Below the pieces are notes generated by a model. It worked only from the letters and a program-made list of their open reading frames with translations. It ran no database searches and had not been told where the DNA came from. DNA of 64,000 nt from an uncultured delta proteobacterium (GTDB lineage: Bacteria; Desulfobacterota; Desulfobacteria; Desulfobacterales; Desulfosalsimonadaceae): the NCBI GenBank assembly GCA_963826785.1, contig CAWGYD010000010.1, forward strand, positions 246,434 through 310,433, in the 5' to 3' direction. Both the position numbers and the translations under genes were made by a program. This document shows positions 1-64,000 of this stretch, one piece after another (the first letter of the stretch is position 1; the number at the start of each line of letters is the position of its first letter).

Positions 1-760
1 TCACCACGTTGGTCAAGACATTGGTCCCGTATGCGGGCAAGCCCTGGCCGGTGACCGGGTGGGATTTCAATCCCTGCACAAAGATCTTGTTGGCTTGCCG
101 GAACTTATCCGGATCCCTGGGGGGACGCATTTTCGCGCCCGTATCATCCAGCACGATGACTTTGACGCCCTTTGATCCCATGACCGCGCCCACACCCCCT
201 CTTCCGGCATGGCGGGTGGGCCGCAGTTCCATATCGGTGCAGGCAATGGAAGCCGCGCCCAGCTTCATCTCCCCGGCCTGTCCGATGGACATGCAGCAGA
301 TATTTTCCCCGTATTCCTGCTTCATTTTTTCCACCAGGTCGTAGTTGCCCAGGCGCTTCAAGCTGTTGTCCGGGGAGATGGTGACCCCGTCCTTGTTGAT
401 GAAAATCTTATACAGCGTATCATCTGCGGGTTTTCCTTCGATGACGATGGCCGCATAACCGAGCCGGGCCAGAACCTGCGAGGGCATGCCGCCGGCATTG
501 GCTTCCTTGATGCCGCCGGTGAGCGGGCTCTTGCACCCCACCGACAGCCGGCCGGACATGGCGGCCGTGGTGCCGCTCAGCAGTCCGGGGGCAAAGACCA
601 GCCGGTTGTCCTGGCTTAAGGGATGACACAAGGGAGGAACCTCTTTGGAAACAATGGCCGAGGTGAGTCCCCGGCCGCCCAGACCGGCGTACTTGTCCCG
701 GGATTCGGTTTTGAAGGCGGGGCTGTCCGGCCCCATGTTGATTCTCAGAATCTTGTCCAT
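1..760 (-). CDS. aor: Aldehyde:ferredoxin oxidoreductase (W/Mo-pterin), 5' part; runs off the window start
   Basis: Manual translation from ATG 760: MDKILRINMG...YAGLGGRGLTS...NRLVFAPGLLSGT...SGRLSVGCKSPLTGGIKEANAGG, typical of the AOR N-terminal domain; GGAGGTG RBS upstream. Absent from the ORF track because it has no stop in the window. Confidence 0.9.
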   Translation of the reverse strand, partial: MDKILRINMGPDSPAFKTESRDKYAGLGGRGLTSAIVSKEVPPLCHPLSQDNRLVFAPGLLSGTTAAMSGRLSVGCKSPLTGGIKEANAGGMPSQVLARLGYAAIVIEGKPADDTLYKIFINKDGVTISPDNSLKRLGNYDLVEKMKQEYGENICCMSIGQAGEMKLGAASIACTDMELRPTRHAGRGGVGAVMGSKGVKVIVLDDTGAKMRPPRDPDKFRQANKIFVQGLKSHPVTGQGLPAYGTNVLTNVV

Positions 761-978
761 TCGGCACCTCCTGTGAAGGGTTTTTAGGAAGCAGAAAGTT
801 GTGTGAGAAACTCAGTATTGCAGATGAATCGGGTCCCGTCAATCATCACGGCGATTGGACCCGATGGGACCGATAATTCCGGAACTTGTCAATATAAAAT
901 ATAAAAATAACGCTGTATTTCACCAGTCGCAAACCGGATCCCCCATTCGATGGAAAAGGCCTGCGGGAAACTGTTTTT

Positions 979-1341
979 TCAATCTTTGAAGAAAAGATAC
1001 AGCGCCAGTGCCACCAGGATGAACGCAAATATCCTTTTGAACTGGGCCGTGGAGACATGCTCCACCAGCCGGGCCCCGAACTGGGCGCCGATGACCCCGC
1101 CGGCCCCCAGCATCAGCCCCACCCGGTAGTCCACGTTGGCCAGCTTGTTGTGGGCGACCAGGGCGGATATGGAGATCACCAGGATGGCCAGAAAGGAGGT
1201 GCCCACCGTCTTCTGGGCGCTAAACCCGAGAAACAGCAGAAGGGGCACCATTAAAAACCCGCCCCCCAGACCGGTAAAGGACGCCCCGATGCCGGTCAGG
1301 ATGCCCAGAGCCACAAATCCGATCCCGCTGATGAGTTCCAT
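979..1341 (-). CDS. TSUP (TauE/SafE) family membrane protein, half-size (120 aa)
   Basis: GLGGGFLMVP and GTS motifs; about four hydrophobic helices. Confidence 0.85.
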   Translation of the reverse strand: MELISGIGFVALGILTGIGASFTGLGGGFLMVPLLLFLGFSAQKTVGTSFLAILVISISALVAHNKLANVDYRVGLMLGAGGVIGAQFGARLVEHVSTAQFKRIFAFILVALALYLFFKD

Positions 1342-1518
1342 GATCCCCCTTTAGAATCTGATACATGTTAGATGTTGAAATGAATTTACCGCGCAGCTTT
1401 TGTTTTCGCAAATGTTTTTCCCATGAATTTTTTTAACGCATTGACCCGGGAATCCATTTTTCATATGGTATTTTATACTGAAGCCCTGTTTTCTCAAATA
1501 TCATCCGCGTACATACAA

Positions 1519-2094
1519 ATGAAACTGGTCAATTATTTATCTGAAATCGATGCGGGCCGCTGCAGCGGCTGCCGGAAATGCGAGACCGTCTGTCCCGCTG
1601 GCGCCATATCCGTTGAAAACCGGTTTGCCCGGGTGGATGCCGGCCGCTGCCTGGCCTGCACCAAGTGCTGGCATCTGTGTCCGGAGGATGCGGTGACCAT
1701 GGTTGAACGCAGCGAAGAGATGATGGTGGGGGTGGATTTCGACGAGGTGGATGAAACCGCCGTGGCCGAATTGTGCCAAAAAGCCCATGTCTACCCCGAG
1801 CAGTTCGTGTGCGCCTGCACCCTGACCCTGGCCAAGGAAGTGGCGGCCGCCATCATCAAAGGGGCTTCCACCCCCGAGGAAGTCACCGCCGCCACCGGGG
1901 TGCGCTCGGGCTGCGCCATCTACTGCATGGGGGCGATTCTGCGGATGCTCAAGGCCGCGGGCAAACACCCGGTGCCGCCCAAAAATCACCGATGGTACGA
2001 CCTGTCACTCTCCCTCTGGGATGTAAAAGATCAAATAGCGGAGAAATACCCCCGCTATTATCTGGCTGAAGACCGTGACGAAATGCACGAATAA
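1519..2094 (+). CDS. 2x[4Fe-4S] ferredoxin fused to a BFD-like [2Fe-2S] domain
   Basis: CSGCRKCETVCP and CLACTKCWHLCP; VCAC...GVRSGCAIYC; start taken at ATG 1519 (MKLVNY). Confidence 0.85.
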   Translation: MKLVNYLSEIDAGRCSGCRKCETVCPAGAISVENRFARVDAGRCLACTKCWHLCPEDAVTMVERSEEMMVGVDFDEVDETAVAELCQKAHVYPEQFVCACTLTLAKEVAAAIIKGASTPEEVTAATGVRSGCAIYCMGAILRMLKAAGKHPVPPKNHRWYDLSLSLWDVKDQIAEKYPRYYLAEDRDEMHE

Positions 2095-2101
2095 TTGATT
2101 C

Positions 2102-3556
2102 ATGACCGATTTTTTCCATAGAAGCCGCCACGGAAAAGCGGCCGCGCCGCCTGAGGTGATGCCCTCTTGCATGTGCCCGGAACCGGCCATGCGGGCAGCC
2201 GGTCTTTCCGGCATGACCTCCCTTTCCATAACCGATCTGTTTCCTGAAATGCGCAAGGGGTTTGTTCAAAAGCAGGGGGTCGCCGAAATCCGAAAATCCG
2301 CCGAAGCAGCCCTGGCCGGGGTGGAAATGGGGATGATCCTGCCCGAGCACCGGGTCAATATTCTCTGCTCGGAGCATGGATTCTACCTGCTGGAGGGGGA
2401 CCATTACCTTCAGATGCTGCTGGCCATCCGGGATGCGGTGGAAGAGCGGACCGGGTGCCAAAACATCCGGCTGCGGGTGGCGGCCGGCATGGGGTCTCGC
2501 GAGTCGGAAGAAATCATCGAATATTTCCGCATCCGGGAAAAATTCAACGGCAGGGTAACGGGCATGAGCGCCTTTGACCGCGGCGTTCCCATCGATACGC
2601 AGATCGGAACCCTCTACGGCCTGGCCGCGGCCTATGATGCCGACTGGATCATCCATGCCGGCCACGAGGAACCCCGGGACCTCTATTTTTACCGGATGAT
2701 CGACCGGGCCCTCAAGGCATTTGCCATGTCCTATGCCCGGTTTGAAACCCGGTCGGTCTACCACGGCAACTTCGGCAACAGAAGCTGCGCCTTTATCCAG
2801 CGGGCCATCTTCGACGCTCCCTTCGTGCAGGAAAAGTTCGCCTTCGGCGTTTTTATGCGCATGTCGCCCGCCGGCATCACCGGGGTTTCAGCCGACAATG
2901 ATCTCGATCGCCTGGGGGAGCACCTCACCATCGACATCCTGCGGGATTTTGGAAAAATGCTGCACCTGCTGGCGGACATCGACGAATGCATCGTGATCTT
3001 AGACGGCGGCCGCTACGGCTACTACATCCACGCCGGCGGCATCGTCTTCGGTGCCCTGGAAAACGCCCAGTATGATGCATTCGATCTTTCCCGGCCCGCG
3101 GCTTTCGGCTATTACGACATGCTCTCAAAGATGCGCAACGGAACCGATGCCCAGATGGATCATGTCATGAACGTCAACCCGGCCATCAAGGCCGTGATCT
3201 TCAACCAGGCCTGGCCGGGCATCCCCATGGCGGGGCTCACCCTGGATGTGTCCACCATCGTGGTGGGAGACCAGCAGGCAGCCGCCATGAAGCTGGATGC
3301 CGCCAATCCCGCCCTGATCGACCTGGCCGAAACCGTCCCCACGCTAAAACAGGCCCTCGAACTGGCCATTCAAGAGACGGGAACCGATAAGGTGCTGGTG
3401 TTTGACGGCAGCTTCGGGCACATCACCGTCAGCCCCTTACTGGCCCAGACCCTCATGGCAAAAGCACCGGAGATCAGCCGCAGGGTGGAAACAGAGCTGC
3501 TCCCCCTCTGGCTTTCCCAGCGGGGGATCGATCTAAATACCGCTAAGCGCGTTTAA
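2102..3556 (+). CDS. Uncharacterised 484-aa protein, distant lactate racemase (LarA/DUF2088/DUF362)-like
   Basis: Long ORF in an operon; segments AAGMGSR...GVPIDT..GTLYG...AYDADWIIH...ALKAFAMSY recall the AMGSHG...AYEADGII...LMKMMAIG pattern of LarA-like proteins (recognised by eye). Confidence 0.5.
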   Translation: MTDFFHRSRHGKAAAPPEVMPSCMCPEPAMRAAGLSGMTSLSITDLFPEMRKGFVQKQGVAEIRKSAEAALAGVEMGMILPEHRVNILCSEHGFYLLEGDHYLQMLLAIRDAVEERTGCQNIRLRVAAGMGSRESEEIIEYFRIREKFNGRVTGMSAFDRGVPIDTQIGTLYGLAAAYDADWIIHAGHEEPRDLYFYRMIDRALKAFAMSYARFETRSVYHGNFGNRSCAFIQRAIFDAPFVQEKFAFGVFMRMSPAGITGVSADNDLDRLGEHLTIDILRDFGKMLHLLADIDECIVILDGGRYGYYIHAGGIVFGALENAQYDAFDLSRPAAFGYYDMLSKMRNGTDAQMDHVMNVNPAIKAVIFNQAWPGIPMAGLTLDVSTIVVGDQQAAAMKLDAANPALIDLAETVPTLKQALELAIQETGTDKVLVFDGSFGHITVSPLLAQTLMAKAPEISRRVETELLPLWLSQRGIDLNTAKRV

Positions 3557-3566
3557 ACCCCTTGCC

Positions 3567-4370
3567 ATGAACGACATTCGCGACAATCTCTTCGGCCCCG
3601 TTTCAGACCGGATCTATGCGGCCGCCATCATTGCCGAGGAACCCGGCATTCTGGCCGGATCGGCAGCTGCGGCTGAAAAGGCCCGTGAACTGGGCCTGAA
3701 GATGATATCCTTTAAACCGGCGGGCGCCCGAATTCTTCAAGGTGAGACACTCGGCGCATTTTCCGGATCGCCATTGCAACTTGCCCGGGCCGGGGACCTG
3801 CTGGCCGGATGCATGGCCAAGCCGTCCGGGATTGCCACCGCTGCCCGGCAATTTGTGGAAAAAGCCGGCAGCCGTCCAAAGATCGTGTGCGGGGCCTGGA
3901 AAAAGATGCCCGCCCCGATCAAGGGGATCATCCGGGAGGCCGTTGCTGCCGGCGGTGCGGGCATCCGGGTCAGCGAGGCCCCCTTTGTCTACCTGGACAA
4001 AAATATGGTGAAGATGCTGGGCGGCATCCGGGCTGCACTGGATGCTGCAAAAAGAATAGAGGGCCGGGTGCGGGTCATCCAGATCGACGGAAAAATGGAA
4101 AACATTTCCGAAGAAGCCGTCCTTGCCGCCCGTGGCGGTGCCGGCATCATCTTCATCGATTCCGGCGTTATCACGGATATAGACCGGGTTTCACGCGCAC
4201 TGGCACATGCCGGCCTGCGCTCAAGTGTCTTTCTGGCCTACGGGGGCGGCATCACCCTGGCCGATATGGACCGGATCTGTGACACCGACGCGGATATCGT
4301 GGATGTGGGCCGGGCCATCATCGATGCACCGCTTCTGGATATGCGCCTGGAGGTGGCGGCAGATCAATGA
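3567..4370 (+). CDS. Quinolinate phosphoribosyltransferase (NadC/ModD)-like protein, divergent
   Basis: IIAEEPGILAG, SGIATAARQFV, GAGIIFIDS, AYGGGITL, DIVDVG and LDMRLEV follow the QPRTase layout; canonical TRKT is replaced by AWKK. Confidence 0.8.
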   Translation: MNDIRDNLFGPVSDRIYAAAIIAEEPGILAGSAAAAEKARELGLKMISFKPAGARILQGETLGAFSGSPLQLARAGDLLAGCMAKPSGIATAARQFVEKAGSRPKIVCGAWKKMPAPIKGIIREAVAAGGAGIRVSEAPFVYLDKNMVKMLGGIRAALDAAKRIEGRVRVIQIDGKMENISEEAVLAARGGAGIIFIDSGVITDIDRVSRALAHAGLRSSVFLAYGGGITLADMDRICDTDADIVDVGRAIIDAPLLDMRLEVAADQ

Positions 4371-5245
4371 CCCATCGGCTGCTTGAAAAAACCGAACTCT
4401 GGATCCGCGGCATCGTGCTCGAGGGGGCCGATTTAAATGAGATCGCGAAAGCGGTGGCCGATATCCTGGGGATTTCACCCCGCCATGTGCTGGTCACCGA
4501 TTATCAATGCCCGGATCTGGCCCTGGATGTACTTGCCCAGACCATCGATCCGGCACATTTTGCCGGCCGGAAAAATGCACTGTTTGAGCGCCTCTTAAAA
4601 ATCGCCGGGGTGAAAATCTCGTCCGATGCCGATATCGGCGCAAACGGGATGCTGGGATGGCTCGCGGCGGACCCGGAGCAATCCGGTGCGTCTGTTGCCC
4701 GCTCGGCGGAAATGATCCGGGAAATCAATTCCCGCATTCAATCCCGGGCCATTGTCTTTTCCACGGGAAGCGAGGTGGCCGCCGGCCAGATCAGGGACAC
4801 TAACACCCCTCTGATCTGCGCATTGCCTGGAAAAGATCGGCTATACGTCAACCCCCGGCCCCACCCTCCCCGACGACCGCAACCGCATTGCCGCAAAACT
4901 GAGACAGGCGGCCGATGAACAGGGATACGGGCTGATCATCACCACCGGCGGGGTGGGCGCTGAAGGAAAAGACCACACCATAGAAGCCGTCCTCACGGTA
5001 ATCCCCGATGCAGCCGCCCCCTATGTGTGTCATTTCGAGGTGGGCACCGGCCGGCATGTCAAGGACGGGGTCCGGATCGCCGCCGGTTGCCGGGGGAAAC
5101 GCTGATCATCGCGCTTCCGGGACCCAATGATGAAGTGAGACAGTGCATGACCGTCATTGCCGGGTTTCTCCCCCATGACCCCGATCCTGCCCGCCTGGCA
5201 GACGCACTGGCCGCCTGCCTGCGCCTCAGATGGCACCATCCTTAA
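4367..5245 (+). CDS. Molybdopterin-binding (MoCF_biosynth/CinA-N-like) domain protein with N-terminal extension; two frameshifts
   Basis: STGSEVAAGQIRDTN, then after a shift near 4826 LEKIGY...LIITTGGVGAEGKDHT, then after a shift near 5097 ETLIIALPGPNDEV; ATGA overlap with the upstream gene. Confidence 0.75.
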
Positions 5246-6687
5246 ACGTGATAAATTTTGTCCGCGCCCGTCTTTGGATCCAAATAGGTGATCACGCTCT
5301 TATAGGATCTTAAATCCACGACAGCGGTGGCTTTCAGGGGGTCATCGGTCCAGGAGATGACGACCTGGTCCTCGGGGCAGTCTTCGATCCTGAATGTGCC
5401 GTTAAATACCGGGTACTCGGACCTGAATTTCATCAGCGCCATCAATCGCTTCACGGCCGGTTTTTCCATGGCCGCGCCGACCTCCTCCAGGGTGTAGTTG
5501 TGGCGGTTGATGAAGCGGCCGTTTCGGGTGCGCTCCACCAGTTGGATGTCGTTCTCGCCGGCCAGCAGACCCACGTAGTAAACCTGGGGGATGCCCGGGG
5601 CGAAAAACTGGATGGTCCGGGCGGCCAGATAGGCGTCGTCGTTGTTTTCCAGGGCCGAATAATAGGTGCAGTTTACCTGGTAGATGTCCAGGTTGTGGTA
5701 CTCGGCTCCCGAATACATCCGCTTCATGTTGGACCCTTTTTCATAGAGTCCGTTCAAGGTCTTATCGATCAGGTCATCGGACATCAGCCCGCGCACATCC
5801 ACCACGCCGATGCCGTCATGGGTGTCCAGCGTGGTGATCTGCTTGCGGGGGCAGATCTCCAGCCATTGCTTGAGCTCCTTGTGAGTATGGTGATACAGGG
5901 TGTGGATCAGCAGCATGGGCAGGGAAAAATCGTAGCACCAGTACCCTTTTTCCGAAAGCTTGAGCTGGTAGCGGTGATGCTCGTGCACCTCGGGGAGGAT
6001 GTCCGCGCCGAAAGGACGAACATATTCTGCCAGCCACCGGATGACATCCCATATCTCCGGCTCCTCGAAAAAGCAACGGGTGCCGATCTTCTTGATCACA
6101 TAGGCGATGGCATCGAGCCGGATCATCTTTGCCCGGGTCCGGGCCAGGTTGATCAGGTTGTAGCGAAGAAAACTACGGGTGACCGGGGAGCCGATATCGA
6201 TATCGATCTGCTCGGTATCGAACGTGCACCACACCTTTTCCCGTGATCCGTCCTTTCGGTCCTGAACGATATAGGGCGGACGGGGCTTGCGCGTATACAC
6301 CTTCTCCAGCTCCGCATCCGTAATCGGCTCCTTGCGCAGCTTGTCAAAGGTGAGAAACATGTCCGCATATTCGGACTTGCTGCTTTTTTCCGTAAAATCC
6401 TGGTAGTAGTGGGATTGCCGGGAGATGTGGTTCACCATGAAATCGAGAATCAGATCGAATTCCGCCCCGATCAACTCCAGGTCTTTCCAGCGCCCGAATC
6501 GCGGATCCACCTCTTCGTAGGTCTTGGGCGCAAATCCCCGGTCGCTGCTGGAGGGATACACCGGCAGGATGTGGACCCCGCCGATGACATCGGCCAGGTA
6601 TCGCTTCAGCACGTAATGGAGTTCGGCCAGGTTGTCTCCCAGGCTGTCCGGGTAGGTGATCAGTTGCACTTTGTTCTGAATGGTCAT
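5242..6687 (-). CDS. gtfA: Sucrose phosphorylase (GH13_18)
   Basis: NKVQLITYPDSLG, SDRGFAP, IRLDAIAY, LPEVHEH, TLDTHDGI, loop NLDIYQVNCT. Confidence 0.88.
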   Translation of the reverse strand: MTIQNKVQLITYPDSLGDNLAELHYVLKRYLADVIGGVHILPVYPSSSDRGFAPKTYEEVDPRFGRWKDLELIGAEFDLILDFMVNHISRQSHYYQDFTEKSSKSEYADMFLTFDKLRKEPITDAELEKVYTRKPRPPYIVQDRKDGSREKVWCTFDTEQIDIDIGSPVTRSFLRYNLINLARTRAKMIRLDAIAYVIKKIGTRCFFEEPEIWDVIRWLAEYVRPFGADILPEVHEHHRYQLKLSEKGYWCYDFSLPMLLIHTLYHHTHKELKQWLEICPRKQITTLDTHDGIGVVDVRGLMSDDLIDKTLNGLYEKGSNMKRMYSGAEYHNLDIYQVNCTYYSALENNDDAYLAARTIQFFAPGIPQVYYVGLLAGENDIQLVERTRNGRFINRHNYTLEEVGAAMEKPAVKRLMALMKFRSEYPVFNGTFRIEDCPEDQVVISWTDDPLKATAVVDLRSYKSVITYLDPKTGADKIYHV

Positions 6688-6773
6688 GCGTCCATTTCTT
6701 TCATCGGGCGGTTTGCATTTTTCAAATAGGCCCTTTTGTGTAGATCCGTTGCGGTGCAAATCAGGAAAAATTT

Positions 6774-8942
6774 TTATCCGAGAAAACGGTAATGGTCCAT
6801 TCCTTCCAAAATTCCGGCGGCGCAGGCTTTGTCGGCGAAATAGACGTATTTGGCGCCTTTTAATTTTTTGAGTTCCGGACTGAAGTTGCCCACCACTACA
6901 CCGCGCGGTTCGCCCCGGAGCATTTCCTCGTCATTTCCCGAATCCCCGCAGACCAGAAAGGCGGACAGGGGCACTTCCCACTTGTAGCTCAGGTAGCGGA
7001 TGGCTTTTCCCTTGGAGGCACGGTACGGCAGGATATCCACGAACTGCTCGTGGGAATAGACCAGGGTATATCGGCACTTGTTTCCCACCAGGCAGTTATG
7101 AACCTCGGTGATCCGGTCTTTTCCCGGGTCGATGTTGTAGCTGACCTTGAATTTGCGCTGGGCTTCTTCCGCCTGGTATTCAAGGAATTTAAACCGCTTC
7201 AGCAGATCGCGCACTTTCTTCCGGTCCCACCGGTCCGCGATGTGGGCTTCCCACCCTTTGTCGTACTCCAGATCGGGTCCATAGTAAATTTCAGTCCCCA
7301 CCGACGCCACGATAACGTCCGGCGGCGCCACCCGGTATTCTTCGAGAATGTCTACCGCCGAATCGATGGTCCTGCCGGTGGACACACCGAAACCGAGCTT
7401 CTGACGATGATCCGCCACCGCCTGGAGCAGGGGCTCGAGCCCGGCGTTTTCTTCCCCGATCAGGGTATTGTCGATGTCGGTGATCAGAAACCGCTCCACG
7501 TTCACCAGCCGTTTTCCCACGGGTTTGCCGTTTCCGGGGGTAATGCCGGCCGCTCCTTTTTCATTGGCCAGAGGGACGGCCGCTTTCATGTAGGCATCCG
7601 CATGCTGTTCCCAGGCATAGTGCTTCCTGACGTTCATGATGCCGTTTTTGGAATATTGGTTCCAGAGCGTTTCATCGGTCAGGATTTTCCGGATCGCTCC
7701 CGTGATGGCCTGATGATCGTTCGGGTCCACCAGGATTCCGTTTTCGCAATTTTCGATGATGTCCCGGGGGCCGCCGTCGTTGGTGGCCACCAGGGGCAGT
7801 CCGGTGGCGGCGGCCTCCAGCAGGGTCAGGCCGAAGGGCTCGGTCCATGCGGCATTGACGAAAACTCCCCGTTTGCCTGCGGCGATGCGGTAGAGTTCGG
7901 GCACCTCGGATGCGACGTCGTGCTCCTTGGGAATGGCCAGTTTCCCATAGAGGTCATACCGGTCCATGTCGAGCAGCATCTGGGTGAGGACCTGCTTTTC
8001 GTTTTCCTCCATGTCGTCGATGTCCTTGCGGATGCCGGCGAATACGGCCAGGTTGGCCATGGCCTGCAATTCATGATCCTCACCATAGGCCTTTACCAGC
8101 CCGGTGATGTTTTTGCGCTTGTCCGGCCGGCAGATCGCCAGGATCAGCGGCTTGTCCGGATACATGAGAAACCGCTCCAACTGGTTTAAAAGAGTGGCCT
8201 GGGCGTATTTTTCCAGTTCGGATTTTTCGAATTCCGGAAGCCGGTCATGGTAATACGGGTAAAACCGCTCCAGGTCGATTCCCGGCGGGATGACCCGGTA
8301 TTCGGGAAATTCCGAGTTGCGGTACATGCCGTACTGGTTTGAAATTTCCTGGCGGGTGCTGGTGACGATCAGGTCCGCATTCCGGATGATCCGCTCTTCG
8401 ATGGAAATCCGGGTATCCATTCGATAACTTCTGGAGATTTCCTTTTCCGGCATGCCGTCGTTTACAAGCTTCTGTTTCTTGGGCCTTCCCAGGCTGTGGC
8501 CGGTAAAGGCAAAGGGGACGCCGAAGATGCGGGCCAGCTCCATGGCCACGTATCCGGCGTCCGGATAATGGCCGTGGACGATATCCGGCAGCCGGTTTTT
8601 CTTGATGAATTTGATGGTTTTGTCGATGAATTCATCCAGATGCGGCCACAGCAGTTCCTTTCGCATGTATTTTTTCCCGCCGCACTGGATCCGGATGACT
8701 CGGCATTTATCATCGACTTTCGACACCGGCTGGGCATAATCCGGCGAGACCGAGGGATCGTCGATGAGCCGCGTAAACAGATCGACCTGGCAGACATCGT
8801 CCCTGCGGCACAGATTTTTCACCAGTTCGAGCACATACGTCACCTGCCCGCCCGTATCGGCATCCCGCCCCAGTTCCGGGTTCTCCGGCCGGATCAGGCC
8901 GTGAATGGAAAACATCTGAATGTATAGTTTTTCTTTGGCCAT
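6774..8942 (-). CDS. sps: Sucrose-phosphate synthase with C-terminal HAD phosphatase (SPS-SPP bidomain)
   Basis: SIHGLIR..ELGRDADTGGQVTYV, HGHYPDAG, EPFGLTLLEAAA (GT4); ITDIDNTL, STGR, SKGKAIRYL, GDSGND (HAD-IIB). Confidence 0.92.
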   Translation of the reverse strand: MAKEKLYIQMFSIHGLIRPENPELGRDADTGGQVTYVLELVKNLCRRDDVCQVDLFTRLIDDPSVSPDYAQPVSKVDDKCRVIRIQCGGKKYMRKELLWPHLDEFIDKTIKFIKKNRLPDIVHGHYPDAGYVAMELARIFGVPFAFTGHSLGRPKKQKLVNDGMPEKEISRSYRMDTRISIEERIIRNADLIVTSTRQEISNQYGMYRNSEFPEYRVIPPGIDLERFYPYYHDRLPEFEKSELEKYAQATLLNQLERFLMYPDKPLILAICRPDKRKNITGLVKAYGEDHELQAMANLAVFAGIRKDIDDMEENEKQVLTQMLLDMDRYDLYGKLAIPKEHDVASEVPELYRIAAGKRGVFVNAAWTEPFGLTLLEAAATGLPLVATNDGGPRDIIENCENGILVDPNDHQAITGAIRKILTDETLWNQYSKNGIMNVRKHYAWEQHADAYMKAAVPLANEKGAAGITPGNGKPVGKRLVNVERFLITDIDNTLIGEENAGLEPLLQAVADHRQKLGFGVSTGRTIDSAVDILEEYRVAPPDVIVASVGTEIYYGPDLEYDKGWEAHIADRWDRKKVRDLLKRFKFLEYQAEEAQRKFKVSYNIDPGKDRITEVHNCLVGNKCRYTLVYSHEQFVDILPYRASKGKAIRYLSYKWEVPLSAFLVCGDSGNDEEMLRGEPRGVVVGNFSPELKKLKGAKYVYFADKACAAGILEGMDHYRFLG

Positions 8943-9854
8943 TTACTTCCTGTTAACCAGTTTGAGATAGGGTTCGTAAAAGTCGTGCGCGTCCGGCACG
9001 GCCCCGGCAATGGTGCAGATATCTCCGGCAAAGCGCGATGCAGTCTCAAGGGTCTGTTTCGATGGCCATCCGTTTAAATAGCCGACCACCAGCATGGCCG
9101 CATACGCATCCCCTGCCCCCACCGTATCCTGCACCTGCCGGATTTCCGGGACCCCCGCCTCATATAGGTCCTCCGGCGTCACCAGCATGCTTCCCGAACT
9201 GCCCCGGGTCACGGCCATGTTCCGGATCCCGAAGCGCTCCATCAGCAAGCCGGGCAATTGCTGGCGGGTTGCCTCCGGCGCAAACATTTCCCCCAGCAGG
9301 ACCAGTTCGTCCGCGTTGAGTTTCAGATAATCCGTGTGCCCCAGGGAAGCGTGGATGATCTCTTTAGAATAGGCATTTTGCCGCAGGTTGACATCATAAA
9401 AGGCAACTGTGGCCGCATCTTTGTTCTCAAGAAATGCCTGGAGCCGCTCCATCGCTTTTGCGGTGCGCTGCACCAGGGTGCCGAAATAGATCAGTTCCAC
9501 CCCGTTGCCGCCGGAAAGTGAATCCGGGTGATCCGGCAGTTCGATCCGGTCATAGGCGACATTTTCTACGATATAAAATTCATGCCCCCCGGTTGCGTCC
9601 GGTGTCACCTCCACCCGACCGGTGGGATAATCCGGGTCCTTCTGTATCCAGCTGATATCAAATCCCCGCTGCCGGAGCCGGTCCAGAATTTCATCTCCCT
9701 TCTGATCCGCCCCCACCCGGGATACGAAACGGACGGGCACCCCCATCTGCTTCAGGTGATAGGCAAAATTAAACGGCGCTCCGCCCAGCCGCTCATATTC
9801 GGGGAATATATCCATCAGTATTTCACCGATGACGATGATCACGAAAACCTCCAT
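8943..9854 (-). CDS. PfkB family carbohydrate kinase, probable fructokinase
   Basis: GGAPFNFA, DVNLR, KLNADEL, DTVGAGDAY; abuts sps. Confidence 0.88.
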   Translation of the reverse strand: MEVFVIIVIGEILMDIFPEYERLGGAPFNFAYHLKQMGVPVRFVSRVGADQKGDEILDRLRQRGFDISWIQKDPDYPTGRVEVTPDATGGHEFYIVENVAYDRIELPDHPDSLSGGNGVELIYFGTLVQRTAKAMERLQAFLENKDAATVAFYDVNLRQNAYSKEIIHASLGHTDYLKLNADELVLLGEMFAPEATRQQLPGLLMERFGIRNMAVTRGSSGSMLVTPEDLYEAGVPEIRQVQDTVGAGDAYAAMLVVGYLNGWPSKQTLETASRFAGDICTIAGAVPDAHDFYEPYLKLVNRK

Positions 9855-10048
9855 GGCGCTTGTGTTTTGCTCAAATATTATATCAGTCCGTCATCATTGT
9901 CAAATCCGATATAAATGGCTAAAATTTATATTTTTTATTAATTTTCAATTATTTATCGCTTGCCATCCGGTACTAATATGCATAGTATTTGTCTATTCCA
10001 GCATTCACCGTTACATGCCGCTTTTAACAGGAATGGAGAAATAACCCG

Positions 10049-10918
10049 ATGCTTTGCCACATACCGCATTTCCTGAGCGAAGAGAGCGAGTGGGTGGTCT
10101 TTCTTCACGGGCTCGGCGGGAATTCCAACATCTACTACAAACAGGTCGAAGCCTTTAAACCCCATTACAACCTGATGTTCATCGACCTGTTCGGACACGG
10201 CTGCACTCTGGAACAACTCAACGCCTACACCTTTGAGACACTGGCCAGTGCGGCGGTTGCGGTCTTTGATGCGGAGGGCATTGAATCCGCCCACCTGGTG
10301 GGGGTCTCTCTGGGCACCATCGTCATGGAGGCCTTCAGCCTGCTGGCCCCGGACCGGTTGAAAACCATGATATTGAGCGGTGCGGCCGAGGGGTATGATC
10401 TGCGGTCCCGGACCCTGCTGCGCCTGGGCGGTGTCCTGGAATACGTCATGCCCTACATGCTCCTTTACCGGCTGTTTGCCTATATCATGATGCCCCGGAA
10501 AAACCACACCGCATCCCGCCGGATCTTCATCCGGGAAGCCCGCAAACTGGGCGGGCACGAATTCAAAAAATGGTACCGGCTGATGGCGTCGCTGGAGCCG
10601 TTTTACGCATCCGTGCAGGAGCGCCCCCAGAAAATCATTCCCCGGCTCTACATTTCCGGGGACGAAGATTACCTGTTCATGCCCTTTGTCATCAAAAACC
10701 ATTTGAATGAATCCTTTTCCGCCATCCACATTATTGAAAAATGCGGTCATGTCTGCAATATTGAACAGGCCGACCGATTCAACCAGGTGGCCCTCGCCTA
10801 TCTGGGCCAGTATCCGGACCCCCCGGCGGACAAGCATATCCCGGCCGGCACCCGGGCATGCAGGATCGCCCGGACAATAAAATTTTCCGGAAACAACGCA
10901 ACCACCATGAAAAACTGA
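10049..10918 (+). CDS. Alpha/beta hydrolase
   Basis: FLHGLGG, DLFGHG, GVSLG nucleophile elbow, GHVCNIE. Confidence 0.85.
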   Translation: MLCHIPHFLSEESEWVVFLHGLGGNSNIYYKQVEAFKPHYNLMFIDLFGHGCTLEQLNAYTFETLASAAVAVFDAEGIESAHLVGVSLGTIVMEAFSLLAPDRLKTMILSGAAEGYDLRSRTLLRLGGVLEYVMPYMLLYRLFAYIMMPRKNHTASRRIFIREARKLGGHEFKKWYRLMASLEPFYASVQERPQKIIPRLYISGDEDYLFMPFVIKNHLNESFSAIHIIEKCGHVCNIEQADRFNQVALAYLGQYPDPPADKHIPAGTRACRIARTIKFSGNNATTMKN

Positions 10919-10975
10919 TTCGCATCAACCCTTATTTATTTATATAAACTTGAATCATTGACCAGGAGGAATGCC

Positions 10976-11482
10976 ATGAAGGAGAAAACAAAACAGAATG
11001 TGTATGACGCCTTTATTGGTGAAGCCAAGGCCTATTTTCGCCTGCTGGCTTATGCTGAAAAGGCCCGGGAGGAGGATATGGTGCAGGTGGCGCTTTTGTT
11101 TCGCGCCATTGCCGAGGCGGAGCGGGTCCACGCCACCCGCCACCTGAACCTGGCCAAAGAACTGGTGGTCAAGGACACGGACACCAACCTGGAAAAATCG
11201 TTTGAGCGGGAAACATCGGTCAGCGAAAACGTCTATCCGGATTTCATCAAGGATGCCGAGGACGAGGGCGAGAGCGCCGCCTCCCTGGTCTTCAGCCAGG
11301 CCCGGGACGCGGAAACCTATCACGCCAAACTCTATGAGCGCGCCATCATGAACATGATGAAAAACAAGGTGGAGTCCTATCATATCTGCCAGGTCTGCGG
11401 GTACGTGACGGACCGGAAAGCCCCGGACGCCTGCCCCATCTGCGGAGCCCCCAAAGAGCGCTTTAAAGCCGTAAATGAATAA
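10976..11482 (+). CDS. rbr: Rubrerythrin family protein
   Basis: AFIGE, AEAERVHA, AETYHA diiron ligands; CQVCG...CPICG rubredoxin domain; AGGAGG RBS. Confidence 0.92.
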   Translation: MKEKTKQNVYDAFIGEAKAYFRLLAYAEKAREEDMVQVALLFRAIAEAERVHATRHLNLAKELVVKDTDTNLEKSFERETSVSENVYPDFIKDAEDEGESAASLVFSQARDAETYHAKLYERAIMNMMKNKVESYHICQVCGYVTDRKAPDACPICGAPKERFKAVNE

Positions 11483-11521
11483 TCCCGATACCTGGAAAAC
11501 GCCATTAACTCAGGGTTTTGC

Positions 11522-11600
11522 CGTCACCCCGGCAAAGGCGGGGTCCAGAACTGCCGGCACCCGGGCAAAGGCCGGGGTCCAGAACTGCCCGTCATTCCCG
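11522..11600. repeat. REP-like GTCA-hairpin units (tandem, degenerate)
   Basis: Two copies of CACCC(C/G)GGCAAAGGC(C)GGGGTCCAGAACTGCC followed by a truncated GTCATTCCCG. Confidence 0.7.
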
Positions 11601-11618
11601 AACCCTGCCTCCTATCTT

Positions 11619-11705
11619 CTCCCCCCTTTCCTTCAAAGGGGGGTCGGGGGGGATTTTTTTTATTTCTCCCCCCTTTTTTGCAAAGGGAGGCCGGGGGGGA
11701 TTTTT
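11619..11705. repeat. C-run/G-run palindromic repeat (two units)
   Basis: CTCCCCCCTTT..AAAGGG.G...GGGGGGGATTTT twice. Confidence 0.75.
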
Positions 11706-11784
11706 CAAACTGACTCACAAATTTTTCCCCGAAAGAACAAATCAGCCACTTGCGAATAACCACCAAACAAACCGTAAATCCTCC

Positions 11785-12309
11785 ATGAAAAAGGGATATA
11801 TCCAGGTCTACACCGGCGACGGCAAAGGAAAAACCACCGCGGCCCTGGGCCTTTCCCTCCGCGCGGCCGGCGCCGGCCTGAAAGTCTATTTCGCCCAGTT
11901 CTTAAAAAAATGGGACTACTGCGAATTAAAAGCCCTAGAGCGCTACGCGGACCTGATCACCATCGAGCAGTTCGGGGCCGACGAACATATCATCGGCGCC
12001 CCTAAAACCCAGGATTTCGAAGCCGCACAGCGCGGCTTATCCGCGGTGCGCGCGGCCATGGACTCTGGCGATTACGACGTGGTGGTCATGGACGAGGCCG
12101 GCGTCGCCGAACGCTTCGGCGTCATCTCCACCGAAGAGATCCTGAATATCATCAGAGAAAAGCCGGAGAGCATGGAGCTAATCCTCACCGGCCGGTGGGT
12201 TTCCCAAGAAGTCCTCGCCGCAGCCGACCTGGTCACGGAAATGAAAATGATCCGCCACTACTACAACGAACCCCTGTGCGTCCGTGCACGCAAGGGGATC
12301 GAAAATTGA
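11785..12309 (+). CDS. cobO: Cob(I)yrinic acid a,c-diamide / cob(I)alamin adenosyltransferase
   Basis: GYIQVYTGDGKGKTTAALG, AQFLK, VMDE, ELILTGR, ADLVTEM, ARKGIE. Confidence 0.93.
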   Translation: MKKGYIQVYTGDGKGKTTAALGLSLRAAGAGLKVYFAQFLKKWDYCELKALERYADLITIEQFGADEHIIGAPKTQDFEAAQRGLSAVRAAMDSGDYDVVVMDEAGVAERFGVISTEEILNIIREKPESMELILTGRWVSQEVLAAADLVTEMKMIRHYYNEPLCVRARKGIEN

Positions 12310-12903
12310 TTGGCCATCGTTGTCGGCCGGAACAGACCCACCCGATGATACCTTGCTTTATCCAAAGTGCGGCAAGCCTCTTTTTCATTGTCTAAATCAA
12401 ATAAAAATGCTAACTATTCATACAGTTATTATCAGATCAATTTTTAAGCGACCGGTCCTTTTCGTCTTAATATTTATTCATTCTTTCTGGTGATCCTTCC
12501 TTTTTTCGTGATAAACAGAAACTGCTTAATAACTTAGCTGCAAGGGAAATGGATGATGATTACAAGAAACATAAGGTATGCAGGATGTGGATATGAGGGA
12601 AAAGTCGAAGCCCACGATACTGCCGGTGTTTACTCAGGAATCTAATATATTTAAAACTCTTGGTAAGGATTCCGCCTCGGGTTTCCTTAACTTCTTAACT
12701 TGAATCAGGCAATTCCAAGGACAAGTCGCAAATTAAATGCCTACGAGCTTTTGAGGGCCCATTCTCGGCCATGATGAATTTCGCTGACCTCGCTCTCGGC
12801 ACACCCATTGATAATAAAAAGACCTGCCATCCTTGCAAACGTGGGTTATGTTGGAAGTCATTTTAAACCACCCAACACAGAGCCAAAACCAAGGAGGCAG
12901 GTC

Positions 12904-14019
12904 ATGACAGAGAATAGCACATTTATTGGTATGGACGTCCATAAAAATTCCATCGATATCGCCATTGCGCAAACCGGCCGTGACGGAGAGATCCTGCACT
13001 ACGGCCAAATAGACGGCACCCTTGCAGCAATAGACAAGGTGGTTCGAAAATTGGTCAGCAAAGGCAACCGGCTGCATTTTGTGTATGAGGCCGGCCCCTG
13101 CGGATACCAGATCTACCGCCACCTCACCTCCCGGGGCTTCGATTGCTCGGTAGTGGCTCCTTCCAGGATCCCCAAACCCAGTGGCAAGCAGATCAAAAAC
13201 GATCGCCGGGATGCCCTGATGCTTGCCCGCTTGCATCGCGCCGGCGAACTGACCGCTGTTCACGTTCCCCTGGCTGAGGACGAGGCCGTCAGAGATCTGA
13301 CCCGAGCCCGGGAGGATGCCAAGGGCGATGAGAAAAAAAGCAAACAGCGTCTGCTGGCCTTTTTGCTTCGCAGCGGCATCCGCTATACGGGCCGGGCATC
13401 GTGGAGCCAGGCCCATATGCGCTGGCTGTCCGACATTAAGATGCCCCACCGGTCACAGCAGGTTGTCCTGCAGGAATATATCGGCACCCTGAACCAGTGC
13501 AAAGATCGGGTACAGCGGTTAACCGATCAGATCCGGCAGCTGTTGCCCGAATGGCAACTGTTCCCGGTCGTTCAAGCGCTTCAGAGCATGCGCGGTGTTT
13601 CAATGATCGTGGCGGCCACGACGATTGCCGAAATCGGCGACCTGAAACGATTTGAAAATCCTGCCGAGCTGATGAGCTACCTGGGCCTGGTGCCGTCGGA
13701 ATCTTCCAGCGGCCAAAAGATCAGGCGCGGCTCGATCACCAAGACCGGCAATGGCCATGTGCGGCGTGTATTGGTTGAGGCTGCCTGGGCCTACCGGCTG
13801 CCGGCCAGAGTCAGCCGGGTATTGCTCAAACGGCAAGAAGACTTGCCACAATCTATTTGCGACATTGCATGGAAAGCCCAACTCCGACTATGTTCGCGCT
13901 ACCGGCACCTATGGGCCAAAGGCAAAGTGAAACAAGTCATCGTAACTGCAATCGCAAGAGAACTTTGTGCTTTCATGTGGGCGATCGCCAATGAAACAAA
14001 AGTTCCAGTAGCGGCATAA
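12904..14019 (+). CDS. IS110 family transposase/recombinase (DEDD RuvC-like + Tnp domain)
   Basis: IGMDVHK, VYEAGP, KNDRRDA (DEDD); YLGLVPSESSSG serine loop; ITKTGNGHVRRVLVEAAW; AAGGAGG RBS. Confidence 0.96.
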   Translation: MTENSTFIGMDVHKNSIDIAIAQTGRDGEILHYGQIDGTLAAIDKVVRKLVSKGNRLHFVYEAGPCGYQIYRHLTSRGFDCSVVAPSRIPKPSGKQIKNDRRDALMLARLHRAGELTAVHVPLAEDEAVRDLTRAREDAKGDEKKSKQRLLAFLLRSGIRYTGRASWSQAHMRWLSDIKMPHRSQQVVLQEYIGTLNQCKDRVQRLTDQIRQLLPEWQLFPVVQALQSMRGVSMIVAATTIAEIGDLKRFENPAELMSYLGLVPSESSSGQKIRRGSITKTGNGHVRRVLVEAAWAYRLPARVSRVLLKRQEDLPQSICDIAWKAQLRLCSRYRHLWAKGKVKQVIVTAIARELCAFMWAIANETKVPVAA

Positions 14020-14086
14020 CAAAGAACCCATTACAACGGACGCATTTACAAATAAAGGATATTTAAAACGAAAAAAAACATCATTA

Positions 14087-14281
14087 TTCCAAGGCAGCCA
14101 TAGGGGCGCAACCACGGCCAGGAGAACCCTCGAGGACACTATTGGATAAGCCTTAGGGCCGAACTCCCGAAATTAGACCGAGGCAGCTCCGCGACGAAGC
14201 TAAGTCATGCGGTACCCAACCCGCGAATATCAGAGTGATCAACCGTCGCCACACGGTTCCGCCCCTTTGGGTGCCTTGGAA
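14087..14281 (+). ncRNA. Candidate IS110 bridge/seek RNA in the right non-coding end
   Basis: Outer stem 14087-14113 pairs with 14255-14281; two inner stem/internal-loop/hairpin modules (14121-14190, 14191-14249). Confidence 0.65.
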
Positions 14282-14336
14282 CATAAACCACAACAAGGAC
14301 TGTTGAAAAACAGTTGGCAGGAAGTGCTTTTTTCTC

Positions 14337-14342
14337 TTGACA
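14337..14342 (+). promoter_or_regulatory. Outward-facing -35 box at the IS110 right end (junction promoter half)
   Basis: Perfect TTGACA 15 bp from the inferred end; known arrangement in IS110 circles. Confidence 0.6.
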
Positions 14343-15355
14343 ACTGTCAACCATATCAAATGTCCATCTTGCAAAGAGGATATAGCAATTGATCCAATTA
14401 AAGCTATAGCCTCAAAGACGAAAATGATTGGCTTTCCTTCCTCATATCTCCTTTCGGGGAAACGCGGTGGTTCAAATAGGCCATCCCTATTATTTGGGGA
14501 CTTTTGAGCCTTATAGTTGCAATTTTTATTGTTTCTAAATTTACTGGATGGTGGGTTTATATAGAGAGCAGCTTTATGCTCATGATGGCATTGGGTTCGC
14601 GAAAAACTGGCTTTTTTGCCCTTCGGAGATAATGGGATAACAGAACTTACTGAACCTGGTACTGTTTCCGAAGAAACAAAGAAGGCATTTCAGGATAGAT
14701 TATAGTTAGAGAATTAATATTATTTTAACAACCGCATCAAATAATCGATCAACATACTGACAAAAATAATGAAATCAAAGTTATGGAAAAAATTATTTAC
14801 GCGAAACCGAAAAATAAATCGATATTTTTTTATTTAATATCGAAACTAACCATTACCTCGACAATAAATTAAATTTATATAGATATTCATTATTTGAGCA
14901 TTATATCAATGTTCAAGATGAGTTTTATGAGTTTATCAAAGGTTATCATACAATTCCTGTTGATAAATAGATATGCTTTGAAAGTGCGGCTAATGAATCA
15001 ATATCCTTCGATATAAATGTAAATGATTACGATAAGGAGTTAGTAATTAATCGAATTTTGGTTAATAGAAAACTTGGCACACGCGGTGGTACTACGTAAA
15101 TGGCGCTTTCAAGATGGGAGTCTATTTACACATTTTTTTATGAGCAGGAATGATCAAAAGCCAATACCTCGAAAAATTCGCAAAAAATATAAAGACAAGA
15201 ATAGACCTCGTACAGCATCTTGTTGAAGAAAGAATGACAGATGATGGATTTGCAAAACCCGAAATTTACGACAAAATGACCGAAAAGAGCCTGTTTGTCA
15301 TTGCCGGAAGGGACAATAGCCATGATTATAGAAACGTATGTCAGCCTTAAGATCA

Positions 15356-16402
15356 TCAGTCGATCACTTCGTATAATCTTCGCTGCTCTTTCGGCATGGC
15401 CATCAGTCTTTTTTCGGCTTCTTCAGGCGATACCGCTTCACAGGAACCATCCGGAAGCTGAACCACCACACCGCTGTTCACCAGCATTTTATACCTTTTT
15501 TTACGCACTTCCTTGTCCGGATGACAGAGCAGCATACAGTTGCAGCAGGTAAATGCCACCCGGTTTCCGGGCATCAGAAAATGAAAGAAGCCGCCTTCTT
15601 CCCTGGGTCTTTTTTTGTAAGCCTCTGCTGAATGGATAATGGCTGTGTAAAAATCCTCATCTTTTTCCGGAATGGGAAACCGGGCCGGCGACCAGGTGGA
15701 CCACTTTCCGGATTTATGAAGGCCCGTAAAGCCGCCGCACACATAATCACACCGGCTGTGGTGGCGGCGCTTGGAATACGAAAATTCCCTGTCTCCCATG
15801 GAAACAGTTGTTTTTTCGTTTTCTGACATATACCCGGAGGCACACGATGCCATGCACAACCGGCATTCATCGCAATAGTTGTCTTCTTCCGGCAATGGAT
15901 TCGTCGGAATCAGCTCCGCCGTGGTAACCAGAGATCCCAGGGCAACAGCTGCGCCGTATTCGTTGGTGATCACATTTCCGGACAACCCGAAATGCCCGAT
16001 ACCGGACCGGACCGCCAGGTATCGATGGGATATGGGCGGTTTTTCATCCAAAGCCCCATTGGGCGTGTCGGTCCGATAGGTGATATTTGCCGTCTGCCCC
16101 ACCGATGGATGCCCTTTCTGGGACAGGTAGCCGGCAATTTCAAAGGAGATGCCGGTCACCTGTGTATTGGTGCGGACATTGTCGGTTTCATGGGATCTGC
16201 GGTCTTTTTTGGAAAGATAGGGTTCGATATGATCCTGATTAAACGGCACCAGAAAACTGACCGCAGACTTTGCGCCCGGCAGCACATAGGATAAGTCCGC
16301 AGATGGCGGCCCGCCTTTCAGAGTTTCGGTAGTTGCGATCCCCACTGCGGTTGCGCCCAGACATTTTGCCAACTCCTTGACCCGGCTGGTTAATTTTTCC
16401 AT
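15356..16402 (-). CDS. QueG/reductive-dehalogenase-like iron-sulfur protein
   Basis: LAKCLGATAVGI, ISHRYLAVRSGIGHFGLSG..I...YG, LVTTAEL, CDECRLCMASC, RCDYVC, CCNCMLLC. Confidence 0.75.
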   Translation of the reverse strand: MEKLTSRVKELAKCLGATAVGIATTETLKGGPPSADLSYVLPGAKSAVSFLVPFNQDHIEPYLSKKDRRSHETDNVRTNTQVTGISFEIAGYLSQKGHPSVGQTANITYRTDTPNGALDEKPPISHRYLAVRSGIGHFGLSGNVITNEYGAAVALGSLVTTAELIPTNPLPEEDNYCDECRLCMASCASGYMSENEKTTVSMGDREFSYSKRRHHSRCDYVCGGFTGLHKSGKWSTWSPARFPIPEKDEDFYTAIIHSAEAYKKRPREEGGFFHFLMPGNRVAFTCCNCMLLCHPDKEVRKKRYKMLVNSGVVVQLPDGSCEAVSPEEAEKRLMAMPKEQRRLYEVID

Positions 16403-16612
16403 CTTTTTTCCTTTGGATCTTTCTGAATTGATTGATTGTGATATATCTTATCATTCACGGTGCGGTGCAGGAATAATTATTTCAGCGTGTCGGCCGGGTC
16501 AATGCGGTTTTTATGTCAGGGCATGAGAATTCGGGGACACCTGTAAAATCAGTTGAAAGCGATTGAGGCATGACATTTTTCCTGATTAATGTATAAAGGG
16601 CCGTGGAGCTTA

Positions 16613-16645
16613 AATCCCCCCTGCCCCCCTTTGCGAAAGGGGGGA
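16613..16645. repeat. C-run/G-run palindromic repeat
   Basis: AATCCCCCCTGCCCCCCTTTGCGAAAGGGGGG. Confidence 0.7.
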
Positions 16646-16693
16646 AAAAAAGGAACAAAACGCTTTATTATTGGAATTGTCTGAACAAGATAG

Positions 16694-17311
16694 ATGCGCA
16701 ATTTAAATATTTACCAGCAAGAACAGCTTGAAACTCTGCTGGCGGTCCGGGATTATCTTTTACGGCTTGCCCCCCGGGAGCTTCAGCGGTTAACGGACAA
16801 AATCTCCCCCTACCTGTCGTTCCGAAATGACGTGTCCGTCTTTTCAAATGCCCATTTCGCGGATGTCTGCAACGAGAAATGCTATCGGGAACGGCTCAGT
16901 GCGTGCTGCTCCAGAGACGGGATTATCGTGTTCTTCGCAGACGTGGTGATCAATGCGCTCGTATCCAGTGACAAGGATCTGGATCGGCTGGAGGAAGCCA
17001 TTTGCCACCCGGAAACCGAATTCAAGTGCATCTTCCTTTCCGATTCCGGATGCCTGTGGCGGGTCAAACCGATCGTCTGCGAAATGTTTATCTGTGACGA
17101 GGCCAAAAAGAAGGTGTTTGATGACAATCCTGCCGCGGCCGGTCAATGGGAGCAGTTCGAGGCCATCCGGGAAGGCTTTACCTGGCCGGATCAGCCGGTG
17201 CTGTTTGAATACCTGGAGGATTTCTTCATGAAAGCGGGGTGCCAGTCCCCGTTGATGCACATCCACACCAGTCCGGGGCTCATGCGCGTTCGGCGGGCGA
17301 GGAAGAAATAA
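16694..17311 (+). CDS. Cys-rich hypothetical protein (YkgJ-like metal-binding)
   Basis: CNEKC..ACC and CIFL...GCL...KPIVCEMFIC. Confidence 0.6.
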   Translation: MRNLNIYQQEQLETLLAVRDYLLRLAPRELQRLTDKISPYLSFRNDVSVFSNAHFADVCNEKCYRERLSACCSRDGIIVFFADVVINALVSSDKDLDRLEEAICHPETEFKCIFLSDSGCLWRVKPIVCEMFICDEAKKKVFDDNPAAAGQWEQFEAIREGFTWPDQPVLFEYLEDFFMKAGCQSPLMHIHTSPGLMRVRRARKK

Positions 17312-17322
17312 GCAGTCTCCGC

Positions 17323-18247
17323 CTACATGTTGACCTGATCCCGCCCTTTTAATTTGAGCAGTTGGCGGGTTTCATCCGGGGTGCAGGGTTCATAGCCGAA
17401 CTCGGCGGCGATGCGCACCATTTTTTCCACCAGCTCGGCATTGGATTTGGCCATCTCTCCCGGGCCCAGCCAGAGGTTGTCCTCCAGCCCCACTCTGGCC
17501 CCGCCGCCCAGAAACAGGGACGTGGCGGCCATGGGAAATTCGTGTTTGCCCGCGCCGATGGTGGAGAACATGAAATCGCCCCCGAACAGCGACTTACCGG
17601 TCTGCTTCATATGCACCAGGTGCTCGATGGTGGAGGCGATGCCGCCTAAAATCCCTGTGACGAACTGGACGTAAAAAGGGGCGGCGATCCCGCCCCGGGC
17701 ATAGAGGTGATGGGCATTGTGCAGATGCCCCACATCGTAGGCTTCAAATTCCGGCTTGGTGCCGGTCTCCGCAAATACGGATAGAATCCGCTCCAGGTCG
17801 GCAAAGGTGTTGCGGAAGATAAAATCCTTGGACATCTCCAGGTACCTGGGCTCCCACTCGTGTTCCCAGTCCTTGATTTTCTCCAGCACCGGGAACAGGG
17901 CAAAATTCATGGACCCCAGGTTGCAGGAGGCCAGTTCCGGGCTTGAACCGGGGAACGGCTGCGATGCGCTCGTCCACGGTCATGTTCATGCCCCCGCCGG
18001 TGGTGATGCAGATCACCACATCGCTTTTCGCATGGATGGCCGACACGATCTCTCCCATCAGGTCCGTATCCCCGGTGGGCATGCCCGTTTCCGGGTCCCG
18101 GGCGTGCACGTGCACCGTGGATGCGCCGGCCTCTGCCGCATCAATTGCCTGGGCCGCGATATCTTCGGGTTTGATGGGCAGATAGGGCGCCATGGTGGGG
18201 GTATGGATGGCGCCGGTAACCGCGCAGTTTAGAATGAACTTGGGCAT
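17323..18247 (-). CDS. Beta-keto acid cleavage enzyme (BKACE/Kce family), frameshift near 17940
   Basis: CAVTGAIH, VHVHARD, ITTGG, then in the second frame KPEFEAYD and RVGLEDN. Confidence 0.88.
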
Positions 18248-18285
18248 GGGATTTCCTTTCAAGGAATTTATTTCGATGCTTCGAT

Positions 18286-18361
18286 CGTCATACCCGCTAA
18301 GGCGGACATCCGGAAAAGTCTGTTCAGCCACTCTGGATGCCGGATCAAGTCCGGCATGACG
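18286..18361. repeat. REP-like doublet (CGTCAT...ATGACG)
   Basis: GTCATACCCGCTAAGGCGGACATCC...GGATGCCGGATCAAGTCCGGCATGAC inverted pair. Confidence 0.7.
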
Positions 18362-18419
18362 CCCTATTTTGGGCAAGTTCCTTCCTGCAAAAACGCAGTA
18401 AAGCAGAGTCGGCAAATTT

Positions 18420-19200
18420 TTACCCTTCGATGATCGCCACCGGCCGGGTCCATCCGGCGGATGCGGACTTGATTTTCACGGGGAAGCAGCACACCTTGAA
18501 CCCATGCGGTTCGGGGATTTTGTCCAGGTTGGTCATTTTCTCCATGTGGCAGTAGCCTTTTTCGATGCCGGCAAAGTGCGCTTCCCAGATCACGGAAGGA
18601 TCGCCGGTCTTCTGGAATTCGTCCGCCAGAAACAGGCAGCGGCCGGTCCCAGGACCACGCATCGATTCCAACGACCTTCACCCCCTGCTCCAGCAGGTAG
18701 AGGGTCGACTCCCGGGTCATCCCCGCCCCCTTGACCAGGTATTCCGGCTTTCCCCACCAGGCATCCGCGCCGGTGCGCACCAGTACGATATCCAGCGGTT
18801 TGATCGCATATCCGATTTCAAACAATTTTTCCCGGACGTCTTGGGCGGTGATCCGCTCACCATCTCCCTTATGAGAAAAATCGAGCAGCACGCCATCCTG
18901 GAAGCACCATTCCAGGGGCACTTCATCGATGGTCAGGGCCGGTTTCCCCTTGTCCATGAAGGGATGATAATGATACGGCGCATCCAGGTGGGTCCCGGAA
19001 TGGGTGGTCAACTGGACAAATTCCACGGACCAGCCCAGTCCTCCGGGAAGCTGCTCCTTTTTGAGTCCCGGAAAGAACATCTCCATCTGTTCGGCTCCCT
19101 GGGCATGGGTGATGTAATCCACCTTGGGGATCATCATTTCCGGATCACTGGGCAGCCCCGTCTCAATGGCAATGGAAAGATCGATTATCCGACGCGCCAT
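18420..19200 (-). CDS. Cyclase family metal-dependent amidohydrolase (KynB-like), frameshift near 18635
   Basis: IIDLS, HSGTHLDAP, VLVRTG, VVGID; second frame HMEKMTNL...SAGWTRPVA. Confidence 0.88.
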
Positions 19201-19313
19201 TTTTCACCTCCGATCTTTACGTGAATGTTTGCGGCATGGGTACGCTCCGGGGTTGGTTACGGTTTCAATGATTCTACCACGAAAGGCACGACGCGCATAA
19301 AAAATTGTGCGGG

Positions 19314-20015
19314 TTACATCTGGGAAACCAGAGACTTGAACCGGTCAAATTCGGTTGCGGCGGGCAGCTGCCGCTGCTCCAGAAATGAAATGACGCCCGG
19401 GCTGTTGAGCCGGAGGAAAGGGTCTACCTTGACTTCGTCTTCCAAGGTGGACCGCACATGGGCGGGATCATACTTTTTCAAGTACTTATCAATGTATGGA
19501 TTGCCGGGTTCCACCTTTCGATCAAATTCGATGTATTCCTCTACATAATCGTGCCCGGCGTAGACTAGGGTGTCCATCGGAAGTTTCAACAGGGCCTGAA
19601 TGGATTTATAAAATCCTTCTAAGTCGCCGGTGAAGCAGCGGCCTACCTTGCCGTTGAACAGGGTGTCTCCGGAGATCAGGAACGGCGGCGCATGAAAACA
19701 GATCGAATCTTCGGTGTGGCCCGGTGTGGGGATGACGCGGATATCTTCACCCCCGAGTAAAATGGTGCCTTTTTTGACGGCTTCACGGGGAGAAAGCGTT
19801 TGGGCACCGGTATGGCGGGTCAGTTCAGCGTTTCCGGGGGTGTGGTCCGGGTGGGAGTGGGTGTTGGTGACATACTTAAGGGTGAGGCGGCGCTCATCCA
19901 GGAAAGACGTCATCTCCGCGGCCGCCCCGCCGTCAATGGCCATCGCCTCGCCTTCGGCATAAAGAAGGTATCCAAGGTTATTGTCGCCGTGATAACGAAA
20001 TTGTTTGATATCCAT
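19314..20015 (-). CDS. gloB: Hydroxyacylglutathione hydrolase-like metallo-beta-lactamase
   Basis: THSHPDH, TPGHT, SGDTLF, GHDY, STL..E...PFLR. Confidence 0.82.
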   Translation of the reverse strand: MDIKQFRYHGDNNLGYLLYAEGEAMAIDGGAAAEMTSFLDERRLTLKYVTNTHSHPDHTPGNAELTRHTGAQTLSPREAVKKGTILLGGEDIRVIPTPGHTEDSICFHAPPFLISGDTLFNGKVGRCFTGDLEGFYKSIQALLKLPMDTLVYAGHDYVEEYIEFDRKVEPGNPYIDKYLKKYDPAHVRSTLEDEVKVDPFLRLNSPGVISFLEQRQLPAATEFDRFKSLVSQM

Positions 20016-20125
20016 TATGCCCCTCCCCTCTTCCCCAATTATCCGATTTGCGCCAGAGTGACAACTTCGGATTTTCCGGGAAATCGCTCCAAAAAATTAT
20101 GGTTTTTTGCAAACCGGCCGGCTTA

Positions 20126-20197
20126 ACACCCCCCTGCCCCCCCTTAAGGGGGGAATTGACAAGGTACCCTCAAAGGGATGGAATTAAAGGGGGGTGT
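20126..20197. repeat. C-run/G-run palindromic element
   Basis: ACACCCCCC...GGGGGGTGT enclosing CCCCCCTTAAGGGGGG. Confidence 0.75.
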
Positions 20198-20247
20198 GCT
20201 TTTGGCGACCGCCGTCGGTCGGAATACATCTTTGATGGGTCATCATT

Positions 20248-21051
20248 TTATTTGCCCTTGAATTCGGGTGTGCGCTTGTCGAATATGGCGTCCAGGGCTT
20301 CCAGGTGATCTTCGGTATTGTGGCACAGGGCCTGGCAGGCCGCAGATTGATCGAGCAGGTGTTTGAGCCCAATCTCCTGCCCGGCGTATAGCAGGCGCTT
20401 GGCCATGCGCAGGGCTTCGGGGGGCATCAGGGCGATTTTTCGCGCCAGTTTCAGGCTTTCTTCCATAAGCTGCTCGTGGGGGGCCACGTCGTTGACCAGC
20501 CCGATCTCGAGCGCCCGCCGGGCGCTGATGATCTCGCCGGTAAAGGTCATTTCGCAGGCCCGGGCCATCCCCACTGCCCGGGGGAGGAAATAGGCGCCGC
20601 CGTCCCCGGGAATCAGCCCCACGGTTAAAAAGGTCTCCCCGAAACGGGCTTTTTCCGAGGCCACGCGCATGTCGCACATGAGGGCCAGGTCGCACCCCGC
20701 ACCGATGGCCGGGCCGTTGACCGCGGCAATGGTGGGAATTTCCACCCCGTGGACGGCCAGGGGGATTTGCTGGATGTTTTTCCGGTAATTTTCCATGAGC
20801 CTGGCCGGTGATCCGCCAAACATCCCCTTTTTCGCCGCCATGTCCTTGATGTTGCCGCCGGAGGAAAAGGCGGGATCAGCCCCCGTGATGATCAGCACCT
20901 TGATGGAAAGATCCGCATTGACCATAGCGCAGACGGCTTCCACTTCGGCAATCACGGCCTCGCCGGTAATGGCGTTTCGGATGTCCGGCCGGTTGAGCGT
21001 CAGGGTGGCGATTCCACCAGATGCCTCATAACGGATTTCGGTAAAATTCAT
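20248..21051 (-). CDS. Enoyl-CoA hydratase/isomerase family protein
   Basis: LNRPDIRNA, AFSSGGNI, AAVNGPAIGAG, GLIPGDGG. Confidence 0.92.
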   Translation of the reverse strand: MNFTEIRYEASGGIATLTLNRPDIRNAITGEAVIAEVEAVCAMVNADLSIKVLIITGADPAFSSGGNIKDMAAKKGMFGGSPARLMENYRKNIQQIPLAVHGVEIPTIAAVNGPAIGAGCDLALMCDMRVASEKARFGETFLTVGLIPGDGGAYFLPRAVGMARACEMTFTGEIISARRALEIGLVNDVAPHEQLMEESLKLARKIALMPPEALRMAKRLLYAGQEIGLKHLLDQSAACQALCHNTEDHLEALDAIFDKRTPEFKGK

Positions 21052-21228
21052 GATTCCCCCTCTCCTCTATAGATGATGCCAGGCTGCCCGTATCGTTTTC
21101 CGCTTCCGAAAATCCCCCCTTGCCCCCCTTTTTCTCAGGGGGGTAAAAACAAAAGATAGCTTCTTCTGGAGCGAAATGGATTTTTAATCGGCTTTTTTTC
21201 CTCAGTCAAATTCCAGGGGACCGGTCCC

Positions 21229-21397
21229 TGGCGGGCGCGTGAACAGGGATCTGGAGAGCGGAAATTTGAGATTTTTGCATTAAATGCCGAAAACGCGGGT
21301 TTGCCTATTCCCGAACCCGAAGAATTCAGCCGATCCCCTTTGCCCGCACTGCAAAAAGATCACTGAAGCGACCAGATCCCTGTTTGCGCGCCCGCCA
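21229..21397. repeat. 169-bp element with 26-bp terminal inverted repeats
   Basis: TGGCGGGCGCGTGAACAGGGATCTGG / CCAGATCCCTGTTTGCGCGCCCGCCA. Confidence 0.7.
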
Positions 21398-21601
21398 AGC
21401 CGAGCATGGTCACGGTCACGGTGACGGTCAAGATCATGGTCAAATCGAAAATATCGAATCTAAAAGTCTGATTCGATGATTTAACGAAGCCTCAACTTTC
21501 TGGATTCCGGCTAAAAGACTGCCGGAATGACAGAGAGAGGAGGGTCTTGAACAATTATCTCATTTATAGATGGGTACAAATTAATTTATGCTGAACAAAA
21601 A

Positions 21602-22342
21602 CTAAATGGAAAACCGCCACGCACAGAACCATTCATCCGGGTGCGGATCCGGCGGGCAGCCCACGCATTCGGTCTTGATGCGATCATCGATGGCCCGGGC
21701 AAACTGGGTGTATTCCACAAGGCCCCCGCTCTTGCAGGGGTAATCCTGAAGCCCTTTGCGTTTGCGGGCGGACTGGACCCGGCAGTCCTCCATCCGGAAG
21801 AGGATCGTGTCCGGCCCCTCGTCCACAATGGACTGGACATTGATGTTGGCATATACCCTGAATTTCAACGCTTTTTTCAATCCCTCCAGGCCGGGGTGTT
21901 CGTCCATGTTGAAAAACTTCTTGATGGACCAGGCCTCAAACGGCGAAAAATGGGCCCACGTGGAATCGTTGCAGCGCTTGGCGTCATTCATGCCGTGCGC
22001 AAATTCCACCGACTGGAACCAGACCCCGTCATTGACCAGCCAGTTGGCGGATACCGCTTTGACCAGTTCCAGGAGGGTGTCCCGGGACAGATTGGAAAGC
22101 GGCGCTGGCATTCCGTTTTTAACCTCAAACCCCAGGGTCTTGCCCAGGCGCTTGAGCTGAATATCGAGCCCCTTTGAAGTCGCTTCCTCCAGGGCGTTCA
22201 TGGCAAGCCGGGTCCCCATCTGGTGCTTGACCTCATTGAACCAGAAGGCATAATGCATCACCGTGCGGTGCAGAATGTTAATGACATAGCGGGCCAGTTC
22301 CTCGTTTGAAAGATCTTCTATCGTTTGGGTCGGTTCAGTCAT
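21602..22342 (-). CDS. DUF6125-like Cys-containing cytosolic protein
   Basis: WLVNDGVWFQSVE, CRVQSARKRKG..YPC, CVGCPPD....WFCAWRF. Confidence 0.7.
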   Translation of the reverse strand: MTEPTQTIEDLSNEELARYVINILHRTVMHYAFWFNEVKHQMGTRLAMNALEEATSKGLDIQLKRLGKTLGFEVKNGMPAPLSNLSRDTLLELVKAVSANWLVNDGVWFQSVEFAHGMNDAKRCNDSTWAHFSPFEAWSIKKFFNMDEHPGLEGLKKALKFRVYANINVQSIVDEGPDTILFRMEDCRVQSARKRKGLQDYPCKSGGLVEYTQFARAIDDRIKTECVGCPPDPHPDEWFCAWRFSI

Positions 22343-22368
22343 TTTAAATTTCCTGTATTGGCTATTTT

Positions 22369-24327
<1,959 letters not shown>

Positions 24328-24363
24328 TCTTTCCTCTGTCTCGATTTGGTTTTCGATGAAATT

Positions 24364-24491
24364 GACGGCCTCGTAAAAAGTCCAAAGTGGGTCACCCCGG
24401 CGCAAGGCCGGGTCCAGAACCGATAAAAACTGGATTCCGGCCTTCGCCGGAATGACGGCAACCCAGTTTTCAGACCTTTGACGTCTCCATC
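24364..24491. mobile_element. Divergent copy of the 132-bp MITE family
   Basis: GACGGCCTCGTAAAAAGTC left end, REP-like doublet inside, degenerate right end ending CATC. Confidence 0.65.
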
Positions 24492-24570
24492 AAAATTGAA
24501 TCCTGCTGCAAACGGATCAATGAAATAGTGAATGTTGTTAATGAATTTGAAGTGCGATCTATTTATCTAC

Positions 24571-24625
24571 CCATCATTCCATTACTCCATTACTCCATTA
24601 TTCCATCAATTCCATTACTCCATTA
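24571..24625. repeat. Short tandem repeat (CCATTACT)n, degenerate
   Basis: About seven 8-mer units. Confidence 0.8.
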
Positions 24626-24632
24626 TAGCTTG

Positions 24633-25652
24633 CTACACCCGGCCGGTCAGTTCCTTGGGAATGCGACCGCTGTGGGCGCTTTCGGAGCGCAGGCGCCGGC
24701 CCAGGATCTTTTCGGCCATGCGGCCGATGGAAAGCACCCGGTCCACATCCAGTCCCGTGTCGATGCCCATTTCATCCATCATCACCACCATGTCCTCGGT
24801 GGAAACCAGGCCGGTGATGGTGGGATCTTCGTAGTAGTACTTGCCGGTGCCCGCCACGGGCACGCCGGAAACGAAATTGGCCGGCTGGCCGCCGGTGCCG
24901 CCGATGGTGGATTCAAAATGGGTGATCCCGGCCTGGAGCGCGGCCAGCACGTTGGCCAGCCCCCATCCCCGGGTCACATGAAAATGGGCCAGGTGAAGAT
25001 CGGGATTGGGCATGGCATCTAAAATCATTGAAAAATATTCATACACCTTGTTGGGCGGCGCGGACCCGTCATGGTCCGCATGCTCGATATCGTCGGCGCC
25101 GATGTCAAGCCAGCGCCGGGTGAACTCCACCGCTTTTTTGAGCTCAGTGGGCCCTTCGATGGGGCATCCCCAGATGGTGCTCACCGTGCCGCACACCTTC
25201 ATGCCGGCATCATGGGCGATGGGGATGTATTTTTCACACATCTTCCAGTATTCCTCCAGAGACAGGCCGGAATTGGTGCGGTGATGGGATTCGCTGGTGG
25301 ACACCATGAACAGGATCCGGTCCGGGCCGTGGCCCGCCTGGCGGGCGGCAATGGCCCGATCCACGGCCCGCTCCCGGATGGTGATGGAGGTGGTTTCCAC
25401 CTCGTCCAAGAGGTGCTTTACTTTTTTGCTGGCAAACAGCCGCTTGTAAATCTCATCGGCATCTTTGAACTGCGGCATCCCCTTGGGATTTCCAAAATTG
25501 GTGACTTCAAGCCGCCTGAATCCGGCAAGAATCAGCTCTTCAAGCATCCACAGCTTGGCATCCGTGGGCACGAACTGTTCTTCATGCTGAAACCCGTCTC
25601 GAACGGTGATATCACCAATAACCACTTTTTTGGGGAATTTCATTTCGGCCAT
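24633..25652 (-). CDS. HMG-CoA lyase-like (DRE-TIM metallolyase)
   Basis: VRDGFQHE, STIWGCP, HFHVTRG, GGTGG, STEDMV; sits within the leucine catabolic cluster. Confidence 0.85.
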   Translation of the reverse strand: MAEMKFPKKVVIGDITVRDGFQHEEQFVPTDAKLWMLEELILAGFRRLEVTNFGNPKGMPQFKDADEIYKRLFASKKVKHLLDEVETTSITIRERAVDRAIAARQAGHGPDRILFMVSTSESHHRTNSGLSLEEYWKMCEKYIPIAHDAGMKVCGTVSTIWGCPIEGPTELKKAVEFTRRWLDIGADDIEHADHDGSAPPNKVYEYFSMILDAMPNPDLHLAHFHVTRGWGLANVLAALQAGITHFESTIGGTGGQPANFVSGVPVAGTGKYYYEDPTITGLVSTEDMVVMMDEMGIDTGLDVDRVLSIGRMAEKILGRRLRSESAHSGRIPKELTGRV

Positions 25653-25760
25653 AACGCCCTCCTCATATCGATTTCATGTGAATGTTTTTCATTTTCCCGT
25701 ACACGTGTACGCGCACGGGCACGGGCACTGGGGTTAACCGTTTCCGTCCGGGTCGGGATA

Positions 25761-27351
25761 TCAAAACCGCACGTTTCCAAAACTCGGCTCGCCGATGGGT
25801 TTGAGCAGACTGACTTCAAAGGCCATGGCCAGCCAGTCGCGGATCTCGCAGAATTTGAGCACCCGGTCGTTGAGCAGACGGGAACTGCAGAAAAAGGGAT
25901 GGGCCTCTCCGTCGTATTTGTCCATCATCATCCTGAAAAAGGCATCCTTTTCCTCCTGGGACATGGGGTTTCCTTTGACTTCACGCTTGCGCTCCTCGAT
26001 GGAAAGCAGCACCCCGCCGGCGCTGCGGCCGCTCATGACCGCGGTGCGGCCCCGCATGGTGGTGAAGAGGAAATTGGGGCGATACGCCCGGCCGCACATG
26101 CCGTAGTTGGCCGCCCCATTGTCCGGGCCGATCACCATCTGGATCCGGGGCACCTGGGCGCAGGAAACGGAGCGCACCATGTCCGACCCGTATTTGCCGA
26201 TGCCGTTGTGCTCCGATTCAGAGCCCACCATGTATCCGGGGGAGGCCTGGAGAAACAGCAGGGGGATTTTTTCATAACTGCACCGGGTGATCCACTCCGC
26301 CGCCTTGCGGGCGGCTTCCTCGAAGATGACCCCGATCTTGTTGGAGGCGATGACCCCTATGGGGAGTCCCTTCAGCCGGATTTTTCCGGTAATGAGATTG
26401 TCGCCCCGGCCCGGCGCATAATTTTTCTTGTATTCGGCAAAGTAGCTGTCATCGGCGAATGTGGCCAGTATGGCCCGGGTATCGATTCCCTGGTGAATGG
26501 CCGCCGGCAGCAGATCATAGATGCTGTTGGGGTCCACCTGGGGCTCGCGCTCCTCGTACCGGTGCAGGTGGATTTTCTGGGGCGGCTCCAGCGAGAGGAT
26601 CTCCCGCACCGTGGCGATGGCTTCATCCTGGTTGCCGCAGAAGTGGTCCGCCCCGCCGGAGACATGGGTATGGACCCGGGCGCCGCCGAGGTCTTCGGCG
26701 GAGATCACCTCGCCGGTGGCCATTTTCACCAGGGGAGGCCCGCCCAGGAAAGAATAGGACATCTTATCGATCATGACCGACTGGCAGGCCATGAAAACGA
26801 TGTAGGCGCCGCCGGCCGTGTTGCCGCCGGTGCTCAGGGTGATCTGCTTGATCCCCTTGGCGGACATGCGGGCCATGTTGTAAAACATGGTGCCGAAATG
26901 CTGGTCGTCCGGGAAAACATCTGCCTGCATGGGAAGAAACGCCCCGCCCGAATCGGCGATATAAACGCAGTTGAGCCCGTTCTGCTCGGCGATGGCCTGG
27001 GCCCGCATGTGCTTTTTCAGGGTAATGGGAAAATACGTCCCGGCCTTGACCCGGCTGTCGTTGGCAAAGATCATGGTCCAGTTGCCGCCGATTTTTCCCA
27101 CACCGGTGACCACGCCGCCGCACGGGACATCTTCCACATCCGGGTAGTTTACCCCGAAGCCCGCAATCGAGCTGAGTTCATAAAACTGTGTGCCCGGATC
27201 GATCAGCAAACCGATCAGCTCCCGGACCGGTTTCTTTCCCTGTTTTTTGAGATGGCTCACCGCCTTTTCGCCACCCGGCCACATGGCCTGGTTCACCCGT
27301 TCATCGAGTTTCTGTTCTTCTGATTCCCAGTGGCGTTCGATTTTCAGTCAT
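25761..27351 (-). CDS. Acyl-CoA carboxylase carboxyltransferase subunit (methylcrotonyl-CoA carboxylase beta-like); frameshift near 27335
   Basis: KAGTY, DSGGAFLPMQ, TAGGAY, EDLGGA..H...SG, GYMVG...E, GAANYGMCG; ATG at 27351 is one base out of frame. Confidence 0.9.
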
Positions 27352-27398
27352 GCTGTTTCCTTATCGTTTGTAATCCATTGACGATTGAATATGTATTG

Positions 27399-27544
27399 AG
27401 TGATTGAACGAAAAGTGCAGATCTGGGTTCAAGACATAAGTCCCAGGAATATTTCGACCGGAGGCGCAGCAGCCGGCGCTGAGGATCAAAAAATTTCCGA
27501 GAACGCAGTATTGGGCCAAAAGAGGTGACTTTCGTTCACGCACT
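27399..27544. repeat. Palindromic miniature element, family B copy 1
   Basis: TGAACGAAAAGT...ACTTTCGTTCA ends; core TTTCGACCGGAG..GCAG..TGAGGATC..TTCCGAGAACGCAGTATTG shared with 28374-28517. Confidence 0.75.
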
Positions 27545-28325
27545 ATTTGCCTTTGTACACCGGCTTTCGCTTTTCCCGGAAGGCGGCAAGGCCTTCCAGG
27601 CGGTCCTCGGTGGGGATGCAGATCCAGTAGGCGTTTGATTCAATGGCCATTCCCGTGTGAATGTCGGTCTCAATCCCCGCATCAATGGCATACTTGGCCT
27701 GCTGGATGGCAATGGGGCCGCCTTCGCAGATCAGTGCGGCCATTTTCTTTGATTCGGTCAGCAGCTGGTCCGGTTCGCAGATCTTGTTCACCAGGCCGAT
27801 ATCCAGGGCTTCGGCGGCGTCCACCCGCCTTCCCGTAAAAATCAATTCCTTGGCCTTGCCCCGGCCGATCAGGCGGGGAAGCCGCTGGGTTCCGCCGGCC
27901 CCGGGGATAATGGCCAGACGGGTTTCCGTCAGGCCCATTTTGGCGTTGGTTGATGCGATCCGGATGTCGCAGGCCAGGGCCATCTCGGTCCCTCCCCCCA
28001 GGGCCACGCCGTTGACCGCTGCAATTACCGGTTTATTGAGGTTCTCGATACTGGAGAACAGGGTCCGGATGGTGTAGATGAACTTTTTCACCTCCTGCTC
28101 GGCCAGGGTGATCCGCTCCTTTAAATCCGCCCCGGCGCAAAACGCCTTCTCCCCGGCGCCGGTGATGATCACCACCCTCACGCCGGGATTGAACCGGAGA
28201 TCGTCTATGGCATCCTTCAGATCGTTCAAGAGCGCAAAATTCATCGAATTCATCACATCCGGCCGGTTCAAGGTCAGCACGGCCACCTGGTCGGTGATAT
28301 CAACATTTAACACGGTATCAGTCAT
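27543..28325 (-). CDS. Enoyl-CoA hydratase (probable methylglutaconyl-CoA hydratase)
   Basis: AFCAGADLKER, ALGGGTEMALACD, GLTETRLAIIPGAGGTQRLPR; cluster context. Confidence 0.9.
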   Translation of the reverse strand: MTDTVLNVDITDQVAVLTLNRPDVMNSMNFALLNDLKDAIDDLRFNPGVRVVIITGAGEKAFCAGADLKERITLAEQEVKKFIYTIRTLFSSIENLNKPVIAAVNGVALGGGTEMALACDIRIASTNAKMGLTETRLAIIPGAGGTQRLPRLIGRGKAKELIFTGRRVDAAEALDIGLVNKICEPDQLLTESKKMAALICEGGPIAIQQAKYAIDAGIETDIHTGMAIESNAYWICIPTEDRLEGLAAFREKRKPVYKGK

Positions 28326-28373
28326 ATTCCCTCCAACGTAATGATTTAGCTTGGACCTAATGAGTGCCTCCTG

Positions 28374-28517
28374 ATTCCTGAATCCGAAAGTGTAGATTTT
28401 GGGTCAAGACAAGGCCGCAGGAATTTTTCGACCGGAGACGTAGCAGCGCTACGTTGAGGATCGAAGAGTTCCGAGAACGCAGTATTGAGCCGAAAGATGC
28501 ACATTCGGATCAGGAAT
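28374..28517. repeat. Palindromic miniature element, family B copy 2
   Basis: ATTCCTGAATCCGAA...TTCGGATCAGGAAT ends; same core as 27399-27544. Confidence 0.75.
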
Positions 28518-29666
28518 TCAGCATCCGATATATCTTGAGATCACCAGACGCTGAACTTCCGACGTCCCTTCCCCGATATCGAGCAGCTTCTGATCCCGGA
28601 AAAAACGCTCCACGTTGTATTCCTTCATCAGGCCGTAACCGCCGTGGATCTGGACCGCGTTGTCGGCAATCCGTCCCATCATCTCCGAGCAATAGACCTT
28701 GGCCATGGCGGCCTCTTTCTGGAAGGGCCGGTTATGATCTTTCAGCCAGCAGGCCTTGTACAGAAGGTTTCGGGCGCATTCCAGCTCGATGGCGGCATCC
28801 GCAAGTTTAAAGGCCACAGCCTGGTACTTGGCTATGGGTTTTCCAAACTGCTCGCGCTTTTTGGCATACTTCAATGCCATTTCAAAGGCCCCCTGCGCGC
28901 CTCCCAGCCCCATGGAGCCGATGGAGAGCCGGCCGCCGTCTAAGGTTTTGAGCATCTGGTGGAACCCTTCTCCCTTCTTCCCCAGAATGTTTTCTTTGGG
29001 GATGCGCACATCGTCGAAATACAGTTCGGCCGTATTGGAGGCACGCCACATCATTTTCTTGTGCATGGGAACCGCCTTGAATCCGCGGGTGCCGTGCTCC
29101 ACCAGGAAGCAGGAGTATTCGGGCCGGCCGTCCGGCTTGTGACCGGTGATGGCCTGCACGGTTACGCCCAGGGACAATTCACATGCCGCGTTGGTGATAA
29201 AAATCTTGGAGCCGTTGATGACCCATTCATTGCCGTCGAGCACGGCGGTGGTCTTGCTCCCCCCGGCATCCGAACCGGCCGTGGGTTCGGTCAGTCCGAA
29301 TCCCCACAGTTTTTCGCCGGTGCACAGCTTGGGCAGGTATTTCTTTTTCTGTTCCTCGGTGCCGAAATAATAGATGGGGCCAATCCCCAGAGAATTTCCC
29401 GCCGCCACCGTGGCCGCCTGGGAGCCGTCCACCCGGGCGATTTCTTCCACCGCGATGATATAGGAAATGTAATCGAGTTCCTGTCCGCCATAACGCTCCG
29501 ACACGAACATGCCGAATACGCCGATCTCCCCCATTTTCCGGGTCAATTCGGCAGAGAACGTCTCGGTTTCATCGAGTTCCTGGGCTACCGGAGCGATCAC
29601 ATGCTCGGCAAACTTCCGGACTTCCTTGCGGATCATCTCCTGCTGTTTGCTAAGATCAAAATCCAA
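28518..29666 (-). CDS. Acyl-CoA dehydrogenase (probable isovaleryl-CoA dehydrogenase)
   Basis: GLTEPTAGSD, NGSKIFITNA, REQFGKPI, QIHGGYG, IGEGTSEVQR; TTG start with AGGAGG RBS. Confidence 0.93.
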   Translation of the reverse strand: MDFDLSKQQEMIRKEVRKFAEHVIAPVAQELDETETFSAELTRKMGEIGVFGMFVSERYGGQELDYISYIIAVEEIARVDGSQAATVAAGNSLGIGPIYYFGTEEQKKKYLPKLCTGEKLWGFGLTEPTAGSDAGGSKTTAVLDGNEWVINGSKIFITNAACELSLGVTVQAITGHKPDGRPEYSCFLVEHGTRGFKAVPMHKKMMWRASNTAELYFDDVRIPKENILGKKGEGFHQMLKTLDGGRLSIGSMGLGGAQGAFEMALKYAKKREQFGKPIAKYQAVAFKLADAAIELECARNLLYKACWLKDHNRPFQKEAAMAKVYCSEMMGRIADNAVQIHGGYGLMKEYNVERFFRDQKLLDIGEGTSEVQRLVISRYIGC

Positions 29667-29715
29667 CGCCAACCTCCTTTTTCATTTCAAAGTATCCGAA
29701 CCTGAAATGGCATAA

Positions 29716-29856
29716 ATGAATTATCCTCGAATCATGACGGGCATTCCGCCGGCATGAGAAAATCAACTACTCTATCGAAAATTATCGAACTGCGATACGG
29801 GGCCGATCCGCCGCTGAAATATGGATAAATATCAAAATTGCGAATCATCCTCATTT
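29716..29856. promoter_or_regulatory. Two candidate TetR operator sites GAAT(C/T)ATCCTC
   Basis: Motif at 29718-29728 and 29842-29852; third copy at 31097-31107 upstream of the tetR gene. Confidence 0.5.
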
Positions 29857-29871
29857 ATCGATACCGCCTTT

Positions 29872-31032
29872 TTACACCTTGATCGCATTGATGAACAGGT
29901 GCGATACCTCATCGCCGATGGTGGACATGTCATACGCCCGGTTGAAGATGATCCATGGAATGATGATGTGGTCAATGGTCCCGAACAATAGATTCTCGCA
30001 GATGTCCCAGTCCAGGTCGCTTTTGAAGATATTTTCTTCCTGCCCCTTGATGATGACCCGCCGGATCTGTTCAAAAATCTTTTCAATGATCCGGATACCG
30101 CCTGAATGATGAAATTTCCGGTTGGTTCTGAGCATCAGGACCAGAAGCGTGGTGTATTCCTTTTCGTCATTGTAGAATCGAAATATCCGGGAAATGATCT
30201 CCGTGATCTGGGCTTCCAGCGAATTTCCCCGCACCCGGTCATAGAGGCTGCTCAATTTTTCGTCCGGAATGCTGATCAGCAGGTTTTCCTTGCTGGAATA
30301 ATATTCATAAACCGTGCCTTCCGCCACATCGGCATTCTTCGCGATCTCCAGCATGCTGGTGTCGTTGAATCCTTTTTCCGCAAAAAGCGACAGGGCCGCA
30401 TTGATGATCCGGTTCTTCTTTTCATCTTTCTTGTTGACGACGTTTGATGTTTCCGGATGCGGACGGACGGAGTTGAGGACCAGATCGGCGATGGTCTCCG
30501 CCTGGTCGAGGGAATTGGAGGAATCCTTCAGGGTCCAGTTGATGGCGATGTGGTCCACTGTTCCCAGGATCATGTCCCGCAGGATCATGGCAGATGACAA
30601 ACCGACAAAACTGCCGTCTCTCATGCCTTCATCGATGATGGCGGTCATCAAACCGGCATAGTTCTTCAGGGCGGTGTAGGCTTTGGATGCGTAGAAACGG
30701 GGGTAGGAGCGCGACTCCAAGACGATTTTGATTTCGTTCTTGTTGCCCGAATAGACCTTGCAGTGAAACCAGATCGCCTTGCGCAGCTTGTTTTCCGCAC
30801 CGGCGATCCCCTGAAGATGATCCTTCAGTCCCAGGTAGCAGGCACTGAGAAAATTGTCGATGACGGCAAAAAGAACGGCTTCCTTGCTTTTAAAATAGGT
30901 ATAGATGGCCGTCGGCCCCAGGTCCGCCCCCCTGGCGATCTCGGATACCGTTGCATCGGCAAACCCTTTTTCGGAAAATACCCGGGTCGCGGATTCAAGG
31001 ATGGCTGTTTTTTTAAGTGTCGATCGATCCAT
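29872..31032 (-). CDS. Tandem double TetR/AcrR family regulator
   Basis: Two HTH modules: FSEKGF..ATVSEIA...IYTYFKSKE and FAEKGF..TSMLEIA...VYEYYSSKE. Confidence 0.92.
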   Translation of the reverse strand: MDRSTLKKTAILESATRVFSEKGFADATVSEIARGADLGPTAIYTYFKSKEAVLFAVIDNFLSACYLGLKDHLQGIAGAENKLRKAIWFHCKVYSGNKNEIKIVLESRSYPRFYASKAYTALKNYAGLMTAIIDEGMRDGSFVGLSSAMILRDMILGTVDHIAINWTLKDSSNSLDQAETIADLVLNSVRPHPETSNVVNKKDEKKNRIINAALSLFAEKGFNDTSMLEIAKNADVAEGTVYEYYSSKENLLISIPDEKLSSLYDRVRGNSLEAQITEIISRIFRFYNDEKEYTTLLVLMLRTNRKFHHSGGIRIIEKIFEQIRRVIIKGQEENIFKSDLDWDICENLLFGTIDHIIIPWIIFNRAYDMSTIGDEVSHLFINAIKV

Positions 31033-31361
31033 TGCTGTCTTTTTGAGGCAAACCGAGCCCGGTTAGTTATCGGCGGGCAGAATGGGTGAAAAAAATGAAT
31101 CATCCTCAATTTAAATCTCTTATTGAGGGATATTTGTTTTTCATGGTCCTGTCAAGCGCAAAATAAAGAATTGTTTTCATCTCCTGAGACATATCCGTGA
31201 TCTGAAAGTGCAGATTTTTTTCATGGGCCCGTCTTGACAGCACCTATCCGGTGATTTATTTTTTGATTGAAAAAGGAACATAACAAACTGATTTACTGAG
31301 GTTATCATTTTCTAATGGATATTTTTTTCATCTTTTTAGAAGGTTTAAGGAGGTGATTGAT

Positions 31362-31640
31362 ATGGCGAATCTGGTACCCTGGAGAAAGCGAAAAACCGCT
31401 CCCGAAATAAATTTTTCCAATGACCTAAACTGCAGGGTCGACCCTTTCACACCGGATCGCATTCATCCCTTTTCAATATTTGATACCAATGGAATCTGGC
31501 CCCGGGTGGACATCCTCGAAACCGGGGATAAGATTACGATTGAGGCTGAAATTGCCGGCATGAAAAAAGAGGATATCGATGTTTCCATCAAAGATCGCAT
31601 TGAGATGAAAAAAACCCGACCGAACGCTTCATCCAAGATT
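31362..31640 (+). pseudogene. Truncated Hsp20 gene
   Basis: MANLVPW...WPRVDILET...AEIAGMKKEDIDVSI, then homology stops; lacks the RRF/GVL half; MITE follows. Confidence 0.7.
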
Positions 31641-31772
31641 GATGACCCCGTAAAAAGTCCGAAGTTCGTCACTCCGGTGAAAACCGGAGTCTATAACCAA
31701 CTTAGTTGGTAGTAGATTCCGGCCTCCGCCGGAATGACGAAAGCGTAAAATCCGACTTTTTAAGGCTTCATC
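31641..31772. mobile_element. 132-bp MITE (family A) carrying a REP-like doublet
   Basis: TIR GATGACCCCGTAAAAAGTC / GACTTTTTAAGGCTTCATC; AAGATT direct repeat on both sides; near-identical to 57992-58123 and 62430-62561. Confidence 0.85.
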
Positions 31773-31865
31773 AAGATTGAAGTAAAGACTCGATCATAGA
31801 TCGATTGGCCAGATGGCAGATGCCAAATACAAACCGGAGAACCGAAAAAAAAGGAGGTATTTGAA

Positions 31866-32321
31866 ATGATTACCACACAGTTTTTCAATTTGCCTTTTTC
31901 CCGCTGGCAGCCCCATTTCAGTGAACTCGATCGTATGCGCCGGCAGCTGGACCGGCTTCTCGATCCCGAGCGAACGGTCTTCAGGGCGCCCGTGGCAGGT
32001 GTCTTCCCCATGATCAATCTGACGGAGGATAAGGACAATTATTTCATCCGGTCCGAACTCCCCGGCATCAAGGCGGAAGACCTCGACCTCCAGATCACCA
32101 ATAACCAGGTTTCCATCACGGGTGAGCGCAAACTTCAGCATGGGGATGAAAATGCTAAATTTCACCGAAGAGAAAGAGATGCGGGCCGATTTTCAAGAAT
32201 GATCACGCTTCCGGGAAAAATCGAACCGGATCAGGTCGAGGCCAAGTTGAAAGACGGGGTGCTGACGCTCAGGATCCCCAAGGCCGAGATCGCAAAACCC
32301 CGGCAGATTCAGATCCAGTAA
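31866..32321 (+). CDS. Hsp20/alpha-crystallin small heat-shock protein
   Basis: FPMINL.E, ELPG, GERK, RRER..G.FSR...LP, GVLTL.IPK. Confidence 0.93.
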   Translation: MITTQFFNLPFSRWQPHFSELDRMRRQLDRLLDPERTVFRAPVAGVFPMINLTEDKDNYFIRSELPGIKAEDLDLQITNNQVSITGERKLQHGDENAKFHRRERDAGRFSRMITLPGKIEPDQVEAKLKDGVLTLRIPKAEIAKPRQIQIQ

Positions 32322-32359
32322 CCTTTTAATAAGCGCCCCAACGTGAAGGAGGACTGAAC

Positions 32360-32758
32360 ATGAATGAACAGACCATCCAGGTAAAGGAAAAACAGGAAGT
32401 CCAGGCACCGGAGCAGACGCTCCAGGGACGGGTATTCACGCCGCCTGTGGATATATACGAAACGGAAAAAGCGATCACCTTACTGGCCGATATTCCGGGT
32501 GTTGAAGCCGATGATCTCAGCATCGATCTGGCTGAAGGCGTTCTGACGCTGGCGGGAAACGTCAAGCCTTCTGAAAACAAGGAAGAGCAGGATCTGATGG
32601 CGGAATACGAAACCGGAAGCTATTATCGGCAGTTTAGACTGTCGGACATCATTGACCAGGGCAAGATAGAGGCCAATCTCACCGACGGCGTGCTGCATCT
32701 GATTCTTCCAAAGGCAGAAGAAGCCCAGCCCAGAAAGATTCAGATTAAATCCAACTGA
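32360..32758 (+). CDS. Hsp20/alpha-crystallin small heat-shock protein
   Basis: FTPPVDIYET, ADIPGV, YYRQFRL, DGVLHL.LPK. Confidence 0.93.
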   Translation: MNEQTIQVKEKQEVQAPEQTLQGRVFTPPVDIYETEKAITLLADIPGVEADDLSIDLAEGVLTLAGNVKPSENKEEQDLMAEYETGSYYRQFRLSDIIDQGKIEANLTDGVLHLILPKAEEAQPRKIQIKSN

Positions 32759-32938
32759 GGGGCTCTCGCATTCAAGTGCCCGCTGAACGGTCATTCTGAA
32801 GGCGAAATAAAAATTTCAAACCCTGTTTTTTTTCCGTTCGGCAGGAGGGCCGTTGAGGCGCTTCTGCCGAACTTTTTTTCCGCTCTTTGATGTACAGGCA
32901 TGATCATCATGGAAATAAATCAGGGGGGATGATGAATC

Positions 32939-33560
32939 ATGAAAAACTACTACGTTATCCTGGGGGTGCGCCAAAATGCCGATAAGCAGGACATCAAGAA
33001 AGCCTACCGGGACATTGCCAAGAAATACCACCCGGACTCGGTCTGTGCATCCGCCGATGAAGGGGATGAATTTGTCGAAGCCACCGAAGCCTATGAGACC
33101 CTGGCAGACGATTCAAAACGAGACGCTTACGATCGGAACCTGCGCCAACAGCAGTTAAATACCCGCTCTTTCCGTCCGAGGTCGCGGTATGACCGCCGCA
33201 CCTATTTTACCCGGGCAGATTCGCCCATAGAAGATATTACCCCGGGTTTTCGGCATGATCGATCATCGGATCAGCCGGTCCATGGAAATCTCCCTGTCCC
33301 CGGATCAGGCCGTTCACGGCGGCCGCTTCGGGCTTGATCTGGTTTTTCAGGTTCCCTGCCCGGGCTGCGGAAGTTCCGGCGGCAATGAACAGTTCTTCTG
33401 CCCCATCTGCTCCGGCCGCGGCTCATATCAGATGCACGAACGCATTTTCATCCGGGTGCCCCCGAATGTCGAAGACGGCCACATTCTTTCCCTGCCGGTG
33501 ACCCTCTCCAATGAATTGCAGATCCAGCTGAACCTTATTTTGCGGGTCGGGTCATATTGA
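32939..33560 (+). CDS. DnaJ-domain protein with Zn-finger/C-terminal remnant, frameshift near 33270
   Basis: NYYVILGV, YHPD; second frame CPGCGSSG, CPICSGRG, VPPNVEDG. Confidence 0.8.
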
Positions 33561-33566
33561 TCAGAA

Positions 33567-33830
33567 TTACAGGAACCGGTACACATCTGCCGGCGAAATC
33601 CCCTTTGCCAGCATCATGACCTGAATGTGGTAGAGCAGCTGGGAAATCTCTTCCGCCAGCTGCTCCCGGCTTTGATGTTCGGCGGCCATCCAGACTTCGG
33701 CCGCCTCCTCGATGATTTTCTTGCCGATGTCGTGGGGGCCCGAGCGGACACGGGCAACGGTCCCGGATGCCGGGTCGCCTTCGCGCACCTTGCGGCTCAA
33801 TTCCTCGAATAGTTCATCGAATTGTTTCAT
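33567..33830 (-). CDS. hisE: Phosphoribosyl-ATP pyrophosphatase, stand-alone
   Basis: [17 protein letters not shown]...[11 protein letters not shown]. Confidence 0.93.
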
Positions 33831-33844
33831 GTGTTCAACACAGA

Positions 33845-34365
33845 TCAATAATGAGCGTCGGCGTAATTGACCCACCCGCCGGCCGCCACCAGTGCCCGGT
33901 CAAAATCGGAGATCAGAAATTCGATTTGCTCGGTTTGGCCGTCTGCCGAAACGGTCAGCCGGCTGTTTTCAAGGTCGGCGGTCATGGATGCGTCTTTACC
34001 TGAAAATTTATCAAACAACGCATCGATTTTTTCTGCGGGAAGTTCGATGGCCATCATGCCGCAGTTGAACATGTTCTGTTTGAAAATCCGGGCAAAGCCC
34101 GATGCCACCACCAGGTTGATGCCGTTGACCTCCAAGGCCCAGGGGGCGTGCTCCCGGGAAGAGCCGCACCCGAAGTTGGCCCGGGTGACGATCACGCTTT
34201 TTCCGCGGATATCGGCTGCCGGGTCAAACCCGTCGAGCTTTAAATCTTCCAGAAGGTAGGGCTTCAATGCATCCTTGCTGATTTCGGTGAGGTACTTGGC
34301 CGGGATGATTTCATCGGTATTGATGTCCGAGCGGTCCAGAAACAGGACTTTTCCGGAAAACGTTT

Positions 34366-34369
<4 letters not shown>
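33845..34369 (-). CDS. leuD: 3-isopropylmalate dehydratase small subunit
   Basis: [34 protein letters not shown]. Confidence 0.93.
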
Positions 34370-35667
<1,298 letters not shown>

Positions 35668-36033
35668 GGTGACTCCCATCTGAAAATTCTGCCGGCGTTC
35701 TACGGGACACCGGCCTGAACAAGCGTGAACATGCTTAAAAACGAAACCTTAAAAATTACACACCTGGCCCATAATTACAAGATCATTGATGAAAACGAGA
35801 TGAAATTGTGCAATCGGGCAAAGCGGATCTGGCCCATGCCGATGTCCGACCGGCGGGAGGCTTTCTGGGAACTGAATACATCGAGGACTGCAAAATCCCC
35901 CTAAGTTTCGCTTTTTCTGAGAGGGGCGTGTAATCAAACTTCTCATGAAAATGCTTTTGATAGAAAGCGCCCCACTCCGCTTTGCTGCGTTTTTAGAAGA
36001 AGGAACTTTAGAATTGCAACGGAGGCCGGCCGG

Positions 36034-36241
36034 CACACCCCCCTTAAATTCCCCCCTCAAAGGGGGGATTAGTTTTTGAAATTACGATCAAATTCCCCAT
36101 TCGAGGGAGGACTCCTCCTTTTATTCCCCATTCGAGGGAGGACTCCTCCTTTTATTCCCCATTCGAGGGAGGACTCCTCCTTTTATTCCCCCCTCGGGGG
36201 GACACTTTTTTATTCCCCCCTTGAGGGGGGCAGGGGGGTGT
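36034..36241. repeat. C-run/G-run palindromic element containing 3 exact 31-bp tandem repeats
   Basis: ATTCCCCATTCGAGGGAGGACTCCTCCTTTT at 36092, 36123 and 36154, no spacers. Confidence 0.9.
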
Positions 36242-36534
36242 TGGGCCGGTGAGAAATCAACCGAGTTAACTTCCTTGAAAATCGGATTCAATATAAGATA
36301 CAGGTGTATACTATAACATTCTTTTTGTCTGTTTCCGGACTCGATCTTTCCGGGTTTATCATTATCTTTTTTAGCAGCGTTTTGACAAACTTAAATAATA
36401 CATATCTTTTAGTGATGCCTGATGGCATGCCCATTGCTGCCGGATAGTGTATTATCGAAGAAAGATAGTTAGACATGCGGCGGTTTTGATTTAAGCGTAA
36501 ACCAGAAATTCAACGGCGTATTCGGTGGAAACAA

Positions 36535-36984
36535 ATGAAAACAAAATACATTATTCAAATTGTTCTTGTCCTGATCTTTTACTGCTCCGGTACTTCATTT
36601 GCCGATAACTGGAAAAACGAGTCGGGCAAAGGGCATTCGGGAAAATCAAATTATCACAACGATGACCGCGACGATCGTGGATACAAGAACCGATCCGATG
36701 ATCATGGGCGCCATGAGGTGCATGGGCGTCCGGATTATCGGGGGTATCATGGATACAAAAGCGCCCCCTATGACAGGGGACGTCATTACGGCCGCTATAA
36801 ATACAACAACCATCAGTATGAATACCATGGACACTGGCGCTCCTGGGATCAATGGGAAAGGTACGCAAAACAACATCCGCACATTTATGAACATGGGCAT
36901 TATTACCGTGAAAATACCCATTTGATGTTCAGGTATTCCGATCCCGGAACGGGTGAATGCTTCTTCTTTTCAATCGGGAAATAA
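36535..36984 (+). CDS. Secreted His/Tyr/Arg-rich hypothetical protein
   Basis: Signal-peptide-like N-terminus ending SFA; low-complexity hydrophilic body. Confidence 0.65.
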   Translation: MKTKYIIQIVLVLIFYCSGTSFADNWKNESGKGHSGKSNYHNDDRDDRGYKNRSDDHGRHEVHGRPDYRGYHGYKSAPYDRGRHYGRYKYNNHQYEYHGHWRSWDQWERYAKQHPHIYEHGHYYRENTHLMFRYSDPGTGECFFFSIGK

Positions 36985-37095
36985 GCCCAGAATCTGCCCA
37001 GTTGATAAAGAAGAATGAATCTGCCCCCCCAAGGTTGAATGGATTGAGTCGCGTCATTGCAGAAATTCGGGTGGCAATGATCCCTGCTGAATGCG

Positions 37096-38277
37096 CTACT
37101 GCCTGCCTTCGGCCGTGGGGTCCTGCATAAGCCCGGGCGGTGCTTCTCCTGCTGCTTTTTCGGTGCGCAGGTCTGCCAGGCGGCGCGCTTCGATAAATCC
37201 TGATTTTGCGGCGTGCCGGGCCATCTCCAGGGTATCTTTGGCCACAATCAGCGGGCTGCCCTCGATTTGGAGCTTTGCGGACAATTTCTCCAGGCCCGCT
37301 TCCCTGCCCGGATCGCCATCCACTTTTCGGATGTAGACCGCTTTGACCCGCCCGGGATTGCTGTGCACGATTTCCGTGTAGATTTCCGGATCGAGCTGTC
37401 CGCTGTCACCGATGAGGATAAACGGGAGATCCGGATAGGTATGCAGTATGTCCATGATGCAGCGGAATTTATGGCCGCGGGGGCTTGCCGGGGTCAGGCC
37501 CTCCATGGACAGACCCCAGTCCCGCAGGTTGAGGACGGGGCCGATGGGAATCTCGTGCAGGCGGAAAAACTCGCCCAGGAGATCATAAAGGTTCCAGGGG
37601 CCGCGGGAGACGTAAAAAATGGGATTGATCGGCGTGTCATCGATGCCCAGGTGCAGGGCGCGATAAAACGCTGCCACTCCCGGAAACGGCAGGCGGGTGC
37701 GCGCACTGCCCATGAACAAAGAGCGCATCATGCGCAAAAAATTGGTGGCCTCGGTGGGCAGAACCGTGTCGTCGATATCGCTGACAATCACCTGGCGTGC
37801 TTGACGGGGCGGCGTCAGCGCCCTGCCGGTTTTCTCCACCGGACGGCCGCCGCCGGTCAGAGGTGAGACGAGTTTCAGGGCCACGGGCTGCCAGAGGCGG
37901 TCGTCGGGGGGAGAATCGGGGTGGAACGTAAATTCGAAAAAGCCCTGGGCGTCTGTTCTGCCCTCCTGCCATGCCCCCATGAAGCCGGCGGCAATGCATG
38001 CACCCGGGATGGGCATGCGCGACAGGCGTTTATACATGTTTCGCAGGTCATGAAAGACCGTATCGGATTCCTGCACCGGGGCAATCGATTTGAACTCGAC
38101 CACCCGGCCTTTGAGCCGGATGCGATCGTGGCTGCCGTAGCCGGTGTAATCGATAATGTCGAAAGGCCCCAGCAGGCCGAGCCCGGATTTGACATCGATG
38201 CGCCTTTTCCGGACCCAGTTGCCCGCCCTGATCATCCAGGGCCGCACGGATTGAAGAAGATCGCGGGCAAGGCTCAT
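37096..38277 (-). CDS. App1-like phosphatidate phosphatase (DUF2183, HAD)
   Basis: VSDIDDT, FYVS.GPWNLY, LIGDSGQ.DPEIY, AVYIR. Confidence 0.88.
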   Translation of the reverse strand: MSLARDLLQSVRPWMIRAGNWVRKRRIDVKSGLGLLGPFDIIDYTGYGSHDRIRLKGRVVEFKSIAPVQESDTVFHDLRNMYKRLSRMPIPGACIAAGFMGAWQEGRTDAQGFFEFTFHPDSPPDDRLWQPVALKLVSPLTGGGRPVEKTGRALTPPRQARQVIVSDIDDTVLPTEATNFLRMMRSLFMGSARTRLPFPGVAAFYRALHLGIDDTPINPIFYVSRGPWNLYDLLGEFFRLHEIPIGPVLNLRDWGLSMEGLTPASPRGHKFRCIMDILHTYPDLPFILIGDSGQLDPEIYTEIVHSNPGRVKAVYIRKVDGDPGREAGLEKLSAKLQIEGSPLIVAKDTLEMARHAAKSGFIEARRLADLRTEKAAGEAPPGLMQDPTAEGRQ

Positions 38278-38393
38278 TTACTTTCAATCCCCTTTTTCCG
38301 TATCCCGAAGGTAATTTCATGAAAGCTTTTCAACCCGCTGCACGGCGTTTTTGCAGTAAGGAACTTTTAAATCCTGACTGCCGCAGCCGCTAC

Positions 38394-38601
38394 ACCCCCC
38401 TTTAATTCCCCCCTCAAGGGGGGATTAGGCCTTGAAATGACGATCAAATTCACCCATCGAGAAGGGTCAGGGGTATGTTTTGCAGAAAGGAATTTTAAAC
38501 AGTCACCGGCGGCACACCCCCCTTTAATTCCCCCCTCAAGGGGGGATTAGGCCTTGAAATGACGATTAAATTCCCCCCTCGAGGGGGGTTCAGGGGGGTG
38601 T
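38394..38601. repeat. Two tandem C-run/G-run palindromic elements
   Basis: CACCCCCCTTTAATTCCCCCCTCAAGGGGGGATTAGGCCTTGAAATGACGAT duplicated. Confidence 0.85.
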
Positions 38602-38654
38602 CGGGCCTGCGACCCCGCTGTCCTGACTCCTCTCAGGGGAAAAGCGTCGACCGG

Positions 38655-38990
38655 TTATTCCCATCCGCCGATCAGATGCAGGTGCAGGTGAAACACCTCC
38701 TGGCCGCCGCCTTTCTCCACGTTGAAAAACAAACGGTACCCGGATTCATTCACCTGCATTTTTACAGCCATTTCTTTTGCGATAAAAATCAATTCTGCGA
38801 TGATCGGCCGGTCATCTTCGGCCAGGTCGTTGATACTCCGGATATGCTTTCTCGGGACGATCAGGAGATGCACGGGTGCCAGCGGATTGATATCTTTAAA
38901 TACGATGAGGGTTTCGTTTTCAAACAACAGATCGGAATCGGTCTGTCCACCGGCGATTTTGCAGAAAATGCACTCCTGATTGGAATTCAT
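38655..38990 (-). CDS. hinT: Histidine triad nucleotide-binding protein
   Basis: CIFCKI, DINP.APVH, GQEVFHLHLHLIGG. Confidence 0.93.
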   Translation of the reverse strand: MNSNQECIFCKIAGGQTDSDLLFENETLIVFKDINPLAPVHLLIVPRKHIRSINDLAEDDRPIIAELIFIAKEMAVKMQVNESGYRLFFNVEKGGGQEVFHLHLHLIGGWE

Positions 38991-39074
38991 CGATAATTTC
39001 TCCCTCTTTGCGGTTCGTTTGTCTTGTGCATTGAAATCAGTGCAATGAATAGACGGATTTTTTAAAATAAGCGA

Positions 39075-39518
39075 TCATGATTTGACCACCAGGACGGATG
39101 TATGTTCAAGTGAGCGCACCAGTTTGACACTGACATCGCCGAGGACGAACTCCTCGGATTTGGACATATTCTTCCGGCCGATGATGACCATATCATATTC
39201 CCCCTGGCGGTAAAAGCTCATGATTCCCTCGGTGACGGAGGCAAACGGCTCCGACAGCAGTTCGACATCAATCTGCTCCGGCGCAAATCCCTTTTCCGCC
39301 ACCAGGCGGTCCCTGGCCTTCTGCAGAACCGCTCTTAACCGCGATGGCTGTTCGGACATGAATTTTTTGCCCATCAGTTCCTCCCCCGAGGTGGGTTTCC
39401 GAAATACATGGACCAGCGTCATGCGGATATCATCCGGGCACAGCGGCAAACCGATCAGGTAATCGATGACCGCCCGGGAACTGACCGAATCGTTTAGCGG
39501 GACCAGAATCGAGATCAT
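39075..39518 (-). CDS. Universal stress protein
   Basis: ILVP, LVHV, DMVIIGR...LGDVS.KLV. Confidence 0.88.
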   Translation of the reverse strand: MISILVPLNDSVSSRAVIDYLIGLPLCPDDIRMTLVHVFRKPTSGEELMGKKFMSEQPSRLRAVLQKARDRLVAEKGFAPEQIDVELLSEPFASVTEGIMSFYRQGEYDMVIIGRKNMSKSEEFVLGDVSVKLVRSLEHTSVLVVKS

Positions 39519-39530
39519 GACGCTTTTCCT

Positions 39531-40427
39531 CTATCGAATGACCACCCCGGACAAATCCTCCAGCAACTCGTCTACCTGCTCATAATAAATTTCCGTGGCC
39601 CTGGAAAAATGCATGAGCACATTATTCAATGACGGGGGAATGTAGGGGTAGAGTTTCTGCATATTCAAAAGCCGGGATTTGTCCAGGATCGAAAAATCCC
39701 CGGCCGTCAAATGATCGATCAGGCTTCCGTAAGTCTGCGTATCATGCACGATCATGTAAAGATCATGAAATCCTTTGCCCACCGCATAGACCAGGATGTT
39801 TCCCATGCCGAACAGGTCCAGGCTGAACGGGTTTTCGGGGGCGTGATAGTCATAGTCGAAATCGATCCACACATAGTTTCCGGTGCCCCCCTCGATGATC
39901 AGGTGATCGTTGCGGATATCCCCGTGCCGGAAACCCGCCCGGTGAAGCGTCAGGATTGCTTCAAATGCGGAAATCAGCTTTTCGATAACGGCCGGCAGCC
40001 GGTGAAAAAAATATTCCTGGTGGTCCATGCGGATTCGATCCATGTCCACCAGAAAATTGGGGCCTGCGACGATGTCGAGCACCCGGATGTTGTTGTCCCG
40101 GATATCCTTGAAGGCTTTTCCCTGCATGAACAGCGGATGTCCCCGGATCAGGTCGAGAATGCGACCTTCTTTTTCGGGATCCCGGAAGCACCGGATTTTG
40201 ACGCCGCCCAGCGAGGTTTCAAAGGTTTCGAAGTAGGCCAGCTTGATGATTTTGCGCTCGCCGGTATCCACATCCACCCCACGCTTGACCCAGAACTTGG
40301 GGTCTTCGATGCCGAACCGCCGCTCCTTTTCATGGCCGGTGATCCGATACCGTTTTTCACCGATTTGAATCTCGTCGCCGCAGTCAATGGAAAAAAAATC
40401 GGTGGTATCGACGACCGGCGGCTTCAT
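39531..40427 (-). CDS. Atypical protein-kinase-like protein
   Basis: KIIK, LHRAGFRHGDIRNDH, WIDFD, DLFGMG. Confidence 0.75.
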   Translation of the reverse strand: MKPPVVDTTDFFSIDCGDEIQIGEKRYRITGHEKERRFGIEDPKFWVKRGVDVDTGERKIIKLAYFETFETSLGGVKIRCFRDPEKEGRILDLIRGHPLFMQGKAFKDIRDNNIRVLDIVAGPNFLVDMDRIRMDHQEYFFHRLPAVIEKLISAFEAILTLHRAGFRHGDIRNDHLIIEGGTGNYVWIDFDYDYHAPENPFSLDLFGMGNILVYAVGKGFHDLYMIVHDTQTYGSLIDHLTAGDFSILDKSRLLNMQKLYPYIPPSLNNVLMHFSRATEIYYEQVDELLEDLSGVVIR

Positions 40428-40436
40428 GGCGATCGA

Positions 40437-40997
40437 TCATCCCTGCAGCAGGCGGGGCGGAATGCTGTTGATGGCGGTTTTGATATGATCGACAAAATGT
40501 TTCAGGCCGTTGACTTCGATTACCAGCCCGAGCTGATTTCCCAGAATGCACAGGGAGGAGATATCATCTTCGTGCAGGTGCAGCGGCTGGTCGTGATAAA
40601 TCCGTATCACACCAATCACCGTCTGCCGGAAACGGATCGGAATGGCCATCAGGGATACGATCCCTTCTTTTCGGGCCGCTTCCGGATACTGAATGCGGCT
40701 GTCATGCTGCATGTCGTTGACGCATTCCACATTGCCGGTATGAATGGAGCAGTTGGTGTCATCCATGAACACCGGGCCTTTATTGAGGTACTCCTCGCTG
40801 ATGCCGTAGCTGCTCACACGAAACAACTGGTTTTCCAGTTCATCCAGGACCATGATGGACGCCCCCTTGAACCTGAAGGTCCGGCAGACCCCTTCCACCA
40901 GGTGATTGGCCAGCAGGTTGAAATCCTCATAGGTGGAAATGGCATTGCTGATCGCTTTAAATTGCTTTAAATAAAATTTACGCTCCGGGGAAACCAT
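40437..40997 (-). CDS. Stand-alone GAF domain protein
   Basis: SIMVLD, SYGISEEYL.KG, EGIVSLMAIPI, IGVIRIY. Confidence 0.88.
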   Translation of the reverse strand: MVSPERKFYLKQFKAISNAISTYEDFNLLANHLVEGVCRTFRFKGASIMVLDELENQLFRVSSYGISEEYLNKGPVFMDDTNCSIHTGNVECVNDMQHDSRIQYPEAARKEGIVSLMAIPIRFRQTVIGVIRIYHDQPLHLHEDDISSLCILGNQLGLVIEVNGLKHFVDHIKTAINSIPPRLLQG

Positions 40998-41096
40998 GGT
41001 TTGAGTTCCTGAACATTGAAAAAGAGATCACCCGTCATGAAATTTCGGCGATCTGTTTTTTAAGCGCTTTCCGGCCACTGCCAAAAAACCCGTTTA

Positions 41097-41852
41097 TCAA
41101 CTTCTGCGGTTTAGAAAAGATGCCGTTCGATCCGCACCTGCCGCGGTCGCCTCATCGCGTAAGGCTTGCGATTGAATATGCCACTTGCCCCGGAGGGTCG
41201 GCTTCTTAAGAGAGGCCTCCAGCAATTTCAAAAACCGGGACCGCGGAATCTCTCTGGCTCCCAGCCGGATCAGGTGAGGATTGACGATCTGGCAGTCGAT
41301 GAGGTCAAACGCATGCTGCAGGAGGTAATCACAAAGAGCGGCCAGGGCGATTTTGGAGGCATTGGCGACGCGGGTGAACATGGACTCTCCGAAGAAGCAC
41401 CCCCCCAGGGACAGACCGTAGAGCCCGCCTGCCAGTATTCCCTGGTGCCAGGCTTCTATGGAGTGAGCGTATCCGTTCTCGAACAGGTCGCAGAACGCCT
41501 CGATCATATCCTCTACAATCCAGGTTTCCTGTCCGTTATCCACCCTGATTCCGGCGCAGGAGGTGATCACCTGTTCAAAAGCCGTATCGCTGGTGATGGT
41601 AAAAGCCCCCTGCCGGATGGTTCGCCTCAGCCGCCCCGTCACGTGCATCTGGTCTGGAAACAGCACCAGGCGGGGATCGGGTGACCACCACATGATCGGA
41701 TCATTTTCCGAGTACCAGGGAAAAACCCCGGCTTCATATGCCTTTAACAGCCGATCCCGGCTGAGATCGCCGCCAATGGCCAGCAATCCCGCCGGGCCGG
41801 CATAATGGGGAGACGGGAACGAAATTCTTTCAGATAACCGGAATACGGGCAT
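41097..41852 (-). CDS. aat: Leucyl/phenylalanyl-tRNA-protein transferase
   Basis: GLLAIGGDL, WWSPDPR, GGLYG, FFGESMF, ASK. Confidence 0.95.
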   Translation of the reverse strand: MPVFRLSERISFPSPHYAGPAGLLAIGGDLSRDRLLKAYEAGVFPWYSENDPIMWWSPDPRLVLFPDQMHVTGRLRRTIRQGAFTITSDTAFEQVITSCAGIRVDNGQETWIVEDMIEAFCDLFENGYAHSIEAWHQGILAGGLYGLSLGGCFFGESMFTRVANASKIALAALCDYLLQHAFDLIDCQIVNPHLIRLGAREIPRSRFLKLLEASLKKPTLRGKWHIQSQALRDEATAAGADRTASFLNRRS

Positions 41853-41856
41853 GTTC

Positions 41857-44100
41857 TCATGAAAACTCGAAGATCAGGCGATCGTCTTTGGTCCGGATGG
41901 TGACTTCTCCGCCCTTGCTCAATTTTCCGAAAAGGATTTCCTCGGTGAGCACATCCTTGATCTCCCGCTGAATCAGCCGATCCAGAGGCCGGGCGCCGTA
42001 ATTGGGGTCATGCCCATGCCGGGCGAGCCACTGGCGGGCGGGCGCGGTCAGCCGGATGGAGACTTTCTTGGCCGACAGCTGGGGAGCCAGCTCTTCCATG
42101 AATTTGTCCACCACCATTTCCATGATCCGGGGCGTCAGCGACTGGAAGGATATGGTATCGTCCAGCCGGTTTCTGAACTCGGGGCTGAAGAACTGCTCAA
42201 TGGCTCTTTTCCCTTTGTTTTCCACATCACGGCCGGCATCGCCGCCGAATCCAATGGACTTGCTCACCATTTCCCGGGCACCGGCATTTGAGGTCATGAT
42301 CACAATCACGTTTCGAAAATCGGCCGTCTTGCCGTTGTTGTCCGTCAATGCCGCATGATCCATCACCTGGAGCAGAATGTTGTACATGTCCAGGTGCGCC
42401 TTTTCGATTTCATCGAGCAGCAGCACGCTATGGGGATTTTTACGGATCTGGTCGGTCAGCAGTCCGCCCTGGTCGAATCCGATATATCCCGGAGGCGCAC
42501 CGATCAGCCTTGCCACCGCGTGCTTCTCCATGTACTCACTCATATCGAACCGCAGAAACTTGATTCCCAGAAGGCTGGCGATCTGCTTGGCCACTTCGGT
42601 CTTTCCCACACCCGTGGGGCCGGTGAATAAAAAGGAGCCGATGGGCCGCTCCGGTGCGGCCAGTCCGGCCCGGGACCGCTTGATGGCAGTCACCAGGGAA
42701 TGGATGGCCGGGTCCTGCCCGTAGATTTTCCCCTTGAGGCGCTCCTCCAGGTGTTCCAGGCTGCTCTTATCCGATGTGTTGACGCTCTGGGTCGGGATGC
42801 GGGCCATCTTGGAAACCACTTTTTCGATGTCCGACGGCTGCACTTTTTTCCGCTGGGACGAACCGTAAATCCGGATCAGCACGCCGGCTTCATCGATGAC
42901 ATCGATGGCCTTGTCCGGCAGGTAACGTTCATTGATATACTTGGCCGACAGTTCGGCCGCGGCTTTTAGCGCCTTGTCCGTGTACTCGATGCCGTGATGC
43001 TCTTCATAGTAGATCTTGAGCCCCCGCAGGATCTTTACGGTATCGGAAACGGAGGGTTCCGAAATTTCAATTTTTTCAAAGCGGCGGGAAAAGGCCCGAT
43101 CCTTATCGAAAAAATTCTTGAACTCCTCATAGGTGGTCGATCCGATGCAGCGCAATTCGCCGGTGGCCAAGGCGGGCTTGAGTATGTTCGACGCATCCAT
43201 GGATCCGCTGCTGGTGGCCCCCGCCCCTACAATGGTATGGATCTCATCGATGAACAATATGGCATTTTTCCGCTGCTGCAGGGCGGAAATCACCGCTTTC
43301 AGGCGCTGCTCGAAATCGCCGCGGTACTTGGTGCCGGCCAGCAGCGCACCCAGGTCCAGAGAATAAATCCGGGCGTTTTCCAGCAGGTCCGGGATGTCAT
43401 CCCCATAGGCGATGCGCTGGGCCAGTCCTTCGGCCATGGCGGTCTTGCCCACCCCGGGGTCGCCCACGAAGACGGGATTGTTTTTCCGCCTCCGGCACAA
43501 CACCTGAATGGTCCGCTGCAGTTCGACCTGCCGGCCGATCAGGGGATCGAGTTTGCCCTGCCGGGCGCGCTCCACCAGGTCTACAGTGAAGGCCTCGAGG
43601 GGATCTGAGCTCTTCTTCTTCAGCTTTTTATCCGTCAGCATGCCCGGGTCCGGTGCTTCCTTGAAAGGCTCCTCCCGGGTGCCGTGGGAAATCACGTTTA
43701 AAACGTCTAACCGGGTGATTCCTTCGGCGGCCATGAAATAGGCGGCATGAGAATTCTTCTCCTCCAGCATGGACGCCAGGATATCGCCGATGTACACGGA
43801 ATCCTTTTCGGCAGACCGGGCATGGTTGACCGCCCGTTGAATCACCCGTTGAAACTTCATGGTCTGCTGCAGCACATATTCCTGGTTTTCCGGGACCTGC
43901 TCCAGCTTTTCATTGAAGAATTTCTCGAGCTCATTCTGAATGTTTTCCACATTTCCGCCGCAGCTCTCGATGATTTCGATACCGCCGCTGTCATGCACGA
44001 TGGCATAGAGTATATGTTCGACGCAGACATACTCATGCCGCCTTTTCCGTGCTTCCTTGACTGCATAACTGAGTATAGCGCTTAAGCCTTTGCTGATCAT
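41857..44100 (-). CDS. clpA: ATP-dependent Clp protease ATP-binding subunit ClpA
   Basis: Two AAA+ modules ([16 protein letters not shown]), no middle domain, IGF loop, follows clpS. Confidence 0.96.
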
Positions 44101-44103
44101 AGA

Positions 44104-44418
44104 TCACACCTTTTCCATTGAGCTTTTCAGCGGGAAACCCCGTTCACGGGCCAGTTGATAAACCGTCTCCACTTTGGTTTCCGCAATTTCATATGTATAG
44201 ATACCGCAAACGCCAAGACCGGATTTATGGACATTGAGCATAATGCGGGTGGCTTCCTCGAAGGATTTCTGGAATATCGTCACCAGGAGTTCCACCACAA
44301 ATTCCATCGTGGTGTAGTCGTCATTGTGAAGCAGCACCTTAAACAAAGGCGGCTCCTTGACTTTTTCCCGGCTTGAAGAGACCGTCTGCTCCTGCGCACC
44401 CGGGTCAAAACCGCTCAT
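44104..44418 (-). CDS. clpS: ClpAP adaptor ClpS
   Basis: KVLLHNDDYTTMEFVV, IMLNVH, EIAETKV, FPL. Confidence 0.96.
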   Translation of the reverse strand: MSGFDPGAQEQTVSSSREKVKEPPLFKVLLHNDDYTTMEFVVELLVTIFQKSFEEATRIMLNVHKSGLGVCGIYTYEIAETKVETVYQLARERGFPLKSSMEKV

Positions 44419-44570
44419 CTCAACCTCCCCGTCCGACACAAGACGCCTTTATTGATACAAATCGTTTTTTTACCCAATAATATAAGCACAGGATCGCTGT
44501 TTGCCATTACGGAAATTCATTTTACAAAAAAAAGGAAGGGCAACAAGTATTTTTAAGTTCCTGAAGGAAT

Positions 44571-47108
44571 TTAGGCCCGTCCGCAGCATTTCTTGTATTT
44601 TTTGCCGCTTCCGCAGGGACAGGGATCATTTCTGCCGACCTTGTCCGCGGCCCGTTTGACGGGCTTTTTCTTGACGCTTTCACCGCCATGGGAAAAAACC
44701 ATGGGTCGATCCTGCGGGCGCGCGATATCGTTTACGGCTTCCGGTTCGGCGATCTGGATGCGCAGCAGAATCTTGACGGTTTCCTCCCGGATCCGCATGA
44801 TCATCTCCTGGAACATCTCGAACGCTTCCTTCTTGTAGATGATCTTGGGATCCTGCTGGGCATATCCGCGCAGTCCGATCCCTTCCTTCAGGTGGTCCAT
44901 GGACAAAAGATGATCCTTCCACAGGTTATCCACGGTCTGAAGCATGATATAGCGTTCGATCTGGCGAAAATCAGTCGCGCCGATGCGGGCTTCCTTGCCG
45001 TTGTACATGGACTGTGCGGAATCCTGAATCATCTGGGAGAGCTTTTCGATGTCCGCCTCCCCCAGTGCGTCCGGATCCACATTCAGCTTGAAATTAAACT
45101 GTGTGTACACCGCATCCGAAAGCCCCTTGAGATTCCATTCTTCCGGCGGCAGTTTTTCGTCCGCATGGGTCCAGGCGATATTGTCGGACAGTTCACTGAT
45201 CCAGCTCTCGATCACCGGCTTCAAGCTTTCATCGCTCAATGCCTGGGTCCGCTGGCGGTAGATGATTTCCCGCTGCTGATTCATGACATCGTCAAAGTCC
45301 AGGAGCTGTTTTCGAATTTCGAAGTTATGGCCTTCCACCTTGCTCTGGGCGTTTTCGATGGCTTTTGAGATCATGCGGTGTTCGATGGGTTCCCCCTCCT
45401 GCATGCCCAGGCGGCTCATGATGTTTGAAATCCGCTCCCCGCCGAAAATCCGCAGAAGATCGTCTTCCAGGGAAAGATAAAAGCGCGACGATCCCGGATC
45501 GCCCTGCCGGCCGGAACGGCCCCGAAGCTGGTTGTCGATCCGGCGGCTCTCGTGCCGCTCGGTCCCCAGCACATGCAGTCCGCCGAGTTCCGTGACCCCT
45601 TCTCCCAGCACGATATCGGTCCCGCGGCCGGCCATGTTGGTGGATATGGTCACCGCCGCTTTCTGCCCGGCATTGGAGATCACTTCCGCTTCCGCCTCAT
45701 GATTCTTGGCATTCAACACATTGTGTTTCACGCCGCGCTTCTTGAGTTTCTGGCTCAATTCCTCGGACACGTCGATGGAAACCGTGCCCACCAGGACCGG
45801 CTGCCCGGTGCGATTCAGTTCGACGATCTCATCGAGTACGGCTTCGAATTTCTCCCGGCGGGTCCGGTAAATCATATCCGGATGATCCACCCGGATCATG
45901 GGCTCGTTGGTGGGCACCACCACCACGTCCAGATCATAGATTTTTTTGAATTCCGCCGCCTCGGTTTCCGCCGTTCCGGTCATGCCGGCAAGCTTTTCGT
46001 ACATGCGGAAATAATTCTGAAAGGTAATGGTGGCCAGCGTCTGGTTCTCGTTTTCGATCTTGACCTTTTCCTTGGCTTCCAGTGCCTGGTGAAGGCCTTC
46101 GCTGTATCGGCGCCCCGGCATGAGCCGGCCGGTGAATTCATCCACGATGATGACTTCGCCGTCTTTTACGATATAATCCACATCGCGCTTGAACAGGGTA
46201 TGGGCCTTCAAGGCCTGGTTGACATGATGGAGCAGGTCGATATGACGTGAATCATACAGATTCTCCACGTTGAGCAGCTGTTCGGCTTTGGCCACGCCCT
46301 CATCCGTCAGGGCGGCGCTTCGGGCCTTCTCATCGATGGTGTAGTGCTCCTCGGGCCTGAGCGACGGGATGATATTATTCACGTCGTAATACAGGTGTGT
46401 CGATTTTTCCGCCGGACCGGAAATGATCAGCGGTGTGCGCGCCTCATCGACAAGGATGCTGTCCACTTCATCCACGATGGCAAAATTGAGTTCCCGCTGG
46501 ACCAGCAGTTCCTTGGCAAATTTCATGTTGTCCCGCAGGTAATCAAACCCGAATTCATTGTTGGTGCCGTACGTGATATCGGCATTGTATGCGGCCTTGC
46601 GTTCCTTTTCATCGAGCCCGTGCACAATGGCGTCGACGGTCATCCCCAAAAATGAAAACACCTTGCCCATCCATTCGGAATCCCGCCGGGCCAGGTAGTC
46701 GTTGACGGTCACGATGTGAACGCCTTTTCCGGTCAGGGAATTGAGATAGGCCGCCAGGGGGGCCACCAGGGTTTTTCCTTCACCGGTTTTCATTTCCGCG
46801 ATATTGCCATGATGCAGGACCATGCCGCCCATGAGCTGCACGTCAAAATGGCGCATGTTCAGCGTTCTGCGGGATGCCTCCCGCACGACGGCGAAGGCTT
46901 CCGGGAGCAGGTCGTCCAGTGTTTCGCCGTCCCGGCAGCGTTTTTTCAACTGATCGGTGAGGCCGGACAGTTCGCCATCGCTCATGGCGCGCATCTTCGG
47001 CTCGATCTGGTTAATCAGGTCAACAACCGGAGTATATTGTTTGAGCATCCGCTCGTTCTTGCTGCCGAAAACTTTCAGCAGCAGTTTATTTACAGGCATT
47101 AAGCTCAT
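44571..47108 (-). CDS. secA: Preprotein translocase ATPase SecA
   Basis: [50 protein letters not shown]. Confidence 0.98.
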
Positions 47109-47203
47109 GAATGCGTATTCCTCCTGGAATTATAGATAAAACAAATATTATGTATAATTGATTCTTTATATAGTCGCTATCGTTTAGCCCCGATCGGCGG
47201 TCC

Positions 47204-47283
47204 GACACCCCCCTTCGTCCCCCCTCGAGGGGGGAATAAAAAAAAGAGTCCCCCCTTGAGGGGGGAATTAAAGGGGGGTGTGC
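47204..47283. repeat. C-run/G-run palindromic element
   Basis: Reverse-orientation relative of the 36034 and 38394 elements. Confidence 0.8.
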
Positions 47284-47523
47284 CGGCAGCCGCTGCTATG
47301 ACTCGAAAGTTCCTCACTGCAAAATACCGCCCGGCGGGCCGCAATAATTCAATCTTTACATTTAACGCAAGAATTCAAGCATTACCAGATATTTTCCTTT
47401 GGATCAACCGGGAGCAAGCGTACGGCGTGTCATTGATGACCGGTGCGCATCGGCGGGGAAACTTTTGCACAAATTCAGGAAGGGCTGAAATGGCAGGAGC
47501 TAAAATTATGCAGGCGGTGGTGA

Positions 47524-48480
47524 TTACGGTGAATCGCTGCTGGCGACATATTCATTGAGGTATTTCCGGGCATCCACCGGGATATCGTTTAACCGCACTT
47601 CATAATGAAGGTGCGGGCCGGTGCTGCGTCCGGTGCTGCCGACTTCGCCGATGACGTCGCCCCTCTTGACGGGCTGTCCGGTGGCCACGTAAATTCTACT
47701 CATGTGCCCATATCGGGTTTTGATACCGTAGCCATGATCGATGATCACGGCTTTTCCCAGGTAGCCCTTGCTGCCGGTGAAGGTAACGATGCCGCCGGCG
47801 GTGGCGGAAATCAGGGTCCCCTTCCGGGTCGCGATATCCAGCCCCGTATGGAACTCTTTTTTCCCGGTAAACGGCGATTTACGATACCCGAAGTTCGAAG
47901 ATATCCACCCCCCTTCAAACGGCCGGATCGACGGTGTGGCATCCTGAAGCTTTCGGATTTCGTTGAGAGAATCCCACAGGGCCTTGAAATCTTCCGATTT
48001 GCTGATGGCCGCCTGGTTCAGGTTGCGGACCTCCTCAACCATGTCCTGGATCATGTCATTCGATGATTTCGCCCCGTCAAACCGCTCATCGAGGTCATCC
48101 GGAGAGGTCCCGCCGACGCCCAGGCCACTGATCTCCAGATTTTCAGGGGATACCCCTTCGGCCATGTTCCGGATCTTCTGCTCCAGCTGATTGAGCTTGA
48201 TCATCTTTAACTGAAGCGAATCGATCTTGGCGTGGAAGATTTCGATCTGGCGGTCCCGGTCATCGAGTTCGGACCGGAGATGGGTGACTTCTCTTTCGAT
48301 CAGCAAGGAATCCAGGCGGCTGTTTTTAACACTGATGTAATCATAGAGCAGGTAAGTGAACAACATTGCCAAAACCATGGCCCCACCGGCGAGCATCTTG
48401 AGCGTGCGGGCTGAAAAAATTCTGATCCTGGCAAACTTCCCGGTATCTGAATAGATAAATAGGGTCAGTCTGTTTTTCAT
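47524..48480 (-). CDS. M23 family peptidase with TM and coiled coil
   Basis: FHTGLDI, YGHM, GSTGRSTGPHLHYEV. Confidence 0.93.
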   Translation of the reverse strand: MKNRLTLFIYSDTGKFARIRIFSARTLKMLAGGAMVLAMLFTYLLYDYISVKNSRLDSLLIEREVTHLRSELDDRDRQIEIFHAKIDSLQLKMIKLNQLEQKIRNMAEGVSPENLEISGLGVGGTSPDDLDERFDGAKSSNDMIQDMVEEVRNLNQAAISKSEDFKALWDSLNEIRKLQDATPSIRPFEGGWISSNFGYRKSPFTGKKEFHTGLDIATRKGTLISATAGGIVTFTGSKGYLGKAVIIDHGYGIKTRYGHMSRIYVATGQPVKRGDVIGEVGSTGRSTGPHLHYEVRLNDIPVDARKYLNEYVASSDSP

Positions 48481-48907
48481 GAGATCACGAATATCTTTGG
48501 CAGCGGTTTGCGTTTACAGAGCCGTTGTCAGGCGCATCCAGAAAAATCGAGGAGTCGCCAAGAGGCCGGTCATGCATCAACTAACAAATGATCATAGTTG
48601 AACCCGAGCCGATCCTCCGATTCTGATCTTTTGTCTATATCACCTCTGATTTCAAATGATTTGAGTGTTTAATATCATTGGCAGGTCGTGCTGTCAATAT
48701 TGCAGTCATACATTTACGATCAAGATGAACTACATTTTTTTCACATAGAATGTTTATACCATAATTCCATATACTTATATATCAATAAAAAATTGACCCA
48801 ATATCATGCGTTGTCTTGTGGGCACTCGAATTTCATAATCCCTTGATCAGCACATCCTTCAATGATTAAATGTTTCTTTCTCCATCATTTCTATGAAATA
48901 TAATGCG

Positions 48908-48942
48908 AAAAGGCGCCGTGTCCAGAAGGACACGGCGCCTTT
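48908..48942 (-). terminator. Rho-independent terminator after folD
   Basis: AAGGCGCCGTGTCC-AGAA-GGACACGGCGCCTT perfect stem with short T tracts. Confidence 0.75.
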
Positions 48943-48999
48943 GTTCCATAATGATATCGATCAGGCCGTAAAACAGCCTTTCGGCAAAAATTTTTAAGC

Positions 49000-49908
49000 T
49001 TACATCAGGCCGAGTTTGAACTTCAGGGATTTGAGGGTATTTTTCATCAGCATGGTAATGGTCATGGGGCCGACGCCGCCCGGTACCGGGGTAATGTATC
49101 CGGCGATTTCCCTGGCCGCTTCGAAATCCACATCCCCCTTCAGGATGGCCACCGGCTTGCCCGTTTTCTCACTGATCTTTTCCCCTACCCGGTTCACGCC
49201 GACATCGATGACGCAGGCACCCGGTTTGATCCATTCCGGCTTGACCAGATCGGGAACGCCGGCCGCCACGATCAGGATATCCGCCCGCTTGCAGTGAGCG
49301 GCCATGTCCTTGGTCCGGGTGTGGACCACGGTTACGGTTGAATTGGCCCCGGGTCCCTTCTGGAGCATCATGTTGGCAATCGGCTTGCCCACGATATTGG
49401 ACCGTCCGACCACCACCACTTCCGCACCGCTGGTTTCCACGCCGGCACGGACGATCATCTCCTGGATGCCGGCCGGGGTGCAGGGGGGAAACTTGACTTC
49501 GGAACCGCCGATCATCAGACGGCCCACGTTGACCGGATGAAATCCGTCCACGTCCTTGTCCGGATCGATGGCATTGAGCACTTTCTTTTCGTCGATGTGC
49601 TTGGGGAGGGGCAGCTGGACCAGAATGCCGTGAATGGAATCATCCTTGTTGTATTTATCGATCAGGGCCAGCAGGTCGGCTTCGGGAATATCCACCGACT
49701 GGCTGTCCTGGATTTCATGGAATCCCACCCGGTGAGCGGTTTTGATTTTTAAGGTTACATACGATATGGACGCGGGGCTCTCGCCCACCAGGATGGTGAC
49801 CAGGCCCGGCACCTGTCCGTGTTTTGCCTTGATTTCCTTTACTTCCTGAGTGATTTCCTCAAGAATTTCCTCCCGGATTTCTGTTCCCTTGATCAGTTTT
49901 GCAGTCAT
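49000..49908 (-). CDS. folD: Methylenetetrahydrofolate dehydrogenase/cyclohydrolase
   Basis: GILVQLPLP, KDVDGFHP, PCTP, GRSNIVGKP, TPVPGGVGPMT. Confidence 0.97.
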   Translation of the reverse strand: MTAKLIKGTEIREEILEEITQEVKEIKAKHGQVPGLVTILVGESPASISYVTLKIKTAHRVGFHEIQDSQSVDIPEADLLALIDKYNKDDSIHGILVQLPLPKHIDEKKVLNAIDPDKDVDGFHPVNVGRLMIGGSEVKFPPCTPAGIQEMIVRAGVETSGAEVVVVGRSNIVGKPIANMMLQKGPGANSTVTVVHTRTKDMAAHCKRADILIVAAGVPDLVKPEWIKPGACVIDVGVNRVGEKISEKTGKPVAILKGDVDFEAAREIAGYITPVPGGVGPMTITMLMKNTLKSLKFKLGLM

Positions 49909-50104
49909 TGCCTTCTCCTTTTTTGACGGTTAATCAGTTTTTCGCGGTAGGTTTCGCGCATTCGAGCCAGATTTCAATAAACTCAAAAATTTAAAATCAT
50001 TTTGCAAAGGCGCCAAAAGATCCCCCGACAAGTTTTTCCGGCGCTATCTGCAAAAAAAGATCGATATTCATTCCGCTCAGCGGCATGACATGCCGGCAGT
50101 TAAT

Positions 50105-51403
50105 CTATTCAAATTTTCGTTTGTCTACAACTTTTTTTTCCACATCGAAGGTGCCCGGCTCCACCAGACGGACCTGGACCTCCCAGCCCAGAAATTCAGA
50201 GAGTTCACGATGCAGTTGTTCCACAAACCGGCGCTGTTTTTTCATTTCGTCAAAAAAATTCACATCGGAAATTTCGAGCAGGATCGTCAGCTGATCCTGG
50301 CCGTCCTTGCGCTCGACCACCGCCTGGAACCGGCAGTCCCCCCCGCTGACTTTAGACAGCAACCGGCCAATCTGCTCCGGCGTGATGCTGATGCCCCGGA
50401 TCACGATGAAGTCATCGCAGCGTTTAAAGATCCTGGAAATACGGCCATGAGTGCGGCCGCACGCGCAGGGTTCTAAATGGATTCGCGTCAAATCCCCGGT
50501 GCGAAACCGGATCAGGGGGAAGGCTTCCTTGGAAATGGAGGTGAGCACCAGTTCGCCCAGCGCCCCTGGCGGCAATGGCGCAAGGGTCTCCGGATCGATG
50601 ATTTCGGCGATGAAATGGTCTTCGGCGATATGCAGACCGTCTTTTGCCGGACATTCCCAGGCCACCCCCGGACCGAACAGTTCGGTCAACCCATAGGTAT
50701 CGGTGGCGGTGATCTGCAGGCGGGTTTCGATCTCATCCCGGGTTTGTTCAGACCAGGGCTCCGCACCGAAGATGCCCTGCTTCAATGTCAGGCCGTGGGG
50801 ATCGACATCCATTTGCTCCATTTTCCGGATCAATTGGAGGGCGACCGTGGGGGTGGAGACCAGCACGGTGGTTTTGAAATCCCGCATGATCTTGACCTGC
50901 TCGGCCAGCTTTCCGGCAGACATGGGAATCACCGACGCCCCTATGCGCTCGGCCCCCACCTGGACGCCGAAAGGTCCGGTTGCAATGCCGAAAGTGAGGG
51001 CAATCTGCACCACATCATCCCGGTTGACCCCCACCGCGGTCAGGTTGCGGGCCATCAGCTCCGCCCAGTGGTTGATGTCATTTCGGGTAAATCCGATGAC
51101 AATGGGCTCGGTGAAATTGATGGATGCCGTGTGCAGCCGGACCACTTCCCGCAGCGGAACCGCAAACATGTCATAGGGATAGTTTTCACTCAGATCCCGC
51201 CGGTTGATGAAGGGAAGCCTGGCGATGTCCGACAGGGAGGTCAGGTCCTCGGGTGCGAAATCGACCTCCCGGAAGATCTTCCGATAATGCCGCACGTTCT
51301 TGTAAACCCGGTGGAGTGTGGCCTGCAGATTCTCCAGCTGGACCTGCTCGATCTGGTCCCGCTGCATGCACTCGACGTTTCTATCCCAGAATTCCATGCG
51401 CAT
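50105..51403 (-). CDS. Phenylacetate-CoA ligase (PaaK)-like protein with degenerate P-loop
   Basis: YPY.MFAVP..EVVRLH, GAEPWSE, YGLTE..GPGV, EDHF, RFRTGD; SSGTTG replaced by ASINFT. Confidence 0.85.
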   Translation of the reverse strand: MRMEFWDRNVECMQRDQIEQVQLENLQATLHRVYKNVRHYRKIFREVDFAPEDLTSLSDIARLPFINRRDLSENYPYDMFAVPLREVVRLHTASINFTEPIVIGFTRNDINHWAELMARNLTAVGVNRDDVVQIALTFGIATGPFGVQVGAERIGASVIPMSAGKLAEQVKIMRDFKTTVLVSTPTVALQLIRKMEQMDVDPHGLTLKQGIFGAEPWSEQTRDEIETRLQITATDTYGLTELFGPGVAWECPAKDGLHIAEDHFIAEIIDPETLAPLPPGALGELVLTSISKEAFPLIRFRTGDLTRIHLEPCACGRTHGRISRIFKRCDDFIVIRGISITPEQIGRLLSKVSGGDCRFQAVVERKDGQDQLTILLEISDVNFFDEMKKQRRFVEQLHRELSEFLGWEVQVRLVEPGTFDVEKKVVDKRKFE

Positions 51404-51412
51404 ATTCTCCGT

Positions 51413-52150
51413 TTATTCCCAGATTTCCTTCTGGTCCCTGCCCAGATATGCCCGTTTGATTTCCTGGTTGGCTTTAAGCTCTGAAGCGCCGGCTTCGAGG
51501 ACCATCCTTCCGGTTTCCATGACATACCCCCGGCTGGCGATCTTCAATGCCGCATTTGCATTCTGTTCGATGAGCAGGACCGTCAATCGCCTGGCGGACT
51601 GCAGATCGGCAATGATCCGGAAGATGTCCTTGATGATCAGCGGGGCCAGCCCCATGGAGGGTTCGTCCAGAAGCAGCAGTTTCGGGCGCGACATCAGGGC
51701 CATGGCGATGGCCAGCATCTGTTGTTCACCGCCGCTCAAGGTCCCGGCGTACTGATTTTTTCGCTCCTTTAAAATCGGAAACAGAGGAAACATCCCTTCG
51801 ATGTCCGAACGCAGCTGCTTTTTCCCGTAAAGCTTGAATATCAGGTGTCCGCCCAGTTCCAGGTTTTCATACACCGTCATGGGCCGAAATATCTGGCGGC
51901 CTTCCGGCACGTGTGCAATGCCCCGCTCCACCAGCTTCACCGGGCTTTCACCGGTAATGGCTGCATCCTGATAGAAAATGGCGCCTTCCCGCACCGGTTG
52001 CAAACCGCTGATGGCCCTCAAAAGGGTGGATTTCCCGGCGCCGTTTGCACCCAGAATGGCAACGATTTCCCCCTCATCCACATGCATGGACACATTTTTC
52101 AGCACATGGATCAGTCCATAATAACTGTTGACATTCTTCAGACGCAGCAT
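51413..52150 (-). CDS. livF: HAAT ABC transporter ATP-binding protein
   Basis: GANGAGKS, VPEGRQIF, LSGGEQQMLA, DEPSMGLAP. Confidence 0.92.
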   Translation of the reverse strand: MLRLKNVNSYYGLIHVLKNVSMHVDEGEIVAILGANGAGKSTLLRAISGLQPVREGAIFYQDAAITGESPVKLVERGIAHVPEGRQIFRPMTVYENLELGGHLIFKLYGKKQLRSDIEGMFPLFPILKERKNQYAGTLSGGEQQMLAIAMALMSRPKLLLLDEPSMGLAPLIIKDIFRIIADLQSARRLTVLLIEQNANAALKIASRGYVMETGRMVLEAGASELKANQEIKRAYLGRDQKEIWE

Positions 52151-52159
52151 GTTAAATCG

Positions 52160-52921
52160 TCACTCCCCCAGATACGCGGTGATCACTTCCGGGTTTTCCT
52201 GTATTTCCGACGGGGTGCCCTCGGCAATCAGCCTTCCGAAATTCACCACGGCCACCCGGTCGGATATATCCATTACCAGTTCCATGTCATGCTCCACCAG
52301 AACCACGGAAATATGGTTGGCGATGATCTTGCCCACCAGGTCCCCCATGGTGATGGTTTCCCGGGTATTGAGCCCCGAGGCCGGTTCGTCCAGCAGGAGC
52401 AGTTCGGGTTCGATGGCTAAAGAGCGGGCGATCTCCAGCATCCGCTGACTTCCCAGCGGCAGGCTGCCCGCGACCTTTTCCGCCAGCGGCTTCATGCCCA
52501 CGAAATCGAGCCATTTTTCGGCTTTTTCCCGAATGCGCTTTTCATCCTTCCGAAACACCGAAGGGATCAGAGACGACATGCACATGCCGGTACGGGAGCG
52601 AAGATGGCGGCCGACCATCACATTCTCCAGAACGGTCATGCTGGGAAATATCTGGACATTCTGAAAGGTCCGGCCAATCCCCATGCGAGCGATCATGTGG
52701 GGCTTCATTTTGTTGAGCACCCGCCCGGCGTACGAAATGCGTCCGGAAGACGGGGTCAGGAAACCGGTGATCAGGTTGAAAATGGTCGTTTTTCCGGCGC
52801 CATTGGGGCCGATCAGGGAGGTGACCGCACCCTTCTCGATGGAAAGGCTCAGCCGGTCCACCGCCGCCACACCGCCAAAGTTCTTCCGAAGGTTGTCGAT
52901 CTCAAGGATTTTAGTTGGCAC
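52160..52921 (-). CDS. livG: HAAT ABC transporter ATP-binding protein
   Basis: GPNGAGKTT, RTFQN, LLDEPASGL, VEHDM, AYLG. Confidence 0.92.
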   Translation of the reverse strand: MPTKILEIDNLRKNFGGVAAVDRLSLSIEKGAVTSLIGPNGAGKTTIFNLITGFLTPSSGRISYAGRVLNKMKPHMIARMGIGRTFQNVQIFPSMTVLENVMVGRHLRSRTGMCMSSLIPSVFRKDEKRIREKAEKWLDFVGMKPLAEKVAGSLPLGSQRMLEIARSLAIEPELLLLDEPASGLNTRETITMGDLVGKIIANHISVVLVEHDMELVMDISDRVAVVNFGRLIAEGTPSEIQENPEVITAYLGE

Positions 52922-53927
52922 GGCGGTTTACGCTCCCCAGAATTTTTCCGCCGAGGCCTGCCAGGCGCCGCGTGGCATCCCGGATACCCGCAAAAAGACC
53001 TTCCGGCAGAAACAGCATGATCAGCAGCAGAATGGCCCCATAGATCAGGGTATCATAATCCGGCTTGTATTCGATGCCGTAAACCGCCAGATAATCCGAA
53101 GTTAAGGATAAAAATTCCGGCAGAAGCGACAGCAGCACGGCGCCGAATACCGCGCCCCAGATCTGATGGATGCCGCCTACGGCCACCATGGTGACCAGCA
53201 GGACACTGTGCATGATGGCGAACGGCCCGGGGTCGATGTAGTTCACATAATAGGCGTACAGGCTGCCGCTCACCGAGGCGTAAACCGCGCTCAGGACAAA
53301 GACCTGGACCTTGTAGACCGTGATGTTCACACCCAGGGAAGCGGCTGCATCCTCGCTGCCGTGGATGGCCCGAAGCCCCCGGCCCACCCGGGAATCGATC
53401 AGGTTGAACGCAAGATAGAGCCCCAGCATGACCATTGACCAGGAAAAATAAAAAAACCGGGTTTCGGAATCCAGAATATAGCCGAATACGCTCAGGCGGG
53501 GGATATTGACGATGCCCGACGGGCCGCCGGTAATGTCCACCGCGGCCACGGTGACGATATGAATGATGGAAGCAAACCCCAGGGTGGCCATGGCCAGGTA
53601 GTGGCCTTTCAGCCTCAGGCTCGGCATCCCCACCAGAAAGGCGATAATGCTGACGATGAAGATCCCGGCCATCATGGCACTCCATGGAGACCATCCGTAC
53701 CGGGCCGTTAAAATAGCGGAGGTGTATGCGCCGATGGCCACGAAGGCGCCATGTCCGATGGATATCTGGCCGGCATACCCCATCAACAGGGATAGGCCGA
53801 TGCAGGCCAGGCAATTGAAGGCCGTAAAAATCAGTGTCCCCAGATAGTAATCGTTGCCGATCAGGTGCGGCACGGCCAGTATGATCAAGCCCAGGGCGGC
53901 AAATCCAACATAATTCTTTCCACTCAT
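52911..53927 (-). CDS. livM: HAAT ABC transporter permease
   Basis: GQISIGHGAF..IGAY, LRLKGHYLAMATL, TGG..G. Confidence 0.9.
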   Translation of the reverse strand: MSGKNYVGFAALGLIILAVPHLIGNDYYLGTLIFTAFNCLACIGLSLLMGYAGQISIGHGAFVAIGAYTSAILTARYGWSPWSAMMAGIFIVSIIAFLVGMPSLRLKGHYLAMATLGFASIIHIVTVAAVDITGGPSGIVNIPRLSVFGYILDSETRFFYFSWSMVMLGLYLAFNLIDSRVGRGLRAIHGSEDAAASLGVNITVYKVQVFVLSAVYASVSGSLYAYYVNYIDPGPFAIMHSVLLVTMVAVGGIHQIWGAVFGAVLLSLLPEFLSLTSDYLAVYGIEYKPDYDTLIYGAILLLIMLFLPEGLFAGIRDATRRLAGLGGKILGSVNRRAN

Positions 53928-53928
53928 G

Positions 53929-54834
53929 TCAGAACTCTTTCAGCCGCATGGCCTCTGAACTGCCGAAAATGCCGCTGGGGCGCACAAACAGGACCAGCAG
54001 CAGGATAATCAGGGCAATGGCATCCATGTAATGCGAGGAAATGTATCCGGCGCCGAAGGCTTCCATGACGCCGAGGAGCACACCGGCCACCACCGCGCCC
54101 ATGCTGTTTCCCAGCCCTCCCAGAACCGCGGCCCCGAAACCCTTGAGCCCCAGCAGTGCGCCGCGGGTATAATCCATCTGAATGACCGGGGTGACAATGA
54201 TGCCGGCAATGGCGCCGATCCCGGCGGACAGGGCAAAGGAGAGCATCACCATCTTCCGGTCGTTGATCCCGGCAAGGCGCGCCGCATCCCGGTTGATGGC
54301 GCAGGCCCGCATGCATTTGCCCGTCATGGTGTAATTGAAGAAATAAATGTAGCCGGCGACCACCAGCAGCAGGATGCCGATGATCCAGAGGGTCTGGGGC
54401 AGGATGGTGGCGCCGAAGAAAACCAGGGGTTCGGCCGATGAAAAATGCCGCATGAAATGCGATCCCTTGCCCCAGATGATCATGGCCGCGCCCCGGATGA
54501 GGATGGAGACCGCGATGGTGATGATGATCAGGCGCAGTACGGTGGGATGCTTCACCGGGTTGATGGTGAACCGTTCCATGAGAATTCCGACGGCAGTGAC
54601 AAAGGCGACGGTGAGCGCAAAAGCGAATATAATGGAAAGATGTAAATGCATGGTCAGGGTGACCATCATCAAACCGCCCAGAACCACGAATTCCCCCTGG
54701 GCGAAGTTGATGATCCCGGTGGAATTATAGATCATGTTGAACCCGATGGCCACCAGGGCGTAGATGCTGCCCCGCTGAACACCCATGACCAGGTACTGCA
54801 GCACATCACTGAAACCGGTTGCCGATACGTCCAT
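53929..54834 (-). CDS. livH: HAAT ABC transporter permease
   Basis: GSIYALVAIG, INFAQGE, GKCMRA, AAVLGGLG, RPSGIFG. Confidence 0.9.
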   Translation of the reverse strand: MDVSATGFSDVLQYLVMGVQRGSIYALVAIGFNMIYNSTGIINFAQGEFVVLGGLMMVTLTMHLHLSIIFAFALTVAFVTAVGILMERFTINPVKHPTVLRLIIITIAVSILIRGAAMIIWGKGSHFMRHFSSAEPLVFFGATILPQTLWIIGILLLVVAGYIYFFNYTMTGKCMRACAINRDAARLAGINDRKMVMLSFALSAGIGAIAGIIVTPVIQMDYTRGALLGLKGFGAAVLGGLGNSMGAVVAGVLLGVMEAFGAGYISSHYMDAIALIILLLVLFVRPSGIFGSSEAMRLKEF

Positions 54835-54946
54835 TTAACCGCCTGTGTTAAAAAAATCTGTTTTATGCATATAAAACCGGTCCGCTGTCAATGATTTATC
54901 GCCATCGGCAGCGGACCGGCTTTCCGCCTGGAAAAATCGGATCCTA

Positions 54947-54988
54947 TTATTTATTCGACACCACGAATTTGCCGTACTGAACCGTGAG
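54947..54988 (-). pseudogene. 3' remnant of a second binding-protein gene
   Basis: Reads LTVQYGKFVVSNK-stop, versus MTVKDGKFVAL near the end of the adjacent binding protein. Confidence 0.5.
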
Positions 54989-55048
54989 GCGGATGTGAAA
55001 CACGGCTTTTAGAAAAACCGGATGAATGTGGAAGCGTTGCAAAAAATC

Positions 55049-55092
55049 CGATTCCCCCTTCTTCGCAAAACATAACGGAAAAGGGGGATCGG
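55049..55092 (-). terminator. Stem-loop after the binding-protein gene (terminator or mRNA-stabilising)
   Basis: CCGATTCCCCCTT pairs with AAGGGGGATCGG; T run follows on the minus strand. Confidence 0.55.
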
Positions 55093-55120
55093 ATGCTGAT
55101 CGAGGTGATTTTTCAGTACC

Positions 55121-56318
55121 CTATGGTTTGGACCCGGTCTCCGGCGCCGATTCTGCAGGCGGTTCCGGAGCGGCGTCCTGCAGGGCCACGAACTTTCCGT
55201 CCTTGACCGTCATCAGTTCAAATGCATTCTTGTCCAGGCCGCAGTGGTCATTTTTGGAGAATTCAAAAATGCCGCCGATGCCCACATACCGCATTTTTTC
55301 GATGTAATCGCGAATCTGGGCCGGATCATCGCCCACGTTCTTCAAGGCGTCTGAAAGGATCTGGATGCCATCATAGGCATGGCCGCCGAAAGTGCTGACA
55401 TGATCGTTGAAAGTGGATTCGTACTGGTTCTTGTAGCTCATCAGAACGGCCTTCTGAGGGTCGTCTGCGGGAAGGGATTCGGCGGCCATAATCTTGCCGG
55501 CCGGGAAGATGCACCCTTCGGCGGCATCCCCCGCGGCTTCCGCATACTTGATGTTGGCAAACCCGTGGCTCTGGTAGAGCGGCATGGTCATTTTGAGCTG
55601 CTTCATGTTTTTGGGGACGATGGACTGGGCCGGTACGATGGACCAGTTGACCACTGCCTGGGCTTCGGTGTTCCGGATGCGGATCAACTGAGCGGTCATG
55701 TCGGTATCCGCCGGGCTGTAGGTCTCATCCGCCACGATTTCGATGTTATAATCCTTGGCGATGTCTTTGAGCTGGGTCCGGCCGGCCGCGCCGAAGCCGG
55801 TGGTGCCGGTCATGATCCCGATTTTCTGGATGCCGTTTGCGGCCATGTGGTCGTATATCTTGCGCGCCGCATCGGAATCGTTTTGTCCCATCTTGAAAAT
55901 CCATGTGCGTTCATCCGGCGGATTGGTGATATCCGCAGCCGCCGCACAGGACAGCAGGGGGATCTTCTCCTGCTGCAGCCACAGGGATCACCGCCATGGT
56001 GGTGCCGCTCCGCGAAGGCCCGATAATCGCACATACCTGGTTTTTCTTGATCAGCTTTTTCACCGCATTCACAGCCCGGGTGTTGTCTCCCTGGGAGTCC
56101 TCGATGTGCGCCACCAGCTTGTGGCCGTTGATGCCGCCGGCCGCATTGATTTCCTTCACCAGCATCTCCACCGTATTGCGCTCCGGCTCACCCAGCCAGG
56201 ATGCGCTTCCGGTCACGGAAAACACACAGCCGATATGATATTCCTTTTCCGCTGCGGCCACATACGTGACCCCGGCCACCATCACCAGAAAACACACAAT
56301 AGATACAATCTTTCTCAA
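55121..56318 (-). CDS. HAAT (LivK-like) substrate-binding protein, frameshift near 55980
   Basis: Signal peptide, INAAGGING, IIGP; continues QQEKIPLLSCAAA...WIFK into the 55121-55891 ORF; TTG start with GGAGG RBS. Confidence 0.88.
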
Positions 56319-56402
56319 AGCATCCTCCCCTTCTTTTGAGTGGTTATGAACACGGGCATTCACGACAGCAGGTCTGAATGGTCCCAAAAAGCATAAAATG
56401 CA

Positions 56403-56840
56403 TCAAATGCTCAAAATGGTCGTTTGATCCAAGACGGTGATGTCGTTTTCCAGCAGCACGTCGATGGCCGCATCCAGGTCATCGAATCGAAAAATCAAAA
56501 TGGCCTGGTCCGTGTTTTTCTGGACAAATGCATACATGTATTCGACATTGAGGCCGGCGCGCTCGATAATGGACAGCAAGTTGCCCAGGGTGCCGGGTAT
56601 ATCGGGAATGGATACGGCGATCACCTCGGAGATGCGCACCATGAATCCATGATCTTTGAGCGTCTCTTCGGCTTTGTCCGGGTCGCTCACCACGAGCCGC
56701 AGAATGCCGAAATCAGAGGTGTCCGCAAGGGACATGGCCCGGATGTTGACACCGGCGCTGCCGAGGGCCGTGGTAATTTTCGCCAGTCGCCCGGAGCGAT
56801 TCTCCATGAAAATGGAAAGCTGACGGATCTTCATCTTCAC
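56403..56840 (-). CDS. Tandem ACT-domain protein
   Basis: QLSIFMENRSGRL, NIRAMSLADTSDFGILRL, NVEYMYAF. Confidence 0.92.
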   Translation of the reverse strand: MKMKIRQLSIFMENRSGRLAKITTALGSAGVNIRAMSLADTSDFGILRLVVSDPDKAEETLKDHGFMVRISEVIAVSIPDIPGTLGNLLSIIERAGLNVEYMYAFVQKNTDQAILIFRFDDLDAAIDVLLENDITVLDQTTILSI

Positions 56841-56893
56841 CTCGGTCCCCCCTATGGGAGGGGCGTTAAACAGGGTATTTGACGCAATCCGGA

Positions 56894-57931
56894 CTACAGA
56901 CAGGCGGGCATGGCTGTCAGTCCGGCGGCTTCATCCAGTCCCGCCATCAGGTTCATGTTCTGAACCGCCTGACCGGCCGCGCCCTTGACAAGGTTGTCGA
57001 TCACCGACATGAAAATGATGCGCTGATTGGCCTCATCGATATGAAATCCGATGTCACAGAAATTGGTCCCCCGGACGTGCAGCGTATCCGGCGGCCTGCC
57101 GTTCTCGGTGATGCGGATGAATCGCCGCCCCGCATAATAATCGGCCAGGCAGTCGTGAATGTCCCGGTAACTGACTTTTCTCGCAAGGGTGGCGTAAACG
57201 GTGGATTCCATGCCCCGGGTCAGGGGGATCAGATGGGGAACGAAAGTGATACTGACAGCCCGGCTTGCGGCCCGTCCCAGGATCGATTCGATTTCGGGCT
57301 GATGGCGGTGATTGCCAACTTTATAGGCTTTAAAAGATTCATTGACTTCGCAGAAGTGGGTGGCCAGGGAAAGGCCGCGCCCTGCGCCGCTCACCCCGGA
57401 TTTGGAATCCGCAATCAGCCCGCCGGCCTCAATAAACCCTTCCTTCAACAGCGGGTAGAGGGGAAGCAGGATGCTGGTGGGATAACAGCCCGGATTTCCG
57501 ATCAGGTCGGCGCCGGAAATCTCGTCGGTAAAGACTTCGGAGAGGCCGTAGACGGCCCGGGGAAGGAGCGCCTTTGCCGTGTGGGGCTGGTAGGCGGCTT
57601 CATAGAGGTCCGCGTCGGAAAAACGAAAATCCGCGGAGAGATCGATGATTTTCTTTCCGTTTTTCAGCAACTCCGGGACAAACGCCATGGGCAGCTTATG
57701 GGGAAGCGCCATGAATACCACGTCCGTTTGCTCGCTGACGCGGTCTGCGTCATATATTTCACAAACCTGGTCCACCAGGCCGGACATGGCCGGATAAATG
57801 CCGGCAAATGCGGTCCCGGCATGCTGCCGGGACGTTAACACCGTCAGTTTGACCTCCGGGTGGCCGGAGAGAATCCTGACCAGTTCCGCTCCCGTATAAC
57901 CTGTTGCGCCGATGACGCCAGCCCTGATCAT
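56894..57931 (-). CDS. argC: N-acetyl-gamma-glutamyl-phosphate reductase
   Basis: GATGYTG, DLSADFR, NPGCYPT, SGVSGAG, HRHQPEI, DNLVKGAAGQAVQN. Confidence 0.97.
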   Translation of the reverse strand: MIRAGVIGATGYTGAELVRILSGHPEVKLTVLTSRQHAGTAFAGIYPAMSGLVDQVCEIYDADRVSEQTDVVFMALPHKLPMAFVPELLKNGKKIIDLSADFRFSDADLYEAAYQPHTAKALLPRAVYGLSEVFTDEISGADLIGNPGCYPTSILLPLYPLLKEGFIEAGGLIADSKSGVSGAGRGLSLATHFCEVNESFKAYKVGNHRHQPEIESILGRAASRAVSITFVPHLIPLTRGMESTVYATLARKVSYRDIHDCLADYYAGRRFIRITENGRPPDTLHVRGTNFCDIGFHIDEANQRIIFMSVIDNLVKGAAGQAVQNMNLMAGLDEAAGLTAMPACL

Positions 57932-57991
57932 GGGTGCCAAATCACCTGGGAATATGGGTTTTCAAGAAAAAATGACACGATTGCCAAAATT

Positions 57992-58123
57992 GATGAACCC
58001 GTAAAAAGTCCGAAGTTCGTCACTCCGGTGAAAACCGGAGTCTATAACCAACTTAGTTTGTAGTAGATTCCGGCCTCCGCCGGAATGACGAAAGCGTAAA
58101 ATCCGACTTTTTACGGCTTCATC
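57992..58123. mobile_element. 132-bp MITE (family A)
   Basis: Near-identical to 31641-31772; flanks AAAATT / AAAATG. Confidence 0.85.
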
Positions 58124-58203
58124 AAAATGAATCTGCAAAAACTATCAGAGCTTGAATGGTTTTTCAAGCATATTCATGGGATTTGTTCCCCCTGATCCGT
58201 GCA

Positions 58204-58974
58204 TCAGCATAGCCCTGCCAGAAAATCTCTCAAGACCTGATTGACCGCTTCGGGCTGCTCAATGGGGGAAAGGTGTCCCACATGATCAAGCTGCACCAGC
58301 TGTGCGCCGGGAATCTGCCGGGACAGGTGCTCGCCGTATTTTGGGGGGGTCAGATTGTCCTCGCTTCCGGTCACTACCAGTACCGGCACCTGGATCAGCG
58401 CCAGGCGGTCCATGGCGTCAAAACGATCGCATGCCGTAAAATCATTTATGGCCGCATCTTTTGACGGATTGGTGATTTCGCCCAGGATTGTTTTCGCCCG
58501 CGCCTTATCCATTTTGGAAGATACGGCAAAGTTCACCACCATATCCTCGTACTGCTTAAAATCCTTTTCAATGGCCTCGAAAATAAACGGCATTACCCGC
58601 AGTTTTGCGCCGGTATGCATGAGAATGCCGGCGGCAAATGCCTCCGGATGGGATAAAAGGAGTTCTATGGCCACGGCTCCGCCCATGCTCAGACCGCAGG
58701 GTATCGGCCGGGGCGCCCCCGCCGCATCGATGATCCGATAAACCGCATCGGCATAGGCTTCGATGCGATCATGCCCGTTGCCCGCTGAATCCTTATGGCC
58801 GGGCAGATCGATGGCCAGGGTATTGGCCGCATCCGAAAGTCCGGAGACCTGCTCGTCCCAAAGTCCCTTTGACAAGGCTGCGCCATGGATGAACACCAGG
58901 GTGGGCTTTTCCGGGTCAAGGGGCCACCGGCCCGCTGTTACGGCGCAATCTGCGATTATTTCGTGTTCCATCAT
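58204..58974 (-). CDS. Alpha/beta hydrolase
   Basis: FIHGA, DLPGH, GLSMGG, GSED..TP, GHL. Confidence 0.88.
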   Translation of the reverse strand: MMEHEIIADCAVTAGRWPLDPEKPTLVFIHGAALSKGLWDEQVSGLSDAANTLAIDLPGHKDSAGNGHDRIEAYADAVYRIIDAAGAPRPIPCGLSMGGAVAIELLLSHPEAFAAGILMHTGAKLRVMPFIFEAIEKDFKQYEDMVVNFAVSSKMDKARAKTILGEITNPSKDAAINDFTACDRFDAMDRLALIQVPVLVVTGSEDNLTPPKYGEHLSRQIPGAQLVQLDHVGHLSPIEQPEAVNQVLRDFLAGLC

Positions 58975-59618
58975 ATACTCCTGATTTTTCCTTTTGCGTC
59001 TGATTTTGCAAAAACCGCAGCCAAATCCGTTTCCGGATCATAGGGCCGAATTTCATATTCGTCTGCCAGCTGCGGCAAGGGATCGACAAATGCGGCCCGG
59101 TCGAGCCGGTTTAAGATCGGCCAGGTCAGTGAGCGCGCGCCCGGCATCAACTGTTCATGGACCATGCTGATATGGAGGTGGGGTAAAAGCGGCGTCTTTC
59201 GGCCCGCGGTATCGGCGATGGCAGCGCAGATTTCGCCGCGCTTTACTCCGTCGCCGACGGCAAGGCCGGGTTCAGGCCGGACATGGGCGTACAGGACGGC
59301 GATGCCCTCTGCTTTCCCGTGGCGGACCACAACGGTTTTTCCCAGCAGATCATCGATGATGGCGCTCACCCTGCCATCGGCGATTACCGGGACCCGGACG
59401 GTTTCATCAAGGCGGTAATTTATGGGGCCCGCACCGGCAAAAAAACAGATGTCCACCCCTTCATGGGAACTCGCCCGGCACCCTTTGCGGCCCCACCATG
59501 TTTCAAACGATCCGAAAAGCATCCCCGGGAAGAACACCGGATAGCGGTATTTATCCGCATCCAGTTGATTTACCCGGACAAGAAGCGATATGTAATCGGA
59601 TTGAAAATTCAAGATCAC
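58971..59618 (-). CDS. M23-like peptidase domain protein
   Basis: HEGVD, LYAH, PHLHIS. Confidence 0.75.
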   Translation of the reverse strand: MILNFQSDYISLLVRVNQLDADKYRYPVFFPGMLFGSFETWWGRKGCRASSHEGVDICFFAGAGPINYRLDETVRVPVIADGRVSAIIDDLLGKTVVVRHGKAEGIAVLYAHVRPEPGLAVGDGVKRGEICAAIADTAGRKTPLLPHLHISMVHEQLMPGARSLTWPILNRLDRAAFVDPLPQLADEYEIRPYDPETDLAAVFAKSDAKGKIRSI

Positions 59619-60926
59619 TTCAGCCGCTGTTTGATCATGCCCGCATAACGGCTGGCCTCATCATGCTCGCCCCGCTCCTCGTAGATCTGTCCAATCCGCG
59701 CAAAATAATCCATTTGATTGTCCGGGTCTTCCTGGGCGAGCACATGATAGAGTTCAAGGAGCCGGTTGGACCGGTCCCCCGACCTGAATCCCAGTTCCGC
59801 ATATCTCACTTTGACAAACGGGTCGGTCCGGGTCCCGCAGGTGGCGCATCCCTTGAGGATCTCGCCATATATGCGGCGCGCGGTATCCAGTTCATCCAGG
59901 GCTTCATAGGCCCGGGCCAGGGACCGGGAGACGATTTCATTGAACCCGTTTTTTTCCTGGTACCGCTCATAGAGGCTCACGGATTCTTCGTATCGCTTCT
60001 GCAGATACAGGGTCTCGCCGGTCAGAAGCATTATCGACAGATCGCTTCGGATCTCTTCCGGGCATGATTGGATGAGGGTCTCCGCAGCGGAGAAATTTTC
60101 CTGCTCCCAGTAGATATCGCACAGCATCTGATATCCCCGGACTTCCAGGGGATGTGATTTGACAAACGGCTCCAGAATTTCCCGGGCCCGGCCGGTCTGC
60201 CCCAGGTGCAGCAGCGCGGTGGCCAGTTCGAGGGGGATCAGGTGTCCTTCCGGGTGCTGCTCCCGGGCAAGAAAAAACTGCTGGGCAGCCATTTCAAATT
60301 CGCCCTGGTTTAAGGCCAGATAACCTTTTCTGAATGAATCGCCATAACCGTGATACGCATCCCGGACCTGTTCGGGCAAAGTGCTCAGCAGGACATCATA
60401 GTAGTGGTCATCCAGTTCATCTGCTTCACCTTCATCGTTGTCTTCATACATGTCTTCATAGTTCGTCATCATCTTCATCGTCTTCGCCGTCGTCATCGTC
60501 ACCCGATTCCGCCAAAGGCGTCGCATCCCGTGTCTCATCGGGATGATGATGGGATTTGGAAATGACTTTTCTATTATGATTTGAAATACTTGCAATCAAA
60601 GATTGAATATCATGCTTTAATTGTTCATTTTCAGTCAATTCGAGGGCGAGGCGGAGCAGGTCCTCGGCTTCCGCGAGGTTATCCGAAGCGGCGAGATCAC
60701 TGGCATTATCGAAATGCTGCCGCGCCAATGCCTCTTTTGTCGTCGAAATTTTCTCTGTCAGGCGTTGAATCAGGTGCGGTTTTTCCGGGCATTTGCGTTC
60801 CGCCCGATCAAGGGCTTTTTCATACTCGATCTTGGCGGCCCCGTATTCGCCCTCCCTGGCATACTGGTCTGCAACGGCCTCCATTTCTTCAGGCGTTTTG
60901 CCAATGATAAAACTCAACAATCCCAT
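59615..60926 (-). CDS. TPR-repeat protein with acidic linker, frameshift near 60460
   Basis: Two helical-repeat ORFs join through a D/E-rich tract. Confidence 0.75.
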
Positions 60927-60935
60927 TTCATTTCC

Positions 60936-62330
60936 TCAAAGTTTCAAGGTAATATAATATTGTCGGTCACCGCGCTGGAGCAGCACCACCACCGATTCCT
61001 TGTACCGGTAGCGGACAACGGCATCATAAAAATCCGACACGTCTTTTGCGGCGGCATCATCGATCCGCCGGATCACATCCCCGGGCCGGACGCCCACGGA
61101 GGCCAGAGCCGACTGGGGATCGATCTTTGAAATGATCACTCCGGAGTCCGCCCGTATGACGGGAGAGTACCGGGATCGATGCTCAAGCGACTCGACCTGA
61201 ACGCCTAAAAGCCGATAGGCGAGTTTCGGGGCGAGGCCTGGGGGGAAAACCGCCGCTTTGAGCGTAAACGCCAGCTGCTGCTGATCACGGGCAACGGAAA
61301 TGCGCATATTTTCCCCTTCCGCAATCCCGCGCATGGCCTGCTCGAATTCCCCCACGGACCGGACCGGGTTCTTGTCGATGGATATGATGATGTCGCCGTC
61401 CTTCAATCCCGACTGTGCCGCCGGACTGTCGGCCTCGATATCGTTGATGACGATTCCGCTCTCGTCGGGCAGCCCCAGGTAACGGGCAAGCTGCGGATCC
61501 AGATCCTGAACGTTCAGTCCGACCCATGCGTGCATCACCTCCCCGTATTCAATCAGATCGGAAATGATCTTTTGCGCCATATTGATGGGAATGGCAAAGC
61601 CGATCCCCTGGGCTTCCGCATAAATGGCGGTATTGATGCCGATCAGGTTGCCCTCGATATTCAGAAGGGGGCCGCCACTGTTTCCGGGGTTGATGGATGC
61701 GTCCGTCTGGATGAAATCATGGTAGACATGGTCCTGCGTGCGAACGCTCCGATGATTGGCGCTGATGACCCCGGTGGTCACCGTGTTGGAAAACCCGAAG
61801 GGGTTGCCGATGGCGATCACGGTCTCACCGATCATGATATCCGACGAATCTCCCATCTGGATGGCGGGCAGGGATTCATCCGTGGTGATCCGCAGCACGG
61901 CGAGATCCGATTGGGTGTCCGCACCCACGATATCCGCCTTGAATTCCCGTCCGTCACTTAAAACCGCGGAAATTGAGCTGGTGTTCGCCACCACATGCTC
62001 ATTGGTCAGGATCAGCCCGCGTTTTCCGTCGATGATCACGCCCGATCCCAGGCTGGTGAGTTTGCGCTTCCGCTCGATCCCCCGTTCAAAGAAATCCCTG
62101 AAATACGGATCCGGAGTGAGCCGGTAAAAGGGGTTCGCCCGTTCACGAATTTCATACTCGGAACTGATGTTGACCACCGCCGGACTGACTTTTTGGACCG
62201 CCCGGACCACCGGGCTTTCCCGTGCGGCTTTGTCGATGGGCAGATCCCCGGCCGGCAGGGCTGCAGGGGCAAATAAGACCAGGCAGATGACCCACCCGGC
62301 GATCCTGTTTAGCATATGACCGCTGTTCAT
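60936..62330 (-). CDS. HtrA/DegP-like serine protease with two PDZ domains
   Basis: LGSGVI, TNEHV, DLAVL, QTDASINPGNSGGPL. Confidence 0.95.
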   Translation of the reverse strand: MNSGHMLNRIAGWVICLVLFAPAALPAGDLPIDKAARESPVVRAVQKVSPAVVNISSEYEIRERANPFYRLTPDPYFRDFFERGIERKRKLTSLGSGVIIDGKRGLILTNEHVVANTSSISAVLSDGREFKADIVGADTQSDLAVLRITTDESLPAIQMGDSSDIMIGETVIAIGNPFGFSNTVTTGVISANHRSVRTQDHVYHDFIQTDASINPGNSGGPLLNIEGNLIGINTAIYAEAQGIGFAIPINMAQKIISDLIEYGEVMHAWVGLNVQDLDPQLARYLGLPDESGIVINDIEADSPAAQSGLKDGDIIISIDKNPVRSVGEFEQAMRGIAEGENMRISVARDQQQLAFTLKAAVFPPGLAPKLAYRLLGVQVESLEHRSRYSPVIRADSGVIISKIDPQSALASVGVRPGDVIRRIDDAAAKDVSDFYDAVVRYRYKESVVVLLQRGDRQYYITLKL

Positions 62331-62429
62331 CGGGGATGCGCCCTTTCAGTTCGGCACGCAAAAAGACAAGAAAAATTTGCCTTTAGCGATTGCATGGTGT
62401 AAGATTCAGATAAATCATTCGGTAATTAT

Positions 62430-62561
62430 GATGAAATCGTAAAAAGTCCAAAATTCGTCACTCCGGTGAAAACCGGAGTCTATAACCAACTTAGTTTGTA
62501 GTAGATTCCGGCCTCCGCCGGAATGACGAAAGCGTAAAATCCGACTTTTTACGGATTCATC
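62430..62561. mobile_element. 132-bp MITE (family A)
   Basis: Near-identical to the other copies; ATTAT direct repeat on both sides. Confidence 0.85.
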
Positions 62562-62636
62562 ATTATAGATAAATGCTGCGCCCACCCGGGTCACGCCTGA
62601 ACTGCTTCAGAGACAGACGGTAGAAAAGGAGGCACG

Positions 62637-62876
62637 ATGTTTCAAGTCTTTTTATTCGTCAGCAGCCTTGTTGCCTTTATTGTCGGCGGGCTGATCGTTC
62701 TGATCGGCATCGGGGCGATCACCGGCTGCGCAGGAGGCCTGATCGCCATGATCGCCGGCGGGTTCATCGCACTGCTGGGGATCTGGTCCGCAGTCACCTT
62801 CATGCTGCCCTCCCCTGAGCCGATTCCCGGAAGCCAAACGGTCAATCTGGTTCGGCACAACGGAAAATGGTATTAG
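62637..62876 (+). CDS. Small two-helix membrane protein
   Basis: AGGAGG RBS; two Gly-rich hydrophobic segments. Confidence 0.65.
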   Translation: MFQVFLFVSSLVAFIVGGLIVLIGIGAITGCAGGLIAMIAGGFIALLGIWSAVTFMLPSPEPIPGSQTVNLVRHNGKWY

Positions 62877-63436
62877 CCATTCTTCCTTTTTTCCAGTTCA
62901 GACACCTTTCGATGCAGGGCATCTACCTGGTTGGCAAGATCATCCACCTGATCCCGGGTGGCGAGATGGGTCATGTTGATCATTTCCGATAAGCGCTGAT
63001 CGATGTTTTCCGTCATCCATCGTTTGAGCGTGGTGGTAAACCCGGTGATCTCTTTTTTCAGGGTTTTGCCTTCGATTTCTGAAATTTCCTTCTCATTCAC
63101 CATATTATTGATGAATTTGTCAAATTCATCCTTTGACATGCCAAGGGCGCTCTGCCACAGGGAAACATATTTTTTGCCATAGCCGAACAGCGTCCCGCGC
63201 CCCTTTCGAAGCATCTGCATCAGCACATTGGACGGAACCGCTTCATCCACATCGGATTTTTCCCTGGCCAGCAGCTGGGATACGATGGAGGCGGTCAGAT
63301 CATCTCCGGTTTCGTTGTCGATAATCGAGACCTCTTCGCCGTTTTTGATCAGCCCGGACAGCTGGTCCATGGTCAGATACCGCTTCTCGGTGGTGTCGTA
63401 GAGCTTGCGGTTGGCATACTTTTTTACCAGATGCAT
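62873..63436 (-). CDS. PhaR-type DNA-binding domain protein with phasin-like C-terminus
   Basis: VKKYANRKLYDT...Y.T, ETGDDLT; C-terminal LATRDQV..L. Confidence 0.85.
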   Translation of the reverse strand: MHLVKKYANRKLYDTTEKRYLTMDQLSGLIKNGEEVSIIDNETGDDLTASIVSQLLAREKSDVDEAVPSNVLMQMLRKGRGTLFGYGKKYVSLWQSALGMSKDEFDKFINNMVNEKEISEIEGKTLKKEITGFTTTLKRWMTENIDQRLSEMINMTHLATRDQVDDLANQVDALHRKVSELEKRKNG

Positions 63437-63821
63437 TTTGTCTCCATATAAAACTTATTCAAATATTTATTCCATATTTCCAATGTTATGCTTTAAGTGA
63501 TGACCCCCGAGGTAGACAACATCGGCTCCGGTCATTATGATAGGGTATAATCGAGCGCAAATGCAAAGGGCGCCGCACCCGGCAAAACCGTTTCGGCGGT
63601 ATTATTCATATCCAGATCCTAAATCAACGGGCAATTATATATGACGCCATGCGTTACGCGTGTCAAGTTTTTAGTGCCCGTCATAAATGGGCAAATCAGC
63701 TCTCATGCCGGGCACTTTTTGACTTCAGCGGATTGGTTTGAGAAAAATACAGTTTGCCTTTAAACGTATCATTTGATAATAATTTTCTGTTATAGTCCAA
63801 ATCTTGAACCAGGAGGGGAAA

Positions 63822-64000
63822 ATGAAAAAACAAGTTGAAATCATGTCCAGTATTGACAATTTCTGGCTGCACATGGATCATCCCACCAACCTGATGGTGA
63901 TCACGGGCTTTTTGAAGTTTGATCACCCTCTCGACTACAAGCGGCTGGCAGAAACGTTTAAAAATCGCCTCCTGTGTTACGACCGCTTCAAAAAGCGGGT
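63822..64000 (+). CDS. Wax ester synthase/diacylglycerol acyltransferase (WS/DGAT), 5' end only
   Basis: Manual translation MKKQVEIMSSIDNFWLHMDHPTNLMVITG...RLL.YDRFKKR resembles WS/DGAT N-termini; AGGAGG RBS; the HHxxxDG motif would lie outside the window. Confidence 0.75.
   Translation, partial: MKKQVEIMSSIDNFWLHMDHPTNLMVITGFLKFDHPLDYKRLAETFKNRLLCYDRFKKR

Follow-up and report, generated by a model that had tools for sequence, protein, structure and literature searches.

The 64,000-nucleotide stretch of DNA analysed here (the window) carries near its start four genes on the forward strand which are separated by gaps of 7 and 10 bp and then joined by an ATGA overlap, a tight coupling already described in the initial annotation. 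They encode a ferredoxin-BFD subunit of 191 aa (1519..2094; Pfam Fer4 and Fer2_BFD), a 484-aa protein designated LarX (2102..3556), a distant member of the LarA superfamily according to its predicted model, Foldseek, VIA and hhalign, a 267-aa QPRTase-fold protein (3567..4370; QRPTase_N/C) and a MoeA/COG1058-type protein with a MoCF domain (4367..5245), the window copy of which has two frameshifts. Divergently oriented on the reverse strand are a half-size TauE/SafE-family membrane protein (979..1341; Pfam TauE) and a 577-aa aldehyde:ferredoxin oxidoreductase (AOR; Pfam AFOR_N/C), only the start of which lies within the window (1..760). The TauE/SafE-family gene has no match in the relatives' 80 LarX loci; AOR is present in nine of them. 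Among the examined loci, the closest relatives of the window AOR are found in L017 (57.5%) and in L145 and L146 (47.6%), the latter two carrying clusters with the furan decarboxylase HmfF, and the AOR is a possible supplier of both an acid substrate and reduced ferredoxin. A scan for promoters and terminators gave a chance-level result.

The four genes were found to be conserved together, as the synteny comparison proposed earlier showed: they co-cluster in 54 of the 80 relatives' loci, and in 37 of the 43 flanked on either side by 5.5 kb or more, which exceeds chance. Hosts of the module belong to the Desulfobacterota, the Bacillota and the archaea, and include sulfate reducers, syntrophs, clostridia, gut Oscillospiraceae and bacilli. 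No LarX was found in a plasmid collection. In a quick tree the loci fall into two sister clades, clade I with 32 loci, including the window copy, and clade II with 48; the window LarX is 41–45% identical to clade II proteins.

LarX has no match in Pfam or NCBIfam at E<=0.1, and searches of the PDB by sequence, with the single protein or with a profile, found no LarA, so that folding alone revealed the relationship which the initial annotation had recognised by eye. The predicted model (pLDDT 92.2) has lactate racemases as its top Foldseek matches (E 3.9e-9), and its VIA alignment with LarA gives Z 19.4 (rmsd 4.0, 342 aligned residues) against Z values of at most 6.9 for unrelated rows. An hhalign comparison with a LarA profile of 23 sequences adds modest support (E 1.4e-4, probability 53%). 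As judged from the predicted model, LarX has the LarA fold. When the residue roles described for LarA (PMC7583248, PMC12611868) are transferred, K205 corresponds to the cofactor lysine K184 and is kept in 205 of 207 sequences, and H221 corresponds to the nickel-ligating histidine H200 and is kept in all 207. Both catalytic histidines are missing: H108 is replaced by G131 at a variable position, and H174 by R192, which is an arginine in 206 of 207 sequences. The cofactor-contacting R75 is not kept either, being aligned to F94/Y95, although other invariant arginines of LarX may substitute for it, and the GFSGG loop of LarA is not kept in LarX.

The small subunit combines two [4Fe-4S] motifs with a BFD-type [2Fe-2S] domain, 12 cysteines are invariant among 63 sequences, and its gene is present in 76 of the 80 LarX loci. 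A complex prediction for LarX and ferredoxin-BFD scored 0.89 compared with 0.00 for the best control (the mark applied to this score is reached by 116 of 157 solved pairs and by 2 of 215 mismatched pairs), with at least 83% of contacts agreeing between runs and a partner pLDDT of at least 88. The predicted interface joins residues 213–228 of LarX to residues 99–102 and 130–139 of the BFD protein, which places the [2Fe-2S] region against the LarX helix carrying the histidine. Ferredoxin-BFD is thus predicted to be the electron-input partner of LarX, and the complex model supports the earlier suggestion of a redox-coupled LarA-like enzyme. Some genomes have two or three Fd-LarX pairs within one locus.

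The QPRTase-like protein scores 86.7 bits against the nadC model TIGR00078 (cut-off 198.4). It was noted at the outset that it has AWKK for TRKT, together with the substitutions in IRVSEAPFVYLDKN, and both are present. The TRKT, HR, KDNH and ER residues of NadC are those which we take to bind quinolinate and PRPP, and, in comparison with the genome's own NadC, the quinolinate-pocket residues are changed throughout the family. The pocket for the base and Mg-PPi is remodelled, with the acidic Mg-PPi ligands replaced by lysine; the 5'-phosphate loops, K112, R134 and D198 are kept. As the source genome has a canonical nadC at a separate location, the earlier view that this is not the housekeeping NadC is borne out. 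Among 251 genomes of the order, the QPRTase-like gene occurs in four, always beside LarX, and in locus L013 it is single where the Fd-LarX pairs are doubled. The protein is dedicated to the LarX module, and its role is probably cofactor handling or salvage.

The motifs of the MoCF protein are spread over three frames in the window, with breaks near 4820–4830 and near 5091, while relatives have a single reading frame in 58 of 58 cases. The initial annotation was right about the four genes, the AWKK motif and the MoCF domain motifs; the two breaks in the fourth gene had escaped it. A 214-nt contig from a soil run, which differs at nine other letters, has an extra G behind 5091 (one contig, depth 2.6); the first frameshift is covered by no contig. 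In a frame-change test across 32 genome bins only the MoCF gene was changed (two bins, both MoCF). Either the assembly is locally wrong in the window gene, or this copy was broken recently. In 44 intact relatives the triad E137, D170 and D203 is invariant, as are G195 and G196, which matches the MoeA-type acidic triad and GG that define the COG1058 pyrophosphatase (PMC3680494), and GGVGAExKD is invariant in place of the COG1058 signature GG(L/I)GPxxxD. Fold searches matched CinA, MoeA/gephyrin E and MogA, with 3kbq as the top Foldseek hit. The N-terminal domain of about 125 aa gave matches of at most 0.83 in an Atlas search, and the fold search barely covered residues 1–123.

Genes for synthesis of the nickel-pincer cofactor accompany part of the loci, with larB, larC and larE in 14, 13 and 10 of 80, respectively. 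Five of 45 Alicyclobacillaceae genomes have LarX, and in all five the sole larB lies about 2.2 kb away, with a canonical LarA missing in four. The source genome has larB and larC above cut-off outside the window; larE above cut-off was not found in this 87.8% complete assembly, in which larB lies at a contig end, and is present in five of five other LarX genomes checked. A larE-like match in the source genome reads by eye as a TtcA-type protein. Neither larB, larC nor larE was found in the closed chromosome G013, which has the whole LarX cluster, nor in three MAGs with the module, and larB is found in none of the 32 clade I loci. The co-occurrence with larB/C/E and aor that had been proposed as a check is seen within part of the loci (larB in 14 and AOR in nine of 80); genome-wide, the presence of larB in 44 of 50 LarX genomes equals the background (217 of 251) and was discarded as evidence. 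The data favour the standard larBCE pathway as cofactor source over the wholly new heterocycle nucleotide originally proposed, and a modified or salvaged pincer cofactor is possible.

The substrate is indicated by the gene neighbourhood in clade II. Of the 45 Alicyclobacillaceae genomes, six carry HmfF: four have LarX and larBCE and no HmfA ortholog, and two have HmfA (70% and 63%) and no LarX. HmfA and the LarX module are swapped at one cluster position, and G303 and G306 have the same gene order as far as that position. The Alicyclobacillus examples are related to one another and probably go back to one acquisition. No HmfA was found at E<=1e-120 in the five LarX-bearing Alicyclobacillaceae genomes, none above 28% in the 80 LarX loci and six extensions, and no hmfE ortholog in LarX loci (best 42% over 166 aa). 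The UbiD protein adjoining the module has PtHmfF (6H6V) as its best PDB match at 582 bits, the next family scoring 214, and the three inspected top plasmid matches of the neighbouring MFS transporter sit in hmf-type clusters. An Aneurinibacillus operon resembles the furan cluster of G. kaustophilus (HmfF 79%, ALDH 77%, ADH 70% and MFS 64% identity) and has the LarX module where hmfABCE stands in the latter; its genome has no HmfA above 33%. Among longer HmfF-type metagenome loci, nine of 24 have the LarX module. Seven peat-type HmfF loci have neither the module nor hmfA. As LarX occupies the usual slot of furoic-acid breakdown genes in related bacteria, it probably opens furan-type rings, by a new route that would need no oxygen. 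Furthermore, mhpD-family, mhpE and mhpF genes are found in 33, 27 and 27 of the 48 clade II loci, respectively, the mhpD-family protein being under the dmpE cut-off with a nearly equal score for the decarboxylase dmpH. By mass balance, furoate plus 2H is C5H6O3, which is 2-hydroxypenta-2,4-dienoate, the substrate of these co-clustered enzymes, and this again points to a furoate-type substrate.

On balance, we favour a two-subunit, ferredoxin-driven nickel-pincer oxidoreductase which, with two cofactor-handling proteins, catalyses the ring-opening step for 2-furoate-type acids; LarX itself is predicted to be the nickel-pincer ring-opening reductase. Aldehyde oxidation by AOR or ALDH/ADH, with decarboxylation by HmfF where present, would yield 2-furoate. 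LarX would bind the larBCE-made nickel-pincer nucleotide via K205 and H221, and ferredoxin-BFD would relay two electrons from 4Fe-4S to 4Fe-4S to 2Fe-2S and on to the cofactor, which would turn them into a hydride. Hydride addition at ring C5 could then break the C5-O bond by 1,4-elimination, giving 2-hydroxypenta-2,4-dienoate/2-oxopent-4-enoate as free acid or CoA ester. In clade II, MhpD, MhpE and MhpF would convert this to pyruvate and acetyl-CoA; in clade I the 2-oxo acid might be decarboxylated to an enoyl-CoA and enter beta-oxidation-type reactions. Maturation, salvage or modification of the pincer nucleotide may fall to the other two proteins, the QPRTase-like one and the putative pyrophosphatase of MoeA/COG1058 type. 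Of the initial interpretation, the LarA link, the conservation, the non-NadC nature and the redox coupling are retained; the wholly new nucleotide is not, and the catabolic role had gone unseen.

We regard it as likely that the clade II enzyme has furoate, free or as the CoA ester, as its substrate. That the window enzyme performs this chemistry too, on furoate or on a heteroaromatic acid close to it, is more probable than not, while furoate itself is a more doubtful substrate: the window copy lies in the sister clade, where HmfF and mhp genes are missing (mhpD/E/F in 0 of 32 loci), so that the substrate may differ, and a related ring acid may be used in clade I, the window organism included. 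Clade I has three UbiD proteins, 26–27% identical to HmfF. The clade I UbiD is closest to E. coli UbiD and gives no substrate clue. The source genome has no match to mhpD, mhpE, BenE or HmfF. Among 75 annotated proteins encoded near LarX in clade I, of which 57 come from the 111 candidate ORFs of 13 loci, the only recurring types that might hint at a substrate were AOR, CoA ligases and acyl-CoA enzymes.

The most serious alternative, although we regard it as unlikely overall, is that the same ferredoxin-coupled pincer chemistry acts on a nitrogen or sulfur heteroaromatic acid (pyrrole-2-carboxylate, thiophene-2-carboxylate) or a substituted furoate. This would apply most readily to clade I, in which substrates may differ from one subclade to the next. 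Pocket residues differ between the LarX proteins of the two clades and vary by subclade within clade I, which together with the multiple Fd-LarX pairs would fit such diversity. PtHmfF tolerates pyrrole-2-carboxylate (PMC8252502). Addition of 2H and water to this acid, with loss of ammonia, would give the same C5 oxo acid, and a metal-ligand-less M24 hydrolase in 23 of 48 clade II loci, which has no place in the proposed scheme, could be accommodated. This is opposed by the 64–79% identity of clade II HmfF, MFS, ALDH and ADH to the furan cluster, by the exchange of the module with HmfA at one position, and by the absence of any recurring alternative substrate marker in clade I.

We consider it improbable that the substrate itself is what the QPRTase-like and MoCF proteins work on, such that a ring acid (e.g. 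a pyridine carboxylate) is activated by phosphoribosylation, LarX reduces or opens the nucleotide and the pyrophosphatase recycles it. The retained phosphate-binding residues and the persistence of the module in a genome without larBCE are compatible with this, and, as most clade II loci lack a CoA ligase, another activation may be needed; but the ring of furoate has no nitrogen that could be ribosylated, lysine stands in place of the acidic Mg-PPi ligands, and the pair is constant although downstream genes differ between clades, and single-copy where LarX is doubled. A picolinate/dipicolinate N-ribotide reading lost weight in view of HmfF and the furan cluster; a literature search on it gave nothing relevant.

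An oxidative reaction like that of furoyl-CoA dehydrogenase HmfABC, in which a hydride passes from the hydrated ring to the Fe-S subunit on the way to 2-oxoglutarate, is quite unlikely: LarX does take the hmfA position, an HmfD-like CoA ligase (44–52%) is kept beside it in Alicyclobacillus loci and some hosts belong to aerobic genera, but the frequent mhpD/E/F genes would be unneeded for an oxidative product, no hmfE ortholog is present and the Aneurinibacillus operon has no ligase match. Least credible is that LarX is a LarA-type 2-hydroxy-acid racemase of the usual kind, encoded next to a molybdenum-cofactor gene and an alternative NadC for NAD synthesis. The folds do match LarA, QPRTase and MogA/MoeA, and canonical nadC was not found in 22 of 50 LarX genomes, but both catalytic histidines are missing, nadC stands separately in the source genome and in 28 of the 50, and none of the 251 genomes has the QPRTase-like gene in the absence of LarX.

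A 2011 review (PMC3223595) lists two Desulfovibrio strains as the only anaerobic furfural degraders and expects alternative furfural routes from anaerobes; our literature search found no genes for an anaerobic route. The LarX module is a concrete candidate for such genes. We tentatively propose that LarX, coupled to ferredoxin, turns single electrons into a hydride and cleaves the furan ring reductively, and that the module thereby supplies the genes hitherto lacking for anaerobic furfural/furoate degradation. Its partners would salvage or remodel the pincer nucleotide by adding or removing ribose-phosphate or AMP, which would account for the closed genome that has the module and lacks larBCE. 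If true, nickel-pincer chemistry, so far a matter of racemisation and hydride shuttling, would come to include Fe-S-coupled net reduction and aromatic-ring C-O cleavage. A furoate route free of oxygen and molybdenum would be useful in detoxifying lignocellulose hydrolysates and in breaking down FDCA/PEF. None of the folds is new; what would be new is the putative enzyme class and its pathway.

LarX shares with LarA, Mar2 and GntE (PDB 5huq, 6c1w, 9eia) the predicted fold, the positions of the anchoring lysine and the nickel-ligating histidine, and the company of a nickel permease gene and, in part of the loci, of larB/C/E. It differs in its low identity (10–15%), being missed by Pfam Lar_N, in lacking equivalents of H108, H174 and R75, and in its near-constant Fe-S partner gene and putative net redox reaction instead of racemisation. 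The single-histidine LarA homologues (9q3j, 9q3k; PMC12611868) likewise have a LarA fold without an H174 equivalent, but possess Asn there and keep the first histidine, whereas LarX has a near-invariant arginine and neither histidine. Intermolecular hydride transfer by a pincer cofactor has a precedent in the hydride transferase NphT (PMC13524815), and a dinucleotide cofactor variant in the NPAD-dependent ornithine cyclodeaminase (as cited in PMC13524815), both with folds different from that of LarX; the main text on NphT does not mention ferredoxin, quinolinate, molybdopterin or furans. The QPRTase-like protein resembles the NadC/ModD family in its fold, its 5'-phosphate loops and three active-site residues (a Lys, an Arg and an Asp), but is far below the nadC cut-off and has xWKK for TRKT, DKNY for KDNH and an acidic residue for the Arg of ER. 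The MoCF protein shares GxE, the acidic triad and TGG with COG1058/CinA-N pyrophosphatases and MoeA domain III, and unlike these has GGVGAExKD, an extra N-terminal domain and a GRHxK motif, and is confined to the LarX module in the examined loci. Finally, the HmfABCDE (Trudgill) pathway, with roles as given in PMC3223595, has the upstream genes hmfF, UbiX, MFS, ALDH and ADH and the cluster slot in common with LarX loci, and the two are mutually exclusive in the six HmfF genomes; HmfABC is a Mo-dependent C5 hydroxylase leading to 2-oxoglutarate, whereas LarX would be a Ni-dependent reductase leading to 2-oxopent-4-enoate.

The LarA likeness of the 484-aa protein (LarX), recognised only by eye in the initial annotation, is borne out by structure comparison. 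The AlphaFold model (pLDDT 92.2) has lactate racemases as its leading Foldseek matches (E 3.9e-9), and VIA-align superposes it on them with a Z of 19.4 (rmsd 4.0, 342 residues aligned), the first unrelated row scoring 6.9; the two top Atlas clusters are auto-named as LarA-like N-terminal domain proteins. A profile of 207 LarX sequences, aligned to 23 LarA-family sequences led by canonical LarA, matched over residues 33-222 with an E of 1.4e-4 and a probability of 53%. In LarA the cofactor is contacted by R75, K184 and H200, and catalysis involves D72, H108, H174 and K298 (PMC7583248). K184 corresponds to K205 of LarX (kept in 205 of 207 sequences) and H200 to H221 (207 of 207), R75 is not kept among the 207, H108 is replaced by a variable G/R and H174 by R192 (206 of 207). 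Because K205 and H221 are retained while H108 and H174 are lost, we infer from these residues that LarX probably binds the pincer but is no racemase. A second, different LarA homologue occurs in four LarX clusters (L023, L033, L034 and L042), and the one at 13288-14652 of L042 likewise lacks the catalytic histidines when aligned to LarA.

LarX is encoded at 2102-3556, with no Pfam or NCBIfam match at E≤0.1, between a gene for a ferredoxin-BFD protein, in which a BFD domain accompanies two 4Fe-4S motifs (1519-2094), and a QPRTase-like gene (3567-4370), followed by a MoCF-family gene (4367-5245). Re-reading of the sequence confirmed these four positions as initially annotated: the first three genes are separated by 7 and 10 bp, and the last two overlap at an ATGA. 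One point of the initial annotation needs correction: the fourth gene, which does belong to the MoCF family, changes frame twice, near 4820-4830 and near 5091, and so occupies three frames. It is in one frame in all 58 relatives that carry it, and a check of 32 genome bins for frame changes found the MoCF gene alone broken. An extra G behind 5091 is present in one 214-nt soil contig, which has 9 other letters. The frameshifts may be a local error, or this copy may have been damaged recently.

LarX has 233 relatives at E≤0.001, with no Pfam domain among the 120 matches listed. A GTDB scan yielded 97 coding stretches, and counts of loci refer to the best 80 of these 97. Ferredoxin-BFD is found near LarX in 76 of the 80, the QPRTase-like gene in 59 and the MoCF gene in 58. 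Synteny across genomes, proposed as a check in the initial annotation, is thus preserved, with all four genes together in 54 of the 80, and in 37 of the 43 loci having at least 5.5 kb on either side. Across 251 genomes sampled without bias from the window's order, LarX occurs in five and the QPRTase-like gene in four, always adjoining LarX; the fifth LarX sits at a contig edge. The module is uncommon and patchily distributed, and is passed on as one unit; its carriers in culture include Moorella, Caproiciproducens, Geosporobacter and Alicyclobacillus mali. Tandem paralogous ferredoxin-LarX pairs, stemming from different subclades, occur in L012 (three), L013 and L015, which suggests several substrates.

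The ferredoxin-BFD protein is predicted to form a complex with LarX (score 0.89, best control 0.00), the runs agreeing in at least 83% of contacts with a partner pLDDT of at least 88; the mark for this score was reached in 116 of 157 solved pairs and in 2 of 215 mismatched ones, numbers that carry over to this case only approximately. In the model, the BFD cysteine region (99-102, 130-139) rests on LarX 213-228, the helix bearing H221, and this supports a putative electron wire from ferredoxin-BFD to the presumed nickel.

Genes for cofactor synthesis lie near LarX in part of the family: larB in 14, larC in 13 and larE in 10 of the best 80 of 97 loci, with a nickel permease in three, a linkage that agrees with LarX as a pincer binder. 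Five of 45 Alicyclobacillaceae genomes contain LarX, and in all five the sole larB is about 2.2 kb away; canonical LarA is absent from four of them. The co-occurrence with lar genes that the initial annotation had proposed to examine therefore holds as physical linkage but not at genome level, where larB presence (44 of 50 LarX genomes versus 217 of 251 in the background) is uninformative on LarX. The window genome (87.8% complete) has larC, and larB at a contig end, with no larE match found, and larE was present in all five other LarX genomes tested. The closed chromosome G013 lacks larB, larC and larE despite a full cluster (IclR-QPRT-MoCF-mhpDFE-Fd-LarX-BenE-M24, locus L067), as do three MAGs with a LarX cluster; G013 is a possible pincer-cofactor auxotroph or salvage case. 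A conserved, unannotated 142-aa gene (L079, 13858-14283, and eight other loci), without NCBIfam match at 1e-15, lies near lar genes and LarX clusters.

Among 48 QPRTase-like sequences compared with the window genome's own NadC, K112, R134, N146, D198 and the glycine loops are kept, and three motifs are substituted (TRKT to xWKK, KDNH to DKNY, and the ER arginine to an acid). With the glycine loops kept and TRKT, KDNH and ER changed, the site would suit binding of a mononucleotide whose base differs, and would lack a classical Mg-PPi site. The earlier doubt that quinolinate is the substrate is strengthened by these pocket changes and by a score far below the nadC cut-off for this QRPTase-fold protein; in 28 of 50 LarX genomes a canonical nadC exists as a gene of its own. 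The MoCF protein matches the folds of CinA, MoeA/gephyrin E and MogA alike, and the acidic triad and GG, defining features of MoeA/COG1058 (PMC3680494), are kept in 44 of 44 intact relatives. Since both genes are constant while downstream genes vary, and are single in L013 although ferredoxin-LarX is doubled there, we incline, if only slightly, to regard their products as factors that mature, salvage or remodel the cofactor, the weakest part of our overall reading. A salvage role, if true, would account for G013 keeping the module without larBCE.

The recurrent neighbours of LarX are genes for a 2-oxopent-4-enoate hydratase-family protein, 4-hydroxy-2-oxovalerate aldolase and acylating acetaldehyde dehydrogenase, and further IclR, BenE, an M24 hydrolase and UbiD. 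This UbiD has its best structure match in 6H6V (582 bits, next family 214), which is PtHmfF, active on furan dicarboxylate (PMC8988006). UbiD proteins at least 50% identical to it occur in 10 of 50 LarX genomes, nine of them in or beside the LarX cluster. Three inspected top plasmid matches of an MFS neighbour lie in clusters carrying the hmf gene set, the HmfA/D/E labels there being assigned by family and position. The core furoate pathway is defined as hmfABCDE, and G. kaustophilus HTA426 is reported, from unpublished data, to degrade furfural (PMC3223595).

In Aneurinibacillus (L044 and L106) the run larB, larC, nicT, Fd, larX, QPRT, MoCF, mhpD, mhpF, mhpE, larE is followed by MFS, ALDH, ADH, R2lox and HmfF genes (64, 77, 70, 61 and 79% identity to a Geobacillus cluster), and HmfA above 33% is absent from the genome. 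HmfF occurs in 6 of 45 Alicyclobacillaceae genomes, which are kin and offer the cleanest test: four have LarX about 12 kb from HmfF and no HmfA ortholog, and two have HmfA (70% and 63%) and no LarX. In the genomes G306 and G303 the genes run alike through UbiX, HmfF, R2lox, MFS, ALDH, ADH, ligase, after which G306 continues with hmfA and G303 with larE, larB, larC, Fd, larX, QPRT and MoCF. HmfF is again linked to LarX in loci of Moorella, Dethiosulfatibacter, Oscillospiraceae and deltaproteobacteria. In the reverse direction, 9 of 24 HmfF-type metagenome loci of at least 8 kb hold module genes, none hmfA and 15 neither, in a sample biased by a query taken from a LarX locus. An R2-like ligand-binding oxidase gene accompanies Gram-positive furan clusters of both types (L106 13733-14518, L107, L112, L172, L173). 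Gut-type contigs L134-L139 and L141, unlike L152, have lar genes directly beside HmfF (with UbiX in most) and no Fd-LarX-QPRT-MoCF, and the module looks to have been deleted or relocated. L122-L126, L129, L131 and L132 combine an HmfF-type decarboxylase with a sodium:solute symporter; hmfA and the LarX module are both missing from the vicinity, and a third route downstream of the decarboxylase may exist.

By mass balance, furoate plus 2H gives C5H6O3, the formula of 2-hydroxypenta-2,4-dienoate, the MhpD substrate. If a hydride were added at furoate C5 and the ring oxygen then left by 1,4-elimination, this compound would form directly. We lean, with moderate confidence, towards a ferredoxin-driven nickel-pincer oxidoreductase that opens 2-furoate-type rings, served by two cofactor-handling proteins.

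A quick tree of the best 80 of 97 loci splits the LarX family into clade I (32 loci, including the window) and clade II (48 loci). The mhp, BenE, M24, lar and HmfF links all fall in clade II and none in the 32 clade I loci, whose neighbours include MaoC pairs (12), AOR (6), 2-oxoacid dehydrogenase E1 (5), PaaK-type ligase (5) and HpaB/AbfD-family genes (4). Pocket residues are uniform across clade II and differ by subclade in clade I; the window LarX shares 41-45% identity with those clade II proteins to which it was compared. The window genome has no match to mhpD, mhpE, BenE or HmfF, and elsewhere holds a 66% match to an AbfD-type neighbour. For the window copy, a clade I member without the clade II links and from a clade with differing pockets, the clade II chemistry probably carries over, and its exact substrate may differ. 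An M24-fold protein without the metal ligands found in Xaa-Pro peptidases (L077 12827-13936 and a further 22 clade II loci), often adjoining HmfF, is perhaps a furoyl-amide or enol-ether hydrolase.

Among the loci compared, the window's divergent AOR most resembles the AORs of L017 and of the HmfF-cluster loci L145/L146, in a comparison without background control. Just left of the window (L162, 11096-18760), this AOR is followed by a 197-aa gene without assigned family, a ThiF-family gene, a PAS hybrid kinase and a nickel superoxide dismutase gene. Converging on the operon from the minus strand (5242-9854) is a sucrose cluster (GH13 sucrose-phosphorylase-like, sucrose-phosphate synthase/phosphatase fusion, PfkB kinase), ordinary, yet uncommon-looking in a sulfate-reducer relative. 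Downstream of rubrerythrin and CobO genes, a transposase-like ORF (12808-14019) is, by eye, presumably of IS110 type.

Known pincer enzymes comprise LarA racemases/epimerases, NphT and an NPAD-dependent ornithine cyclodeaminase (PMC13524815). The terms ferredoxin, quinolinate, molybdopterin and furan do not occur in the main text of that paper, with nothing relevant in 7 of its 12 supplements, nor in the main text of PMC11770544 or two supplements of PMC7583248. In the literature outside subscription journals, bioRxiv supplements and patents, no publication was found that describes the LarX module or genes by which furoate would be cleaved anaerobically. The module is a real, conserved and apparently undescribed system. 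It is not a member of the LarA racemases or of HmfABCDE, and its QPRTase-like protein is not a NadC; in its working it would resemble a LarA-fold pincer enzyme joined to a ferredoxin.
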